Notes under the pieces: generated by a model
Seen by the model: only the letters and a program-made list of their open reading frames with translations
Told to the model about the DNA's origin: nothing
The model's database searches: none
In this document: positions 1 through 64,000 of the stretch, one piece after another
Layout of the letters: every line of letters starts with the position of its first letter
Numbering within the stretch: position 1 is the stretch's first letter
Assembly: GCA_051362555.1 (NCBI GenBank)
Contig: CM120648.1
Coordinates: 7,684,587-7,748,586, forward strand
Origin: Lingula anatina
Lineage: Eukaryota; Animalia; Brachiopoda
Reading direction: 5' to 3'
DNA: 64,000 bases
Translations under genes and position numbers: made by a program

Positions 1-124
1 TTTAATGGCATCTGAAAACAAAACAAAACAAAATAAAAATAAAAATAAGGATGTGAGGCACATTTTCACGCAATCTTCTCATTACTTAGGTATAAATCCT
101 GGATAAAAATATCACCAGTTGTAA

Positions 125-702
125 TCCCCGCCACCTTGTTTTATTGTCATCTTTACCGATGAATATTTCTAAGAAAAAAAACTAAATTTGAGCTAAGTTT
201 GACCCTACGGCCTTCCACTACTTTTTTAGATGAACACAGGTTAACTGCCAATGCATAGTACAGATCTAATTTCGTGTTCGGCTGTGCATTTGAAGCCCAT
301 CGATAACAAAAGTCGCCGCCATCTTGTTTTATTGTCATTTTTACCGTTAAATATTCCTAAGAAAAAAAGCTTAAGTTTAGCTAAGTTTGACCCTACGACC
401 TTCTACTACTTTTTTAGATGAACACAGTTTAACTGCCAATGCATAGTACAGATCTAATTTCGTGTTCGGCTGTGCATTTGAAGCCCATCGATAACAAAAG
501 TCGCCGCCATCTTGTGTTATTGTCATTTTTACCGTTAAATATTCCTAAGAAAAAAAGCTAAATTTTAGCTAAGTTTGACCCTACGACCTTCCACTACTTT
601 TTTAGATGGACACAGTTAAACTGCCAACGCATTGTATAGATCCACTTTCGTGTTCGGCTGTGCATTTTAACCCCGGCGATTATGATCAGGGCCGCCATTT
701 TG
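125..702. repeat. Tandem repeat, ~187-bp unit x ~3
   Basis: Near-identical blocks (…gctaagtttgaccctacg…gtgttcggctgtgcattt…) recur, delimited by CCGCCAYYTTG at ~129, ~316, ~504 and ~692. Confidence 0.9.
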
Positions 703-1046
703 CTTTATTGCCCGAAGTATTGTTTTATTTTCATAGAAAACTAAGCTACTATAAATTAAATTATCAACCAATAAAACGACAGTGTTATTCAGTCATCAGT
801 AATATAAAAACCAACGTACATAAAGTTAAACTCCCCGTGTTAGACCTTAGGTAACAAAGCATTTAAACTCGCTTGTCTGTCGCCATATTGCTAATTTGAA
901 TGCAACAACGGATTGAAGGCAAATTTTCACGATAATATCTGCTCCAAAATATTGCATATTTTACACACAAGTGAACCCTGTTAGTTTTCCCTTCTGCACA
1001 TACATTCTCAGAGAAACTACAAGACTAAAAGAGGTAATTTACCTAC

Positions 1047-1140
1047 CTTGAAATCGCCCACATGCAACAGAGCTCTACCTGCGCACGATCACAACGCGAC
1101 TGACTACTTCCGCCGTACGAACGTCTTTCCACAGTTAATC
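1047..1140 (-). promoter_or_regulatory. Candidate CpG-rich promoter/first exon of a minus-strand transcript running off the left edge
   Basis: CpG cluster, ETS-type CGGAAGT on - (1106-1112), minus-strand donor AAG|GTAGGT at 1047/1046 and a second donor CAG|GTAGAG at 1079/1078. Confidence 0.4.
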
Positions 1141-1268
1141 GGATTACCCTTTGAAGAATTGCCGAGTGTCCAATCTTTGGTATATTAGATCTTAGTTCAG
1201 ATACATCCCTGGCTGACTCACACAGCAGCTGTGTTCTGCTCTAATGTACCCTGGTCATGATCAGACAG

Positions 1269-1717
1269 TTCTGTTTTAAGTTAGATCATTTGTGAATGCA
1301 CCCTGCATGGAAGGCTGCACTTTTCAATCCTGTGGTGAAGTAAAAAGGTTTTCCAGCTTTCTGTTTTAAGTTAGATCATTTGTGAATGCACACTGCATGG
1401 AAGGCTGCACTTTTCAATCCTGTGGTGAAGTAAAAAGGTTTTCCAGCTTTCTGTTTTAAGTTAGATCATTTGTGAATGCACCCTGCATGGAAGGCTGCAC
1501 TTTTCAATCCTGTGGTGAAGTTAAAAGGTTTTCCAGCTTTCTGTTTTAAGTTAGATCATTTGTGAATGCACCCCGCATGGAAAGCTGCACTTTTCAATTG
1601 GGTGGTGAAGCTAAAAGGTTTTAAAGCTTTCTGTTTTTAGTTAGATCATTTGTGAATGCACCCTGCATGGAAGGCTGACCTTTTGAATCCTGTGGTGAAG
1701 CTAAAAGGTTACCCAGC
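1269..1717. repeat. Minisatellite, 90-bp unit x 5
   Basis: ttctgttttaagttagatcatttgtgaatgcac… restarts at ~1269, 1359, 1449, 1539 and 1629. Confidence 0.95.
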
Positions 1718-4438
1718 ATGGCACAGGGCCACAAGTGCCATGCCAGCATAAATCTAACAATTCAGAAAAAAAAAATTAATGGAGAAGAAGCAATTCCTCA
1801 GTATTAAAATTGATAGTCTAATACAGTTAAGTATCTTTTTGCAAGGTTGCAACACAAACCTTAATGGCTGTGGAGCTTGTTACTTATTCATGAAATAATT
1901 TGATCATCTTTTCCTCTATAATAGTATAAAAAAACAAAGAAAAACAAGCAGTCCAGAGAGAGAAAGAGAGAGAGAGAGAGACTTTATACATGCCAGTACA
2001 GATGATAATTTTTCCACTAGATTAAAAAGATAAATTGCAGTTGGATGCCACCATTTGCATTTTAGATGGAGGGAAGAGGGAGGGCAGTAATGCTCAACTG
2101 ATAACGACATTTAAAGGATTATTCACGTGGGCATTGAAAGCTTTTACTGGAGAAAAAGTTAAAAAGGTCAGGTAGATATGTCTACCTGTCTCCATTGAGG
2201 AGTTGTTCTAAATTTACCTGCGAGAAAATTGAGGCAGAGAGTCTAATTGCTTTTGAACTTCACTCAGCATGTCCCACGGAGCCAAAACATGCTAAAAATA
2301 TGTTTCTTACAAGCAAAAGGTGTGTGGCAGACAATCCTGAAATGTTCGAAACAATTTATCAATGAAGTACACTGGTATTGGGTTGAGCCTTCAACCAAGT
2401 GCGCACCGTAAAACGTGTACAGAGAGCCAGCTGTGGAATGATGAATGCTGGGAAAATGCTGCTTCAAAAGCAGGGGTTGCTTTGATAAGAATCGCTACAT
2501 TTGATGGGAAATTTTTGACAGGATTTTTGCATGAGCTTTCATATTATGAATGTGCACTTATGCTGCATTCAAATAGTTGGATGTTCGGATAAGAGACCTG
2601 GAATTTTCCGAGGGGCACTTACACCTGAACTTCTACTGGTGCTTTGAATGATTGAGTACCTGTAACTAGTTAAGGAAAAAAAAAGTCGGAAGATGAAGTG
2701 AAAAAACCTACAATTTCCTGACAGAAATAACCCATGAACTTCAAAACTTTCTTATTAGTCTGCATGTGTTGTTGGTGCTCGTTTTAAAAGTTTGGGTTCC
2801 AGATTCCAGGAATACTCTAGACAGAGTTATAAGCTGAAGGAGCTTCACTACAGAATGCTACTAGCATGTGATTGTACGAGTGCTTACTCTTTATTTCAAG
2901 GAAATACCAGCACCAGTGTTAAAAATTTATTGGCTGAATTTTCACTGTATTTGAAACAAGCAGGATATCAGATTTATTGATTGAGAAAATTCCAGATGGC
3001 AAATTATAAAGATGAAGCACGCAGTAGAAATGTGTCTTTTGCCATAAGGAGTTTGTAGGATGAAATGAACATCTTGTTGTGGGAAGAAGCATGGGACATT
3101 CAGACATAATCTGTGATTAGTGGTTCGTTACACCTTACCAAGTGACTAGAATATATGTATTCTCTCTTGTTTATATTGGGGTATTGGACATGGATTCTTT
3201 GACCTGTGCACTGAATAGTTATTTAAAACAATTTTCTTTGGTTTGAAAAGGAAAAGAAAAATCAATAATATGTCAGTTTAGTGTCACTTGGCAAAAAACT
3301 AGGAGTAAAAAAAAATTACATAATTGGAGACTAGCAGTTTCACAAAGATGCTGAATACAGATCTAGAATAAGCTGTTAGCAACACCAGGAGTAATTCTCC
3401 CGACTTTTCTTCTTTTTTGATTGATTACACAACTGTCTAAAATTTCTCCACAGATTCGTCACTGGAGACTGGCAATATCTGCTGTCTTCACATTGCACAA
3501 TCTCCCATAGATTCTTACTCTAACGAAACCCGAGATATAAAATATCAATTTGCACTCGAGTTTTGCCAGAGTTTTATGGATTTTCAGATTGCAGGCTGGT
3601 GTGAGGGGATAATGGGGTGATAAATAGTTCAGCTGAGCGACTGCTGGGCGTGATGCAGAGACTGTCCCTGTCTGATAATTAGGCAAAAAGAGAACTTTCA
3701 CAGTTGTTGTGTGCGAGTGATATATTGATGCAGCACATTATCATCAGATGACGGAGACACTTTAGTGGAGCTGGTCTTGGAGAACAGCATGTGGCGGACT
3801 CAGAACTGTAACTGTTAATTTAGCTATAAAAGAGTAATTTCACTGTGCATGCGGGATATGATATATTGACACGGTGGATTATGAAGGATAAACAGATGGT
3901 CCAGGCACTCATTCCTTGGAGTGTGAATTAGAGACAGGCTTCGGAGTAACTACTTGTCATGTATTACTGGGGAAAGAAAACCAATAGAGTGATTACTTTA
4001 AGGGATCTCTGAAAGTTAGATTATAGCAGTGATGCATCAGAGTGAAGAAACAAAATTATAAGTACAATAGAGATGGGTGTTTGAAAACAAACACTGAATG
4101 TGGAAAATACAAACTGCTACGGAATGATAGCAACATTGTAATGCTGTTATTGTTGCAACTGATACATACAACTAGATTGTGTGACAAGTTTGTGTTATGA
4201 AAGTTCCTAAGCTTGAATCATGCCCAAGTACAGATTATGCATGTAAAGAATTGGATTTTTCACATTGCATGAAAATGTCACGACAGATTATAGCTTGCGA
4301 TGCCCAACTGTACAAACAAAAAATGAAATTGGATTTCTTGTTGCTATCAACAACCCACCACGCCACGAAGGAAAACACTGCTCAATGATTGCAATTGTAA
4401 ATTAAAGAAGTGTACATACGTGTTTTGACATTGTATCT

Positions 4439-4441
<3 letters not shown>

Positions 4442-4491
<50 letters not shown>
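4442..4491. repeat. (TA)n microsatellite
   Basis: Direct reading. Confidence 0.98.
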
Positions 4492-4495
<4 letters not shown>

Positions 4496-6001
4496 TTTTC
4501 AGGGGTGTGAATCTCTTCTTAAAGAAAATGTCGTGTGATACTGCAAATACCAGAGGATGATGTTTCATTGGGCATCTATTTAGGTCAACACACCTGGCAT
4601 TTTTTTTTTTTAACATTGAAGCCGAAGGAAATAGTTCCTGTTTGAACATCTGTAAAACATACCATAATGGCCAAATGGCATTACTGGTATATTCAAATAT
4701 GCGGTGAGGCAGTCAGCCCTCTACTCCAGCGAAAAGCACTTAGAGTAATTGCAGTTGTCCATTAAGACATCTGTAGGTTTCCTGATGTGTTGGTGTGAGC
4801 AAGTTATAACACTTACTCCTGCATCTTGGTAAAATTTGTGCGGTTCAAAAAAAAAAAAAAATCTATAATGTATTGAAAGTGCATGGATGTGATTGAATGA
4901 AGTCAAATTACTTGCTGCCATCATGTTAGATGAATGTGTTTATATACACATACAGGCTATTGTGCAATTTATGAGTCATTATGATCTGAAATGAGAGTGC
5001 AGTGAAAAGGAATCAAGCACACTGAGCAGTTCTCATTCTTCCACGGTACCTAATAGTCTGTTAATTATGGACATGCAAGAGAGATGGTCTTGTGTCATAA
5101 CAAGCCTTGTGATGTACATGTGACAAATCAGTTTCTTTGCTGGACACTGCTTGGCATTCCAAGGGCCACTTCACTATAAAAGTGAAGCTTGTTTCTGTTT
5201 CACTGACGCCACAGCTTTGCTGCAATTCTACAGGGAAACTTTCATGTATGTGAGGCCGAAGTTATCCTGGTCACAGCATTTTATTGAAGAATCCAGCACC
5301 TGAGCTTGCCAAATAGAAAAAAAAAAAAGATTATTGATTTTTATTATACTTATTGCAGCCCTGAATGAAGTAGCATATGTTCCTGTTATTAAAACGGAGC
5401 CTTCCCCTGGATATTGGTGACATTTATGTACTTTGACTGTTTCTAGGAAGAAGGTGCATAGAGGCTATTCATATTTTCTGAATACGGGGATTTATTTTTA
5501 CCAGTCTGCTAGCACATGGCTCAGAGGATACAACAAGTTATTTAGATATTTGTGACTAGCAACCCTTAGGGTGAAAGGATGAGCTTTTAGCTTTATGGAT
5601 ATTACAGTTCTGAAGACATTGCCATAGGGGTTCAGTTTAGAGGAAAAAAGGAGTTGATGATCTAAAGAAGCTATAGGCGTGGTACAATAAGACTACTTTT
5701 TGTCTAGTGGTTAGCAGGATAAATATGGTCGTGAAATAATTGCTGTGCATTGTCCTAATATTGAAGGTGATCTCCTCTTTCCAGTCTTTTATAATTTTTA
5801 ATATTGACAATATTTCTGTAAGAATAGGAAATCATGACAAATGACAGGCTAGTTGAAAATGTCACAATAGAGGGCTTTACCACTTGATCAAGAGGAGCCA
5901 TAGACTTGTGCGATCTGTTTTTTAATTTGTATTCATGATAATTTTTGGATGTGCTCGAAATAGTGTTTGACTAGAAAAAATTAGAAGTATTTAACTGCAA
6001 C

Positions 6002-6182
6002 ATGACCTCGTACATGAGCTTAAAGAATCAGAAACGTCGTCGGAGTGTAGGGGGCGATGGTGTGCAGTCCACTGCCAACAGGGCCCAGATTCATTGGCTA
6101 CGGAGGTCCATATCTGTACTGACTTTCTGCAGTCCTCTGACACTGAAAGATGAACTTCTCTCCGATAACGATGAAGTTGAAG
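6002..6182 (+). CDS. aPKC: Candidate alternative first coding exon of aPKC (MTSYMSLKNQKRRRSV…SDNDEVE-G)
   Basis: ATG with A at -3, 60 open codons, then donor AAG|GTCAGG at 6182/6183 in phase 1. This joins in frame to the 6972 exon, giving …DEVEGDPC. No homology support for the peptide. Confidence 0.45.
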
Positions 6183-6971
6183 GTCAGGGAATATATTATA
6201 TTTTTCATTGTTATAAATTAGGTTGAATCTTTTGTCGTCTTTATATGTATGCTAGTATGGGTGTTTGAGTTATTATTGCAAAAATAGCATGAGTAGACTG
6301 ACACACAACATTGACAAGGCAAAAAAGCAACATATATTGTTACTTTTATTAATTAAGAGGAAGCTTTTGAAGTTTGATAATGTCCATTTTTCATAACTGT
6401 CAGTATTATGAGTCACTTCTGCTTTGGATGTATCCACTTACTAGTAATAATGGATGGTACATGCACATTAATATGGGGATTCAGTTTTAACCATCAAAAA
6501 CACTGTATCATGATTCCTTGTTAAAAACATCAGTACTGGTTTTATTGTCTTCTAGATCCCATCTATTACTTATATGCAAACTTTTGTATCAGTCTTAGTT
6601 CCCCACCACTGCTGTATGAATGTGCCACTGTCAGTGTGATTTGTGATAAAAGCAATGTCACAACTGTCACATTTTCACAGCTAACACAATATGATAGCAC
6701 GTACTTATCATTTTTGTACATTGGAGGGTAACACACACGCACACACAGAGGGAGAGAAAAGGAGCTTTTTAAATAAAGTAGAGTGAGCGTGTATGATGTG
6801 TGAGCAAGAGCGCATACACATATACATAATTATGCGCACACGAATATTTATTTTCTTTCTGGCTACTATGATGTAGCACTCTCAGACTAAGTTAGAAAGT
6901 TTTGGATTGCTATAACAATATAAATATACTATAAGTAAATTGTCACTTTATCTTTTATCTTGTTCTTTCAG

Positions 6972-7061
6972 GTGACCCTTGCACAGTGTCTTCTCAGATA
7001 GAGTTAGAAGAAGCCATCAGACTGTATGAAGTGAACAAGGACTCCGAGATCACCATACACA
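6972..7061 (+). CDS. aPKC: aPKC exon, PB1 domain second half ([30 protein letters not shown])
   Basis: ttctttcag| acceptor and |gtaagt donor; 90 nt; translation matches the aPKC PB1 domain. Confidence 0.96.
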
Positions 7062-8658
7062 GTAAGTTTCCCATGCCATTAGAAGATGATACTGAAGTAT
7101 TGACAATATTAACTTCTGCCTTGTGGGTTTTAGAGATGTGAAGTTATTGATGTGTGAGCCTTGAATCATGGTAATGGATTTACGCAAGGTTTTAAAACCT
7201 ATTTTGAAATGTACAATTGTTAAAATTTTCTACTTGAATGGCTACCCCTGAGATGACACAAATGATAAGAATGGCATATCAGTGTACATACATACAGCGC
7301 ATTCAGAACAGCTGACTAACAGATCCATGGACCAAATATGGACAACCCATTTGAATGCTTGTTGTGTAATCCCTGCAGGGAATCTACTCGTGTCTAATCG
7401 GGAATTAAGCGGCAAGCTTTTAAATGGGTCGCCATATTTGAACTGCGGAGCTGTTAGTCAGTTTTTCTGAATGCACTTGTGAAGATATCTGAGTTAATTG
7501 CCCAATGAGCCATGGAGATGTGGTTAATGGCCCATGTTAAACAAAAAGCTCATGTGACTGATGTTATTTCTCAAGAGATGGCCATCAGTATTCAAGTTGT
7601 GATCCATGTCTTGAGGATGGTTTGCTGTCTGGCACAACAAAATGTTATTACTAGTAAAGATTATTTTTTTGAGGGTGTATGTGTGTGTGTGTGTGTGTGG
7701 GATGGGGGTGGGGGAGGGGGAACTTTAAGATATAGAGAATAGGAGGGGGAAATGATGGGTACCGTAAAAAAAATCAGGATTTAGTGATGTACCAGTGCAT
7801 GTTTAACAAAAAGTTTCAAGAAAAACCCAGCCCAGAATAAGGGCAATGTGAAAACCAATAAGAATTTTCCCCACAACTAGAAAATATAATTCAGAAATAT
7901 TTAATAGTTAATTTAGATAATTGATAGTGAGTGTTCACAGCACTCAAACATCCAAGATTACATCATACCACATCACGCCATTTTGAGCCGTCTGGTTCGT
8001 TCTGCCCAGATAGACATACCTTGGTTCATAAACCCATGAATCATGTTATCTTGAGAAAGTACTCAATAGTGGAGACTGAGCTCAGTGTATGTCTGCAGAT
8101 AACATCCTAGTGCTAATGAAATAAAACCCTCAACTATCTCAGAGTTGATGAAATTGAACATCTCGCCTCCATGGAGACAGTGAAAAATAGGAGTTAACGA
8201 AAACTTAGGTATGATAAGAGGGAGAACTTTGCCAAATTATAGGGCATTACTGCACATTGAAAAAAATCTTTTGCGCAAACATCTAAATGGATATCTCCCA
8301 TTAGTCAATTATTGGAACGTTTTCACCAAATCATTGATGATATCTCTAAAAGGAACGTCATAAAGTACGTGGTAAATTAAATATCTTCAACATTTCATGA
8401 ACATTTTGTGTGTAAGCATGGGCTCAGTGGATCCAGATAAAAAAAATTTTTGCAACTTTTTTTTTTAATTATGAAAATGGACTCATGAGAATTGTGAAAA
8501 AGAATGATATATTGCCTGCCTCTTTGTATTTCTGCTGATGATCTTGTTGCATACTAGTAAAGATACATAGTCACTGTTAGTACTCCATAGTTGTCCTTTA
8601 TGGTAATTCCGCAATCTTTTCAAATCTGTAACAGGAGAACAAAAAAAAAAAGAACAGT

Positions 8659-8660
<2 letters not shown>

Positions 8661-8720
<60 letters not shown>
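8661..8720. repeat. (AG)n microsatellite
   Basis: Direct reading. Confidence 0.98.
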
Positions 8721-8721
<1 letters not shown>

Positions 8722-9015
8722 AAAAATTGTCGAATTTCAGATACATAATTTTACTATCACAAAATTATTTCTGTATAGTATATGTGGTGTTTTTACTGCA
8801 TAGAATACAGTAGAAGTTTAGAGTGTATTGCTTTTTAATTTTGTTGCTACCTCTCAATAGGAATGTTCTAATTTTAAGGGATTATGACTTTTAAAAAAGT
8901 ATCTGTAAAATTCACAACTTTGCCACCACTGAAGCTTACTGTTAGTTCTGTGATATGATTGGTTAAATAAGCTTTTATTTCATCAATAATAAAGCAGAGG
9001 TACTTTTATTTCCAG

Positions 9016-9066
9016 TTTTTCCAAATGTTCCTGAGAAGCCAGGATACCCCTGTATTGGGGAGGACA
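9016..9066 (+). CDS. aPKC: aPKC exon, end of PB1 (IFPNVPEKPGYPCIGED)
   Basis: ttttatttccag| and |gtgagt; 51 nt; phase 1-1; matches the aPKC FPxxPExPGxPCxGED motif. Confidence 0.96.
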
Positions 9067-10539
9067 GTGAGTACCATTCTTTTTTTATAATTGGTAAATT
9101 TTCAGATAAGTAGATGATATTGGCGGACTTTGTTTAAGTTAGAAGTCATATTGGACCAAGTGACCTGTGAGCTGAAAAGATAAAGTTGCCTATTATAGCA
9201 TCTTCTATTATAGCAATTTTTTTTTCGCTTAGCCATATCACCACTTTTATGTAAATTTGTTATCAAAATGGTTAAAATTTGACTAAAACAAGTCAAATCA
9301 AGCCCTTTTTCTTTAGCCAATTTCAGTAAGTTTTAGCATTTGGCTAAATTGGCGAGTGTTAGCACTACCCCAGCAATTTTTTTTCTAGACTTGTAAATTA
9401 TGCAAAAGCCACTGGCCAAACCCAAGTAGTGCTAGTTTAAACTTAGAGCAACAAAATCTTGAAAAAAAAATACTTGTAAACATAATATTTATTTCATCAA
9501 TGCAAACAACATATGAGTCAGTTTTTATTTATTTATTTATTTAGAAAATCTTAGCACTGAGTGTCTTCGACACTGCACTTGTGTTAGGCGTTATGAATAA
9601 ATTAAAGGGATAATAACACTTAATAACACAAAAAATGAATTTTCCTGGAGTAAACAACAATTTTCCCATACTTACCAATGGTTAATGAATCTATTTTTAC
9701 ATTCAAAGTTAGTCCCTGGTTTTTTTCTAAAATGTTTGGTTTTTTGTTAAAATCTCTTAAGAGATTTTAACAGAGTATAGCCTTCAATGGAGGTCACGTT
9801 GTCTAAAGACAAGATCAGATATCAGAATAATAGCTGTGACTGCTGTTTTTGTGGTAAAACAGAATATATTATATTTCTCTGAGTTATTCACAATGTTTTT
9901 ATTGTGAAATATAGATCTCATATGAAGAGTTATTATCCCTTTAATATGAATGGTTTGACAATTTACAAATGCCATTCATATCTTCCCCATCCCAATTAAT
10001 CCAATTAAACATAAAAGAGAAATTTAAGTACAATATGTCTGCTGATTGATGCTTGTCAATCAAGTTGGCTTTTATTTATGCCAACCCTAAATGAATTTCT
10101 CTGTTCAGCTAATATAAACGTCATTCTGCATTTGTTATCTTCACCACTCTCCCCAGTTGTAACGTATTTAGCCAGTGAAGTCCCCAATAAGATTATTTTT
10201 TTGAAAGAACTGTTGTCTTATTATTGATCTTGACACTTTTTGGCAAGTAAAACCGTGCTTGTAGTTAAATGGCTGAAAAAGAAAACTGTCAGATAAAATA
10301 GGGAAGTAGGTGGGGAAGAAATCATTGTTGTGGGATATGTGCAACTTTCATGTGAATATATCATTTTGCTTTATTAACACATTTTTCAAGAAGCCTCCCC
10401 CCCCCCCCCCCTCAATATATTGTGGTTTTACTTGGATGTTATGTTTTTGTGACAGATACAATTTATTCAATAACAAGTACCCTGAGTGTCAGAGCAACGT
10501 AAAAGCTAGCTTGTTAAATATATACCTTGTGATGGAGTC

Positions 10540-10799
10540 GCTTTTACTAGCTCTGACGAACAGCGACAATCTGAGGGCGTTCTTCTTCAAAATTTTGCCT
10601 AGGGCGCTTCCATATTTGGAAGTCACACGTCACAGCTGTGTCCTCCTGGATCCATATTTGGAAGTCATAAGTCTCGTACGTCACAGGTTTGGCCGCCTGG
10701 AGCTGCCTTTCCCGCCTCGCGCTGAAGTTATCTCGTGCAGACGAGACAAGAAGCAAAGTGCCTGACGAAGTTTGAATTGAAAATATCTTGCAGTCGAAG
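10540..10799 (+). promoter_or_regulatory. Intronic CpG-rich cluster of 2 CArG boxes, ETS cores and half-CRE sites; candidate internal promoter/first exon or enhancer
   Basis: CCATATTTGG at 10610-10619 and 10652-10661, each overlapping GGAAGT. ACGTCA at 10627 and 10678, CAGCTG at 10633, ~15 CpG in ~230 bp, and donor AAG|GTCAGT at 10799/10800. Confidence 0.6.
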
Positions 10800-12733
10800 G
10801 TCAGTGCCACAATAGAAGCAACATTCTGCTTTAAAACTGATTTTGGTGTAGCCATTGTGCAGCCCTTATAGTGGTATCGGGCATACAGTGTAGCTGTCAA
10901 ATTTGGCACACGGCAAGCACGTGTATTGCACACGTGTGCATCTCAGGACTAAATGTTCTTGGATATATCTTTTCTTTTTGAAGAATATTATTTATTTTTT
11001 CACTTTACATCTTAAATTCAGCAAATAAAATTAAATAAAGCAGAATTAAATCTGTTTTACGTTTCATTTTGGTCTGATGACATTCAACTGCAGATTCACT
11101 GCGGAGCAGTTCTATTTGATTGATGGAAGTGTAACATGGCCGCTGGTCACTAGAGCCGGTATTGTTGATATGGGTTATATATGAAATCAAGATCGAGCTG
11201 GCAATACCGGAATCTAGAACCTAGGGTAATAACAAGAAGCAGAGCTGGAAATAACATTTTATATCATTCTCATCCACACATTGGCAGCTACCTTAGTTTT
11301 TATAATAGAAACTCACTCAAAACAATACTGGGGCGTGAACTTGGTATTTCATATGCTGCATAAATGGTCTACAAAATGGAGACTTCTGATAGCACAAAAG
11401 GTTTTCAGGAAAGTGACAATATCCCGAGGCAAATATTTGATATGGAAAATGCAAAAGAGAAGGCAAAGGGACTAGAGTGAGATAAAAAGCATTTGTCATG
11501 TTTACATTAAATGACAGACAGACTATTTATGGTATTGATATTTCATTTGTCAAATTATCTGTGGGAAATGTGATTCTGCTTTAAAAATGTATACTCATGA
11601 CGTTTTGATAGAAAAACTCCATCGCTTTGTGCCTATTCATCACTGATAAATGAGAGGTTTGTGACTTATGAAACATAAATCATAACACTGAGACTGGGGG
11701 GAGCTGTTTTCGAAAGGAAATGGATACATCCTTCACTGTTCAAAATTCCTATAAATTTGATGACATATTTGTTCAGCAATATTGCATTGATGCATCCTAT
11801 CCATAAGTATGTGTCTAGACGTTATCTAGAGACTTTGAAAAAAAAGTATTTTTTTTTTCGCTGCTAAAAAATTGCATCCTTTCTCATTCCTCCTAAAATG
11901 AATTATGCGACCGTTTTATGAGGTATGTCTGAAAAATGGAAATAATGTATATATTGATAAGAAAACCAGTCTATCATACAGTTGAATTTGATAACTGAAC
12001 GGGAACGGGAAGGACCACATTCTCTTCAGCTGCCATATAGATAATGATATTATACAGTCACTAGTTTTAGCTGTTGAGCATTGGCAAACAAATTATGGGA
12101 AGTATATAAATTCTACCTGTCAATGAAAAAAAAAAAAATGAATAGAAAAGGGTGTCTGAATAGGAAGAGCAGACTGTATGTAGGATTTGCACTGTAGGTG
12201 GCACTACACAGCATGACGCTCCTTGCACCTGGGCTAGCACCTGTGTTCTCAGCATGATGAGCTGTAACACTGTTCTAATATGGCAGTATTATTAGCAGAA
12301 AAATCATGAGTAATTACACTAATAGGGAAGGAAAACTGTGAGATGAGGTTTCAGTATTAGATGCCCTGGTTGCTGATATAGATAAGGCTTTGTATTTTGA
12401 GGGTGTCATTTTTTGCCACATGAAAATTATTCTGGAAGAAGGGAGACTGAAATACGAGATACTTAAGATTAAGATATTTCATATATTTTTGCTGCCAAAT
12501 CACACTAACAATCAAAAATGAAGATCATGTACATCGAGTCATTTGGAGGAAATTGCATATGAGAAAAGGATTTTTCTCTCAGTCCTTTTATATTGCACAA
12601 AGGATTGTAGGATGTGATATTACAAGGTTGCTCTGATAAGAGGCAATTTGCTCAGGCCTTTATTCTTGGACGATGCTGTATACAGTCTTTATAATGACTA
12701 TGTGCTCATGGCTGCATCTGCTACGATTTCCAG

Positions 12734-12819
12734 GAAATATGTACAGAAGAGGTGCACGCAGATGGCGGAAGCTGTATCGTGTCAACGGCCATCTTTTCCA
12801 GGCCAAGAGATTCAGTAGA
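12734..12819 (+). CDS. aPKC: aPKC exon, pseudosubstrate and start of C1 ([29 protein letters not shown])
   Basis: tttccag| and |gtaagt; 86 nt; [11 protein letters not shown] is the diagnostic aPKC pseudosubstrate. Confidence 0.98.
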
Positions 12820-13300
12820 GTAAGTAGGCCAAAATTGAGAAAAAAAATAGTTGTTTATAGTTATTATTATTATAAATACAATTGTTTTTGCATGTCCAAA
12901 AGAGCTAATAACGATTGCAGCTAACTGTGCATAATTATAAAGTGGTGCGGTTTTATTGTGTCAGTATATATGTATATGTATTTCAGGTAATCCTGTCTGT
13001 CAGCAGGGTACATACTAGCAAAAATTGACAGATCTAAGCATTCATTCATTTATATGTCAGTTTGTATCAATCAAATTAAAAGTTAATATAAATATTACAA
13101 ATTTTGTACACATTTTATATGTAATATGTTGTGAATTTTTCTTTATATATTGATCCATTCATTCATTCAGCAATCCGTCCATAAACTCATTTATTTATTC
13201 ATTTATTCATTCATTTATTTTTTCATTGTGTCTGTTGTATGTGTAAGGATAGAAATTTTATGTTTTCCAATTTGTGAAACGGTTGTCCTATATATTTCAG

Positions 13301-13432
13301 CGGGCATTCTGTGCATACTGCTCCGACAGAATATGGGGTCTGGGTCGCCAGGGTTACAAGTGTATCACATGTAAACTGCTCGTTCATAAGAAATGCCACA
13401 AACTAGTCCAGATTACCTGTCAAGCACAGTTG
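13301..13432 (+). CDS. aPKC: aPKC exon, atypical C1 domain ([44 protein letters not shown])
   Basis: atttcag| and |gtaatt; 132 nt; C1 Cys/His pattern. Confidence 0.96.
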
Positions 13433-14076
13433 GTAATTATTGCACTCTCACTGTCTGTCACATTCAGTACTATCACACCTAACACAATTGCAGAGCAGTT
13501 TAATGATAATATTAGATAATTGTCTTCTTTAAACCTTGCTACACATACTTCTCAGTGCTGCTTAGCCTTACAGAATTTATATCAATACATTTTATGACTA
13601 GTAAGTCTAAAACTAAAAAAATTCATATCTATAAAACAGAAATGAAAGCTTAAAGAGATGAATTAGCAATGTTATTTTTGAAGTGAAAAGGTTTGTAAAA
13701 TTTCTCTTAAATTGCACTTAAGATTTAACTAATAGTTTTCTAAACAACAACTAAACTCATTATTTTCACCACTGTTATAAGTTGAAATTCCTGGCACAGC
13801 TGATGAATATCTTTTGGTGGACTTTCTCTCCCAAAATTTGAATTTTGCTAAATAAATTATAATATTGCACGATTGCAATTTCCGTATCAGTCATAGATAA
13901 GTGCATAGAAAACTGAATGGCACGCTTTAACCTCTTCAAAGTATTATAAATAAAAGACCCAAGAAGTTTTGCTCAGTCATATTTAAAACCATTAGTCTTC
14001 AGAACCAGATCAGTAATTCCTTACAACATGTCACATATCATGCATATTACAACAGGCTGCACAACCTTCATTCTAG

Positions 14077-14205
14077 GAACACACAATCCGACCTTTGACC
14101 TCATCCTCGTCACTTCCACCTATGCCAGGTCACAATGGCACAGAGGCGACACCTAGGGGCCATTCTCCAAGTAAATCCATGGATGATGCTTCTGAAGCAC
14201 CAGAG
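14077..14205 (+). CDS. aPKC: aPKC hinge exon (EHTIRPLTSSSSLPPMPGHNGTEATPRGHSPSKSMDDASEAPE)
   Basis: ttcattctag| and GAG|gtaggt; 129 nt; open phase 0-0; GC-richer than its flanks; Pro/Ser-rich as expected for a hinge. Confidence 0.8.
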
Positions 14206-14679
14206 GTAGGTTAAGGGAAAGATGGAATTCTCTAGAAAAATATTATCTTTTGAATAAAGTAGATGAGATTCTTTTCTAGTGAAGCTTTTAATTTTGCCTT
14301 GCATCAACAACTATTAATCTATACTCTCTTAGAAAGTAACACTGTTTTCTTAGAACAAGTTAATATATCTTTTGCACATTAGAAATGAATCTAACTTACA
14401 GCTAGAACACATCTAGAACAATTTGTATTTAAAGCAGGCAATGTTTTTACATAAATTTACATATTTCTGTGTGGCATTGCCATCGATAAAGGAACAGTTT
14501 AGAAAATAAATTGATTTTGGTGTTATACGTGTAACTTTTTGGGAACATTTCAATTCACTGATGTTTTGTGCATGAGCATGGAAATTTGCTTACCTGGCAG
14601 TCAAGTGCTTCACATTTTCTGAACCCATTGTATATGTGTGTGTGGTTGGTGTCAGTGCCATAGTTGTTTTTAGCTTCAA

Positions 14680-14835
14680 ATAACACAATGCGGGAGACTG
14701 TCACACCTAACACATTTCCAGAGAATGTCACACCTAACACAATTTCGGGAAATGTCACACTCATCACAATCATGTTAATGAGACAGTGAGCACAATCAAG
14801 GGTTAAACCTATCACAATCCAGGAAAAAATCACAA
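14680..14835 (+). repeat. Degenerate ~27-bp tandem repeat (tgtcacacctaacacaatttc…)
   Basis: Copies at 14701, 14728 and 14755 plus decayed flanks. Confidence 0.8.
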
Positions 14836-15595
14836 CCATTGCCATAATGGCAACTACCCCACACTTGTGTGGCTTATATCTGATACCATTTCGTAGTGCT
14901 TGGTTTGCCTGGTTCTCTCAGTACACTTATTGCAGTCCATTTTCGTACCTTTTTGCTTTTCATAAACGTTGAGTTTGAATTGTTTATGAGGCAAAAGTGT
15001 TTAGTTCTTCGCAAAGATTTAAAATAGAATCTCAAATGTGTGAGGCTCACTTTTCTTTGTATTAGCTTTTTATCTTAGTGTTGGGCTACATGTTTTGTCT
15101 ACAGTGAAAAGACTATACCAGCATGATAAAAAATACCCTTCTGCACAACCTTACATACCATGTCATGCATGAAGGTCTGTTGAATCATCTTTGAGCTCTT
15201 TGCCTAACTCTTTCTAAGTGTTAAGCATAATGGGCAGATTCAGTTTGTGTGTGTGTGTGTGTGTGTGTTTGGGGGGGGGGGGGGGGGGGGTCTGGCGCTG
15301 GTAAAGAGCCCCATGCCCTTACTTCACTTGCTTCTGCCAAAAGCATGTGGCTTTTTTCAAGCATGTTTTTTCCTCAATGGATCAGTTGCCATGTGCACTA
15401 CAACAGCATAATACAAGGTGCATGTACTAATAAGCATGTACTAATAATGGTGTGGGTAGTCTGTGCAAAAAAATGCTTTCCTCTCTCCCCCCAGGCTGTT
15501 GACCTCTTTCACCTTTGCTCTTTAACTAGAAAGATAACCAACTTGTTCTTGGTGTAGGAATGATAATTTTCTTACTCTGATATTTATTTCCTTAG

Positions 15596-15643
15596 ACCAC
15601 CAAAGTAGAAACTGTGGAAAATTCAGAATCACTGGAAGATGAG
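15596..15643 (+). CDS. aPKC: aPKC short hinge exon (TTKVETVENSESLEDE), possibly a cassette
   Basis: tttatttccttag| and GAG|gtatca; 48 nt; symmetric phase 0-0; purine-rich; open frame. Confidence 0.7.
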
Positions 15644-16634
15644 GTATCATGCTCCGTAAATATCTGAAATAATCGCTTAATAATGATTTTAATCTGAAGT
15701 GGTCAGATAACTTTGTACTCTGCCTTCCTTAAATTTGCTCTCTTGCAAACTTATATATATGCTTTGACAGGTTTACTTGATTTGTGATATGAAAAGATGT
15801 TTGTTTCATGATTTTACATTAATGAAAAAGTAGTACCCTGCTTTTAAACCAACATAAGATGCAACATCTTTTTTATTATTATTTTTGTTTGTTTTTTATT
15901 TAACACTTACTTGGAGTTGAAAGTTTTTATCAATCAAAAAATGATCACCGTGTAACTTATTAAACCTAATATATTCATTGGTGATTTTATAATAAAGACT
16001 GGATTGGGCACAATTTTGTTCATTGCATATTAAACTTCTGATCAATAATTTTTCATAGCTTTGTGGCATTTCAAATTCATGTTAATTTTCAAAACTAACC
16101 CTATATTTCTTAATTTTTTTCTTTTAAACTTTTGGAAGCATAACATCCTTTTCATTCCCATTTTAAAACATTGAACTAAGTCTAATTCATTTTATTCTAC
16201 TGGCATATATATATATATATATATATATAAGACAAATAACATAAAGCTTTAAAGTGTAACATAATGCTTATTAGGTATTGTTTACATTATTATTATTATT
16301 ATTATTATTGTTATTATTATTGTCTTTACCTATAAAGTCAAGTTCATTCAAATTGAAAGAGAACATGGAGAAGTGTAATTTTTGTCACATTGTCAAATCC
16401 ATTAATGTTGAAAAATTTGGGAGACTGTGGTTATTTCTATAAAAACAATGTGTGCAGCCAAAAGATCTCTCTACAGAATAGTTGAGAATCTCCAAATTTG
16501 TTAAAAAAAAGTCGCACCAAAACAGAACTTTTCAAAGTTGGACTAAGACACACTTGTGCACATTTGCTCTAATGCATTCCTAAATTCCACCAACTTTACT
16601 TTTATACATATATGGTATTTATTATGTGTTTTAG

Positions 16635-16802
16635 ACCACTGCTACAGAGACAGCAACAGGAGCCATCAGCCTAAGAGATTTTGAGTTGCTGCGTGTAATT
16701 GGACGAGGTAGTTATGCCAAAGTCCTCCAGGTGGAGCTGAAGAAAACAAAACGTATCTATGCCATGAAGGTCATCAAGAAAGAGCTGGTCAATGACGATG
16801 AG
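16635..16802 (+). CDS. aPKC: aPKC exon, kinase subdomains I-II (…[46 protein letters not shown])
   Basis: ttttag| and |gtaagg; 168 nt; the GRGSYAKV glycine loop is aPKC-specific. Confidence 0.97.
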
Positions 16803-17350
16803 GTAAGGACCTAAGATTGGTGCTTCATATTCAATTCAAATGAGCTCTTTGTCTATGCACATGTGGAAAAGTGCATCTAGTGCCTTTCACTTCCTCTGTC
16901 ACTGATTCAAAAAGACCGTGGACACACCGAGTAGGTAGTTGGTAAGAGGGGAGATGGGTAGGGAGGAAGTGGTAGAAATACAAGTGGAATAAGAATAGTT
17001 GTTTGTGTTGTCACTCGGCTCTCTGAGATAGACAAAGTGTGATATTTAAAAAAGAAATTGCTCTTCTATCCCACTAGAATTCAGCATATAGGGAAGGACA
17101 TCAACAGGTAAAGGTATTTGATGTGAAAGGGAAACTGGAAAAGATTTATGTGACTTAAATCATTGCTTAAGTGAGGCAAAGGGAGGAGCATATAATTGTT
17201 TAAATAAATTTTGGATTGGCTTTGGTGGTTTGATAGCTGCTTGATGACTGTGAACTATCCTGAACTATATCTGATCGTCACTTTTTATTATATGTACAAA
17301 AAATCTAAAAACGATGTTAAATATAATTTATTAATCTTTTATCACTACAG

Positions 17351-17448
17351 GATATAGACTGGGTCCAAACAGAAAAACATGTATTTGAGACAGCATCCAA
17401 TCATCCTTTCCTTGTGGGACTTCACTCTTGTTTCCAGACTCCTAGCAG
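17351..17448 (+). CDS. aPKC: aPKC exon ([33 protein letters not shown])
   Basis: ctacag| and |gtaaga; 98 nt. Confidence 0.97.
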
Positions 17449-17560
17449 GTAAGAGTTCCAATCTTGTTTCTTGACTCCTTACTGGTAAGAGTTCCACTCT
17501 TGTTTCCAGACACTGAGTAGGTAAAGGGTTTCAGTCTTGTTGTTCTGCTCATTAGTTAAG
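17423..17560 (+). repeat. 36-bp tandem duplication spanning an exon/intron boundary (3 clear copies, 1 decayed)
   Basis: cactcttgtttccagactcctagcaggtaagagttc and variants at 17423, 17459 and 17495. Confidence 0.9.
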
Positions 17561-17969
17561 ATGGGAATCCCATTGTAAAAGTTGAGGTAGACCCTTATCT
17601 ACCATTCTGTTTAGTGAAGTAAGAAAAAAAGGTTACTAAGTGGCATACACTTTCTTGTAATCACTGATTTGATTTTGTACCTTCTAACTAAAAATTGTAA
17701 CATGATCGTTCCATGTATCTTTTGGATAAGTGATACTACATAATATACATAAAAAAAATAATGTTTGACAACAACAACAACAACAATAATAATAATAATA
17801 ATGGTCATGATGATGATAATAAGAATAAAGATTCTCATTATAATGTTTTCTTAATTAAATCACTCATTTTGTTCCACCCACACTCTTTCATCCTAATATG
17901 CTACCCTATTCCCATGCTCTGTTAGGCTGTGTACGTGGTAACCTTGTTAATGATATTCCTGTTTTGCAG

Positions 17970-18106
17970 GCTGTTCTTTGTCATAGAGTTTGTCAATGGT
18001 GGAGATCTGATGTTTCATATGCAGCGACAGAGACGTTTGCCTGAGGAACACGCCAGGTTTTATGCAGCTGAAATTATACTGGGACTCAATTTTCTTCATG
18101 AAAGGG
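17970..18106 (+). CDS. aPKC: aPKC exon ([45 protein letters not shown])
   Basis: gttttgcag| and |gtaatt; 137 nt. Confidence 0.97.
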
Positions 18107-18511
18107 GTAATTTGACATGAAACATATGCAAGTTCCTTTATGTATTGGTTTGGATTTTGTAGAAAATTAGACTTTTTGTAGCAAATGACATTGTGAAGAT
18201 TGAGTGAAGGATAAGGAATTAAAAAGAATTTCATTAAATATAATTTGCTACGCAGTCAACAGTATATTAAGATAATTAATTTATGTTATTTGATTAATGG
18301 TCAGTTTGATGGCTAAAGTGTTTAGAATGAAATAAGTATGTGTTTGTGATATGTTAATTAGATGATTCAGGAACTGTTTGCACTGGTCTAAGCCATATAT
18401 GTCTGATGACCACATACTGTCCTCTTGGACTTTGTAGGTCACATACTCTCCCATACTCTGGAGGTCACATATTGACCTTCTTAAATCTGAAGGTAACGTT
18501 CTGTACTCTGA

Positions 18512-18685
<174 letters not shown>

Positions 18686-19512
18686 TAAAAAAAAAGGCAA
18701 CTTTGATATGAGACACCAAGGAATATTGTTGTTCCTTTCTTAGTATTTCAGTATATTTTTGAAAGCATTTTAGTGCACTCTGTCAGGTGGTAAACTAAGT
18801 GTTCTTTTTTCCCATCACTGGGTAGCATAAATTATTTTATCGAAGATGAAAAGCCTGTTTAGACTAGATATTAATTGTCTATTGTCAATGACAAAAAGTA
18901 ATTTTAATATCTGGTTGCATAGAGTGATATGAATTTGTTTTGATATATCAGTGATCAAATTAAGTGCCCTATGATCTATATACTTTGTATTTTAGATTAT
19001 TTTTATAATGATAAAAATAATGTATATTATTAATTTATTATCAAAATGTTAAAATATCTGCTAATTTTGCTTGATAAAGATGCCATTGCTGAGAGAAGAA
19101 GTCGCTACTGTATTGTATTACAGGCATAGTAGTCTCATTTGCTTGTGTTCTCAGACCGACTTCTGTTTTGGAGATCTCATATTTACAGACATTTTGTATC
19201 ATGGTTTCATCGGAGTGTGTTTGGGCTAACCTCACTTTAAGAATTTTAACATCAAAGCATGATTGGTTTTGAACATTCAGTTTGTGTTTGTGTGATATAC
19301 AGATGTTTTTCAGCATAACCATGATAAAAAATGTGCTTTTACACTTGTTTTGTTAGAAAAGATTTTGATTTGTGTGTACAGAATAACAGTATTTTTGACA
19401 CAAATAATCAAACTTTTGCTTGCTATTGAGAAATATATGCAATCTGGCCTTGAAATGTATACAGGGTGACTGTAATGAAGGGTTTATTTTTTCTATATAT
19501 CGTAAAGTCTTT

Positions 19513-20210
19513 GCCTGTCCCAGTTTATAGCCCACTCCTTCTGGTTACCCCTTGTTCCTGTTTATAGCCCCCTGCTACTGGTCACCACCTGTCCCAGTTT
19601 ATAGCCCACTGCTACTGGTCACCACCTGTTCCAGTTTATAGCCAGATCCTTCTGGTCACCCTTTGTCCCAGTTTATAGCCCACTTCTACTGGTCACCACC
19701 TGTCCCAGTGTATAGCCCATGGCTACTGCTCACTGCCTGTCTCAGTTCATAACCCAAAACTACAGATTACAACCTATCCCAGATTAAAAGCCACTGCTAC
19801 TAGTCACTGCTTGTCCCAGTTCATAGCCAACTGCTACTGGTCACTACCTGTCCCAGTTCATAGCCCATTACTACTAGTCACCACCTGTCCCAGTTTATAG
19901 ACCACTGGTACTGGTCACCACCTGTCCCACTTAAGTGCCCACTGTTAATGGTCACCACATGTTCTAGTTTATATCCCCCTGCTACTGGTCACCACCTGTC
20001 CCAGTTTAGTGCCCACTGTTAATTGTCACTGCTTGTTGTAGTTTATAGCCCATTGCTACCTGTCATCATCTGTCCTAGTTTATAGCCCATTGCTACTGGT
20101 CACCACTTGTCCCAGTTTAGTGCCCACTGTTAATGGTCACCATCTGTCCCAGTTTATAGCCCATTGCTACTGGTCACCACCTGACATGGTAATATAGCCA
20201 ACTGCTTCTA
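19513..20210. repeat. Minisatellite, 37-bp unit x ~18-19 (cctgtcccagtttatagcccactgctactggtcacca)
   Basis: Direct reading; diverged copies, with a gtttagtgcccactgttaat subvariant. Confidence 0.95.
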
Positions 20211-20260
20211 GCATGCTTTGTATATGGCATGTAAATGCATTTTGCATGGCTTCTTTTCAG

Positions 20261-20348
20261 GAGGGTATCCGGCCAGGAGATAGTACAAGCACGTTTTGTG
20301 GCACACCTAATTACATCGCCCCAGAAATGTTGAGAGGGGAAGATTATG
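20261..20348 (+). CDS. aPKC: aPKC activation-loop exon, variant A ([29 protein letters not shown])
   Basis: ttcttttcag| and G|gtttgt; 88 nt; phase 0-1. Confidence 0.95.
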
Positions 20349-20721
20349 GTTTGTATTGTTACCATGCATTGATGATTGAGGAGATGGGAGTTTGAACTGT
20401 AGGTGGGGCTGGTTGTCAAGACATTTTTGTGATGGAAAGGTTTTTTAAATTCTGGATGAAAAGTTGTGAATGTAAGCAATGTAAAAGTTATGTTGCTAAT
20501 TTGAATTATCAGCCAAGTGGAAAGGAAAAAAAAGGAGATGGAAATTTAAAATGTTTGTAAGACAATTTAGCTCCCTTACAGTTCAACTGCTTTATCTCCT
20601 CAAAGATTCTTTTGGATGTTTTCTTTTTTTCTTTTTATTTATTTATTTATTTATTATTTCCATTTGTCTTCTTTTTTATTTTTACTTTCACTGTAGGCAC
20701 ATATCGATGCTTGCATTGTAG

Positions 20722-20809
20722 GAAGGTCTGTACCCGGGAGAAACCACTTCCACGTTCTGTGGGACTCCTAATTACATAGCTCCAGAAATATTACGTGGAG
20801 AAGACTACG
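20722..20809 (+). CDS. aPKC: aPKC activation-loop exon, variant B ([29 protein letters not shown]), probably mutually exclusive with A
   Basis: cattgtag| and G|gtagta; 88 nt; same phases as A; 24/29 aa identical to A. Too short to appear in the ORF track. Confidence 0.88.
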
Positions 20810-21970
20810 GTAGTAGATGAATGAAAAAATATATTGAGAAAAAACATCTTGCCGTGTGCTCTTGCTGCTTGGTTTCCTTGAAATATTTTAATCAGTTCTT
20901 GAGTATAGCATGCAAACAGATGGTTAATCAGAGAAGTGAATATTCTGTATATTGACATAATAAGAAATCGAATGCCTTTTTATGTGCTCTTGTTGCTTGA
21001 TTTTCTCAAAATGTGTACTCAAAATTGAGATTTGGCATGACAAAATAGTGGTATGCTTCAGGTACATGAAAATTAAAATAGGAAAGATTAGTCAATCCAA
21101 ATTACTTTCCTGTATTTTTTAACTACATTCTTTCTGTAAATAATTGCACGAATTAAAATTGTTTCTTGATCAAATTCAAGCAAATGTTCTCTTTTATAAA
21201 AAAAATACAGGATTATATGAAGCAAATGCTTTTAAAATTGAAAATGAAAAAAAATTGTACTTGTTTGCAGTGATATTAACTATTGCTACTCACAGTTTGA
21301 TGATGTCAGGGTACGCGTTTTTATAAGTTACTTAATGTCAAGTACTGCATCAGGGCATAAATATTGTCTGTGACTTTGCTGTAATGGCATGGGGTAAGAG
21401 ATGAAGTTGTCAATGAATTCGCCTGTTAGAAGATTACACAAGATATTTTTCAAAGCATTGCCAGATGGTTCTCCAATTCGAGTATTGTTGAAAGTGAATT
21501 TTTTTATCATTCTGCATCAGAATGTTTCTTTATTGTCTTTCATTTTGAAGTTAGCCTTCAGAATTTCATGTTATTTGCTTTTTATACCTGCTGTTGTTTT
21601 GTGCAAGTTTTTATCCACCTTTGTTTGCTTTGTTTTGTTTATTGCTTTACATTTAATTTATGTGAATGAACGTAATATAAATTGATAACTCTGTCTCTGT
21701 TATACTTATAGTAATATGGTTTATTTTTTCTACATTTATTTCCCCTTTTGTGCTATATAAGAAGAGCAAAGGAAAATTGCTGTTGTTGATTTATGTGTAT
21801 TTTTAAGTTTCTCACAATTAAGTGAAAAATACTATGTTTTTGGAAAAAGATTATTATGTAAAAAAAAAGATTATTTATTAAGAATTAATTTGGATATGAT
21901 GTCTTTTTAAATAAATTAGTATATTAAAGTGAAAAAAAAACAAAATCAGTGAAATGTCGTCTGCTTTCAG

Positions 21971-22096
21971 ATTTCAGCGTAGATTGGTGGGCCCTCGGTG
22001 TTCTTATGTACGAGATGATGGCAGGAAGGTCACCGTTTGATATTGTAGGGGGTGCTGAAAACCCAGACCAAAATACTGAAGATTATTTATTCCAAG
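21971..22096 (+). CDS. aPKC: aPKC exon ([42 protein letters not shown])
   Basis: ctttcag| and |gtatgg; 126 nt. Confidence 0.97.
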
Positions 22097-22370
22097 GTAT
22101 GGATGCAAAAGATGACCGAGTTTTCCCAAATATATGACATAAAATGTGTCTTTCCTCATCCAGCTTATAGATGCGTTGCTGTGGTCTGGATTCCAACCAT
22201 ATCTACACTGTATTAAAAGGCCAATTTATAGGTTTCACTAAACTGTGCAGAAAATGGAATATCTTCAAGGTTGAATTTAATTTGGTGTTAAAAAAGTGGA
22301 ATTAGCAGAAAGTATCTTAGTTTGCATGTTTGGTAAGTCATTTACCTAATGCGACTTCTCTTTATTTCAG

Positions 22371-22450
22371 TCATCCTGGAGAAGACTATCCGTATCCCCA
22401 GGTCTTTGTCTGTGAAAGCTGCGTCAGTACTGAAAGGATTCCTGAATAAG
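22371..22450 (+). CDS. aPKC: aPKC exon ([27 protein letters not shown])
   Basis: tttatttcag| and |gtaata; 80 nt. Confidence 0.97.
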
Positions 22451-23139
22451 GTAATAAGAGACCATTCCCAGACCCTATCGTTTTAACTTTGGATCGAACT
22501 ATCTCCAAGGGGATTCTAGCTTAATTGCAATCAACTTTGATGGCCATAGATGTCTGTCACGCCTACTGAAGCTGATACGGGGTAATTAACTATCATTTAG
22601 CAGCTTTAGTAGGTGTCCGAGACATCTAAGCCACTTATGATGAAAGCAATTTAGCAAGAAACCCTGTGGAGGTGGACTGATCCTGTTAGATGGGAACCCA
22701 GTCTAAGGTATTTGTCATCAGTTGATGTGGTGTTGTGGAGTTAGGTGTCAGACTGGTTCATTTTCAAAAAGGTGCTACCAGGTAGTCATATTTAATTTTA
22801 TTAAGCAAGGATTTGACAAAGATTTGAATAAATATGGGTGAAATTTGTCTGCCTGTGTGGGGTTGTCAGGACGTCAGACATACTTATCACTGGACTTCAT
22901 CTACTGAGTCTTATTTCTGTCAACTCTAGTGTATGTTGACATGTGGTAAGCCCTAAACTAGCCTCATGTTAGAACACTTTATAAAATAATCTTACTAGCA
23001 TCAAATTTGCTGCTTTAATTAATTTTGATCACTATATTGATTTTGAACTACCATTGCTTTATTTGAATAGGTCAGGTCTATATTTGAAAGACTTGTTGAT
23101 AAAATCTTCTCCATGTACAACTTTTTGTTTTCTATTCAG

Positions 23140-23345
23140 AATCCACAAGAGCGCCTTGGCTGTCACCCACAGACCGGCTTTGCAGATATACAGTCACATC
23201 CATTTTATCGACCAATCGATTGGGACCTCCTTGAAAAGAAGCAGGTGACGCCACCCTATAAACCCCACGTGAAAGACGAACGTGATTTGGAGCACTTCGA
23301 TCCACAGTTTACTAATGAGCCAGTACAGCTAACGCCAGATGACAC
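23140..23345 (+). CDS. aPKC: aPKC exon, AGC C-tail with turn motif ([14 protein letters not shown]…[17 protein letters not shown])
   Basis: tctattcag| and |gtgagt; 206 nt. Confidence 0.97.
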
Positions 23346-23627
23346 GTGAGTGTTTGAATAGACCTTGTTTTTTGTTTTAAGAAATTTGTGAAACATGTTT
23401 CCATTTTGGACAGCTAGATCGTAATCACTTTACAAAAAAAGGAAGAAATTATTGAAAAAATTGGGCAGGATAATTTATCCAGAACAACTCTATGAGAGGC
23501 TGGAAAGAAATTAGTAGAGACCTTCAGTCTATTTATTAAATCAATCAAGCATTTCTCTGACCATACTTAGACTTTTCATGCAGTTTCTTGAAATATATCA
23601 TGATCCAACTACTTTATTTCTTTACAG

Positions 23628-23715
23628 AAAAATAATTTCCAAGATTGATCAAACAGAATTCGAAGGCTTTGAGTACATCAATCCGTTGTTGATGTCGATG
23701 GAGGACTGCGTGTAG
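23628..23715 (+). CDS. aPKC: aPKC last coding exon ([28 protein letters not shown])
   Basis: ttctttacag|; FEGFEY hydrophobic motif with phosphomimetic Glu typical of aPKC; C-terminal EDCV PDZ-type ligand; TAG at 23713-23715. Summed exon lengths keep the frame. Confidence 0.97.
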
Positions 23716-23852
23716 CAATGGCTGCAGTCGAAAGCGTCACACCAAACACAATGGCTCTGTCACACTTAACACAATAAGCTATCACACTCACTGCAATACA
23801 GGAGTTTTTTATGAAACGATACAATTCACAGTGAAGGACTAAGAGAATGGAT

Positions 23853-23858
23853 AATAAA
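23853..23858 (+). promoter_or_regulatory. Candidate proximal polyadenylation signal of aPKC
   Basis: AATAAA 138 nt after the stop, followed by a T-rich tract; another AATAAA at 24471. Confidence 0.4.
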
Positions 23859-26800
23859 AATACTGTTTTTTTTTATAAAATACCTACTATGATAGTATTC
23901 AGAACCTAAAATGAGAAAATGTGTGGTCTGTGGCAAGCACTGTCAGCTATTGGTGTCACTATCATAACATTGAACACAATAGAACCGTACACGAAAAAAA
24001 AAGTTGACAAAATCGGGATGTCACAACCAGTGTCACAACTAACACAATGAGCTTGGAACCGACCAGAACATTTTGCGCAATGTGGCAAAAGATGTCAAAT
24101 GGCTTTCTCCACAAACGCAATTGATTGTAGCTAGCATTAGTACCTTGCCATCTCGCGGTTGTCTAGTACACGTTATATTTATAAACTTTACAATGGATGA
24201 AGTTAACTATTAGTTTATTAGATTAAGTTTTATTAACTTTTTATAGTTAATTTCTTTAAGCATAATATATTAGGGGGTTGGGGTTTTTAGTAGGATTAAG
24301 TTGCTGTATCACAAAGAAAGAGGTTAATTAAATTGAACCCTTGATTGCCTTACGTCGAACAAATACTAACTGTAAAATAGTTTGACAAGAAAGAACTGAA
24401 TAATCATTGGGGGGAAAAGTGAAGTTGGAAGTTTGAGAACCATGCTAGAAAATTCTGGTTGAAAGAAAGTAATAAATTTGATATGTTATAAAAGACAGTT
24501 TGTCATCGGGAACAAGCGCTTACATATTGCCCTTTTTTGTAATTATGTAAAGTTATGGCTATAAACGATGAATATTATATGCTTGACTGAAAGTCTTACT
24601 GTTGTTTATCAGGCTTTAAGAGTTAATATGAGCTGTGCTTACATTTCTGATAGAGTAATAGTATATCAAGCCATTAATTTATGCATTCCCTCTAAGCACA
24701 ACGGGCAGTTAATTGACATTTAGTGCACTAACGATAAAACCTTGAATGCACGTAATTGAACAATTATTCATTTTAGTGACCGTTACCGAAAGCTGTTGAT
24801 CTCGCCGAGTAAAAACATCGTACGCCCAAGTAGAAATACGCACCAAGAATACCCCTCACTCTACCGTAAGGTCCGTAAATGCCCTCGAAAAGACCTTTCC
24901 CATTATTTTTAATGTGTTCTGTGTCCTTTTTGTAAGCCCTCGGTGCTCAGTTTGCGTGGTCAATAGTTAACCTTCACCACAGCGATTATACTTCATCCTT
25001 GGACATGCTTAATTCTAAGAAAATTGGTCATTTTGACTCGTTTAAGTAACACATTCATCTTACCGCGATTTTCATTTAAGCCAATTTTGGTTCGTTTTAA
25101 AGCGGCGCTGTTTCTATGGCTGATTGTGTTCCGAGCGACACTTGATAAATGCGGTGCACTCTGGACAATACGAGTTGAATTACCGGTGTTAAGACAAGAG
25201 GATGGTTTCTTCAGCTTTTAATATACAAATTAAAAAATCCACATATAATAGAGATTGGATTGCTATTTGTAAGTTTTGCAAGTCTTTTATAATGGTTTTC
25301 TATTCGTCTTGATTGCTTCACTTGATTACAGCGACTAAGACAAAAATCAGAAGTCATAAATTTTGCAGGCATTACTCTGTATCAATTGTCAATCTTCTGT
25401 ACATTTTCTTCGGGAAATGCTTGTTTTTGCAAGAGATCGAACATCTATTTCTTATATTCGCTGTAATTTGGAGACTCGTGAATGAACATCTTATCTAACG
25501 ACCGGTATACAACAGGAACGGTAGTTCTAGGAATAGTCCGGGGTCCCGTATGATAAGTAGTCGGAGTATTGGGGTTAGTATATGGGGTGAATGCCACCTG
25601 TACTAGGTAATGGGTAACTGAATACAATTCGTGGCGGAAAACCATTCTTAATTGTCACACCGGGATATGTTGGCAAACGCACCATCTATCGACGAAAGGG
25701 TGCATAAGGCATTTGATTTTAGATCTAGCAATGATGCAGTAGCTTGGTGGTGTAGCTTTCAGCTTTTATGTTTGTATGGATTTCAGTGACTTGTATAATC
25801 ACTTTTTTCATTTAGTAAATAAACGTAGATTGACAGACCATTGAATGGATAAAGAAAGATTAAAGAAATAAGTAAAAAAGGCAAATTATAAAAGATATAT
25901 GATATTTTTGTAAACATACGATCTTTTTGCAGAGATCACGTTCTTCGCTTTGAAAGATGAACTAATTTCCTGTTGGTGCGTTGTTCACAGACTGAATGTA
26001 TTCAATTACCCCGCTTATCAAGAACAGTCTGGAAGGTTCTTAGAACGGAACGTCATAGAGTGCAATCGGGCATGTTGTTCAATTCCTGAGCCTCCAGGAA
26101 TATTGTGGGAAATTACCTGAACGTATTGAAGAAATCAAAGCAGAAATGGCTTATTATTGAACTGGGATTAGACGAAACACGAGTATTTACGTCAATGATG
26201 AAAGGCCTCTGTCGGTACTAAATCCACAATTTTGCACACATTGTTTTTTTTTACTATATTTTATTTCTTCAGAAAATATTATCATGAATTGTTAACAAGA
26301 CTATCTGATTTTAACCTATGTCGCATTTTAAGATATTTCGATTATCTTTCCCAGTGATTGCAAGAAAAGTGCTGTTTTGGAAAAGATTTCTGACCCATTT
26401 TGTTCAAATAAAGCTAGTGGTTACCGTGAATACCAAATTGTATTACTGATATAAGTGATCTCTCACTGCAGCGAAAGATGCCATCCTTTGGGGATTGGAG
26501 GGAGAAAGGAAGAAAGGACACTTCATAAGTTTTCCTGTTGGCATTTATGTTTTCTCTGATTCTTAATGAGCTCATGGTTTGGCACGTGTTAGCCTCTCAT
26601 TACTCACTAATGTGTTCCTGAGATATTTTTACTTATATTGGCTTAGTTTACCACTTGTTAGCGCATTTGCTTCTTATTAATTTCTGGTAAAAAAGGCCAT
26701 TTTATATCACTGGATAGAAAATCAAAACCCAGAAAGTAGTCTCAGACCTTTAAGACTCCAGTGTATGCCATAATGTGCATTGATGAAAATATAAGTCACG

Positions 26801-28403
26801 AAACGAAAATCCCATTAACTAACTCTTTGATTTTGATACTGTTGAAGGAAGATGAATGGTTACAAGAGCGGTTTAGTTACACGCCATTGCGCAAAGGTAG
26901 GTATCAAGACGTCAAACTTCTGAGCTATTGTGTAGTTCAAGCGCAATGCCAGTCACTGATACTGTTAAGTGAAAAACGTGGAATGGAGACTAAGCATCTG
27001 CCTCCATTTCCCTACCGTAGAAGAGCGTAACAAACGACACGAGGTTAAACCAAGCAAATTTTTCATACCCGTGCCCTCTATATTAGTAAAAATGACCATC
27101 GTCCACTGTTTCATATTTACCTCGAGTCGCCCGTCAAATATTTTTTTATGCTTGTGCCCCCGGCCCCCAAGCCAAACCCCCTTCCCTCCCCACCCCCACC
27201 CCCCACTGCAAAATCCTAGATAGACCAATGAAACTAAGATAACCGGTCACTAGTTATCAGCAGGACAATGCAATAATAAACGCTTTCGTAATTCGAGGAA
27301 AAAACACAAAGCATCTTGCTATTTGGATATATATTTACATAGGCTAGTAACATACGCATTAGGGAGTACTATGAAAGCGCACCTGCACTAAGACGATATG
27401 TAAATAAAGTGAAAAAAAAAATACCACGTAAACAACCACCATGAACGAGGGTACAAGTAATAACATATTTGGAAACTAGTGAAGTCTGACAAATAATCTC
27501 CGGGTGCTGAAAAAAAATCAATTTTGCAATTTGCTTTTTGAAATACATTGATAACTGGCTAAAGTAGAAAATATAAAGCAACATTACTCAGAGTACTCAG
27601 GGATTATTAAGGGAAATTAACGTTCCGCACCTGAGGCGAATGAAACAAATCCCTCTAGTTTGTTGTTAGATTTATGAAAGGAATCTTTCTGCCTTTTTTT
27701 TCTTTTATTATCTTTCTAAAATAAACTTTTATGTCCACACTGACATAATGAATGAATATTAGAAGGCATGATTTTCACAGAAAACACATTTTAGCGTCCC
27801 GTGATGTTAGAGATATCTGCTTTGGAAGTAATATGGCGTCTCCAGCAGAATGGGGGTTGGTGGTGGCGGGGGGGGAGGGGGGGGGCATGAATCATGTGCG
27901 TTTGTATGCTTTTAAATACAAATCTCTGACGCTTGATTACAAAATAGGATAAAAAATTAATGGTGATTTGATTACTATTTTCTTGATAATCTGTTGACTG
28001 GAATTTTGCTTTAATATTGACGATTGTAAACGTTTTTCAGTGAAAATGTCATCAATCAACGAAGAAGTCGGTGTAAGATTGATAAGAAGCGATAAAGAAT
28101 CCTCTTGTGATTTGTCTGATCAATCATAGGAGGATAACGTATCTGCTGGGATCGAAATACTATGTTTTTTTACATCGAGCTGTACAGTACCATTTTGATT
28201 GGTCCTGACGTGAAATTGTACGCTACTGGGGTTTTACTCCCTTTCACAAATTAAGCCTAAACTCAAATACCAATCGAAAATTATCCTGTAAACTGGTCGT
28301 GTCGAGCATGGTCTCTGTTTAGGTGAATCTTCTACGTAACAACCATGCATGCATTGAACGTTGTCAATTTCACAACCTGGTGCAATACAGAAAAACTGTA
28401 CCG

Positions 28404-28462
28404 CTGTACAAAGTAATGGGGGACGGACAACGGTTCCTAGCAAACTGCCATTCCTGTTACAC
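28404..28462 (+). repeat. Dispersed repeat fragment (copy 1)
   Basis: ctgtacaaagtaatgggggacggacaacggttcctagcaaactgccattcctgttacac aligns by eye with the reverse complement of 35330-35387. Confidence 0.8.
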
Positions 28463-29242
28463 CGGTTTCGCAAGGATTAGATTTTGCTCGCTTAATCAGC
28501 AAGCAAGGGGACTAGCTTTTGGCGAAATATACACCCTTGGGCCTATCCCTATTTACAAAATAGCGAGAGAAATGCCGTAAACATTTGTCATACACCAGGA
28601 CAGTTTGTATCCCCAGTTATGTTAGATTTTAATAGATGTTCGTTTACACGTAAATATCTTTGTTGAACGCTTCCCAACTAACGTTTATCGTCTTAGACAA
28701 GTAGGCACAGCCCACTGGCAACATGTCATTCCATCTTACTTATATTTGTACGGGTGTTGGCAATTGTATATTCATAGTGCAGAATAATTACAATTGGGTT
28801 TTAAAAAGTATCGGACATGTCATTAGTACAAAGAGATTTTAATTTGATTCCCACAGCAATAAAATTGATATCGGCTCCATTAATTCTCCCCAAGAGATGA
28901 TCAAAATAACATTTAGCAGATATTCTTATTGACTAATACCCTACAATTTGACAGTGACATAAGGGGGGGGGGGGTAGCATTAATAGCAACTTCAGAGAAG
29001 ATGCTTTGGTCCCTTTTGGTCAAGTTTTAACATTAAACACGTGCTTACGTACTCATTTATTTCTATAGTAGTTTTTCTTGGTGGATGGCGTAAGGGTCTC
29101 TGGAACCGTTTGCAAACTATCTGGCAGACATTTGCGTACCAGAGAGTATTGAGATGTCGTAGTAGATATATGGCATCGTTCATCGTATCACTGAACTCGT
29201 ACTACAAAGGGAAAATGTGCAGTTAACCCCATTTTTAAACCA

Positions 29243-29279
<37 letters not shown>

Positions 29280-30109
29280 TTAAAATCTACTTCACTTTAC
29301 AGTTGACGTACATGTAGTCTGCCTACCAGTGAGGTGAAATTAAATCAAAATGTATGATTTATCATTACAAAGAAGGTAGAAGTACATTCGCAATTGCCAA
29401 TAAATTGATTGACACTTGGGTGAACTCACATTGCATTGCGCTGTCAGAAAAGATACACTGTACCATTTATAATTCATATTAACTGTTTACGTTTATTGGC
29501 TGGGTTAAGCGATGAATGATCTGCTGGCATGAAATGGCTTCGATTCAAGTTTGCTTAACAAAAAGACCACTCACCAACGTACAATCAGACAAGCAAATAA
29601 AAAGGGATAGAAGGTCCGTAAGTGCATTTTTATTTCACGTTACACATGCATTTAAGAAATAGATGTACATGTTTGTTTTTCGTAGCAATACAAGGCCGTA
29701 ACCAACTAGAATCCAACTGGACACGCACATTGCTTACCAAGAACCATCCACCTGAACCTCACTATGGAACCTCTGTTTACATGTACTAGTAAAATTATGC
29801 TATTCGCTTTTGCATCTGTCCCAAAGTCATCATTTCTATGTCTATATGTATCATGCAAAACTACTCATCTTTTCCTATTCAGAACTTACTATAAACTATA
29901 TTTAATCCCTCAAATAAAAGTACCTGGTGTCGAAATCTCCTTCTGAAATCTACAGGAAGACATGGTGGTAAAAGGGACTGGTTGGTCATTAGAACTAAAT
30001 TATTTTATTAGAAATAGTGTGAAGTATCGGACCCAATATGTGAGTGTATAAGACGTTTTGTTTGCTTAAATACACAAAATTTGCTTTGGATGCCATTTAA
30101 AGTGGCGTG

Positions 30110-30159
<50 letters not shown>
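30110..30159. repeat. (ATT)n microsatellite
   Basis: Direct reading. Confidence 0.97.
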
Positions 30160-30160
<1 letters not shown>

Positions 30161-31590
30161 TGAAAATCAATATACTAATTGATATTTGTTTTGTCCGTAA
30201 GAAGCCTATCACAGATGTAATTTGTGTGAAAATGAATCCTGTTTGACGAAGTATCAGTTAAATGTATTTTCCGTCATTCATGAAATATGTTTCAATTACA
30301 CGTGTATAATCTCGTTTTAAACGTATCCCCAAGGATATTGGCTGTATCTTTGTGAAAATTATAAACGGAGATGCCAAAATAAAGTAATTGAATTTGACAA
30401 AAGACAGGTGTCATTTTTCTGCCGTGGATGAAAAACAACATCTTATTAATGATGATTTGCAAATCATTCTATCATGGTTTAGTAATTGCTTTCCTATTAC
30501 CCCAAGGACATACATGTACGATTAATCGCATACTCGCCTTCGAAAAATAACGACAGAAGTCGTGTCTAACCTTATTGCAGTGAATATGCTGCCGTAAATT
30601 ATCAATATCTGACTGTTTGTTCATTTTCGAACATCTATTTTACTATGGCAGTGTGTATAGGCAATGGGATTGAAGGCCTTACCACGAATGCTGGTGCTGA
30701 ACTGGGTACCGTCCCGCGAAAAGATCCCAGGACTTATAATAATACCTCTCTTTGACACTCCTAGTAAAACATTTTTTTTCTGCCCTGGCCGCATTTGCGT
30801 GTTATACTTTTGTGTGATTAAATCATTCTTAAACACATAAGTCAGTAAGTTTGGTCAATGGTATATGCAATTTACTATATATATTATTTTATAACTTCCA
30901 GATGAAGGCTCAGAGTGTTTTATTTCCGCCAGGTTTCTCTCATTAGTTTGAAGCTCTGCTGGAGTAACTTTTAACGCAGTTTGGCTCTTTCTTACAGCAA
31001 AAGACTTTAAATTAAAGTGAAACCTGGTGGCAAATGTGTTCCAACATACACATCTTTCTCATTAAATCTTTTTCCTTCTTTGAGACTGGAAGATATTTTC
31101 AAAGTACATATTTATGAGACCCTTTTAACCTTTACGACTCTTAACTCTTAAGTAACCTTTTGATAATGATCTTTTTATTTCGAAAAAAACATTCAACTCA
31201 TCTGAATGGCATGAGGTTCAAATTAAGAGTTGGGTAAAACACCACTTAAAGTTACTTTTTTGGCTGTAACCCAATGTTTGAATCAGGGCTTTGTCGAAGT
31301 TTTGAGATGATTGAACGTTGCGCTGGCCGAGTCATGCCTTTTAGTTTCCAAGATGACCTTCAGAGGAAGTTTACGTCACCTTTAGCTCGCCTCTCAAACA
31401 CCACGTTGGTAGTCGCAAAACAGACGAAGATGACAAGCATACTGTGGAAAGCTCCTTGTAATTTATAATCTTTAAGTGTGCATTTGGCTTTTGCGAAATG
31501 CTTAAAATGTTCATCAATTCAATTAGACACTGATACGTAACTCCCTTCTGTTCATTGTTTTAGAGGCAATATCCCTCAATGGGGATTCAT

Positions 31591-31625
<35 letters not shown>

Positions 31626-34600
31626 TTATAATCCTCAATGGGGATTCATTTACTGGATCATCCGATGCACTGGGTAAAGAGGTGATGCCTGAGTAAAGAT
31701 CTGACTCAGAATGAAAGGAATGGGATGGTTCAATGATAATAAAATTTTATGGATTAACGTGATGTTTATACTGGTAGATCCCCAAGAGGTAGGTATTACG
31801 CTCATGGCCGTCTGTAATCGGTGTGCCTGCTTTGAGAGTACAAGTACATGTACTTATCAGAAAATATATTTTATAATTTTCACTTTAGGCCTATTTTGCA
31901 TGTGTCAAAATGTAAACGAGTTGCACCTTGGACATGTTTCAGGTTTCACGCTGAGTTTTTACCTGTTGCTATATGAGATATAGCGTTTGAAAAAAGTCCA
32001 ATAACCATATTCTTATCCTGGAAATATTCTCACATTATCCCTTTTGGACCTAAAAGGGATAAACCCCCCTAAAATAAAAGTTTATCTGAAACTAACCTTG
32101 TGTCGTTGTTATATTATCGGCTTTAATTTGTTAGGTACACGACATAGGGCCGCGATATAAAACACTGCACCGTTCTTTTGTGTAATAAAAATATATATAG
32201 GCCACGCTGGGGGAAGGAAGGTAAGGCAGATGTCGTTCTAAACGACTGGCCAGTCATTTAGAGGTAAATGATTGGATTTATAGGTACATACAGTATATAC
32301 TAAGCAAAGGCGGGGTATGAGTTCCCAGCAACACACATATAAACCACTTCTATTAGTTTTTTGTACGACTCAAATAAAGTCGACATGTCAGGGGATAAAT
32401 CGTATTATATAATCATTCGATCAGCCATAAAAGAGCTTTAAGCTGCACGTTCTTTAAATTTTTAGTCGTAAACTTAACCTCTTTTTCTGAACTACTTGCC
32501 TGCCCCATTTAAATACAGCATAGAAAGCAAGCGGAAAAATCTATTCAAGTATAATTTTTCAGGTAATATGAAACGTTGCCTTATGGTATTCTCTAAGTTA
32601 TGCTATTTGAAACTATGTGGTGACATTTGCTCGGCTTTTGTAGCAAAAAAAAATTGAGTTCATATGCATCTTTAAAAAATGGAACGCAATATCGAATCCA
32701 AGTAAAGGGACGGGTCGATTAATGACTAGTGAGTAAGAAAAATATTTTTCTTTTTCAGGAAAATGCATTTTGGTAGAAATATGTTTTAAGTAATGACATT
32801 AAGTTGACATAAAATGATAAATAAAAATTGTGAGCATAATCATATTAGCTACGGGAGGATCGCACTTTCACCACCAGATATGATGCATAAGGTGTTAAAT
32901 TTTTTCCTCGAAATTCGTGTAATGCTACTCTTTTTTAGTCAAATATTGATGTATGCTGTGATGAAACAGATTTGAAAATCGAATTAGTTTTGGATATCAT
33001 CATTTAGATGTGACTGGCCACATAAAAAGTAATTATCCTAGAAACGTTATTTATTTCAATAAGCGAGCCGTTCGGTAAATTCCTTTCACTCAAGGGATGC
33101 TGGTTTATTGTGTCAAGCCATGAGCCATAAATTATTTCTAGATATTGACAAATAATTAACATAACATGTGCACATTAACACACAAACACACTGAACATTC
33201 ACCCACATACTATTAGACGAGAGATAGAGAGAGATCAGATTGATAAGAGCAGCTTCAGCGTACATAATCTTCAGAGAGAAGTCAATTTTGACAAATGAAA
33301 ATGAAATGCATCAAATGATCTTTCTTTTTGATGTAAAATGTTCATTTGGGCTGAGACACATGTGTCTTTTTCCTTTTTAAATTATTAAAAGGAAAGTGAA
33401 TTTTAAAAGAAAAGTAAAATCTGTTCACAGGGAGGCAATTTATGAGAGATGACTACCATGCAATTTCTTAGCTCAATTTAGAAAAAATAATCAAACATCT
33501 GTCCATGTTTAACAAGCTTTCCGTATATAGGTCCATTTGAATATTTCCTCGCACGCAGTGAAAGGAAAGACAATTTTCATTATTTACATCTGTCAAAAAT
33601 ATTTGGTTTTCCCATCAATTGCAGTCTGTGCGGGAAAGGGGAACATGTGCAAGGAAACGCCCGTCACATTGTAACGAATCACCCGGAAGAGCGCTCATCT
33701 TTATGAGAGCAGCTTGTCTTGCAACGCACGCACCTGCCATTATGAACAATTGAGTTGCACAGGCGAGTTGTACATGTATGGCGTAAAAATGGGTCGTGTG
33801 GCTTCTTTTATCTGTGCAAACTTGTACTAATATCTCTCTCTCTATCTTCTTTGTGTATATCATACTGTACTAAACAAAGGATTATGACAAATTATCACGA
33901 GGTTTTCTTTTTCACAATTAATATTCTACAATGAATTCCGCGAACGGCTGATGCAATTTTTCTTTAATTCTTTTCTTGCCATCCAAGCAAACGCAGGTCA
34001 GGAGGTACTGCTTTTAACCGTTCGTTAATAGTCGTTCAAGCGTCGGATTGGCGTTAAGTGCGTAACATTATCAGATATTCATACCCACGGGAATCTTATG
34101 TACATATAAATGTACACGTGCATCAATTTGTTTCTTCTATCAGGGTTCTTTGGTTCAGGCTATGTTTCAAGTCTAACGCCAAGTACAGGTACCTGTTAGA
34201 TTATGAACGATTTCGCATCATGATTTAATAGACAACGGAAACGTTTACAGACGTACGTCTTGTCGTTACGGATCGCCAGAGAGGACAACCAGCATTCTTG
34301 AGTACATTAGTAAAACGCTGTTTTTCTTTGTAAAAATGCAAAGAATGAATGGAGCAAAAGCAATGGCGCGTGCAAGGGACAATTAAACGCAACGGCCATT
34401 CTATTTTAAAATACCACATCTATAATTAATTGATTTTATTTCGTTTCTCTATTGAGAATAATTCCGTAAAAGTTTCAGCAGTTCTCTCCCAATAAAAGGT
34501 ACCGAAGTAAACATGGAATGATCAGATGTCATATTCATAGATGTTTTTTTTGCTGGTTATTCAGAAAAAGGAGATTCACTAAACTGCTACAGCATCTAAA

Positions 34601-35329
34601 AACGGCCGTAATCGTTTCCTTTAACTATGTAAAACGTCAATTTGATCAAGAGTGCAAACCTGTAAAATGAAAATGCCGTCAATCGGGCATCAAGTATGAA
34701 GAAATCACGACAGACATGTCTAGACTAGTGTCTCAGTGTATTGGTCTCCAGGCCAACGAGAGGACCAGCTTAAATAAGAATGGGGGCAACAGTATAAATT
34801 CTTTAAATGGATTTCCTATGCATTATTTCATTGCAATTTAACTATACTTCAAGGGATTATTTGCATTTTTCTGAACATGTGCTGAACATGAATTTTTATT
34901 AATATACTGGGTGCCTGCATTGCAGGTTTATTGCCATTGTTATAAGCGTCAAAAGCGTCATGGCTATAGGAAAAAAAAAGAAAAAAAAAACTGATCCAGA
35001 TTTTCTTAGGGTTGAGCGCGTCAAACAATATATAACTATTGACAAGGTTCTATGGATGTCAGTTTCAACAAGTACAACAGGCGATCAATTAACTGACCAA
35101 GCACACAAATGTCAAACCGTTTTATGTTATTCTCCAATTATAAGATACCAGCAGTGTCCAGCTGACCATTGAAAACTGTGCAGGTCTTTTTGGTGGTATA
35201 CAGATGCTTTGTTTTATTTAAAGAGTGTTGGAGTTTTCCCGCCAAACAACATTGCACATAATTGAAACAGTCCGTTATCAGGCATCTGTGTACATATATA
35301 CGGTGACGCATGGAATACAAGGCGACCAA

Positions 35330-35387
35330 TGTGACAGGAATGGTAGTCCGCTAGGAGCCGTAGTCCGTTCCCCATTACTTTGCACAG
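35330..35387 (-). repeat. Dispersed repeat fragment (copy 2, inverted)
   Basis: Reverse complement reads ctgtgcaaagtaatggggaacggactacggctcctagcggactaccattcctgtcaca. Confidence 0.8.
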
Positions 35388-37682
35388 GTGACATTCGTCC
35401 CATATACTTACAGATGAATACTTCAACTAACTGTAACTTGTACTGATCATATGGGACCTAGGACTTTCATTCCTGGCACACTAGCTTTCTAAGTTTAGCT
35501 ACCTGTAAGTCAGAAAACTTTTGATTTTTCATGAAACAGAGGGCTAGCTGGCACAAGGACTGCCCACAGGCCATGCTATATGCTTTTCTAGTCAACATTG
35601 GAGCCCGAATTGCCATTAACCGTTCCAAATATTAATGCATAAATTCATAAAACGAATTGCTCCAATACAAATATGAACTTTTATTACGTAATAACATCTA
35701 TCTTTACATAACTATATTTGCAATAAAAGATCACGGAATTGTAATTATGACTTATGTTTAAATGAATACGCAAAAAGACATCCAATTGAGACCATAGCCA
35801 ACATGAGATTAGCACTAGTGGTGAAAATGCTTCTAAAACATGTTAAAATTAAAATTTCTGTCCACAAATGTTTGTAGTAATCTACAAAAATATTAGCTAC
35901 ATCGGCATACCTACGCTTTAAATAATTTTGTAAGCTTTTATTGATATCTTTGCTTTAATGCCCCGTGTAAAAGTTTGTTTATCCATTCATTCAAAAACTG
36001 CGCTACAATTTATTTCACTTGTCATTTTTTTCAATTATTGGTGTTTTTCAACTTCTGTCATTACCACTAAGTTCTTCACCATTTTAAGTATACTTACAAT
36101 CTCATCGCCACCAATTCATTCACCATTTAAAGCACGCGTAAGATAATTTCATTTTTTTTAAAGCTTCCATTCAGTCAGTGAAATCAAATGTTTTTAAATG
36201 TCGTGTTTTCATATGATTCACTGTTTAGCAATAAAGAAACCAACTTTTTTCTATCCCAAGATCCATTAAGACGATTGCCATGTGCTGCGATGATTCAGAT
36301 CTAATTTGTTCTAACAATAAATCAAATAGATTAGTTCAAAAACCAAAATTATGAATACACACTTCTTTTGCACTCTTAGCTGAATGTTAGGCCACGGGCG
36401 TTGTTCTCGATTGCAACATGTTGTCACCTTATTCACTGTACCTACTTAATCCTGTCCGTGAATTGGTTCACATAAAGTAGTCACCCAGAACATGTAATTA
36501 TTAAACACATTTTCCCCGTAAGTTCTTCATTATCCACTGTACTGATTTTTGCACTTACTCGCACTTCACGACAACTGTTGCACAATATGTGTTTTATTAA
36601 ATATGAAGTGCGCTTCATCACCAATCTCCTGTTGTATAACAAAAGAGAATGTGGTTTTGTAACATCTAATATTTATCAGATATTTGCCTAGACAGCCTAC
36701 TGTCATCACGGCAAGTGATCGTATTCACACAAACACCGGCTCAATTATATGTAACAGATTGACAACAGATAAAAAGTGATTAAGGTTAACGGTGCTGAGC
36801 TGAAAATAAACTTACGGGTAGAGCACTGCGATGTGTATTGACACTACATATCTACATAAAACAACAGATTTGAATTTTTATCTTCAGATAATATACGAGC
36901 CTGCCAACATAAAGGAGACTTAACGTGCCACTTCTATTATATATATATAAATAAATATATATTAAAACGAATATTTGTGAAACGCGTCTTTGCTGAAATG
37001 CAAAGGTTGCTTCTACGGTATACTAAGTACGAAAAGCTACAATCATACGGTTTATAACCAATAACAAAACAGACCCCATATTCAATCAACTCATATATAT
37101 ATATATATGAATGTCAGAATAATTAAAAAGTATTTACACTTCTGTGAAGAGTGGGGGATTACAATGTTTTCCTTTTCGCGTTTCTTTCCTGTACAAACAG
37201 CCCTACGTAAGTACACACTTAAGTAACTCATCCCCTTAAAAGGGTGTAAAATGTCCCCAAAATGTCCGGCAAAACATTCAAAGAAATCATATAAGCATCT
37301 AAGGGTCATATTTTGTAAAAGTAAAAATATCTGCAAATTCTTATACAGCTAGACACCGACATATTGGTTATGAATCTACCGACCTAAACTAGAAATGGCT
37401 ACTTAACGTTATTAAAATTGTACGCATTTATTTGTAAAGTCGTTAATTTGCAACGACATATACATTTACTACTAAATGTGACTATGGTGTTAAAACCAGA
37501 CTTCCAAGCTTAAAAGGGACAGGTGCGTCAACTTTAAAATAGCTTGCAAAAATGTGCTTAGATAGTTTAATGTATAACGCCAGTCCCTCGGCTACATGTA
37601 TCACCTACATGTACCTATTTACTCATGATACTACACCTTACATATATATATATATATATTGAAATACAATACTTGAACAGTT

Positions 37683-38804
37683 CTATACGCTATTTTGCAC
37701 CAACGGTTTTGTCTGGGCATTCTTGTCACAGGTTTTCACACAGTCAAGATCAACTGTCGTAGATGTTGTTTTTGGGATGGACACTTCACTTTTCTGCTTT
37801 TGCCGTTTCTTCTTGTACTTCGCTGCTTGCTTGCCACAGAGACACTCCTTCATGAGTTGTCGGAACCTCCGTCCAACTGTACAGTATATAATAGGATTTA
37901 TAGCACAATTTAAGGTAACCAGCGCGTTGTTAAAAGGCACAAAATAATTCTGGTAAGTCTCTGATTTTTCCCCAATGGCGTTGTACACGGCGACTGATAT
38001 CGAAGGCAATTGACAGGTAATGAACACGAGGACATTGATTACCAGTACCATTGTTATGTTGGTATCGTAGTTGTCTCCCCTGCCCATTCTCTTCCTGCTG
38101 AGTCGCTGCTGTCTTAGTGCCATGATGATCTTGGCGTTCATTACGAGAAGAATGAGCAACGGGCCAAGAACGTAGACCATGAAATCAAAGACGGCCGTGT
38201 AGACTACCTTGTACGAATGGGTTTTAGCCAAGTCGGTGAACCGTAGAACCGCCTTTGAATAATCGGTGCAGTTGATGTGCTCTACGTACGCCTCGAAGAA
38301 TTTCGGGGTGTTGTATATTAGGAGAAATACGGTAAGAACAACTACGCCATATTGAGCATATTTCATGTTGTTCAAAGTAGTGTATTGGTAGGGCCTGCAC
38401 ATGGCAATGAAGCGCTCGGTTGCCACTAAAATCAGGAACCATTTGCTTGCCGTATTCGCCATGCTGTGGAAAGGCCACATGTAAGCTTCCATGTAAGCGT
38501 AAATCCCGTGATAGAACACGATGCACTGTCCCGTGTTCAGGCAGAAATTTGGTACCACCACCATGAAAAAGGTCGAAGTTAAGAAACAAAAGTCTGCGCA
38601 TGAAAGAGACCGAAGGAGATAGAAGTGAACAAGCTTCGTCTTATCCTGCAGCAACACAAAGTAGGCCATCACGTTCCCCATAATTCCAAACACGCAAATG
38701 GCCCCCATCACCCAGACTGTGAAAGCGTATTTGTATTCCCAAGCCGGGTTTTTGCTTTCGTCGCAGTCGAGTATTGTTATATTATCTTCTCCGATGTTGG
38801 CCAT
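37683..38804 (-). CDS. Rhodopsin-like (class A) peptide GPCR, FMRFamide-receptor-like, 373 aa, intronless CDS
   Basis: Seven hydrophobic segments; GN in TM1, LSCAD in TM2, ERFIAMCRP after TM3, YNTPKFFE after TM4, FITCQLP in TM6, NPIIY in TM7; N-terminal NIT sequon; C-tail CLC. The ligand cannot be assigned. Confidence 0.93.
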   Translation of the reverse strand: MANIGEDNITILDCDESKNPAWEYKYAFTVWVMGAICVFGIMGNVMAYFVLLQDKTKLVHFYLLRSLSCADFCFLTSTFFMVVVPNFCLNTGQCIVFYHGIYAYMEAYMWPFHSMANTASKWFLILVATERFIAMCRPYQYTTLNNMKYAQYGVVVLTVFLLIYNTPKFFEAYVEHINCTDYSKAVLRFTDLAKTHSYKVVYTAVFDFMVYVLGPLLILLVMNAKIIMALRQQRLSRKRMGRGDNYDTNITMVLVINVLVFITCQLPSISVAVYNAIGEKSETYQNYFVPFNNALVTLNCAINPIIYCTVGRRFRQLMKECLCGKQAAKYKKKRQKQKSEVSIPKTTSTTVDLDCVKTCDKNAQTKPLVQNSV

Positions 38805-39968
38805 TTTGGAAAGTTAATAAATTAAAAGCACTTGTAAAAAAATTGTACTTTGTTGATTTTAAGTCAGAATGATATCCTTTGGATTTTACAGAGACTTGGT
38901 GATTCGGGTTCTTTTTTAAGTCTAAAATAATACCTATGCAACATTGTTAAGTTAACGATAAAGATACATAATGGAGAGTCTGGTTCACTTTTCGACCAAA
39001 TCCCAAATTCTGCACTCAGTTCTTGACTCTGGAACAGAGCCTTCAATCTAAAGGCGTCCAAAATCCACCTTTACTGATAATTCATGTAACAATTCTGACC
39101 AAAATGGCTTACGCACCATCACTGCTTGTGGCTTATCTTCATATATATGTGTGTATGCGTGAGTGTCTCTCTTTTGCCACAAAACCAGTGGGAGGGTTCT
39201 TTAGGCGGCCGTGTAATCTAAACAGTGACCATTTCTCATTTCTTCCTACAATTTTTCACTGTGGCTTTGGCGTGCTTTCAGAGTGACCGTTCAAAGTGAT
39301 CCACCACGCTGCTTCTAAAATAAGCGAATTTCTGTGTATCTAGTGAAATATAGACCATTTCTATAACCATTTCATACAGTAGTAATGATATATCTGAAGG
39401 TCCCAAAAGTACAATATCTGTTTTAACACTTGGTTCCAAGTTCCAAGAACTGTATGAGTTTGTCTATTTAAATTGCAGGATTCCAAGACAATGGTAAGCT
39501 CTAATAATCTCCGTTATGTCTACAGAGTAGTAGTGATGAACCATGTAATACTGGTAAACGTGCCGCGAAAATCGTAATTCCTAGATTAAATGATCGTTAA
39601 ACGCCATCGATATATGGACCTCTCTTATGAGTTCAATCAGTCTTTTCTTTCACGTTATTAGGATCACGTGTCATATCCATTCAAAATCTGCAAATAAATG
39701 GAAGCGGATCTTAAAAAAATACACTTCAAATTGTCGGTTTGCACAAAAAATCAGCTATGTGAAAACACATGTCCAGCTATCGCCTGCTTTTATAGAGATG
39801 TAATTTCAAACAGATTGTGAGTTTAATTAAGCGTTGCAACCAGACCAAAAAAACTTCAGAAATCTCATCCTTTTTAAAGCTACTTTCAAAAATGTAAGAG
39901 ATAAACACGTAATAGCACACTTATTACCATTGAAAAATACTGCACCGTATCCAAAGGTAAAAACTTAC

Positions 39969-40490
39969 CTTAGCGTCTTTGCTTCTTGATGTCCGATTCT
40001 TTTTTCAGAAGCTCAGAAGCAATTATTTGCACTCAGCACATCACGTTGGAACACACGTTGGAAATGCCAATCCTCTAGGTCTTCCAAAATGGAATAATCT
40101 ATGATGTAATCCTTGAAACTTATGAGTAGTTGATTCTCTTGTAGTCTTGAAATTATGTCAGTCTCCGGATATCAGAAACCTTTGTTCAGCTTGTTAATTA
40201 CAGTTTTTCTTCGTGAGACCTCCCAAGAGTCACTGGCAGTTTGACAACCTACAATGCTGCTAGCAGTCACTAGTGCATCTTTATATTCTGTTTTTACAAT
40301 CCAGTCAGTTTTATGCACACTCCTGTCCGGTTAGGCTGAATAGCCTGTGATGCGTTCTCCTTCATCTAATAAGCTTGTCAACCCGATCTGTGAAAAAATG
40401 TCTTTGTCTTTTGAATTCCAAATCTGTGAAAAAAATGTCTTTGTCTTTTAAATTCCAAACTCGAGGTATTTCAGTTTTCTTCAACTCTAC
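39969..40490 (-). other. Candidate 5' UTR exon of the GPCR
   Basis: Minus-strand donor TAAG|GTAAGT at 39969/39968, downstream acceptor tttatttgcag| at 39688/39687, upstream acceptor aatttcag| at 40491/40490. Confidence 0.45.
40387..40458. repeat. ~36-bp direct duplication
   Basis: atctgtgaaaaaatgtctttgtctttt(g/a)aattccaa occurs twice. Confidence 0.9.
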
Positions 40491-41420
40491 CTGAAATTGC
40501 TGTCTTCTGAGTCCAACCAAAAACAAACGAGTGCAGTCTACTTAGATTGTCACCTGGCTTGAAGAAATATTAATTTCTCTTGAGGTAGTCGGCAGCTGTG
40601 TATACGACAAGGCTTCCTTTACCACCGGCTGCTTAAGCTAAATCAACACGGAATGCTCGCAGTTGCAACTTGTTGTTTCCCTGGAAAAGAAATTGCCCAA
40701 GAATAAATAACGTTAGATATCATACCTATTACGTATGCAGGAATATGCTCCACAGAGAGCACTTCAAACTGAATAACTGGCGGCCTGCTATCAACACCAT
40801 GCTCCGTGGAATACATGTACATGTACCTAATTTGTAAGGTAATATAATATGGAATAACGAGAGGTTTCTGTGAACAATAAAGCATGCGTTATTTGTAATG
40901 CGGGCTGGTTGAAAACATAATCATTAATTGAAAACACATGGCAGCGTATTGGATGTCCAACGAAATGACTATTAGGAAAATCTAGACGGCCATTCTTCTT
41001 TGCAGTAGCACCGCTAATTTGTAACATTTCGGCGTGTTACGAATAATGGACAGAGCCATGCGTTTTCTGTTAATTAAATGGGCTCAGGGATGCCATCAAA
41101 ATATATTAGTGCTGTACCGGTGTGAATATCGTATTGAACGGGTGTGAATTTCATCAGCACACGCGTTTATGTTATGCGATAAATATATCACGAATCAGCA
41201 TATTGTGTATTAACACTGTTAAGTGGATATGTCAAAGAAACAGGACAAAGATAATAGATATTAGGAATGAACTTGCATGCGCTTTCGTGCGTACGCGTGC
41301 GTGTGCGTGTGTTTTTATTATATAATTTATGTATTTAAATTCTCCACTGACTCCACATACATACATACATGTTCTCACAGTGACTGTAAATCATCTTTAG
41401 GTGAGATCCCCATAAAGCAG

Positions 41421-41680
41421 GGCCCAGTTTTATAAAGGACGTTTAGCACTAACCAGTGGATAAGCCTAACCAGTGGATAAATTCTCCTAACACCCATTAA
41501 CTAAAAGATGGTTAAATTGTGTTTCATATACAGTCTTCTGACGGAAAACAGCAAATTAGTTAACTGGCCAGTGTTTAACTGGATTAAATAATTATTTAAA
41601 GGTCAGTTTCTAACAGACTGTTTAGGTCTGGTTAGAGTTAAACACTGGTTAGTGCTAAACCTCCTTTATAAAACTGGGCC
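41421..41680. mobile_element. 260-bp MITE, PIF/Harbinger-like
   Basis: 38-bp terminal inverted repeats (41421-41458 and 41643-41680, 1 mismatch) starting GGCCCAG; 3-bp CAG target duplication (41418-41420, 41681-41683); subterminal taaccagtg repeats. Confidence 0.9.
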
Positions 41681-43129
41681 CAGAACGTCTAAGGCCTCTC
41701 ATTTCCCCTGATATTGAATTCTTCTCAAAACATATGCATGGATGTTACTTACACCATGACGGGTGATTACGTATGTTAACATACGTATTGTTTACTTAAA
41801 TCCGCAAGAGATATTCGCACGACAGCAAGTGTACTATAGGAAATGACATTCAACGCAAGGGACTGCCCAAACAGTGCGATAAAACAGGATAAAGTAAGAG
41901 CACAAACCAAAATGATCTGGTGTCTTCTTTTGGACGATAATTCCCCTAGGCTAATATCATAAGGTTAAACAGGAGTTACAGACCGGTTTACATATATACT
42001 GCTTTAAAACACGGCTTGCTAATGGTATTTGAAGAAAAGACTTCTGGGTCATTTTCTTAATGGCAAACACAGTCAAACAATGACAAACAGATACAATGAA
42101 ACTACAAGGGCTAGTTCTTCCACGAAAAAAAAAAAAAAACAAGTGGCAATTAAGTTGTTAGGAAAAGCCACTTTTAATGCTGCAATTCAACGAAAATTGG
42201 ACCTCGGCCTAACCCCTTGGTCATACATACATACATACTACATAGAAATGTGAGCTGTTCTAGGAAAATTCAATAACCACTGGCTCAGGTGCGTCAACTT
42301 TAGTGGCGGTATACTGCTGTGATTAATGGCGTAACTGCCAGACAATCCCATGCTGTTCTCCCTTGTTTGGTGCTTAGCTTCACTCTACGAAACATCCGAT
42401 TATACCGCATTATGATTCGTTACAAATATCAAATGGAAAAAGTATTACGTTAAAGGTTGCAGATTTACACGGCTGCAAAGGTTGCAGAACTGAATACGAA
42501 ATCTAATAACGTTGCTTTCCGATCGTGGTAATGAATCTAGGGATATACGCACAGTAAGCCGATTATACAAATACCAAACATGGAATACAAGTCTTTTGTT
42601 TAAGCGCCATTTACAAAGAAATCCAATCGACGTTTTTCTTGTTTCCGTTTTTTTTTTTTTTGTCAAAAAAAAGAGAAATGTACATCTAGAGAACATGAAT
42701 AAGCAATAGCCAAAATAAAAGGAGTTGCCACAAGAAACATCTTGACAAACTACTTGTCATAGTTTTACCGTACTTTACCTTGTCTTTTTATCGCACATGC
42801 AATATGAGGTATACAGACCTGCAGTCAGCACTTTTTGAGGAGGGGGATCCGTAAAATTGAACTTTTTTTACTGAAAAATCTACGTGTGTACCCACTAGAT
42901 AGAATTCTGACATACAGTGGATCTTTTCCCGATCAAAAGAGTGGTTCCTTCAATCCCCAAGAACTTCCACCGTCGCCAGGCCTGTGACCGGTGATGCACT
43001 TTGTACAATTGTAATTCATTTTTAGATGTAAAAATATTTTTCCCTACCTACCTATACAATCGTAAAGAGGGGTGGAGATTTTTTTTAAAGAAGCAAAGGA
43101 CATAACAGGTCTTTTAACTAATAAACAGT

Positions 43130-43540
43130 GTATAAATACCGAGCGACTCCTTTCATATGACAAACTACCACGTGCACTTCGAATACATTTGTTATACATG
43201 CATGTCTTGTCAAAAGGGTTTCATGCCTGTGCAATTAATCTGGTAGACAACATGCGACCATGCACCATTTTAATTAATAAACTGAGTTTAAAATACCGAA
43301 TGATTCCTTTCAAATGACAAACTACCACATGCACTTCGAACGTCTTTCTTATACATGTACATGCACACATTGTCTAAAGGGTTTCATGCACGTGCAGTTA
43401 ATCTGGTAGACAACATGCAACCATGCACTTTTCCCCTCTGCCAACGCCATTTGTTACACATGCACACATTGTCTAAAGGGTTTCATGCACGTGCAGATAA
43501 TATGGTAGATAACATGCAACCATGCACTTTTCCCCTCTCT
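43130..43540. repeat. Degenerate tandem triplication (~90-160-bp units)
   Basis: ttgtc(a/t)aaagggtttcatgc…tggtaga(c/t)aacatgc(g/a)accatgcac at ~43208, ~43370 and ~43469. Confidence 0.88.
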
Positions 43541-44942
43541 GCCTACGCCATACTGACAGCGCGTCCCCATTTGCCTTTCACATGAAACCATTTATGTGAA
43601 AATTTTGCCCATATTAGCCCGTTTGTCTGTTGCATATGAGCACATCTGGACTATGGTGATGACGTTCATACAAACACGAGCGTAATTAAGTCAGAGCACA
43701 TTGGATGTACAGACACATACGTTTACAAACTTATAATTACCTATATTCATAGCTGCATGCTGTCACAGGCAAAGACACACCTGCTTGTATAGTCACACAA
43801 AACACTGTATTTATCCCGTTCGCTTTACCTGTCTGGAAATGTTGTTTAGTAATTCGACCCGTGCACGAACACAGCACATCAGTTTAATTGCGTTGCGTTG
43901 TTTCCTCTGGTAGTTTGTGTTTTTCAATTCTGGCGCTTCGGTTGCCTCGGTCTTTCTTCAGCCAGGACAAATTTTCGAGGACAAATTTATGATCTTTTCT
44001 GAGCCGTTACGCATTAAATATATGGTGCCAACTGAAATTGGATTCCCACCTGTTTATTAAATGTCTAATTATTTGGAAGTGCTTTTCGTCCCTACCGTTG
44101 TATTAGTCCATCTATTCAAGCGCGTCCAGCGCCATTTCCGCAGTGTTAATTGCCTATTGGGCGACTGAAAACCCGAATTTTCCAATGTAATACACATTAA
44201 GGCAGCGATTAGCAGGTAACTAGAGTACGTCCTGATCTGTGAAATAGCGTGACACGCTTTATCATTACCCATATGGCGTTAGCTTCATTATAAGCCGGGG
44301 GAGATGATGGATTGGCCTTCGATTTACTGGGGAAAATTGACCGTATTGCGTTGGAGAGTCTGCTAATTGATGTTCATGATTTTATGTGTGATAAGCACGT
44401 AGTATATGCCACGCAGACTTATCGGTGCAAAATACCTCTACGCGCACGGCAGTGCCTGCTTTTCAAACACCGTGATTTTTAACGTGGAACAGCTACGTGA
44501 ATGTGAATAAAACAGGCCCCATGGGGATTTCTTCGAGCACAATGATGTATATACCGGCAGATATTGGATGTGTTTTGTGCTAGATAATATACTGTCACTG
44601 GCTACATATATAACACCTTGAGGGTCAGAGAGGGTTTCAAGGTATAAATCAAGAAATGTGGAAGTGTATTATTATTTGAAATATTGACATACATACATAC
44701 GCAGAGAGAGCACTCGTATTTCACCCATAAATCACTCCTAAAACCCAATAATACCGTATATCGCAGAATCGCATAACATCTTTAGGTATCTTTGTATTTT
44801 GTTCTGTTTGCGCCCCTGACGAGGCCTCCGGGCCGAAACACGTGTCGGGCTTTTTAAATTTTAAATTAAATGGAGAGAAAAGACTAATTTGTTCCGTCAC
44901 CATGGGTGGAGCACTTTTCCATAGTGTATCAACTTTATTCTC

Positions 44943-44947
<5 letters not shown>

Positions 44948-44998
<51 letters not shown>
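44948..44998. repeat. (TA)n microsatellite
   Basis: Direct reading. Confidence 0.98.
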
Positions 44999-45000
<2 letters not shown>

Positions 45001-45206
45001 AGAAAATGACACAAAACATCGATAGTCTCTGTATTTATAGTCTCTATAACTTGTTTATATTTGAACCCTGCTCATTGTCTGTTTTTATTATATTTGAAGA
45101 TATTTCTATTGCTAACGGTGTGCGCGTTGGGGGTAGTTGTCAGTAAGAAGCAGCCTCCCCCCCCCCCCGTGCACCCCCCCCCCTGCACCCCCCTCTACTC
45201 ACTCAC

Positions 45207-45360
45207 CTTAATTATTTTCTCGCGTTGACGTGATCATACCACGACTATCTCCGTTAATCACAGTTATTGCCTCTCTTTCTCTGGAGCCGCTTAATCTGTT
45301 TCATCGAGTTTTCACTGTCTGTCTGCAAGATCTTTTTTCCGCTAGTCTCTCTCTCCTCCA
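45207..45360 (-). other. Candidate non-coding first exon of the GPCR
   Basis: Consensus minus-strand donor AAG|GTGAGT at 45207/45206, preceded by purine-rich, CpG-containing leader-like sequence. Confidence 0.35.
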
Positions 45361-45961
45361 AACACAGCATTAGCAAATACCACTAAGCTTTTGTGCAATT
45401 ATTTATTACTTTTGTGACCATGTGTAATTATCATCAGTCGCTAAAACAACATTGTGTTTGGCATTACGGTTTTTAGACGGCAATTCGATCTTAATGTCAT
45501 CAAGTAGATGAAGTAGAATAATGTCTTCTGTGTTTAGAGTGAAAGATCAGCTTTTAAGTTTTTTTCGCAATTGTATTGGAAAAGAAGCACTCTGAGTGCG
45601 GGTTCCTATTTCCAATCGGGGAATATTTCTGGCAGTCAGCAAACTCTGCCCAGAAAGAGGGATTCAAAGCCTTTAAAAGCTTTTTGATTCGGTTACGTTG
45701 TTCTTGATTGATACTGTGGAATATTTACATAATGCTATTGCCGGTTTCGCACGTGCTTCAATTCGCCGTTGCTTGGGCTTTTGCATTATAATTGCCGTTC
45801 TGTTTTTGCTTAATGGGTGTTAAATGTTTTTTGGCGAGAGGAAATAATTGATTTATCTCGTTTTCAATTTTTGCCTTTTTCCTGTAGGAAAAAAAAAACG
45901 TTGCAATAAAGCGGTTCGTAGTTCGTCTCCTTTTGTTGCAGTCTGTATCTATTTCATAATT

Positions 45962-46042
45962 ATAGATCCTGAAATTTTGACCAAGTCTGTCAGAGTGAAC
46001 AGACGAAACAGTCAACAGGTAAATCAAAATTTCAGGATCTAT
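45962..46042. repeat. Short inverted repeat (19-bp perfect arms, 43-bp spacer)
   Basis: atagatcctgaaattttga (45962-45980) and tcaaaatttcaggatctat (46024-46042). Confidence 0.9.
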
Positions 46043-49000
46043 CATAAATGAAAACTTTCTGACTATCAAAACTAAGATCCAATGAAACTATTTTTCACTA
46101 TTTGGGTTCAGTCTGAATGGGGCTCATGGCAAGTTGCCAACGGAGTCCAGTAATGATCAACTGAAGAAATGCTGATACAATCCAGATATTGGTTTATGAT
46201 CTTAACAGGTACGCAGTGCAATATGGGGAAGTGAGTTGTCAACACGCTGTCGGAATCAGTGATAGATGTTAGCGGGTTCATACGCTTATTTAACCTGAGT
46301 GAGTTTTGCCAAAGCGATTATTCTACAGCACGCTCTTTAACGTGCATGGACGTTATTAATCAAAAATCTAAATATTTCATTTCTTAATCAGCACACTACA
46401 AATACGGCCCTGTACTTAAATTGATTTGGACATTGCGACTCCATGTTTTAACAAAAATTAGCCTAATCTGTACCAAATGCCATAAATGATTGCGAAAACA
46501 GTTGCAAGAAGTTCAGGTATTCACAAGGTAATGGGCAGAGTTAATGCGGCCTCAGGTCTCGAGGCTTTTAACATTTGAACGGACCAAATGTGGGATATGT
46601 GTTCTTTTAAAAGGCAATCGATGTCTTTTGATAAGCACCAACTTGAATAAAGAATGAATGATAATGAATGATGCATATACAATGTACGTATATTAAACTG
46701 ACAAAAGCACTGCGTTATTAACCAACAGCTAAGAGAATTGTGTTAAAATTGCATGAAAGCATGAATTTAAATGATATATTTTCACGATTAGATGGTACGA
46801 ATTGCTTTTCAAAACAAAAAAGTTGGAAAATGATACGAATACTAATTTGCGTGATAGAAATTAGTCCAGCAGACATGATAAGAATTAAGCCATTCAGTGC
46901 TGTGCTTCCTAACGCTGTCATCTTGAGATTGATGGGATTAAACCGTATAACAGCAGGATCGAATGCCTAGGAAGGGGGGGGGGGGGGGGGTGGAGTGCAT
47001 TCCCCCACCCTCAACACCACCGCCAGAGATTTCAGAAAGTTAGTATTTCAGGGATATTTTTATTAAATGGTAACCTTTCCTTTCTCCCAGTTCATGATAA
47101 GTCTCTTTTGCCTTCAGACAACGTCTAGGTGATAATCTGCTTGTACTTCATGCATTTTAGAGCTGCATTCCCGCGTATTGTTCTAAGCCTAAGGACCTTA
47201 ACATGGAGCGATTATATTTTGGTTCAGTGTATTTTGCCAAGTACCCGTACCGTTTGCAACCCAGGGAAATGAGCGATATTGGCATCGCTAGTGTAATATT
47301 AAGGCGACGAGAAAGGAATGCAATAAGTTCTCAGACTAAAGCAAGCTGAACTTTTGGTGACCAGTGAACAATCATATAAATTCAATGCTGTAAATGAACT
47401 TACACTAATAAAAACTTCTTCTGACATTCCAACGGGATTGTGGTCAACCAGAAACTGTCAGTATACATGTACAGCTATCGCTGTAATACCAGCACTACGG
47501 GTAATGCTCTTATCTGTCCATTTGACCACCAGTTTGCTGTCTGTCTGTCTGTCTGCCTGCCTGCCTGCCTGTCTGTCTGTCTGACTGACTGACTCTCTGT
47601 CTTTCTGTATTGGTTTGATTCTAAGACTATCTTATCGCTTACGTGAGTGAATTGGCCCCTGCTGCAGGGCGTTATGAGTACACAATTAATGAAAATTGGC
47701 TGTTGAGAATCTAATTTATATTGCCAATTTGGAAAGATCTTCAAGATCAGCTTTAAGCAAATTGGTTGTATCGAAGGTCAACCTTTATTCATCGTTTAGT
47801 CGACGCCTCAATTACCAAGTTAGCGGCAAATTGGTCAAAGCAGAAAGTCAAAGGCAATTACAGACCTTAGGTGTCAGTAACCACGGAATAGCTGCGTTTT
47901 GTCGTTATTGCTGTGCCTGATAATTTTAGTTCAAAAGATTAATTGTCCTCTTGTAACCTTTGGTTGCTTCTTAACTGGGCATATTTTTTTAGCTTACAGG
48001 TGTTTAAAAGAAAAAAAAAACTTGTGCACTGAACAATTACATGTGCATTCGTTACGTTGTACAATAAATTTTTTTAGTCCATTATTTAAATTATAAACAA
48101 TTCTCTAGTAACACGGTGTATCTTCGGGATATTAAATTGCCGGGAATTTTTATAATTTGGACAAGAAAAGAGCAATTATTCAGGTTGTAAGCGAGATTTT
48201 ATACCTATCGATTTGTAGAATCTGTAGGTGTGATTACGTAACTGTATACTAAGCTTGCCATTGCTGTGACATTTCCAATGACGTCAACGTCTGGCCATTA
48301 CGCATACCGAATTGAAGAATTGGCCATGCATCAATTTATTCATTCATTCATGTATCATTTATAAAATATTATTGTCCATCATACGCAGTACCGTAATATA
48401 CAAGTGTTTATATTAACATGAATCTCACCCAAAACGCTTCTGTATCACGTCACAGTCTGTTTTTTTTAACATGACTTCCATTGCAAACGGACGTCGCCAG
48501 TTATTCTGAAAGCCATCCCAGTGTGTGGTATTCAAGGAACATTTCAATAGATAGTCTTGATACGTAGGCTATATATACGTGAACTTCACCGTCCTGTCCC
48601 GAACTTGTTCATGAGGCGACTTCGGTACCTGATCAACTTCCGTTATAAATAAATACATTGTTATCTTTCAGAAACTAATGATATATAGGCGGTCGGTTAT
48701 CTACAGTTCAGTTATGATGGCAAAGATGTATGTCAGAAAAGCAACTTAACTCAAGACAGTATTGCTTAAATATATCATGCTTATATGTACGTGCTGTATC
48801 ATAAAAATAAGATAAACTGCTACTAGGGTAATAAGTAGCTCGCAATGCTTACAAAACTTCTATCTGAATCTGATGAAGTCTGACTGCAAGCAGATGAAAT
48901 ATTGGTTGGTAAGACCAGACAAATATAAGTAGCTATAGACAAAAGATTCTTCACAAGTCTATTCAATCTCAGAGCACTGTGTATATACTAATGCGGTGCA

Positions 49001-50183
49001 CTGATAAACGGTCTTCTACAACAAAAGTGATTTTTAGTGAAGACACAATTTCTTAATTCCTCTTTTATTGTATTAAATTGTAACATATTGTCCTTGTGTT
49101 GTTGCGAAGGTGTTTTATCAATAAAAGTTTATCATATACCGAAAGACGTGCCTTCATTTGCCAAGAGATTAGGATAGCTAAGGTTGAACTGTGAAAAAGA
49201 TACAGTATAGTTATCTAACCGACAATGGATAATAAGACCTAGAATTCGTGATGTCCAATCATTAATTCAGCTCGTTATGTAACAATTTCCGCGCATATTT
49301 ATGATTTCATCTCTCGAGACTGATGAGTTCGTGACATGACACGTGTTGCAAGAGGTTCTGTTTTATTACCATTATAATTAGAAATGGTCACTAAATGTAC
49401 TTGTTTTTCTAAGAAGTATTATTCAAAGTAAAACTTTGCGCCAATATCTCATTAAAGGCCATCAAAATTTATTTTGTACGTCCACAGCCAAGAATTCCAG
49501 AAGGCAACTTGAGTGAGTATCAAAAGGGAAAGTGAAATAAATTCCTAAATTATATTCACAAAACGTGCATATAGTATTCTGATTTCCAAAAACGAAAAAA
49601 AGATTGGCCAAAGACATATTTTGCCTTCGTTTCTAATTGACATATCTAGACTTATCTTTAAAAATACCAAATACTTGAATATGCTCTAGTTATATACTTA
49701 AGTGTTAATTCTCCTGTTTGCTCGCTTTTAATCTCTCAGGTCTCTCAGCAACTCAGTTCACGGAAGACATAAAACAACTGCAACATGCGCGCTACTTACC
49801 GAGCCGTTTTGTTCATAACATCCCCAGTTGCGATCATTCCACTTCTTTCCTCGAAACTACTAGCAACTTGCTTGTTTTGATGTCCCTGGTGCATTTTTCA
49901 AATACATGGAAGTGGACACGTCTTACAGCCTTTCCCTAATGTTTTTTCCACTAACTAAATTCTTCTTTACGTCAGTCTTATATGTCTAAATGGCCATCGC
50001 TGTCATTTTACAATGGAATCATCAAGTAAACGCTAAAAGTGCTCTCTGCATGCAGCGTTCCTCGTTACCTTCGGGTTGCCAACTAACCATGATTTAAGTA
50101 ACGACCCTGTATAGCAGCGAGAGTGAAAACGAAACAAGCTCGTATCTGATTTAGCCAACAGCATACAAATTGATAGGCTTGAG

Positions 50184-50375
50184 CAGAAGTTATGCCCCGC
50201 CCATAGCTGTGAAGCCATTCTTGTTCGCGCAAGGTCCAGAAACTATGCCCCGCCTTTAGCGGTAGAGCCACTCTCGTTCGACCGTGTTCAGAAATTATGC
50301 TCCGCCCATAGCTGAAAGGCTATTCTCGTTCTCGGTATGTCCAGAAATTATGCCCACTGCAATTGCTTGAAAGCC
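50184..50375. repeat. Degenerate ~53-bp tandem repeat x ~4 containing GC-box-like cores
   Basis: cagaa(g/a)(t/c)tatgc(c/t)cc… at ~50184, 50237, 50289 and 50342. Confidence 0.8.
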
Positions 50376-51294
50376 ACTAAAATAACTGGCGTTTGTGCTA
50401 AGTCCAGCCCTTTTATGTGAAAATGGCATATTGATTGACAAGCCAAGGATATACCTATCGGTAGTTTTGACATTCACTTGAATGTACTAATATCACCAAC
50501 TTCCTTGAGCTCCAACTTCCTTAATATCAATTGTTCCCGATTTACTCATTCATGATACAAGTTGTCATGGTCGATTGGAGCTAAAATAATGATTATTTTA
50601 CTTTTCTTTAACGTGTTTTACATGTATTACAAGTTACACATTTGATGCAAAGATGTATGCAAGTGTACCAATATGAGAGAGAGAGAGAGAGAGAGACGTA
50701 GGGAGAGAGGGGGAGAGAGAGACTTCAGCACTAGCTTGAACAATATACCAACATACGCACCTTCATATATCCTGTTGGTCGTAACGTACCAGTACCGAAT
50801 GCACAGAGGCAAACAGATATATATATTGTATGTCAAGTGATATAAAATATTCAGGTGTGCAATATCTTAATTACGTGCAAAAATAATTACTTCTTGTAAA
50901 AATGATATCTAGTGTATTTTATGTCTCTCATTGCTATGCAGGTCTCTAATATTTCGTCTGACCAAGACTACGCCGACCTGGAAAGACCTGTGAACGTTTC
51001 TGTACAAATTTCCTGGAGGAAATAATGGGATATGATTGTGTTTTTCACGATGTCAATCATTTTGGTATTTGGTTTCGCACGACAAATTAGGTAATAACAA
51101 GCAGGAAGGCTGATAGACCGCGCAATGTGCCGAGATTACGTGTGACGTCATAACGGATACAGTTATATAAGGGGAAATGATATGAGGGTTTTTAGTCAAT
51201 TACTATATCTTATAGACAGCGTAAACTCATATAGTTTTTTTATCTGAGTATTTGTTTTTTACTCTTTGTCTCACACACATGCGTGCTTGAACAT

Positions 51295-51328
<34 letters not shown>

Positions 51329-52721
51329 CGTCCCTTTCTCTTCTTTCATTTTTCTATCCTACTCTCTCACTCTAAAATACCCATGTAGTCAAGAGGCAGA
51401 TGTATATCCTCTGTACATTCAACTCTTCCTCGATCGGCCTCACTCCATTTCTCTCTTTCTATTCCACTCTAACCTTCTGCCTCTTATCTATCATTTCTCT
51501 CGTCATTCTAAGAAATAATTGTGCATTAGGGTATCCCGGCATTGTTTTCTCTACACTGATAAAAAACCTAGCTGTTCGATGTTTTTGTTCGTAAACAAAT
51601 CACTAAAGCATAGTTCATCCGACTGCTGCAGGTCTTTATACGTCATATATAAAGGAATGTTTCCAAGCAACATTTAAAACAAATCCTTCTTCTTGGATAA
51701 TCTTAATTTGTAGGTCATTATATTTTCCGTCTTGATAGGGTATAAAGTATCTTATGTTGGATTTCCTGTTTGTACATCTGCAGCTTTTCTCTGGGCTGCT
51801 AATTGTCCTTTTGGCGGGTTTTTTGTTAAAGCCGCTAGACCACAAGACTTAATTCAAAAACAAAGATTGGTAGATTGGTATTTTGTGCATTTAAATGACC
51901 AACTTCAATAATTTGTTTTCGTATACTTTTGCAAGCAGAACCAAATTAAACTTTATCCAATTTTCATTTTCTATAATTGGATAAATGAGCGCGTGCTGTG
52001 GCATTCGTTAGTGTGTTAAGGCACTTTTCAAAAAAAAATTTAAAAAAATCGCTGCCATTGTGAAGTTTTAACTAAAAGTGTGAGAAGATCAATAGTTTAA
52101 ATATACAGATATGACCTGGTTTATGCAGTGTTACGTGTGTGTTTCTAGTATCAAATTCTGTGGTACTTTGTGTCTGTAGGTATTTGTTGTTTGAAATCCA
52201 TAGCATATAACATTTGAAACAATTTCACGGAATGCTCATTAAAGGGGCCGTCGTTTTTACAAGTGCACTATTCTCTGACAGTGCTGAAATGACTTCCCTC
52301 GTTTAACTAAAGACATGTCTGTGAATTTCTAGTGAAATGTCAATCTGTGGCCCTGGCAGGCCTTATAAACGGATAAAACGTTTTCTAACTCCAGCCTCGG
52401 ATTTGTGAGTACAAACGCCAAAATTAGAGTTTCCAGCCACGAATTAACTATCCCAACGTAAAATTGCTTGCCACAAGCACAGCATTTTCATACACAAACC
52501 GTTTATCCGCTTATCTACCCGTACGGTACGTTCCGTAAGAGCCGGCGATTGTCGAGAACGCATTGCTGTCGTATCAAAAGAACAGGTATGAGGTCCATAT
52601 ACAACAACCAGATATATACGGTTACGGTATATGCGTGGCAAGACGGATAGGGAAGACGCTATTCAAACCTGCCGCATTTGGGTACAGTATGTATTAATGG
52701 TAATATGTACCCATTTTGTGT

Positions 52722-52771
52722 AACAAACTAACAAACAGAACCGAAGATACCTCCTTGGCGGGGGCAACAAA
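52722..52771 (-). mobile_element. 5' fragment of a Helentron-associated (HINE/DINE-like) element
   Basis: Minus strand reads ttgttgcccccgccaaggaggtatcttcggttctgtttgttagtttgtt, resembling the 5' end of the 59092 element. Confidence 0.55.
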
Positions 52772-52877
52772 TCAACCACCTTACTATACAGGCGGGGGCT
52801 TATATTGTAATTTATACTTTATACTGAGTTTAAATAATACAAACGGGATGCCCTAGTCCAAATACGGTAACCCCCCT

Positions 52878-52908
<31 letters not shown>

Positions 52909-53099
52909 CAAATTTCAACAGGCGCTACCGTCATCGCTGAGCAGACACCAACCTGATTACAATTCTGGTTGACAGCATTGTTGGGAATGTTGCATCTGGT
53001 CTTGGGAAGACGACCACTAATTTCCATAGAATTACTAGCATCAATATCTACTTGAGACAATAGACCAACCCGAGAGAGGATAGGGACTTCTGGTAAAGC

Positions 53100-53768
53100 C
53101 ACCCTGAGCTTCAGAGATAACTTGCCACTAACCTCTTCACTATAGCCTATCTTCATCGTGTCAAGTTACCTCTGACCACATTCGATAGCCCCCGCCGCCC
53201 GCCAATCAAATTTAAAGCCCGCACTCAATGACTCATTGAACGATCTAGCCAATGAACGCGAACGAGTCAAAGCGCGCTTTGTTCAAATCCGGACCAATCA
53301 AAGATAAGGCTGAATATCAGGGATTTGCCGTAACCTGTGGGCAGCACGCAAAATACATCATCCCTCAGTAGATAATGATGCAGGGCCTCAAACTGCTCTG
53401 GTTTCAATTCCGATATACTCATATTTTGCAAAGAATCAAGAGATAACTTAACACATTATTTTACGTAGTCACTCGTAGGAGACGCCATGCTTTCTTTGTG
53501 TACGGTTATGCACTCGGAACTACTCGGATATCTCCGCACTCGACAATAACTTTGTTGTTAGTATGGAGCTTGCGGAATCAGCCGAGGATTGCCGATTGAC
53601 GGTCAATCAATCAGCGTTTTCACCAAACTTTGGTGAAAAATTTTGAAACATGGATTCGATTGGCTTATATAAACTAGGTCAAACTATTTTCGTCAGAGGT
53701 AACTTGACACGATGAAGATAGGCTATAGTGAAGAGGTTAGGGGCAAGTTATCTCTGAAGCTCAGGGTG
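53100..53768. mobile_element. 669-bp non-autonomous DNA transposon with 8-bp TSD (hAT- or P-like)
   Basis: 77-bp TIRs at 53100-53176 and 53692-53768 with one mismatch; perfect direct repeat GGTAAAGC at 53092-53099 and 53769-53776; no transposase ORF. Confidence 0.93.
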
Positions 53769-56700
53769 GGTAAAGCATATAGCAAACTCAATGTTGAGGG
53801 TGGTAATGAAGTCCGCAGAAGTTCCAAAAACTATATAACTATTGCAATGGTTATCGCGAGTAGATTTTATTTGCTGCTGCATCTACGTACCTATTCTTGT
53901 AATGGTACCTTTGTCGCCTGATGACGCGACAATAGTTAAAATTGCATAAGCAAACAATTTGTATTTTAACGGATGAAAAAGCACTTTCATTGTTGAGATA
54001 ATACTTTTATTGCACATACTTGTTTTGCAATGATAGAAAAACCATCATGGTGCAACTGTCATCGTTAATCCATAGGCTCAATGAAACCGGAAGCCATACG
54101 AAGCAGACCTTAGCATCACACTCAATATTCATAAATGAAAACAAGAAAACGCAATTAAAAGGAGATGAAACGCTATCACGTTATTTTTCACGTGGAAAGG
54201 TGGTTATCTAGATTGCATTGAATTGAGGATATTTCCTATGACGTCAATATCTTCGTGAAGCACGTGCCGATTTGTCATCGTCGCCCCCGAACATAAAACA
54301 CCAATTTGCAAGTCAGGTGATTTTGTAGTTTGCTTTCACAGAAGATGAACGAGAAAAGAAGGGAGGGATACGCAGTTATCCCTGCGGTCAATTTTTGCAT
54401 TATCCTATAAGACAAGGCCTCAAGGAGAAGACAGTTAGTCGATAGTTGTGGAAATTCAATAGAATACCTAAGTAAAATGCCCACTTTTAGTTTAACTGTA
54501 TTCCTGGAATGGCTTCACAAGTCACTGTAATAGAACTGCAAATGATTTGCGTTCAATGCGTAATGAATACACCGAGCACTTTACATATATACCTTGGCAT
54601 TGGTGAATTAATGGAATATGCGCAAAACTTAAAATTCTACATGAAGAAAACATGCATTGCCTTAATATTTATCCTATATCAATTTGTCATAGAAAATGAT
54701 GTTACCCCCATCGAATATAATACAGCAGAATATCGAGGTGTATCATTCTAGAAACGTTAGATTCTCAAGTATTACCAATTCACCTTCGATAAAAACGAGG
54801 GCGACACCATTGTGCCGTGTGTACATGTAGTTGTCAAGTAACTATCACAAATACATGCATGCAAATGTACAAAGGATACCGAGAAATGTTTTTCAATTAT
54901 TATTATTAAAACTTCACGTTTCTCAGAAAGAGTGGGCGATGTTCGAAGAAATTGAATTAAAATGTTCACCCTGCCTATGGGACTTGAACTCTAACTAATA
55001 GCGGATATAATGGTGTTCACACCATGGTGCGTGCAAGAGAGATTTGACTTCTTTTCAATCCAGTGCACTTGCAAATCCTGATAATTTAGATGAACAGTGC
55101 ATCTAAGGGCGAATAAAGTTGTTTTTTGTTCTTTTCATTTCCACATACTTCTCCTGAACGCACGCGTGCTGATCAAAATGCACCACTTTGTTCTGGAAAA
55201 GAGGGGGAATCTATTTCCCAACTATATGTACGTATGTACTGATTGCAATATGTAAATAGTTCATTGCTCCGCAGATGAGGTGAGGGTGGGGGTTAGGGTG
55301 ATAGCTTTCCTTTTTATCTTATTTCGTTTGTCTACTTGTTTTGAAAAAAAATGTGTCTGTGTGCCCTCCCTTGTTACGTACAGTATAGACATGAACGCGG
55401 ACAACAGAATTGAACGAAACCCTCTACCAATCAAATGCCACTCTTTCGGGAAATCAACTTCTTTTTCCTAAATTACCAACGGAGTGCCCCGTGATATTTG
55501 TAAATACAAATAATTAATTGTGACCTTTGAAAACGTGCTATATTCAAATACGGGACTTACAAATACGCAATGTTTATTTTTGGGTATGCTGACATTGCGT
55601 CTCGATCTTTAGAAACGATTCCTTTTCCAATTCCAAATTTCTTAGGCGTCTCGGTCATGCAACAAGTGTGCTCAAGCCACTCATATCGATCTATCAGTAG
55701 TCCTATGCTAGTTAATTCAGGATCTTAAACACGCTTAAACAAATCGACAAGACCCCGTTATGTAGATAATCAATTTATACACCACACCAATAAATTTAAC
55801 CAATTACTTTATAAATGTGTTCGAGTCACGTGTCTTACTTAAAGCTTTACCGGAAATTCAATTCGATTATAGCGACCTCTTTATTCCATTGATTTCACCC
55901 AAATCTCTTCAGAGTCCAATTCCACAAAAGTCTTTAACCAATCCATAGACCCGTTTTAATTCATTCTTGATATATCTTAAACCCATTAAATTGATTTCAT
56001 AAATGCTCAAGACCAAAGAAATTTAGATTTTGCCAATAAGACCGTTACATTATACAGAAACTTTTTTATCATATATTAATTATTTCACAACCTGATGACA
56101 TATTTACATAAATGGCTTATATGGTGTCTGAGTGTAAACAAGTAAAGTAGGGTTTTATACATTAAACATTAAACTCACTGTTTCTTTCTTTCACATTATA
56201 TTTTATAACAACATTTTAAGTTGTTTAACCAAAAATTTGGAAAATATTCTGTTTTGTACGGTAAACGCCTTTAAAGAAGAAGTTGTATATAAAACATAGG
56301 TCACATTTTTGCTTAAAGAATTAAGCAGCTGTCGAACTTTTTTCTTCGATAGATACGCTACGGATGTGGTGCCAACATGGTTTGGACATTTAATGTAGGG
56401 CAAAAGATAAGGTCGCCTGTCAGCGACAAGATTAATCTAAGGAACGTATTCAGGAACACGAGCCTTATGGTATTTACTGATGGACAACAAGTGACATGAA
56501 ATCCCTTACCAGTCCCAGATTATTCCGCCTACAGGTGATGCAGACATTTCTGTAATTAATCGCCTAATTATAGCTTATATTATTTGAGCATTTTCCAAAA
56601 AATGCGTACACTTTTCAAATAAAAGTACGTGAATACAAGCCTTGTCTGGACTTTGAACACACAGACTGATAGAGAAATTAGGTGCGAGTCAGGCTCGCAA

Positions 56701-57494
56701 GTAGGTCGATCCTATTCATTGCTGGTGTTGACGCTTTTTTTTGCCTAGCCATCGCAGATGCCTGTGGGTTAATAATGATAATGTCGAAAGGTAATTTTAG
56801 TTCACTGTATCCTTTCATACCATAAAAAGAATTATATTGGGCTATTATATTTTTCTATATCTCTGAATAAAGCCAAATTGGATCAGCTGTAGATACTAAC
56901 TACCAATGCGAATAAAAATGTTTCCTTTTTTAACAGAAATGGATCGTTGACCCTGAATAGCTAAGAACTTAAAATTACTTTTTGTCATTTTGGTATGTCT
57001 TTCTTAATCTTGGTGCAGTTTATTGGAAAACATGTTATTACGGAGATATCTCAATATTATAATTGGTTTCTGCAAATTAAAGGTATCTTATCCCGGATTT
57101 TTGCACAAAGTTCAATTTTCCCCGAAAAAAAGGGGAATTTTCTCTTAATCACGAACCATTTCTTGGCCACTTGGATTTTTGGACACTTGTTTTGCGCATT
57201 TTGTAGTTAAATGCTTCAGTTCTTATTGACTCATTTAGACCGCCATGCTCTTCTCATATTTCAGAAAGAAATATCTACCTCACTTTAATATGAGGGGTTT
57301 ATTATGTCAAAAGTCTGAATTTGCGTAAGGTAAACAGCTTTGCGGGGTGTTTAGAGACAAGTATGACTGGGGGACATTTTAAACGCATTCAGTTACCTTA
57401 GTGTACCTTACATTAAAACTTTAAATATTTCTATATTTTATCTTCACTTAACATTTATGTATGCTGTCACTTTGAGCACATGCAGTCAAAACTT

Positions 57495-57498
<4 letters not shown>

Positions 57499-57572
<74 letters not shown>
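57499..57572. repeat. (TA)n microsatellite
   Basis: Direct reading; one interruption. Confidence 0.98.
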
Positions 57573-57576
<4 letters not shown>

Positions 57577-59091
57577 CCTAAGTACTGATAAGCAAATATA
57601 CATGTAAAAACAAGGGGCCATCAAAAACGCGTGATGTGATGTTGCAAAACCTTAGCGGAGCTTGACATACCGTATATGAACTTCCTTTGATGTGAAAAGC
57701 CCCTTTCCAACTGGCCGATCATATAGCATTCGTTCTGCAACCAGGGCGATGCTTGCGCCTCCTTTCTACGACCACATCGATGCCAATTTTGTAGTCGCAG
57801 AAAGGACGCAGAAAGGACGCCGTCCAGTGTAAAGGGGGGGGGGGGTCTCAGTACAGTAGGTCAACTAAAATTCAACTGACATACGTGAACCTATAGACAC
57901 TTTAGTTTGCACGAGAAGCGAGCAAGACCCCACCATAACAAACGCTGTGTAGGGTTCAGTATGTGGAACTTTATTTAACATCATCTCGATGGTGCATCGT
58001 GGAATTTGGATGACGTTTATTCGCCAAAAGAATTACGTTATATTGATCGAGGTCTTTCGTTGTATACAGATGCGCTTTAAGGAAGCTTGATGCACTAAAA
58101 ACACAATTACTGCTATCTTTCGACGCTTTTTCTACAGGTGAAAAGGAACGACACTCCATTTAAATATAAAGATTTCCTCGTTTAAATTTTTATCAAAGGA
58201 ATTAATTAATGCCATAAAACATTTAAACGTATTTTACTTCTAAATAACATGATGACGTCCTCTTATATGGTACATATCCTTTACTTACATCTTTCTTAAT
58301 CAACTAGATAGAGCTTCTTCAGACCTACAGACAACTAAACGCCAGATGACAAGATAAAATTGCCATCTAATGCCCATTCGTATTTCACCTCTGGTATTTT
58401 CCTACTTTCCCGATAGAATTGTTTTATAGACGACGACTAAATGCTAAAGACTGTTGCCTACTTACATTAGAGCTGATAGACTAGTTAACGAACATCTGTC
58501 TTGATGTGAGTTGCCTAAAGTTCAAGGCGTCAACTGAAACAGCCTTGCGCACAGCTTCACTGCAAAAGTAAGAATCATATGTAAACGTACTGGTAAACGG
58601 GACTCCACATGCATATTGCAATTTCTGTCCTGTGTTTCATCGGTGTTTATTCTTTACCCTGACAATGAACCCGTGATGATATCCACGCAGGACCATTAAA
58701 TATCTCTTTGGTCTTCATCTTCATTAATATTAACGTATGTATACAGGAATACAGAAATGGTTTAAATTGAGAGGGTATAGTCCCAATATCCATAAAGCGA
58801 AAATGTTGCAATGTTGGCCTTCATAGAAAAACACCTTTTTTATACAAATTATCGATTTATCATTGCTTATATCGTTCTATACGCTTTTGTGAGATTAAGA
58901 TTTCAGAATTGCCAACATAGCTCATGGGAAACCATCCGTTGCAATCGTATGTATATTTCAAAACGAAATGTGGTGTCTATTGGGATATGCCCATGTGTCT
59001 GGTCAACATTTACCATCAGATTCTATCAACGGAAGCGAGTGTTCAAAAACTTGTGTCTGTCATCGAAGTAGACAGCTCAGGGGAATCGTCA

Positions 59092-59332
59092 TTACCTCCG
59101 CCTAGGAGGTTATGTTTTCACCCCTGTTTGTCTGTTTGTTTGTCTGTCATCAACATAACTCAAAAGGTTATGGACCGATTTTGATGACATTTTCAGGAAC
59201 TGTCATAAGTGGACCAAGGAAGAGATGACTAGTTTTTTGGTGGTGATCCGGATCAGTAACCAATCAATAATCAATAATAATCAAAACTCGCTGCCCTGGC
59301 GGAGGTCTGCGCTCTCGGAGTGCTTTTCTAGT
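59092..59332 (+). mobile_element. Non-autonomous Helentron-associated element (HINE/DINE-1-like), ~240 bp
   Basis: Subterminal inverted repeats ACCTCCGCC (59094) and GGCGGAGGT (59298); internal (GTYT)n tract; 3' hairpin gcgctctcggagtgc followed by ttttctagtt. Confidence 0.85.
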
Positions 59333-60844
59333 TTGTTATTTAACAAACTTGATTTTTCTAATGCCTTTTTTAACCAACGAAATCATTCTTTGCCACACTA
59401 GAAAGACGCAATCCATCTGAGTAGATCCATGTCGTCCCATTTTAAACTACATTAGACCTTGTTTGTTAAGAGAATTAAAAAGCAAAATGTGCATCGCACT
59501 TCCTGATGGCAAGTTAGTACCAACAGTACATAAAGTGGCCTCTGCGCTTCATACTTGAATGAAATGCTTTATTATTTTATCGATAAAAATTGTCTCTTTT
59601 ACGTAGATCATGCAATAAAAGCTTTTGTATTTGTTTTAATTTTTGGATCTTCAGGCACTTGTAAGTGAGGCACAGGTGCTACCAGTAGCAATAATAAGTA
59701 ATACGCAATGCACTGAAGCGTTTTGAAACAAGCACCATCCATAATGTTTTGTATCAGTATGCCTGTAGGTTGCCCAAAGCTGACACTGATAAAGTACTGG
59801 GACATTTTTCTCAGAGCAATCGATGTCGATTGCACTTCTCTATAAAACATACATTCTGACAACATGACAGGAATAAAGGACGTTGACAACAAGGCACGCA
59901 TTTATACAAATCATTGAGTTTTTGTAACAATATTTGTATTTGAAGACAAGGATAGTTCGGTTTGTCATTGGTAATCCGCTGAGGCGTGATCAATACTTTG
60001 TTGTCTTGCAGTGGAAATGGGAGTCAATAGAAACCCGAAGGGAAGGTTAGATAATGTTTGCTACCAAAATAGGCAATGTATCACTAGAAAAATGAACACA
60101 CTTCGTTATTATTCACATTCTTTTCTGTCAATGGACTCTCTAGTGCTGACTCTCTGTGGACAGTCTTGTTTAATGATACCGTATTCATTCTAAACTTTTT
60201 CGTTGACAAACACTTATTGACAAACACAGTAATACAATAATACAATGGCTGGGCTTTATGTAAATTGTCTGAGCTTTTTTAACAGCTAGACTATACTAGT
60301 GAATTGGCCAAGGTACGTTTGATAGCGGAACCATATACCTTACATTAAATATGCCGGCATGTCAAGGCAATTAGTTTGACTTGAAACATCCACAATTCAA
60401 AGAGCTTTTTCAAGTAATTTGTCTCGGCAAGACGTCAAAATCACAAGAAACAATTGGACATGCTCTCATCGAAGCTTGACATTAACCATATGGTTCTATT
60501 GTAACAACCAGTTTGGTGCCGATCACATATAGGGTCTAGTTTTTACACAGATCGACGTGCTCGGTCTCATAGCTGCTATATTTTGTATGTTTTAGCAGCA
60601 TTTATAAAAAGCTAAGAGGCGTGTGCTGTTGCTGTGATATCAAGTAATGAACTCTATTTCCAGTCACTGGACTAAACTTCACAGAAATTAAAGCTTTATT
60701 GTGTTAGCACTCGGTCTTGAAGTAATACGTTGCGCCTCCGGGGCTAATTTCTACGCATCGTCATTCTGAATTGCATTCCAGAACAAAGGCATGCTTACGG
60801 AAGCCAGCAAAAGACATAGTGCGTTCGCTTCTATTTATTCGTCC

Positions 60845-61015
60845 ATCTGTCTGTCTGCCTATCTACCCATCTCTTTTTGTCAATCTATCTATCTATCTAT
60901 CTATTTGCTTATCTATGTGCTTATTTATTTATCTATTTATTTTTCATTCATTTCTCCTTCATTATCATCATTATTACCATGGGTACTTTTATCAATAATA
61001 TTATTATTATCATCG
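60845..61015. repeat. Compound low-complexity tract (TCTA/TTTA/ATT)
   Basis: Direct reading. Confidence 0.85.
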
Positions 61016-64000
61016 TAACTATTATCCTATATAGTTTAGAAACGAACCAAGAACGGATTCCCACACCTGTGTCATTAATGAACCAAGGCAAGTTAAAGAC
61101 GTCCCACGCAGCCTCAGCCAATCAAAATCTCCTTATATCGCCACTTGATGAATGGCCACCGCAAGCCAATGCTAACTGCCTCCTGTCTCACTAGACCTGA
61201 TGCTATACTGTGCCCATACTCCGTCGCACTTCCCGGGGCTTTTGTTTTACGATTTTTATTTACCACCGAGAGGCTTTCATAACGCCGAAAACATTAATCA
61301 CATCTGCGGCTATGCCTTTTGTTGATCAATACGTTCTCTGTTCAAAAGTGAGCACTCTATCTATCATGTCCGATCCCCCGGAGGCGCCTGCACGTAAAAG
61401 TTGTCAAAAGACAATCGGCTAAGGAATTATACTCCTTCTGATATAAATCACACTAAAGGCAGTCCGGGCGCAAGATCCAACTTAAAGCGACGTCCGTTAA
61501 TGATAAATGGACTCGGAGGATAAAAATCGCATTAAAGCAGATTTGACGGACTCCCATGGCTATTTTGGACCATTACCGGCAGTATATTAGGAACACGTTA
61601 TAACCACACGTAGGTGTCCTGGCAACAAACCAACCTCTCAATTGCAAGTAACTATTACGTCAAAGCTGTTGGTTCTTTTCTTGTTATGAAAATAGGAAGT
61701 GTTCGTTGGTATCTATTGTACAATGTTTTTTTTTTCATGGAAAACCTTGACAAGGGTTTTCATAAATGAATGCGGGGCAGACAACATAATTGACATTACG
61801 AAGCAAACAGAGACAGTAAAAGAAAGGACATATCTAATGGACTTATTTCTTATCTGTTTTTGAGCAAAAGCCAAGCTTTGTGAACATTTGACTTCACAAA
61901 GTTATCTTCGTCAAAGCATATATAATCTAAGAATCTCTATTCATTAATCTTTGACATTGAATGTAACGAATTATTTTAATATATCAAGAAATACCGATGC
62001 AAGGTCGTCACTAATTTAATTCAAATTTAAAGTACCACAGAAGCCGATGAGGCTTAATTGATGAAACCGTTTTCCAGTCACGGTTCACTCAAACACACTT
62101 GAACATCATTAACAAATTCACTGCGTTTAGCAGTCAACGCCACTTGCCGTAAACCAATCACCTTAATGTTAAAGAATCAGAATGCTGCCAAAGATTAGAT
62201 TAACTGAAGCACAATCGTGAATAGGCATATTTGAACGCCAATGCAGATAACCGTTGTTTTTCAGAAACATGTGGTTATGGCATTGCTTAAGTTCTTAGCA
62301 GGAAAAGAGTAGGCCTATCGGGAAACGAAAAAGACATCATTGACGAAATAAAATAAAGAATTCGAGTAACTTTGGAAACCTTTTTAATGACATGTGCAAC
62401 TTTTGATACAAACACCACTTTGGGTTTGTTAGACTGAAGTGCGCGTCACTTTTGTATTGCTTGTTTTCGAATACCTCTGAACGTTTTTTTTTCCCCCCTT
62501 TTCCTCGGTATTTTTCGAAGGTCGTATAACAGCAATTCACACCGATGCCATAAATCACTGGCCACTTGGCATAACTTAGAAATAACTAAACTGATAAATG
62601 GTCACACGCCCTTACTTACAACACAAATTGTCAAAGTACACATACAAGATCATGAATGTTAAAGAGTATCTTTGTCAGATTTAATATAGGCACTGAAGCT
62701 TAAAACAGGTAATTTTAATTGTGTGGACTTACTCGTCGGTCTTTTCTTTTTTCTTTTTGCCCAACAAACACGAACACAGAATACCAAAAAATATTACTCA
62801 CCTTACGTAAGATAAAATAACTGGGCATATCATATATTTTCCTCTTTGGTGCAGAATTGATTCAAAGGCCTATTATCCAATTTCACGCATTTCTTTTCAT
62901 ACATCGCACGATACGAAGGATTCAAGTGTACGCCCCAGATCGTGACAAATTGTGACAACACATCCCATAGTGTTACCAATCCATTATTTGTTTTTTTACA
63001 CCACGACTAAAACTTCCTTAGTTCAGTCAGTTAATTGAATTATCTTCTTTCTTCCATCTGAAACATGCCCCCTCTGACGTGCGATAATATTACACCACCT
63101 TCTTGTAGGTTACGGCAATATACAACCTACGTCTTGGTTTTCACCGAGACCTGTTGACACGGAGATGCACCTTCACTCCTACTCTGATTAAAACGATATC
63201 GAACTGGTGGAGGATCTAGGGTTACAGGCCTGTTGTTCGAGAGCCTTTGCTGTTTTTATAATTAATGAACTTCGATTGAAAAAGCACTCAATCTAGATTC
63301 ATCTTAATCTTCCAGGGTCTTCAGTATTTGAATAATGTTAAAATGATACGCTCTTGCTGTGAAAGATACTGCGCAACCCCCTGTGTCGAAAGTGATTGAA
63401 GGGCAGACATGGTTACAAGCGGGGTTTGTTCAATCTTCCATTTAATATCGTTTTTGCGTTTTTACGCTTTTGCCATCTTTTACTCCTTGACTCCGTCTTG
63501 GTCATCTGCATATGCTCATCTATGAAGCACATATAGGCGCAAATAAATCAATTAAATGGAGGTGGCGTTATTTTACAAAGATGCAATTCGTGTCTGTGTA
63601 CAGGCACAGTAACAATATGTATTATCAGTATGAAGGGAGGGTACGGAAATAAAAAAATGAAGTATATCTGAATCATAGTGCATTTTATGTACGGATTATA
63701 GATATTTACCAACATTCTCACATGCGTTCGCATTAGCGCACACCCACGCACACACATAGAATACAAAATAAATCTCATTACTCCTGTACACTTACCAATT
63801 CCGATTTCAGACTGGGAAAAGGATCGCGTTAAATGCATGTACTTTTTTACTAACATTTCTGCCCACCAATCCTAAGAAAAATTTATGGAATGAGAAGAAA
63901 AATATGCAGTGGGCCTGCAGATACACTAGTGTTAGTGCATCGTGCTCAGTACCGTGGAGACCCGATGTTATTTCACGTTTCATTGGAAAAATTATTCCCT

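What the first reader, a model, noticed from the sequence alone, without database searches (positions are those of the whole stretch)
20261..20809. Duplicated, probably mutually exclusive activation-loop exons: two kinase cores from one aPKC gene
Seen: two 88-nt exons 373 nt apart with identical phases. Five of 29 residues differ (I/L, R/Y, D/E, S/T, M/I), while 14 of the 24 conserved residues use different synonymous codons. That pattern indicates an old duplication with purifying selection on both copies. Including both or neither shifts the frame. Both keep the PDK1-site Thr ([10 protein letters not shown]), but four differences lie just N-terminal to it and B introduces a Tyr. As I recall, vertebrate PKC iota and zeta also differ at that position (LRPG vs LGPG). 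Inference: splicing may supply paralogue-like diversity in activation or substrate recognition. I cannot verify whether this has been described.
Basis: partly seen in the sequence, partly recalled or inferred. Interest (0 to 1): 0.85.

Follow-up and report, generated by a model that had tools for sequence, protein, structure and literature searches.

The report
Swappable activation loop in atypical PKC
A brachiopod's atypical protein kinase C gene splices in one or the other of two duplicated exons for the enzyme's on-switch loop, an arrangement also present in snails, clams and likely annelids, which likely lets one gene make two differently tuned kinases, including an apparently unstudied form of the Aplysia memory kinase.

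Summary
Confirmed. The window holds the aPKC gene matching Lingula anatina RefSeq proteins. Two 88-nt exons (20261-20348 A, 20722-20809 B) each encode the activation segment (human PKC-iota 402-430). RNA junction reads from 4 of 9 listed runs show A or B, with no A+B or skip joint listed (347 A, 22 B reads; B share at the upstream junction 0% to 47% by run). Both forms are already RefSeq isoforms (X1, X2). The arrangement is widespread: isoforms differing only in this exon occur in 11 molluscs, including Aplysia PKC Apl III (oysters have three forms), and 15 metagenome contigs show tandem exons, 14 in an unnamed, likely annelid clade with the same order and M23/I23 signature as here. Whether mollusc copies share that origin is unresolved. 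The Tyr is not conserved, and the iota/zeta parallel is only positional. No biochemical effect is shown. Ten literature searches found no description; Drosophila aPKC has a listed tandem-exon event of unstated region. The scan noted a similar case in crustacean PKC-delta, not this one.

The parts
18594..18679 (+). Constitutive aPKC exon with catalytic loop and DFG-equivalent (DYG) motif; phase-0 donor shared by A and B
   Evidence: Junction reads; match to P0009
20261..20348 (+). Mutually exclusive exon A (88 nt; R4, D7, S8, M23): activation loop with the PDK1-site Thr, P+1 loop, APE; major form; RefSeq isoform X1 XP_013393560
   Evidence: numbering against human PKC-iota 402-430
20722..20809 (+). 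Mutually exclusive exon B (88 nt; Y4, E7, T8, I23): same segment; minor form, 0-47% of upstream junction reads by run; RefSeq isoform X2 XP_013393561
21971..22096 (+). Constitutive downstream exon (phase-1 acceptor shared by A and B)
   Evidence: Junction reads
20211..20248 (+). Three GCATG motifs (one full TGCATG) within 60 nt of exon A's acceptor; candidate Rbfox-type silencer (motif identity listing; role inferred)
   Evidence: only acceptor-like AG site with three such motifs, 2 of 3498 AGs, both at this junction; post hoc
20615..20721 (+). Long U-rich tract ending at an unused AG (20695-20696) 25 nt upstream of exon B's acceptor; B's own acceptor has a weak pyrimidine tract
   Evidence: Sequence; AG positions; reads use 20722
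6971..23712 (+). Coding span of the aPKC gene found in the window (PB1 part, C1, hinge, kinase, C-terminal tail); exons for residues 1-72 of X1 not found in the window

Best explanation
The aPKC gene carries two tandem copies of the 88-nt exon for the activation segment and splices in exactly one, giving two full-length kinases that differ at five residues, in proportions that differ between RNA samples, which likely tunes activation or partner docking by tissue. Shown: exon anatomy, use of both, sample-dependent ratio, and the same arrangement in molluscs and an unnamed spiralian clade. Inferred: the exon was duplicated early in lophotrochozoans (at least before brachiopods split from that clade, likely annelids); exclusivity is enforced mainly by regulated exon choice plus nonsense-mediated decay of the frame-shifted both/neither products; tissue factors of the Quaking/Rbfox type likely favour B; the variable residues N-terminal to the phospho-Thr alter PDK1 priming, loop dynamics or protein contacts while the catalytic and substrate-pocket residues stay fixed.
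For:: 347 A and 22 B junction reads, B in 3 of 4 runs and two of three studies, none in the deepest run (X1 0/111 vs X4 7/15, Fisher 7.6e-8; on read starts 7.9e-6); 15 of 17 chosen isoform pairs (12 named species) differ only inside this 29-residue segment; oysters have three forms; 15 of 46 contigs with an isolated 88-nt exon hold two in tandem (14 distinct pairs); 14 have D7/M23 first and I23 second (E7 in 13), as in the window; one bivalve-like contig has W4/S10/I23 then N10/V23. L036 spans upstream exon, A, B, downstream exon. L007 and L030 span both flanks with one copy at the same boundaries, so a pre-existing exon was duplicated. D7 and I23 are fixed in 24 of 24 real distinct segments from 197 named non-spiralian aPKCs, so M23 in A and E7 in B look like shared derived states. 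ACTAAY lies within 200 nt downstream of B in 14 of 19 contigs of the main clade (17 sites, 2.1 expected) but of A in 1 of 19; Quaking binding downstream goes with inclusion (PMC9122611, passages). T412 phosphate and Y419 contact Lgl substrate residues in PKC-iota (PMC11996676, passages); both are kept in A and B.
Against: No biochemical or tissue data: run labels are coded, and X7/X9 carry many fixed differences from the window (another population or a close relative), X4 has intronic reads (different library), so the ratio differences need not be tissue. B counts are small. The exon DNA tree is unresolved, so common ancestry rests on order and two residues; molluscs show I23 first and V23/N10 second, which does not map simply on A/B. 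The window has no ACTAAY near B, and GCATG upstream of A is enriched in only one of the two related groups (4 of 4 versus 3 of 19, many motif tests, related sequences). Only one form was seen in chiton, Solemya, Mactra, Gigantopelta, two land snails, a nemertean and a bryozoan (few isoforms on record). Protein searches used B- or N-type queries, which biases against finding M23 in outgroups.
Confidence: 0.8

Rival explanations
1. The exons are mutually exclusive and old, but the duplication arose separately in brachiopods, annelids and molluscs (convergence), as is common for tandem exon substitutions.
For: Convergent tandem exon events in orthologous genes are frequent (PMC9741552, passages). 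Exon tree does not group window A or B with any other lineage. Mollusc copies differ in signature and number (2 or 3). I-to-M and D-to-E are easy changes.
Against: Same order and same two derived residues in the window and in 14 of 14 tandem contigs of the unnamed clade (E7 in 13), while neither residue occurs in 24 named non-spiralian segments. M23 also occurs in a chiton and a bryozoan protein.
Confidence: 0.3
2. The two proteins are functionally equivalent; the duplicate is kept because its choice is coupled to regulation of mRNA amount (for example through unproductive splicing and decay), or both are simply held by purifying selection on a highly constrained segment.
For: All catalytic and phospho-site residues are identical; differences are mostly conservative; both/neither products carry early stops. 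The B-specific residues differ between lineages.
Against: Copy-specific residues are stable within lineages: N10/V23 in the second form of all 11 molluscs compared, gastropods and bivalves alike, and K4/E7 in the B form of the main unnamed clade. No both/neither joints were listed even in the run with intronic reads.
Confidence: 0.2
3. Exon B is a dead or assembly-derived copy.
For: The deepest run has no B junction among 277 reads.
Against: B is spliced at both ends in 3 of 4 runs, has saturated synonymous change with an intact frame, and has counterparts in other genomes.
Confidence: 0.01

Closest known systems
Vertebrate JNK1-3 (MAPK8/9/10) alpha/beta mutually exclusive kinase-domain exons; also MAPK14 and FYN
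   Same: Tandem duplicated homologous exons inside a kinase domain, one used per transcript, few residue differences, old and conserved; in JNK they change substrate affinity (bioRxiv 10.1101/119891, passages; PMC9741552 passages and supplement rows).
   Different: JNK exons encode the F-helix and following loop, and the activation loop lies in constitutive exons; FYN exons cover the SH2-kinase linker and N-lobe. Here the swapped piece is the activation segment itself.
RefSeq isoforms of Lingula anatina aPKC (XP_013393560 X1, XP_013393561 X2) and of mollusc aPKCs, e.g. Aplysia NP_001191516 versus XP_035828559
   Same: Exactly this event: the window's A and B forms are X1 and X2.
   Different: Automatic annotation only; no paper found that discusses it.
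Aplysia PKC Apl III hinge splice inserts and Helix aPKC C1-less form
   Same: Known alternative splicing of molluscan aPKC (PMC6539039, abstract and passages).
   Different: Those lie in the hinge or C1 domain and affect cleavage to PKM; the kinase domain was treated as common to all isoforms.
Drosophila aPKC tandem exon duplication event (FBgn0261854)
   Same: Same gene family listed with a tandem duplicated exon substitution (PMC9741552 supplementary table S4 row).
   Different: The region is not stated in what I could read; 27 named arthropod aPKCs gave no isoform pair in this segment, but no Drosophila sequence was in hand.
Vertebrate paralogues PKC-iota and PKC-zeta
   Same: They differ at exon position 4 (R versus G) and 28.
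   Different: Separate genes with differences along the whole protein; no A or B form copies the zeta residue.

Membership tests
Atypical PKC | PB1, single C1, Ser/Thr kinase and PKC C-terminal domains; closest relatives PKC iota/zeta | tested here: met
   Pfam on P0125 and P0009; PDB best hits PKC-iota E 1e-13 versus 1e-6 for other kinases; gene maps to window
Tandem duplicated mutually exclusive exons | Neighbouring homologous exons of equal length and phase with canonical splice sites | tested here: met
Tandem duplicated mutually exclusive exons | Each exon joined to both flanking exons in RNA | tested here: met
   all four joints; B in 3 of 4 runs
Tandem duplicated mutually exclusive exons | Not both and not neither in mature RNA | tested here: met
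   no such joint listed (threshold 3 reads in a run) against 369 single-exon junction reads; decay of frame-shifted forms could hide them
Tandem duplicated mutually exclusive exons | Conservation of both copies in relatives | tested here: met
Tissue-regulated mutually exclusive exons | Exon choice depends on tissue or stage | tested here: inconclusive
   Ratios differ between runs but samples are coded and differ in study, library and genotype
Docking-site/selector (RNA-pairing) mutually exclusive clusters | Competing complementary intron elements | tested here: inconclusive
   only AT-rich, low-identity inverted repeats; no candidate stood out; no close relative for covariation
Sterically exclusive exons | Branch point of the second exon too close to the first exon's donor | tested here: inconclusive
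   Intron is 373 nt (318-3715 nt in relatives); branch-like motifs at 20369 and 20496; branch point not mapped
Functionally distinct kinase isoforms (JNK alpha/beta kind) | Different activity or substrate affinity | not testable with these tools
   Needs assays

The most novel reading that the evidence does not exclude
A lophotrochozoan-wide, Cambrian-age splicing switch exchanges the phosphorylated activation segment of aPKC by cell type, so that the Aplysia memory kinase PKM Apl III exists as two catalytically different enzymes, only one of which has been cloned and studied, and spiralians reach by splicing what vertebrates reached by duplicating the gene.
Probability: 0.35. Interest if true: 0.8.

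Novelty: new variant of a known kind. Interest (0 to 1): 0.55.

Why it matters
aPKC is the core polarity kinase and, as PKM, central to memory work in Aplysia and land snails, where invertebrates are described as having one aPKC with a common kinase domain (PMC6539039, passages). If the activation segment is swapped by cell type, constructs, phospho-T-loop antibodies and kinase-domain primers may have sampled one of two enzymes. It also offers natural variants for asking how residues next to the PDK1 site tune an AGC kinase, and a dated case of exon duplication standing in for gene duplication. The Aplysia pair (NP_001191516, XP_035828559) makes this directly testable by RT-PCR and kinase assay.

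Tried and rejected
No genome is held for the window, so gene copy number in this species was not tested. No RNA holder was listed by index; raw-read runs came by species label; 4 of 9 were laid; the other runs were not examined, so the B share rests on four samples. Exon DNA tree of 47 rows, 87 columns: unresolved for the window copies. AlphaFold model of the B form: kinase domain pLDDT under 50, not used. Inverted-repeat search between the flanking exons gave no docking/selector candidate. Tyr phospho-switch rejected as the conserved function: position 4 is K, W, V, M or A in relatives' second forms. Double-scoring hits P0001-P0006 and P0187 are repeated or mis-joined gene models, not this event. 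Two of 17 isoform pairs were unnamed assemblies with differences outside the exon (2, and 253 from a length offset) and were not counted. L017 was left out of the exon counts (reads through into the next exon), L047 gave no segment, L075/L076 are one contig, and near-identical flanks were merged. No isoform variation in this segment among 14 tick, 12 sea urchin and 6 sea cucumber proteins listed. Literature searches without a description of this event: (one search was for motifs); subscription papers, such as the original Apl III cloning paper, are not in the library, and bioRxiv supplements were not seen.

Full report
Observation. They share 63 of 88 nt; 10 codons are identical, 14 synonymous, 5 non-synonymous (exon positions 3 I/L, 4 R/Y, 7 D/E, 8 S/T, 23 M/I); NG86 gives dN 0.17, dS 3.4. 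Either exon alone keeps the frame from the upstream exon (18594-18679) into 21971-22096; both or neither give an early stop. No third copy lies in the window.

The gene. The flanking exon is 100% identical to Lingula anatina 'protein kinase C iota type', whose exons map along 6971-23712. It has PB1, C1, kinase and PKC C-terminal domains. RefSeq isoform X1 carries A and X2 carries B, with no other difference, so both forms are already annotated.

RNA. Nine RNA runs were offered by species label; four were laid. Upstream-to-A versus upstream-to-B reads: X1 111/0, X4 8/7, X7 25/4, X9 20/2. A-to-downstream versus B-to-downstream: 166/0, 5/4, 4/3, 8/2. No A-to-B or skip joint reached the listing threshold. 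The ratio differs between runs (X1 versus X4 Fisher 7.6e-8 on reads, 7.9e-6 on read starts). Tissue cannot be read from coded runs; X7 and X9 differ from the window at many fixed sites and X4 has intronic coverage, so genotype or library may contribute. The two variants listed inside exon A are synonymous.

Relatives, proteins. Of 17 isoform pairs that I chose for differing loops, 15 from 12 named species differ only inside this 29-residue segment: Lingula; the gastropods Aplysia, Biomphalaria, Physella; the bivalves Mytilus californianus, M. edulis, Ostrea edulis (three forms), Magallana gigas/angulata, Saccostrea echinata, Mercenaria, Ruditapes, Mya. All 11 molluscs have one form with N10 and V23. 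In Aplysia the cloned PKC Apl III (NP_001191516) has K4/T8/G10/I23 and RefSeq X1 (XP_035828559) has M4/K8/N10/V23, both 610 residues. Gene models of Pinctada and Mytilus coruscus hold both copies in a row, I23 form first. Only one form was seen for chiton, Solemya, Mactra, Gigantopelta, Candidula, Bradybaena, Tubulanus and Watersipora, each with one or two records. No variation among 14 tick, 12 sea urchin and 6 sea cucumber proteins. In 197 named non-spiralian aPKCs (25 distinct segments, one a mis-joined model) D7 and I23 are fixed in 24 of 24; queries were B- or N-type, which biases against M23.

Relatives, DNA. In 14 the first copy has D7/M23 and the second I23 (E7 in 13): the order and signature of the window. 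The fifteenth (L098 then L097) is bivalve-like, W4/S10/I23 then N10/V23. L036 shows upstream exon, A, B, downstream exon on one contig. L007 and L030 span both flanking exons with a single copy at the same boundaries, so an ancestral exon was duplicated whole. The flanking exons of the 14 match unnamed proteins (95-100% to P0215) that form a clade (98/91) apart from molluscs, Lingula, nemertean, bryozoan, ecdysozoans and deuterostomes in a tree built without the alternative segment. I infer annelids; no named annelid was in hand. A DNA tree of the exons is unresolved, so shared origin with Lingula rests on order and two derived residues, and the link to the mollusc copies is open.

Mechanism. 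Shown: one exon per transcript, variable ratio. Inferred: both/neither products would be removed by nonsense-mediated decay; the 373-nt intron is not obviously steric, and no pairing elements stood out. In the main unnamed group ACTAAY lies within 200 nt downstream of B in 14 of 19 contigs (17 sites, 2.1 expected from Markov resampling) and downstream of A in 1 of 19; Quaking binding downstream goes with inclusion and upstream with skipping in human cells (PMC9122611, passages). The window lacks ACTAAY there, but has three GCATG within 60 nt of A's acceptor, the only such site in 64 kb; GCATG sits 31-41 nt upstream of A in 4 of 4 contigs of the second group but is not enriched in the first (3 of 19). 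These are many tests on related sequences and are leads for a muscle- or nerve-type switch towards B, not proof. At protein level the differences cluster N-terminal to the phospho-Thr and at the residue after APE; recalled, not from a call: in PKA the residues one and three before the loop Thr dock the regulatory subunit, which makes positions 8 and 10 plausible contact sites. The Tyr is not conserved. The AlphaFold model was too poor to use.

What is known. Duplicated mutually exclusive exons in kinase domains are known (JNK, p38-alpha, FYN), but in JNK the activation loop is constitutive (10.1101/119891, passages). Papers on molluscan aPKC mention hinge and C1 splice forms only, in the passages I saw: PMC6539039 (abstract, outline, passages), PMC7104321, PMC13282866, 10.1101/620633, PMC3517905. 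Drosophila aPKC is listed with a tandem exon event whose region is not given (PMC9741552 supplement row; PMC4022466 passages gave no detail). Searches (listings only, unless named above) found no description of this event; subscription papers are not covered. The scan's notes hold nothing for this protein and one analogous, unchecked case in crustacean PKC-delta.

Verdict. Real, expressed, conserved and already visible in automatic annotation, but apparently undescribed. A new variant of a known kind: the swapped piece is the activation segment of a major polarity and memory kinase across several lophotrochozoan groups. Functional difference is untested. Interest 0.55.

Noticed in passing
window 15590-15640 (+): A 16-residue hinge exon of this aPKC is absent from RefSeq isoform X5; it sits where Aplysia has splice inserts that govern calpain cleavage to PKM.
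   Followed up: no
window 6002-6184 (+): Alternative first exon of RefSeq isoform X4, replacing the N-terminal half of the PB1 domain; X6 has another alternative start.
   Followed up: no
window 19514-20183 (+): 37-nt tandem repeat, 18 copies, ending about 80 nt upstream of exon A.
   Followed up: no
window 37683-38813 (-): Single long ORF encoding a rhodopsin-family 7TM receptor (Pfam 7tm_1 E 9e-23, Srw E 5e-14).
   Followed up: partly
L066:1666-1758: A degraded extra copy of the B-type exon about 180 nt upstream of the intact B exon.
   Followed up: no
L053, L096, L105: aPKC genes with no intron before the segment and an intron after ...MLRG, with M23 and a loop like the bryozoan Watersipora protein: a lineage that seems to lack the exon boundaries needed for this switch.
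   Followed up: no
B-type exons in L004, L006, L046, L058, L070, L075 and others, first 20 intron bases: The sequence just after B's donor is conserved across otherwise diverged introns, unlike that after A; possible splicing element.
   Followed up: no
Ostrea edulis P0153, P0150, P0152: Oysters have three versions of the exon; one also changes the residues after APE (Q25, H/L27).
   Followed up: partly
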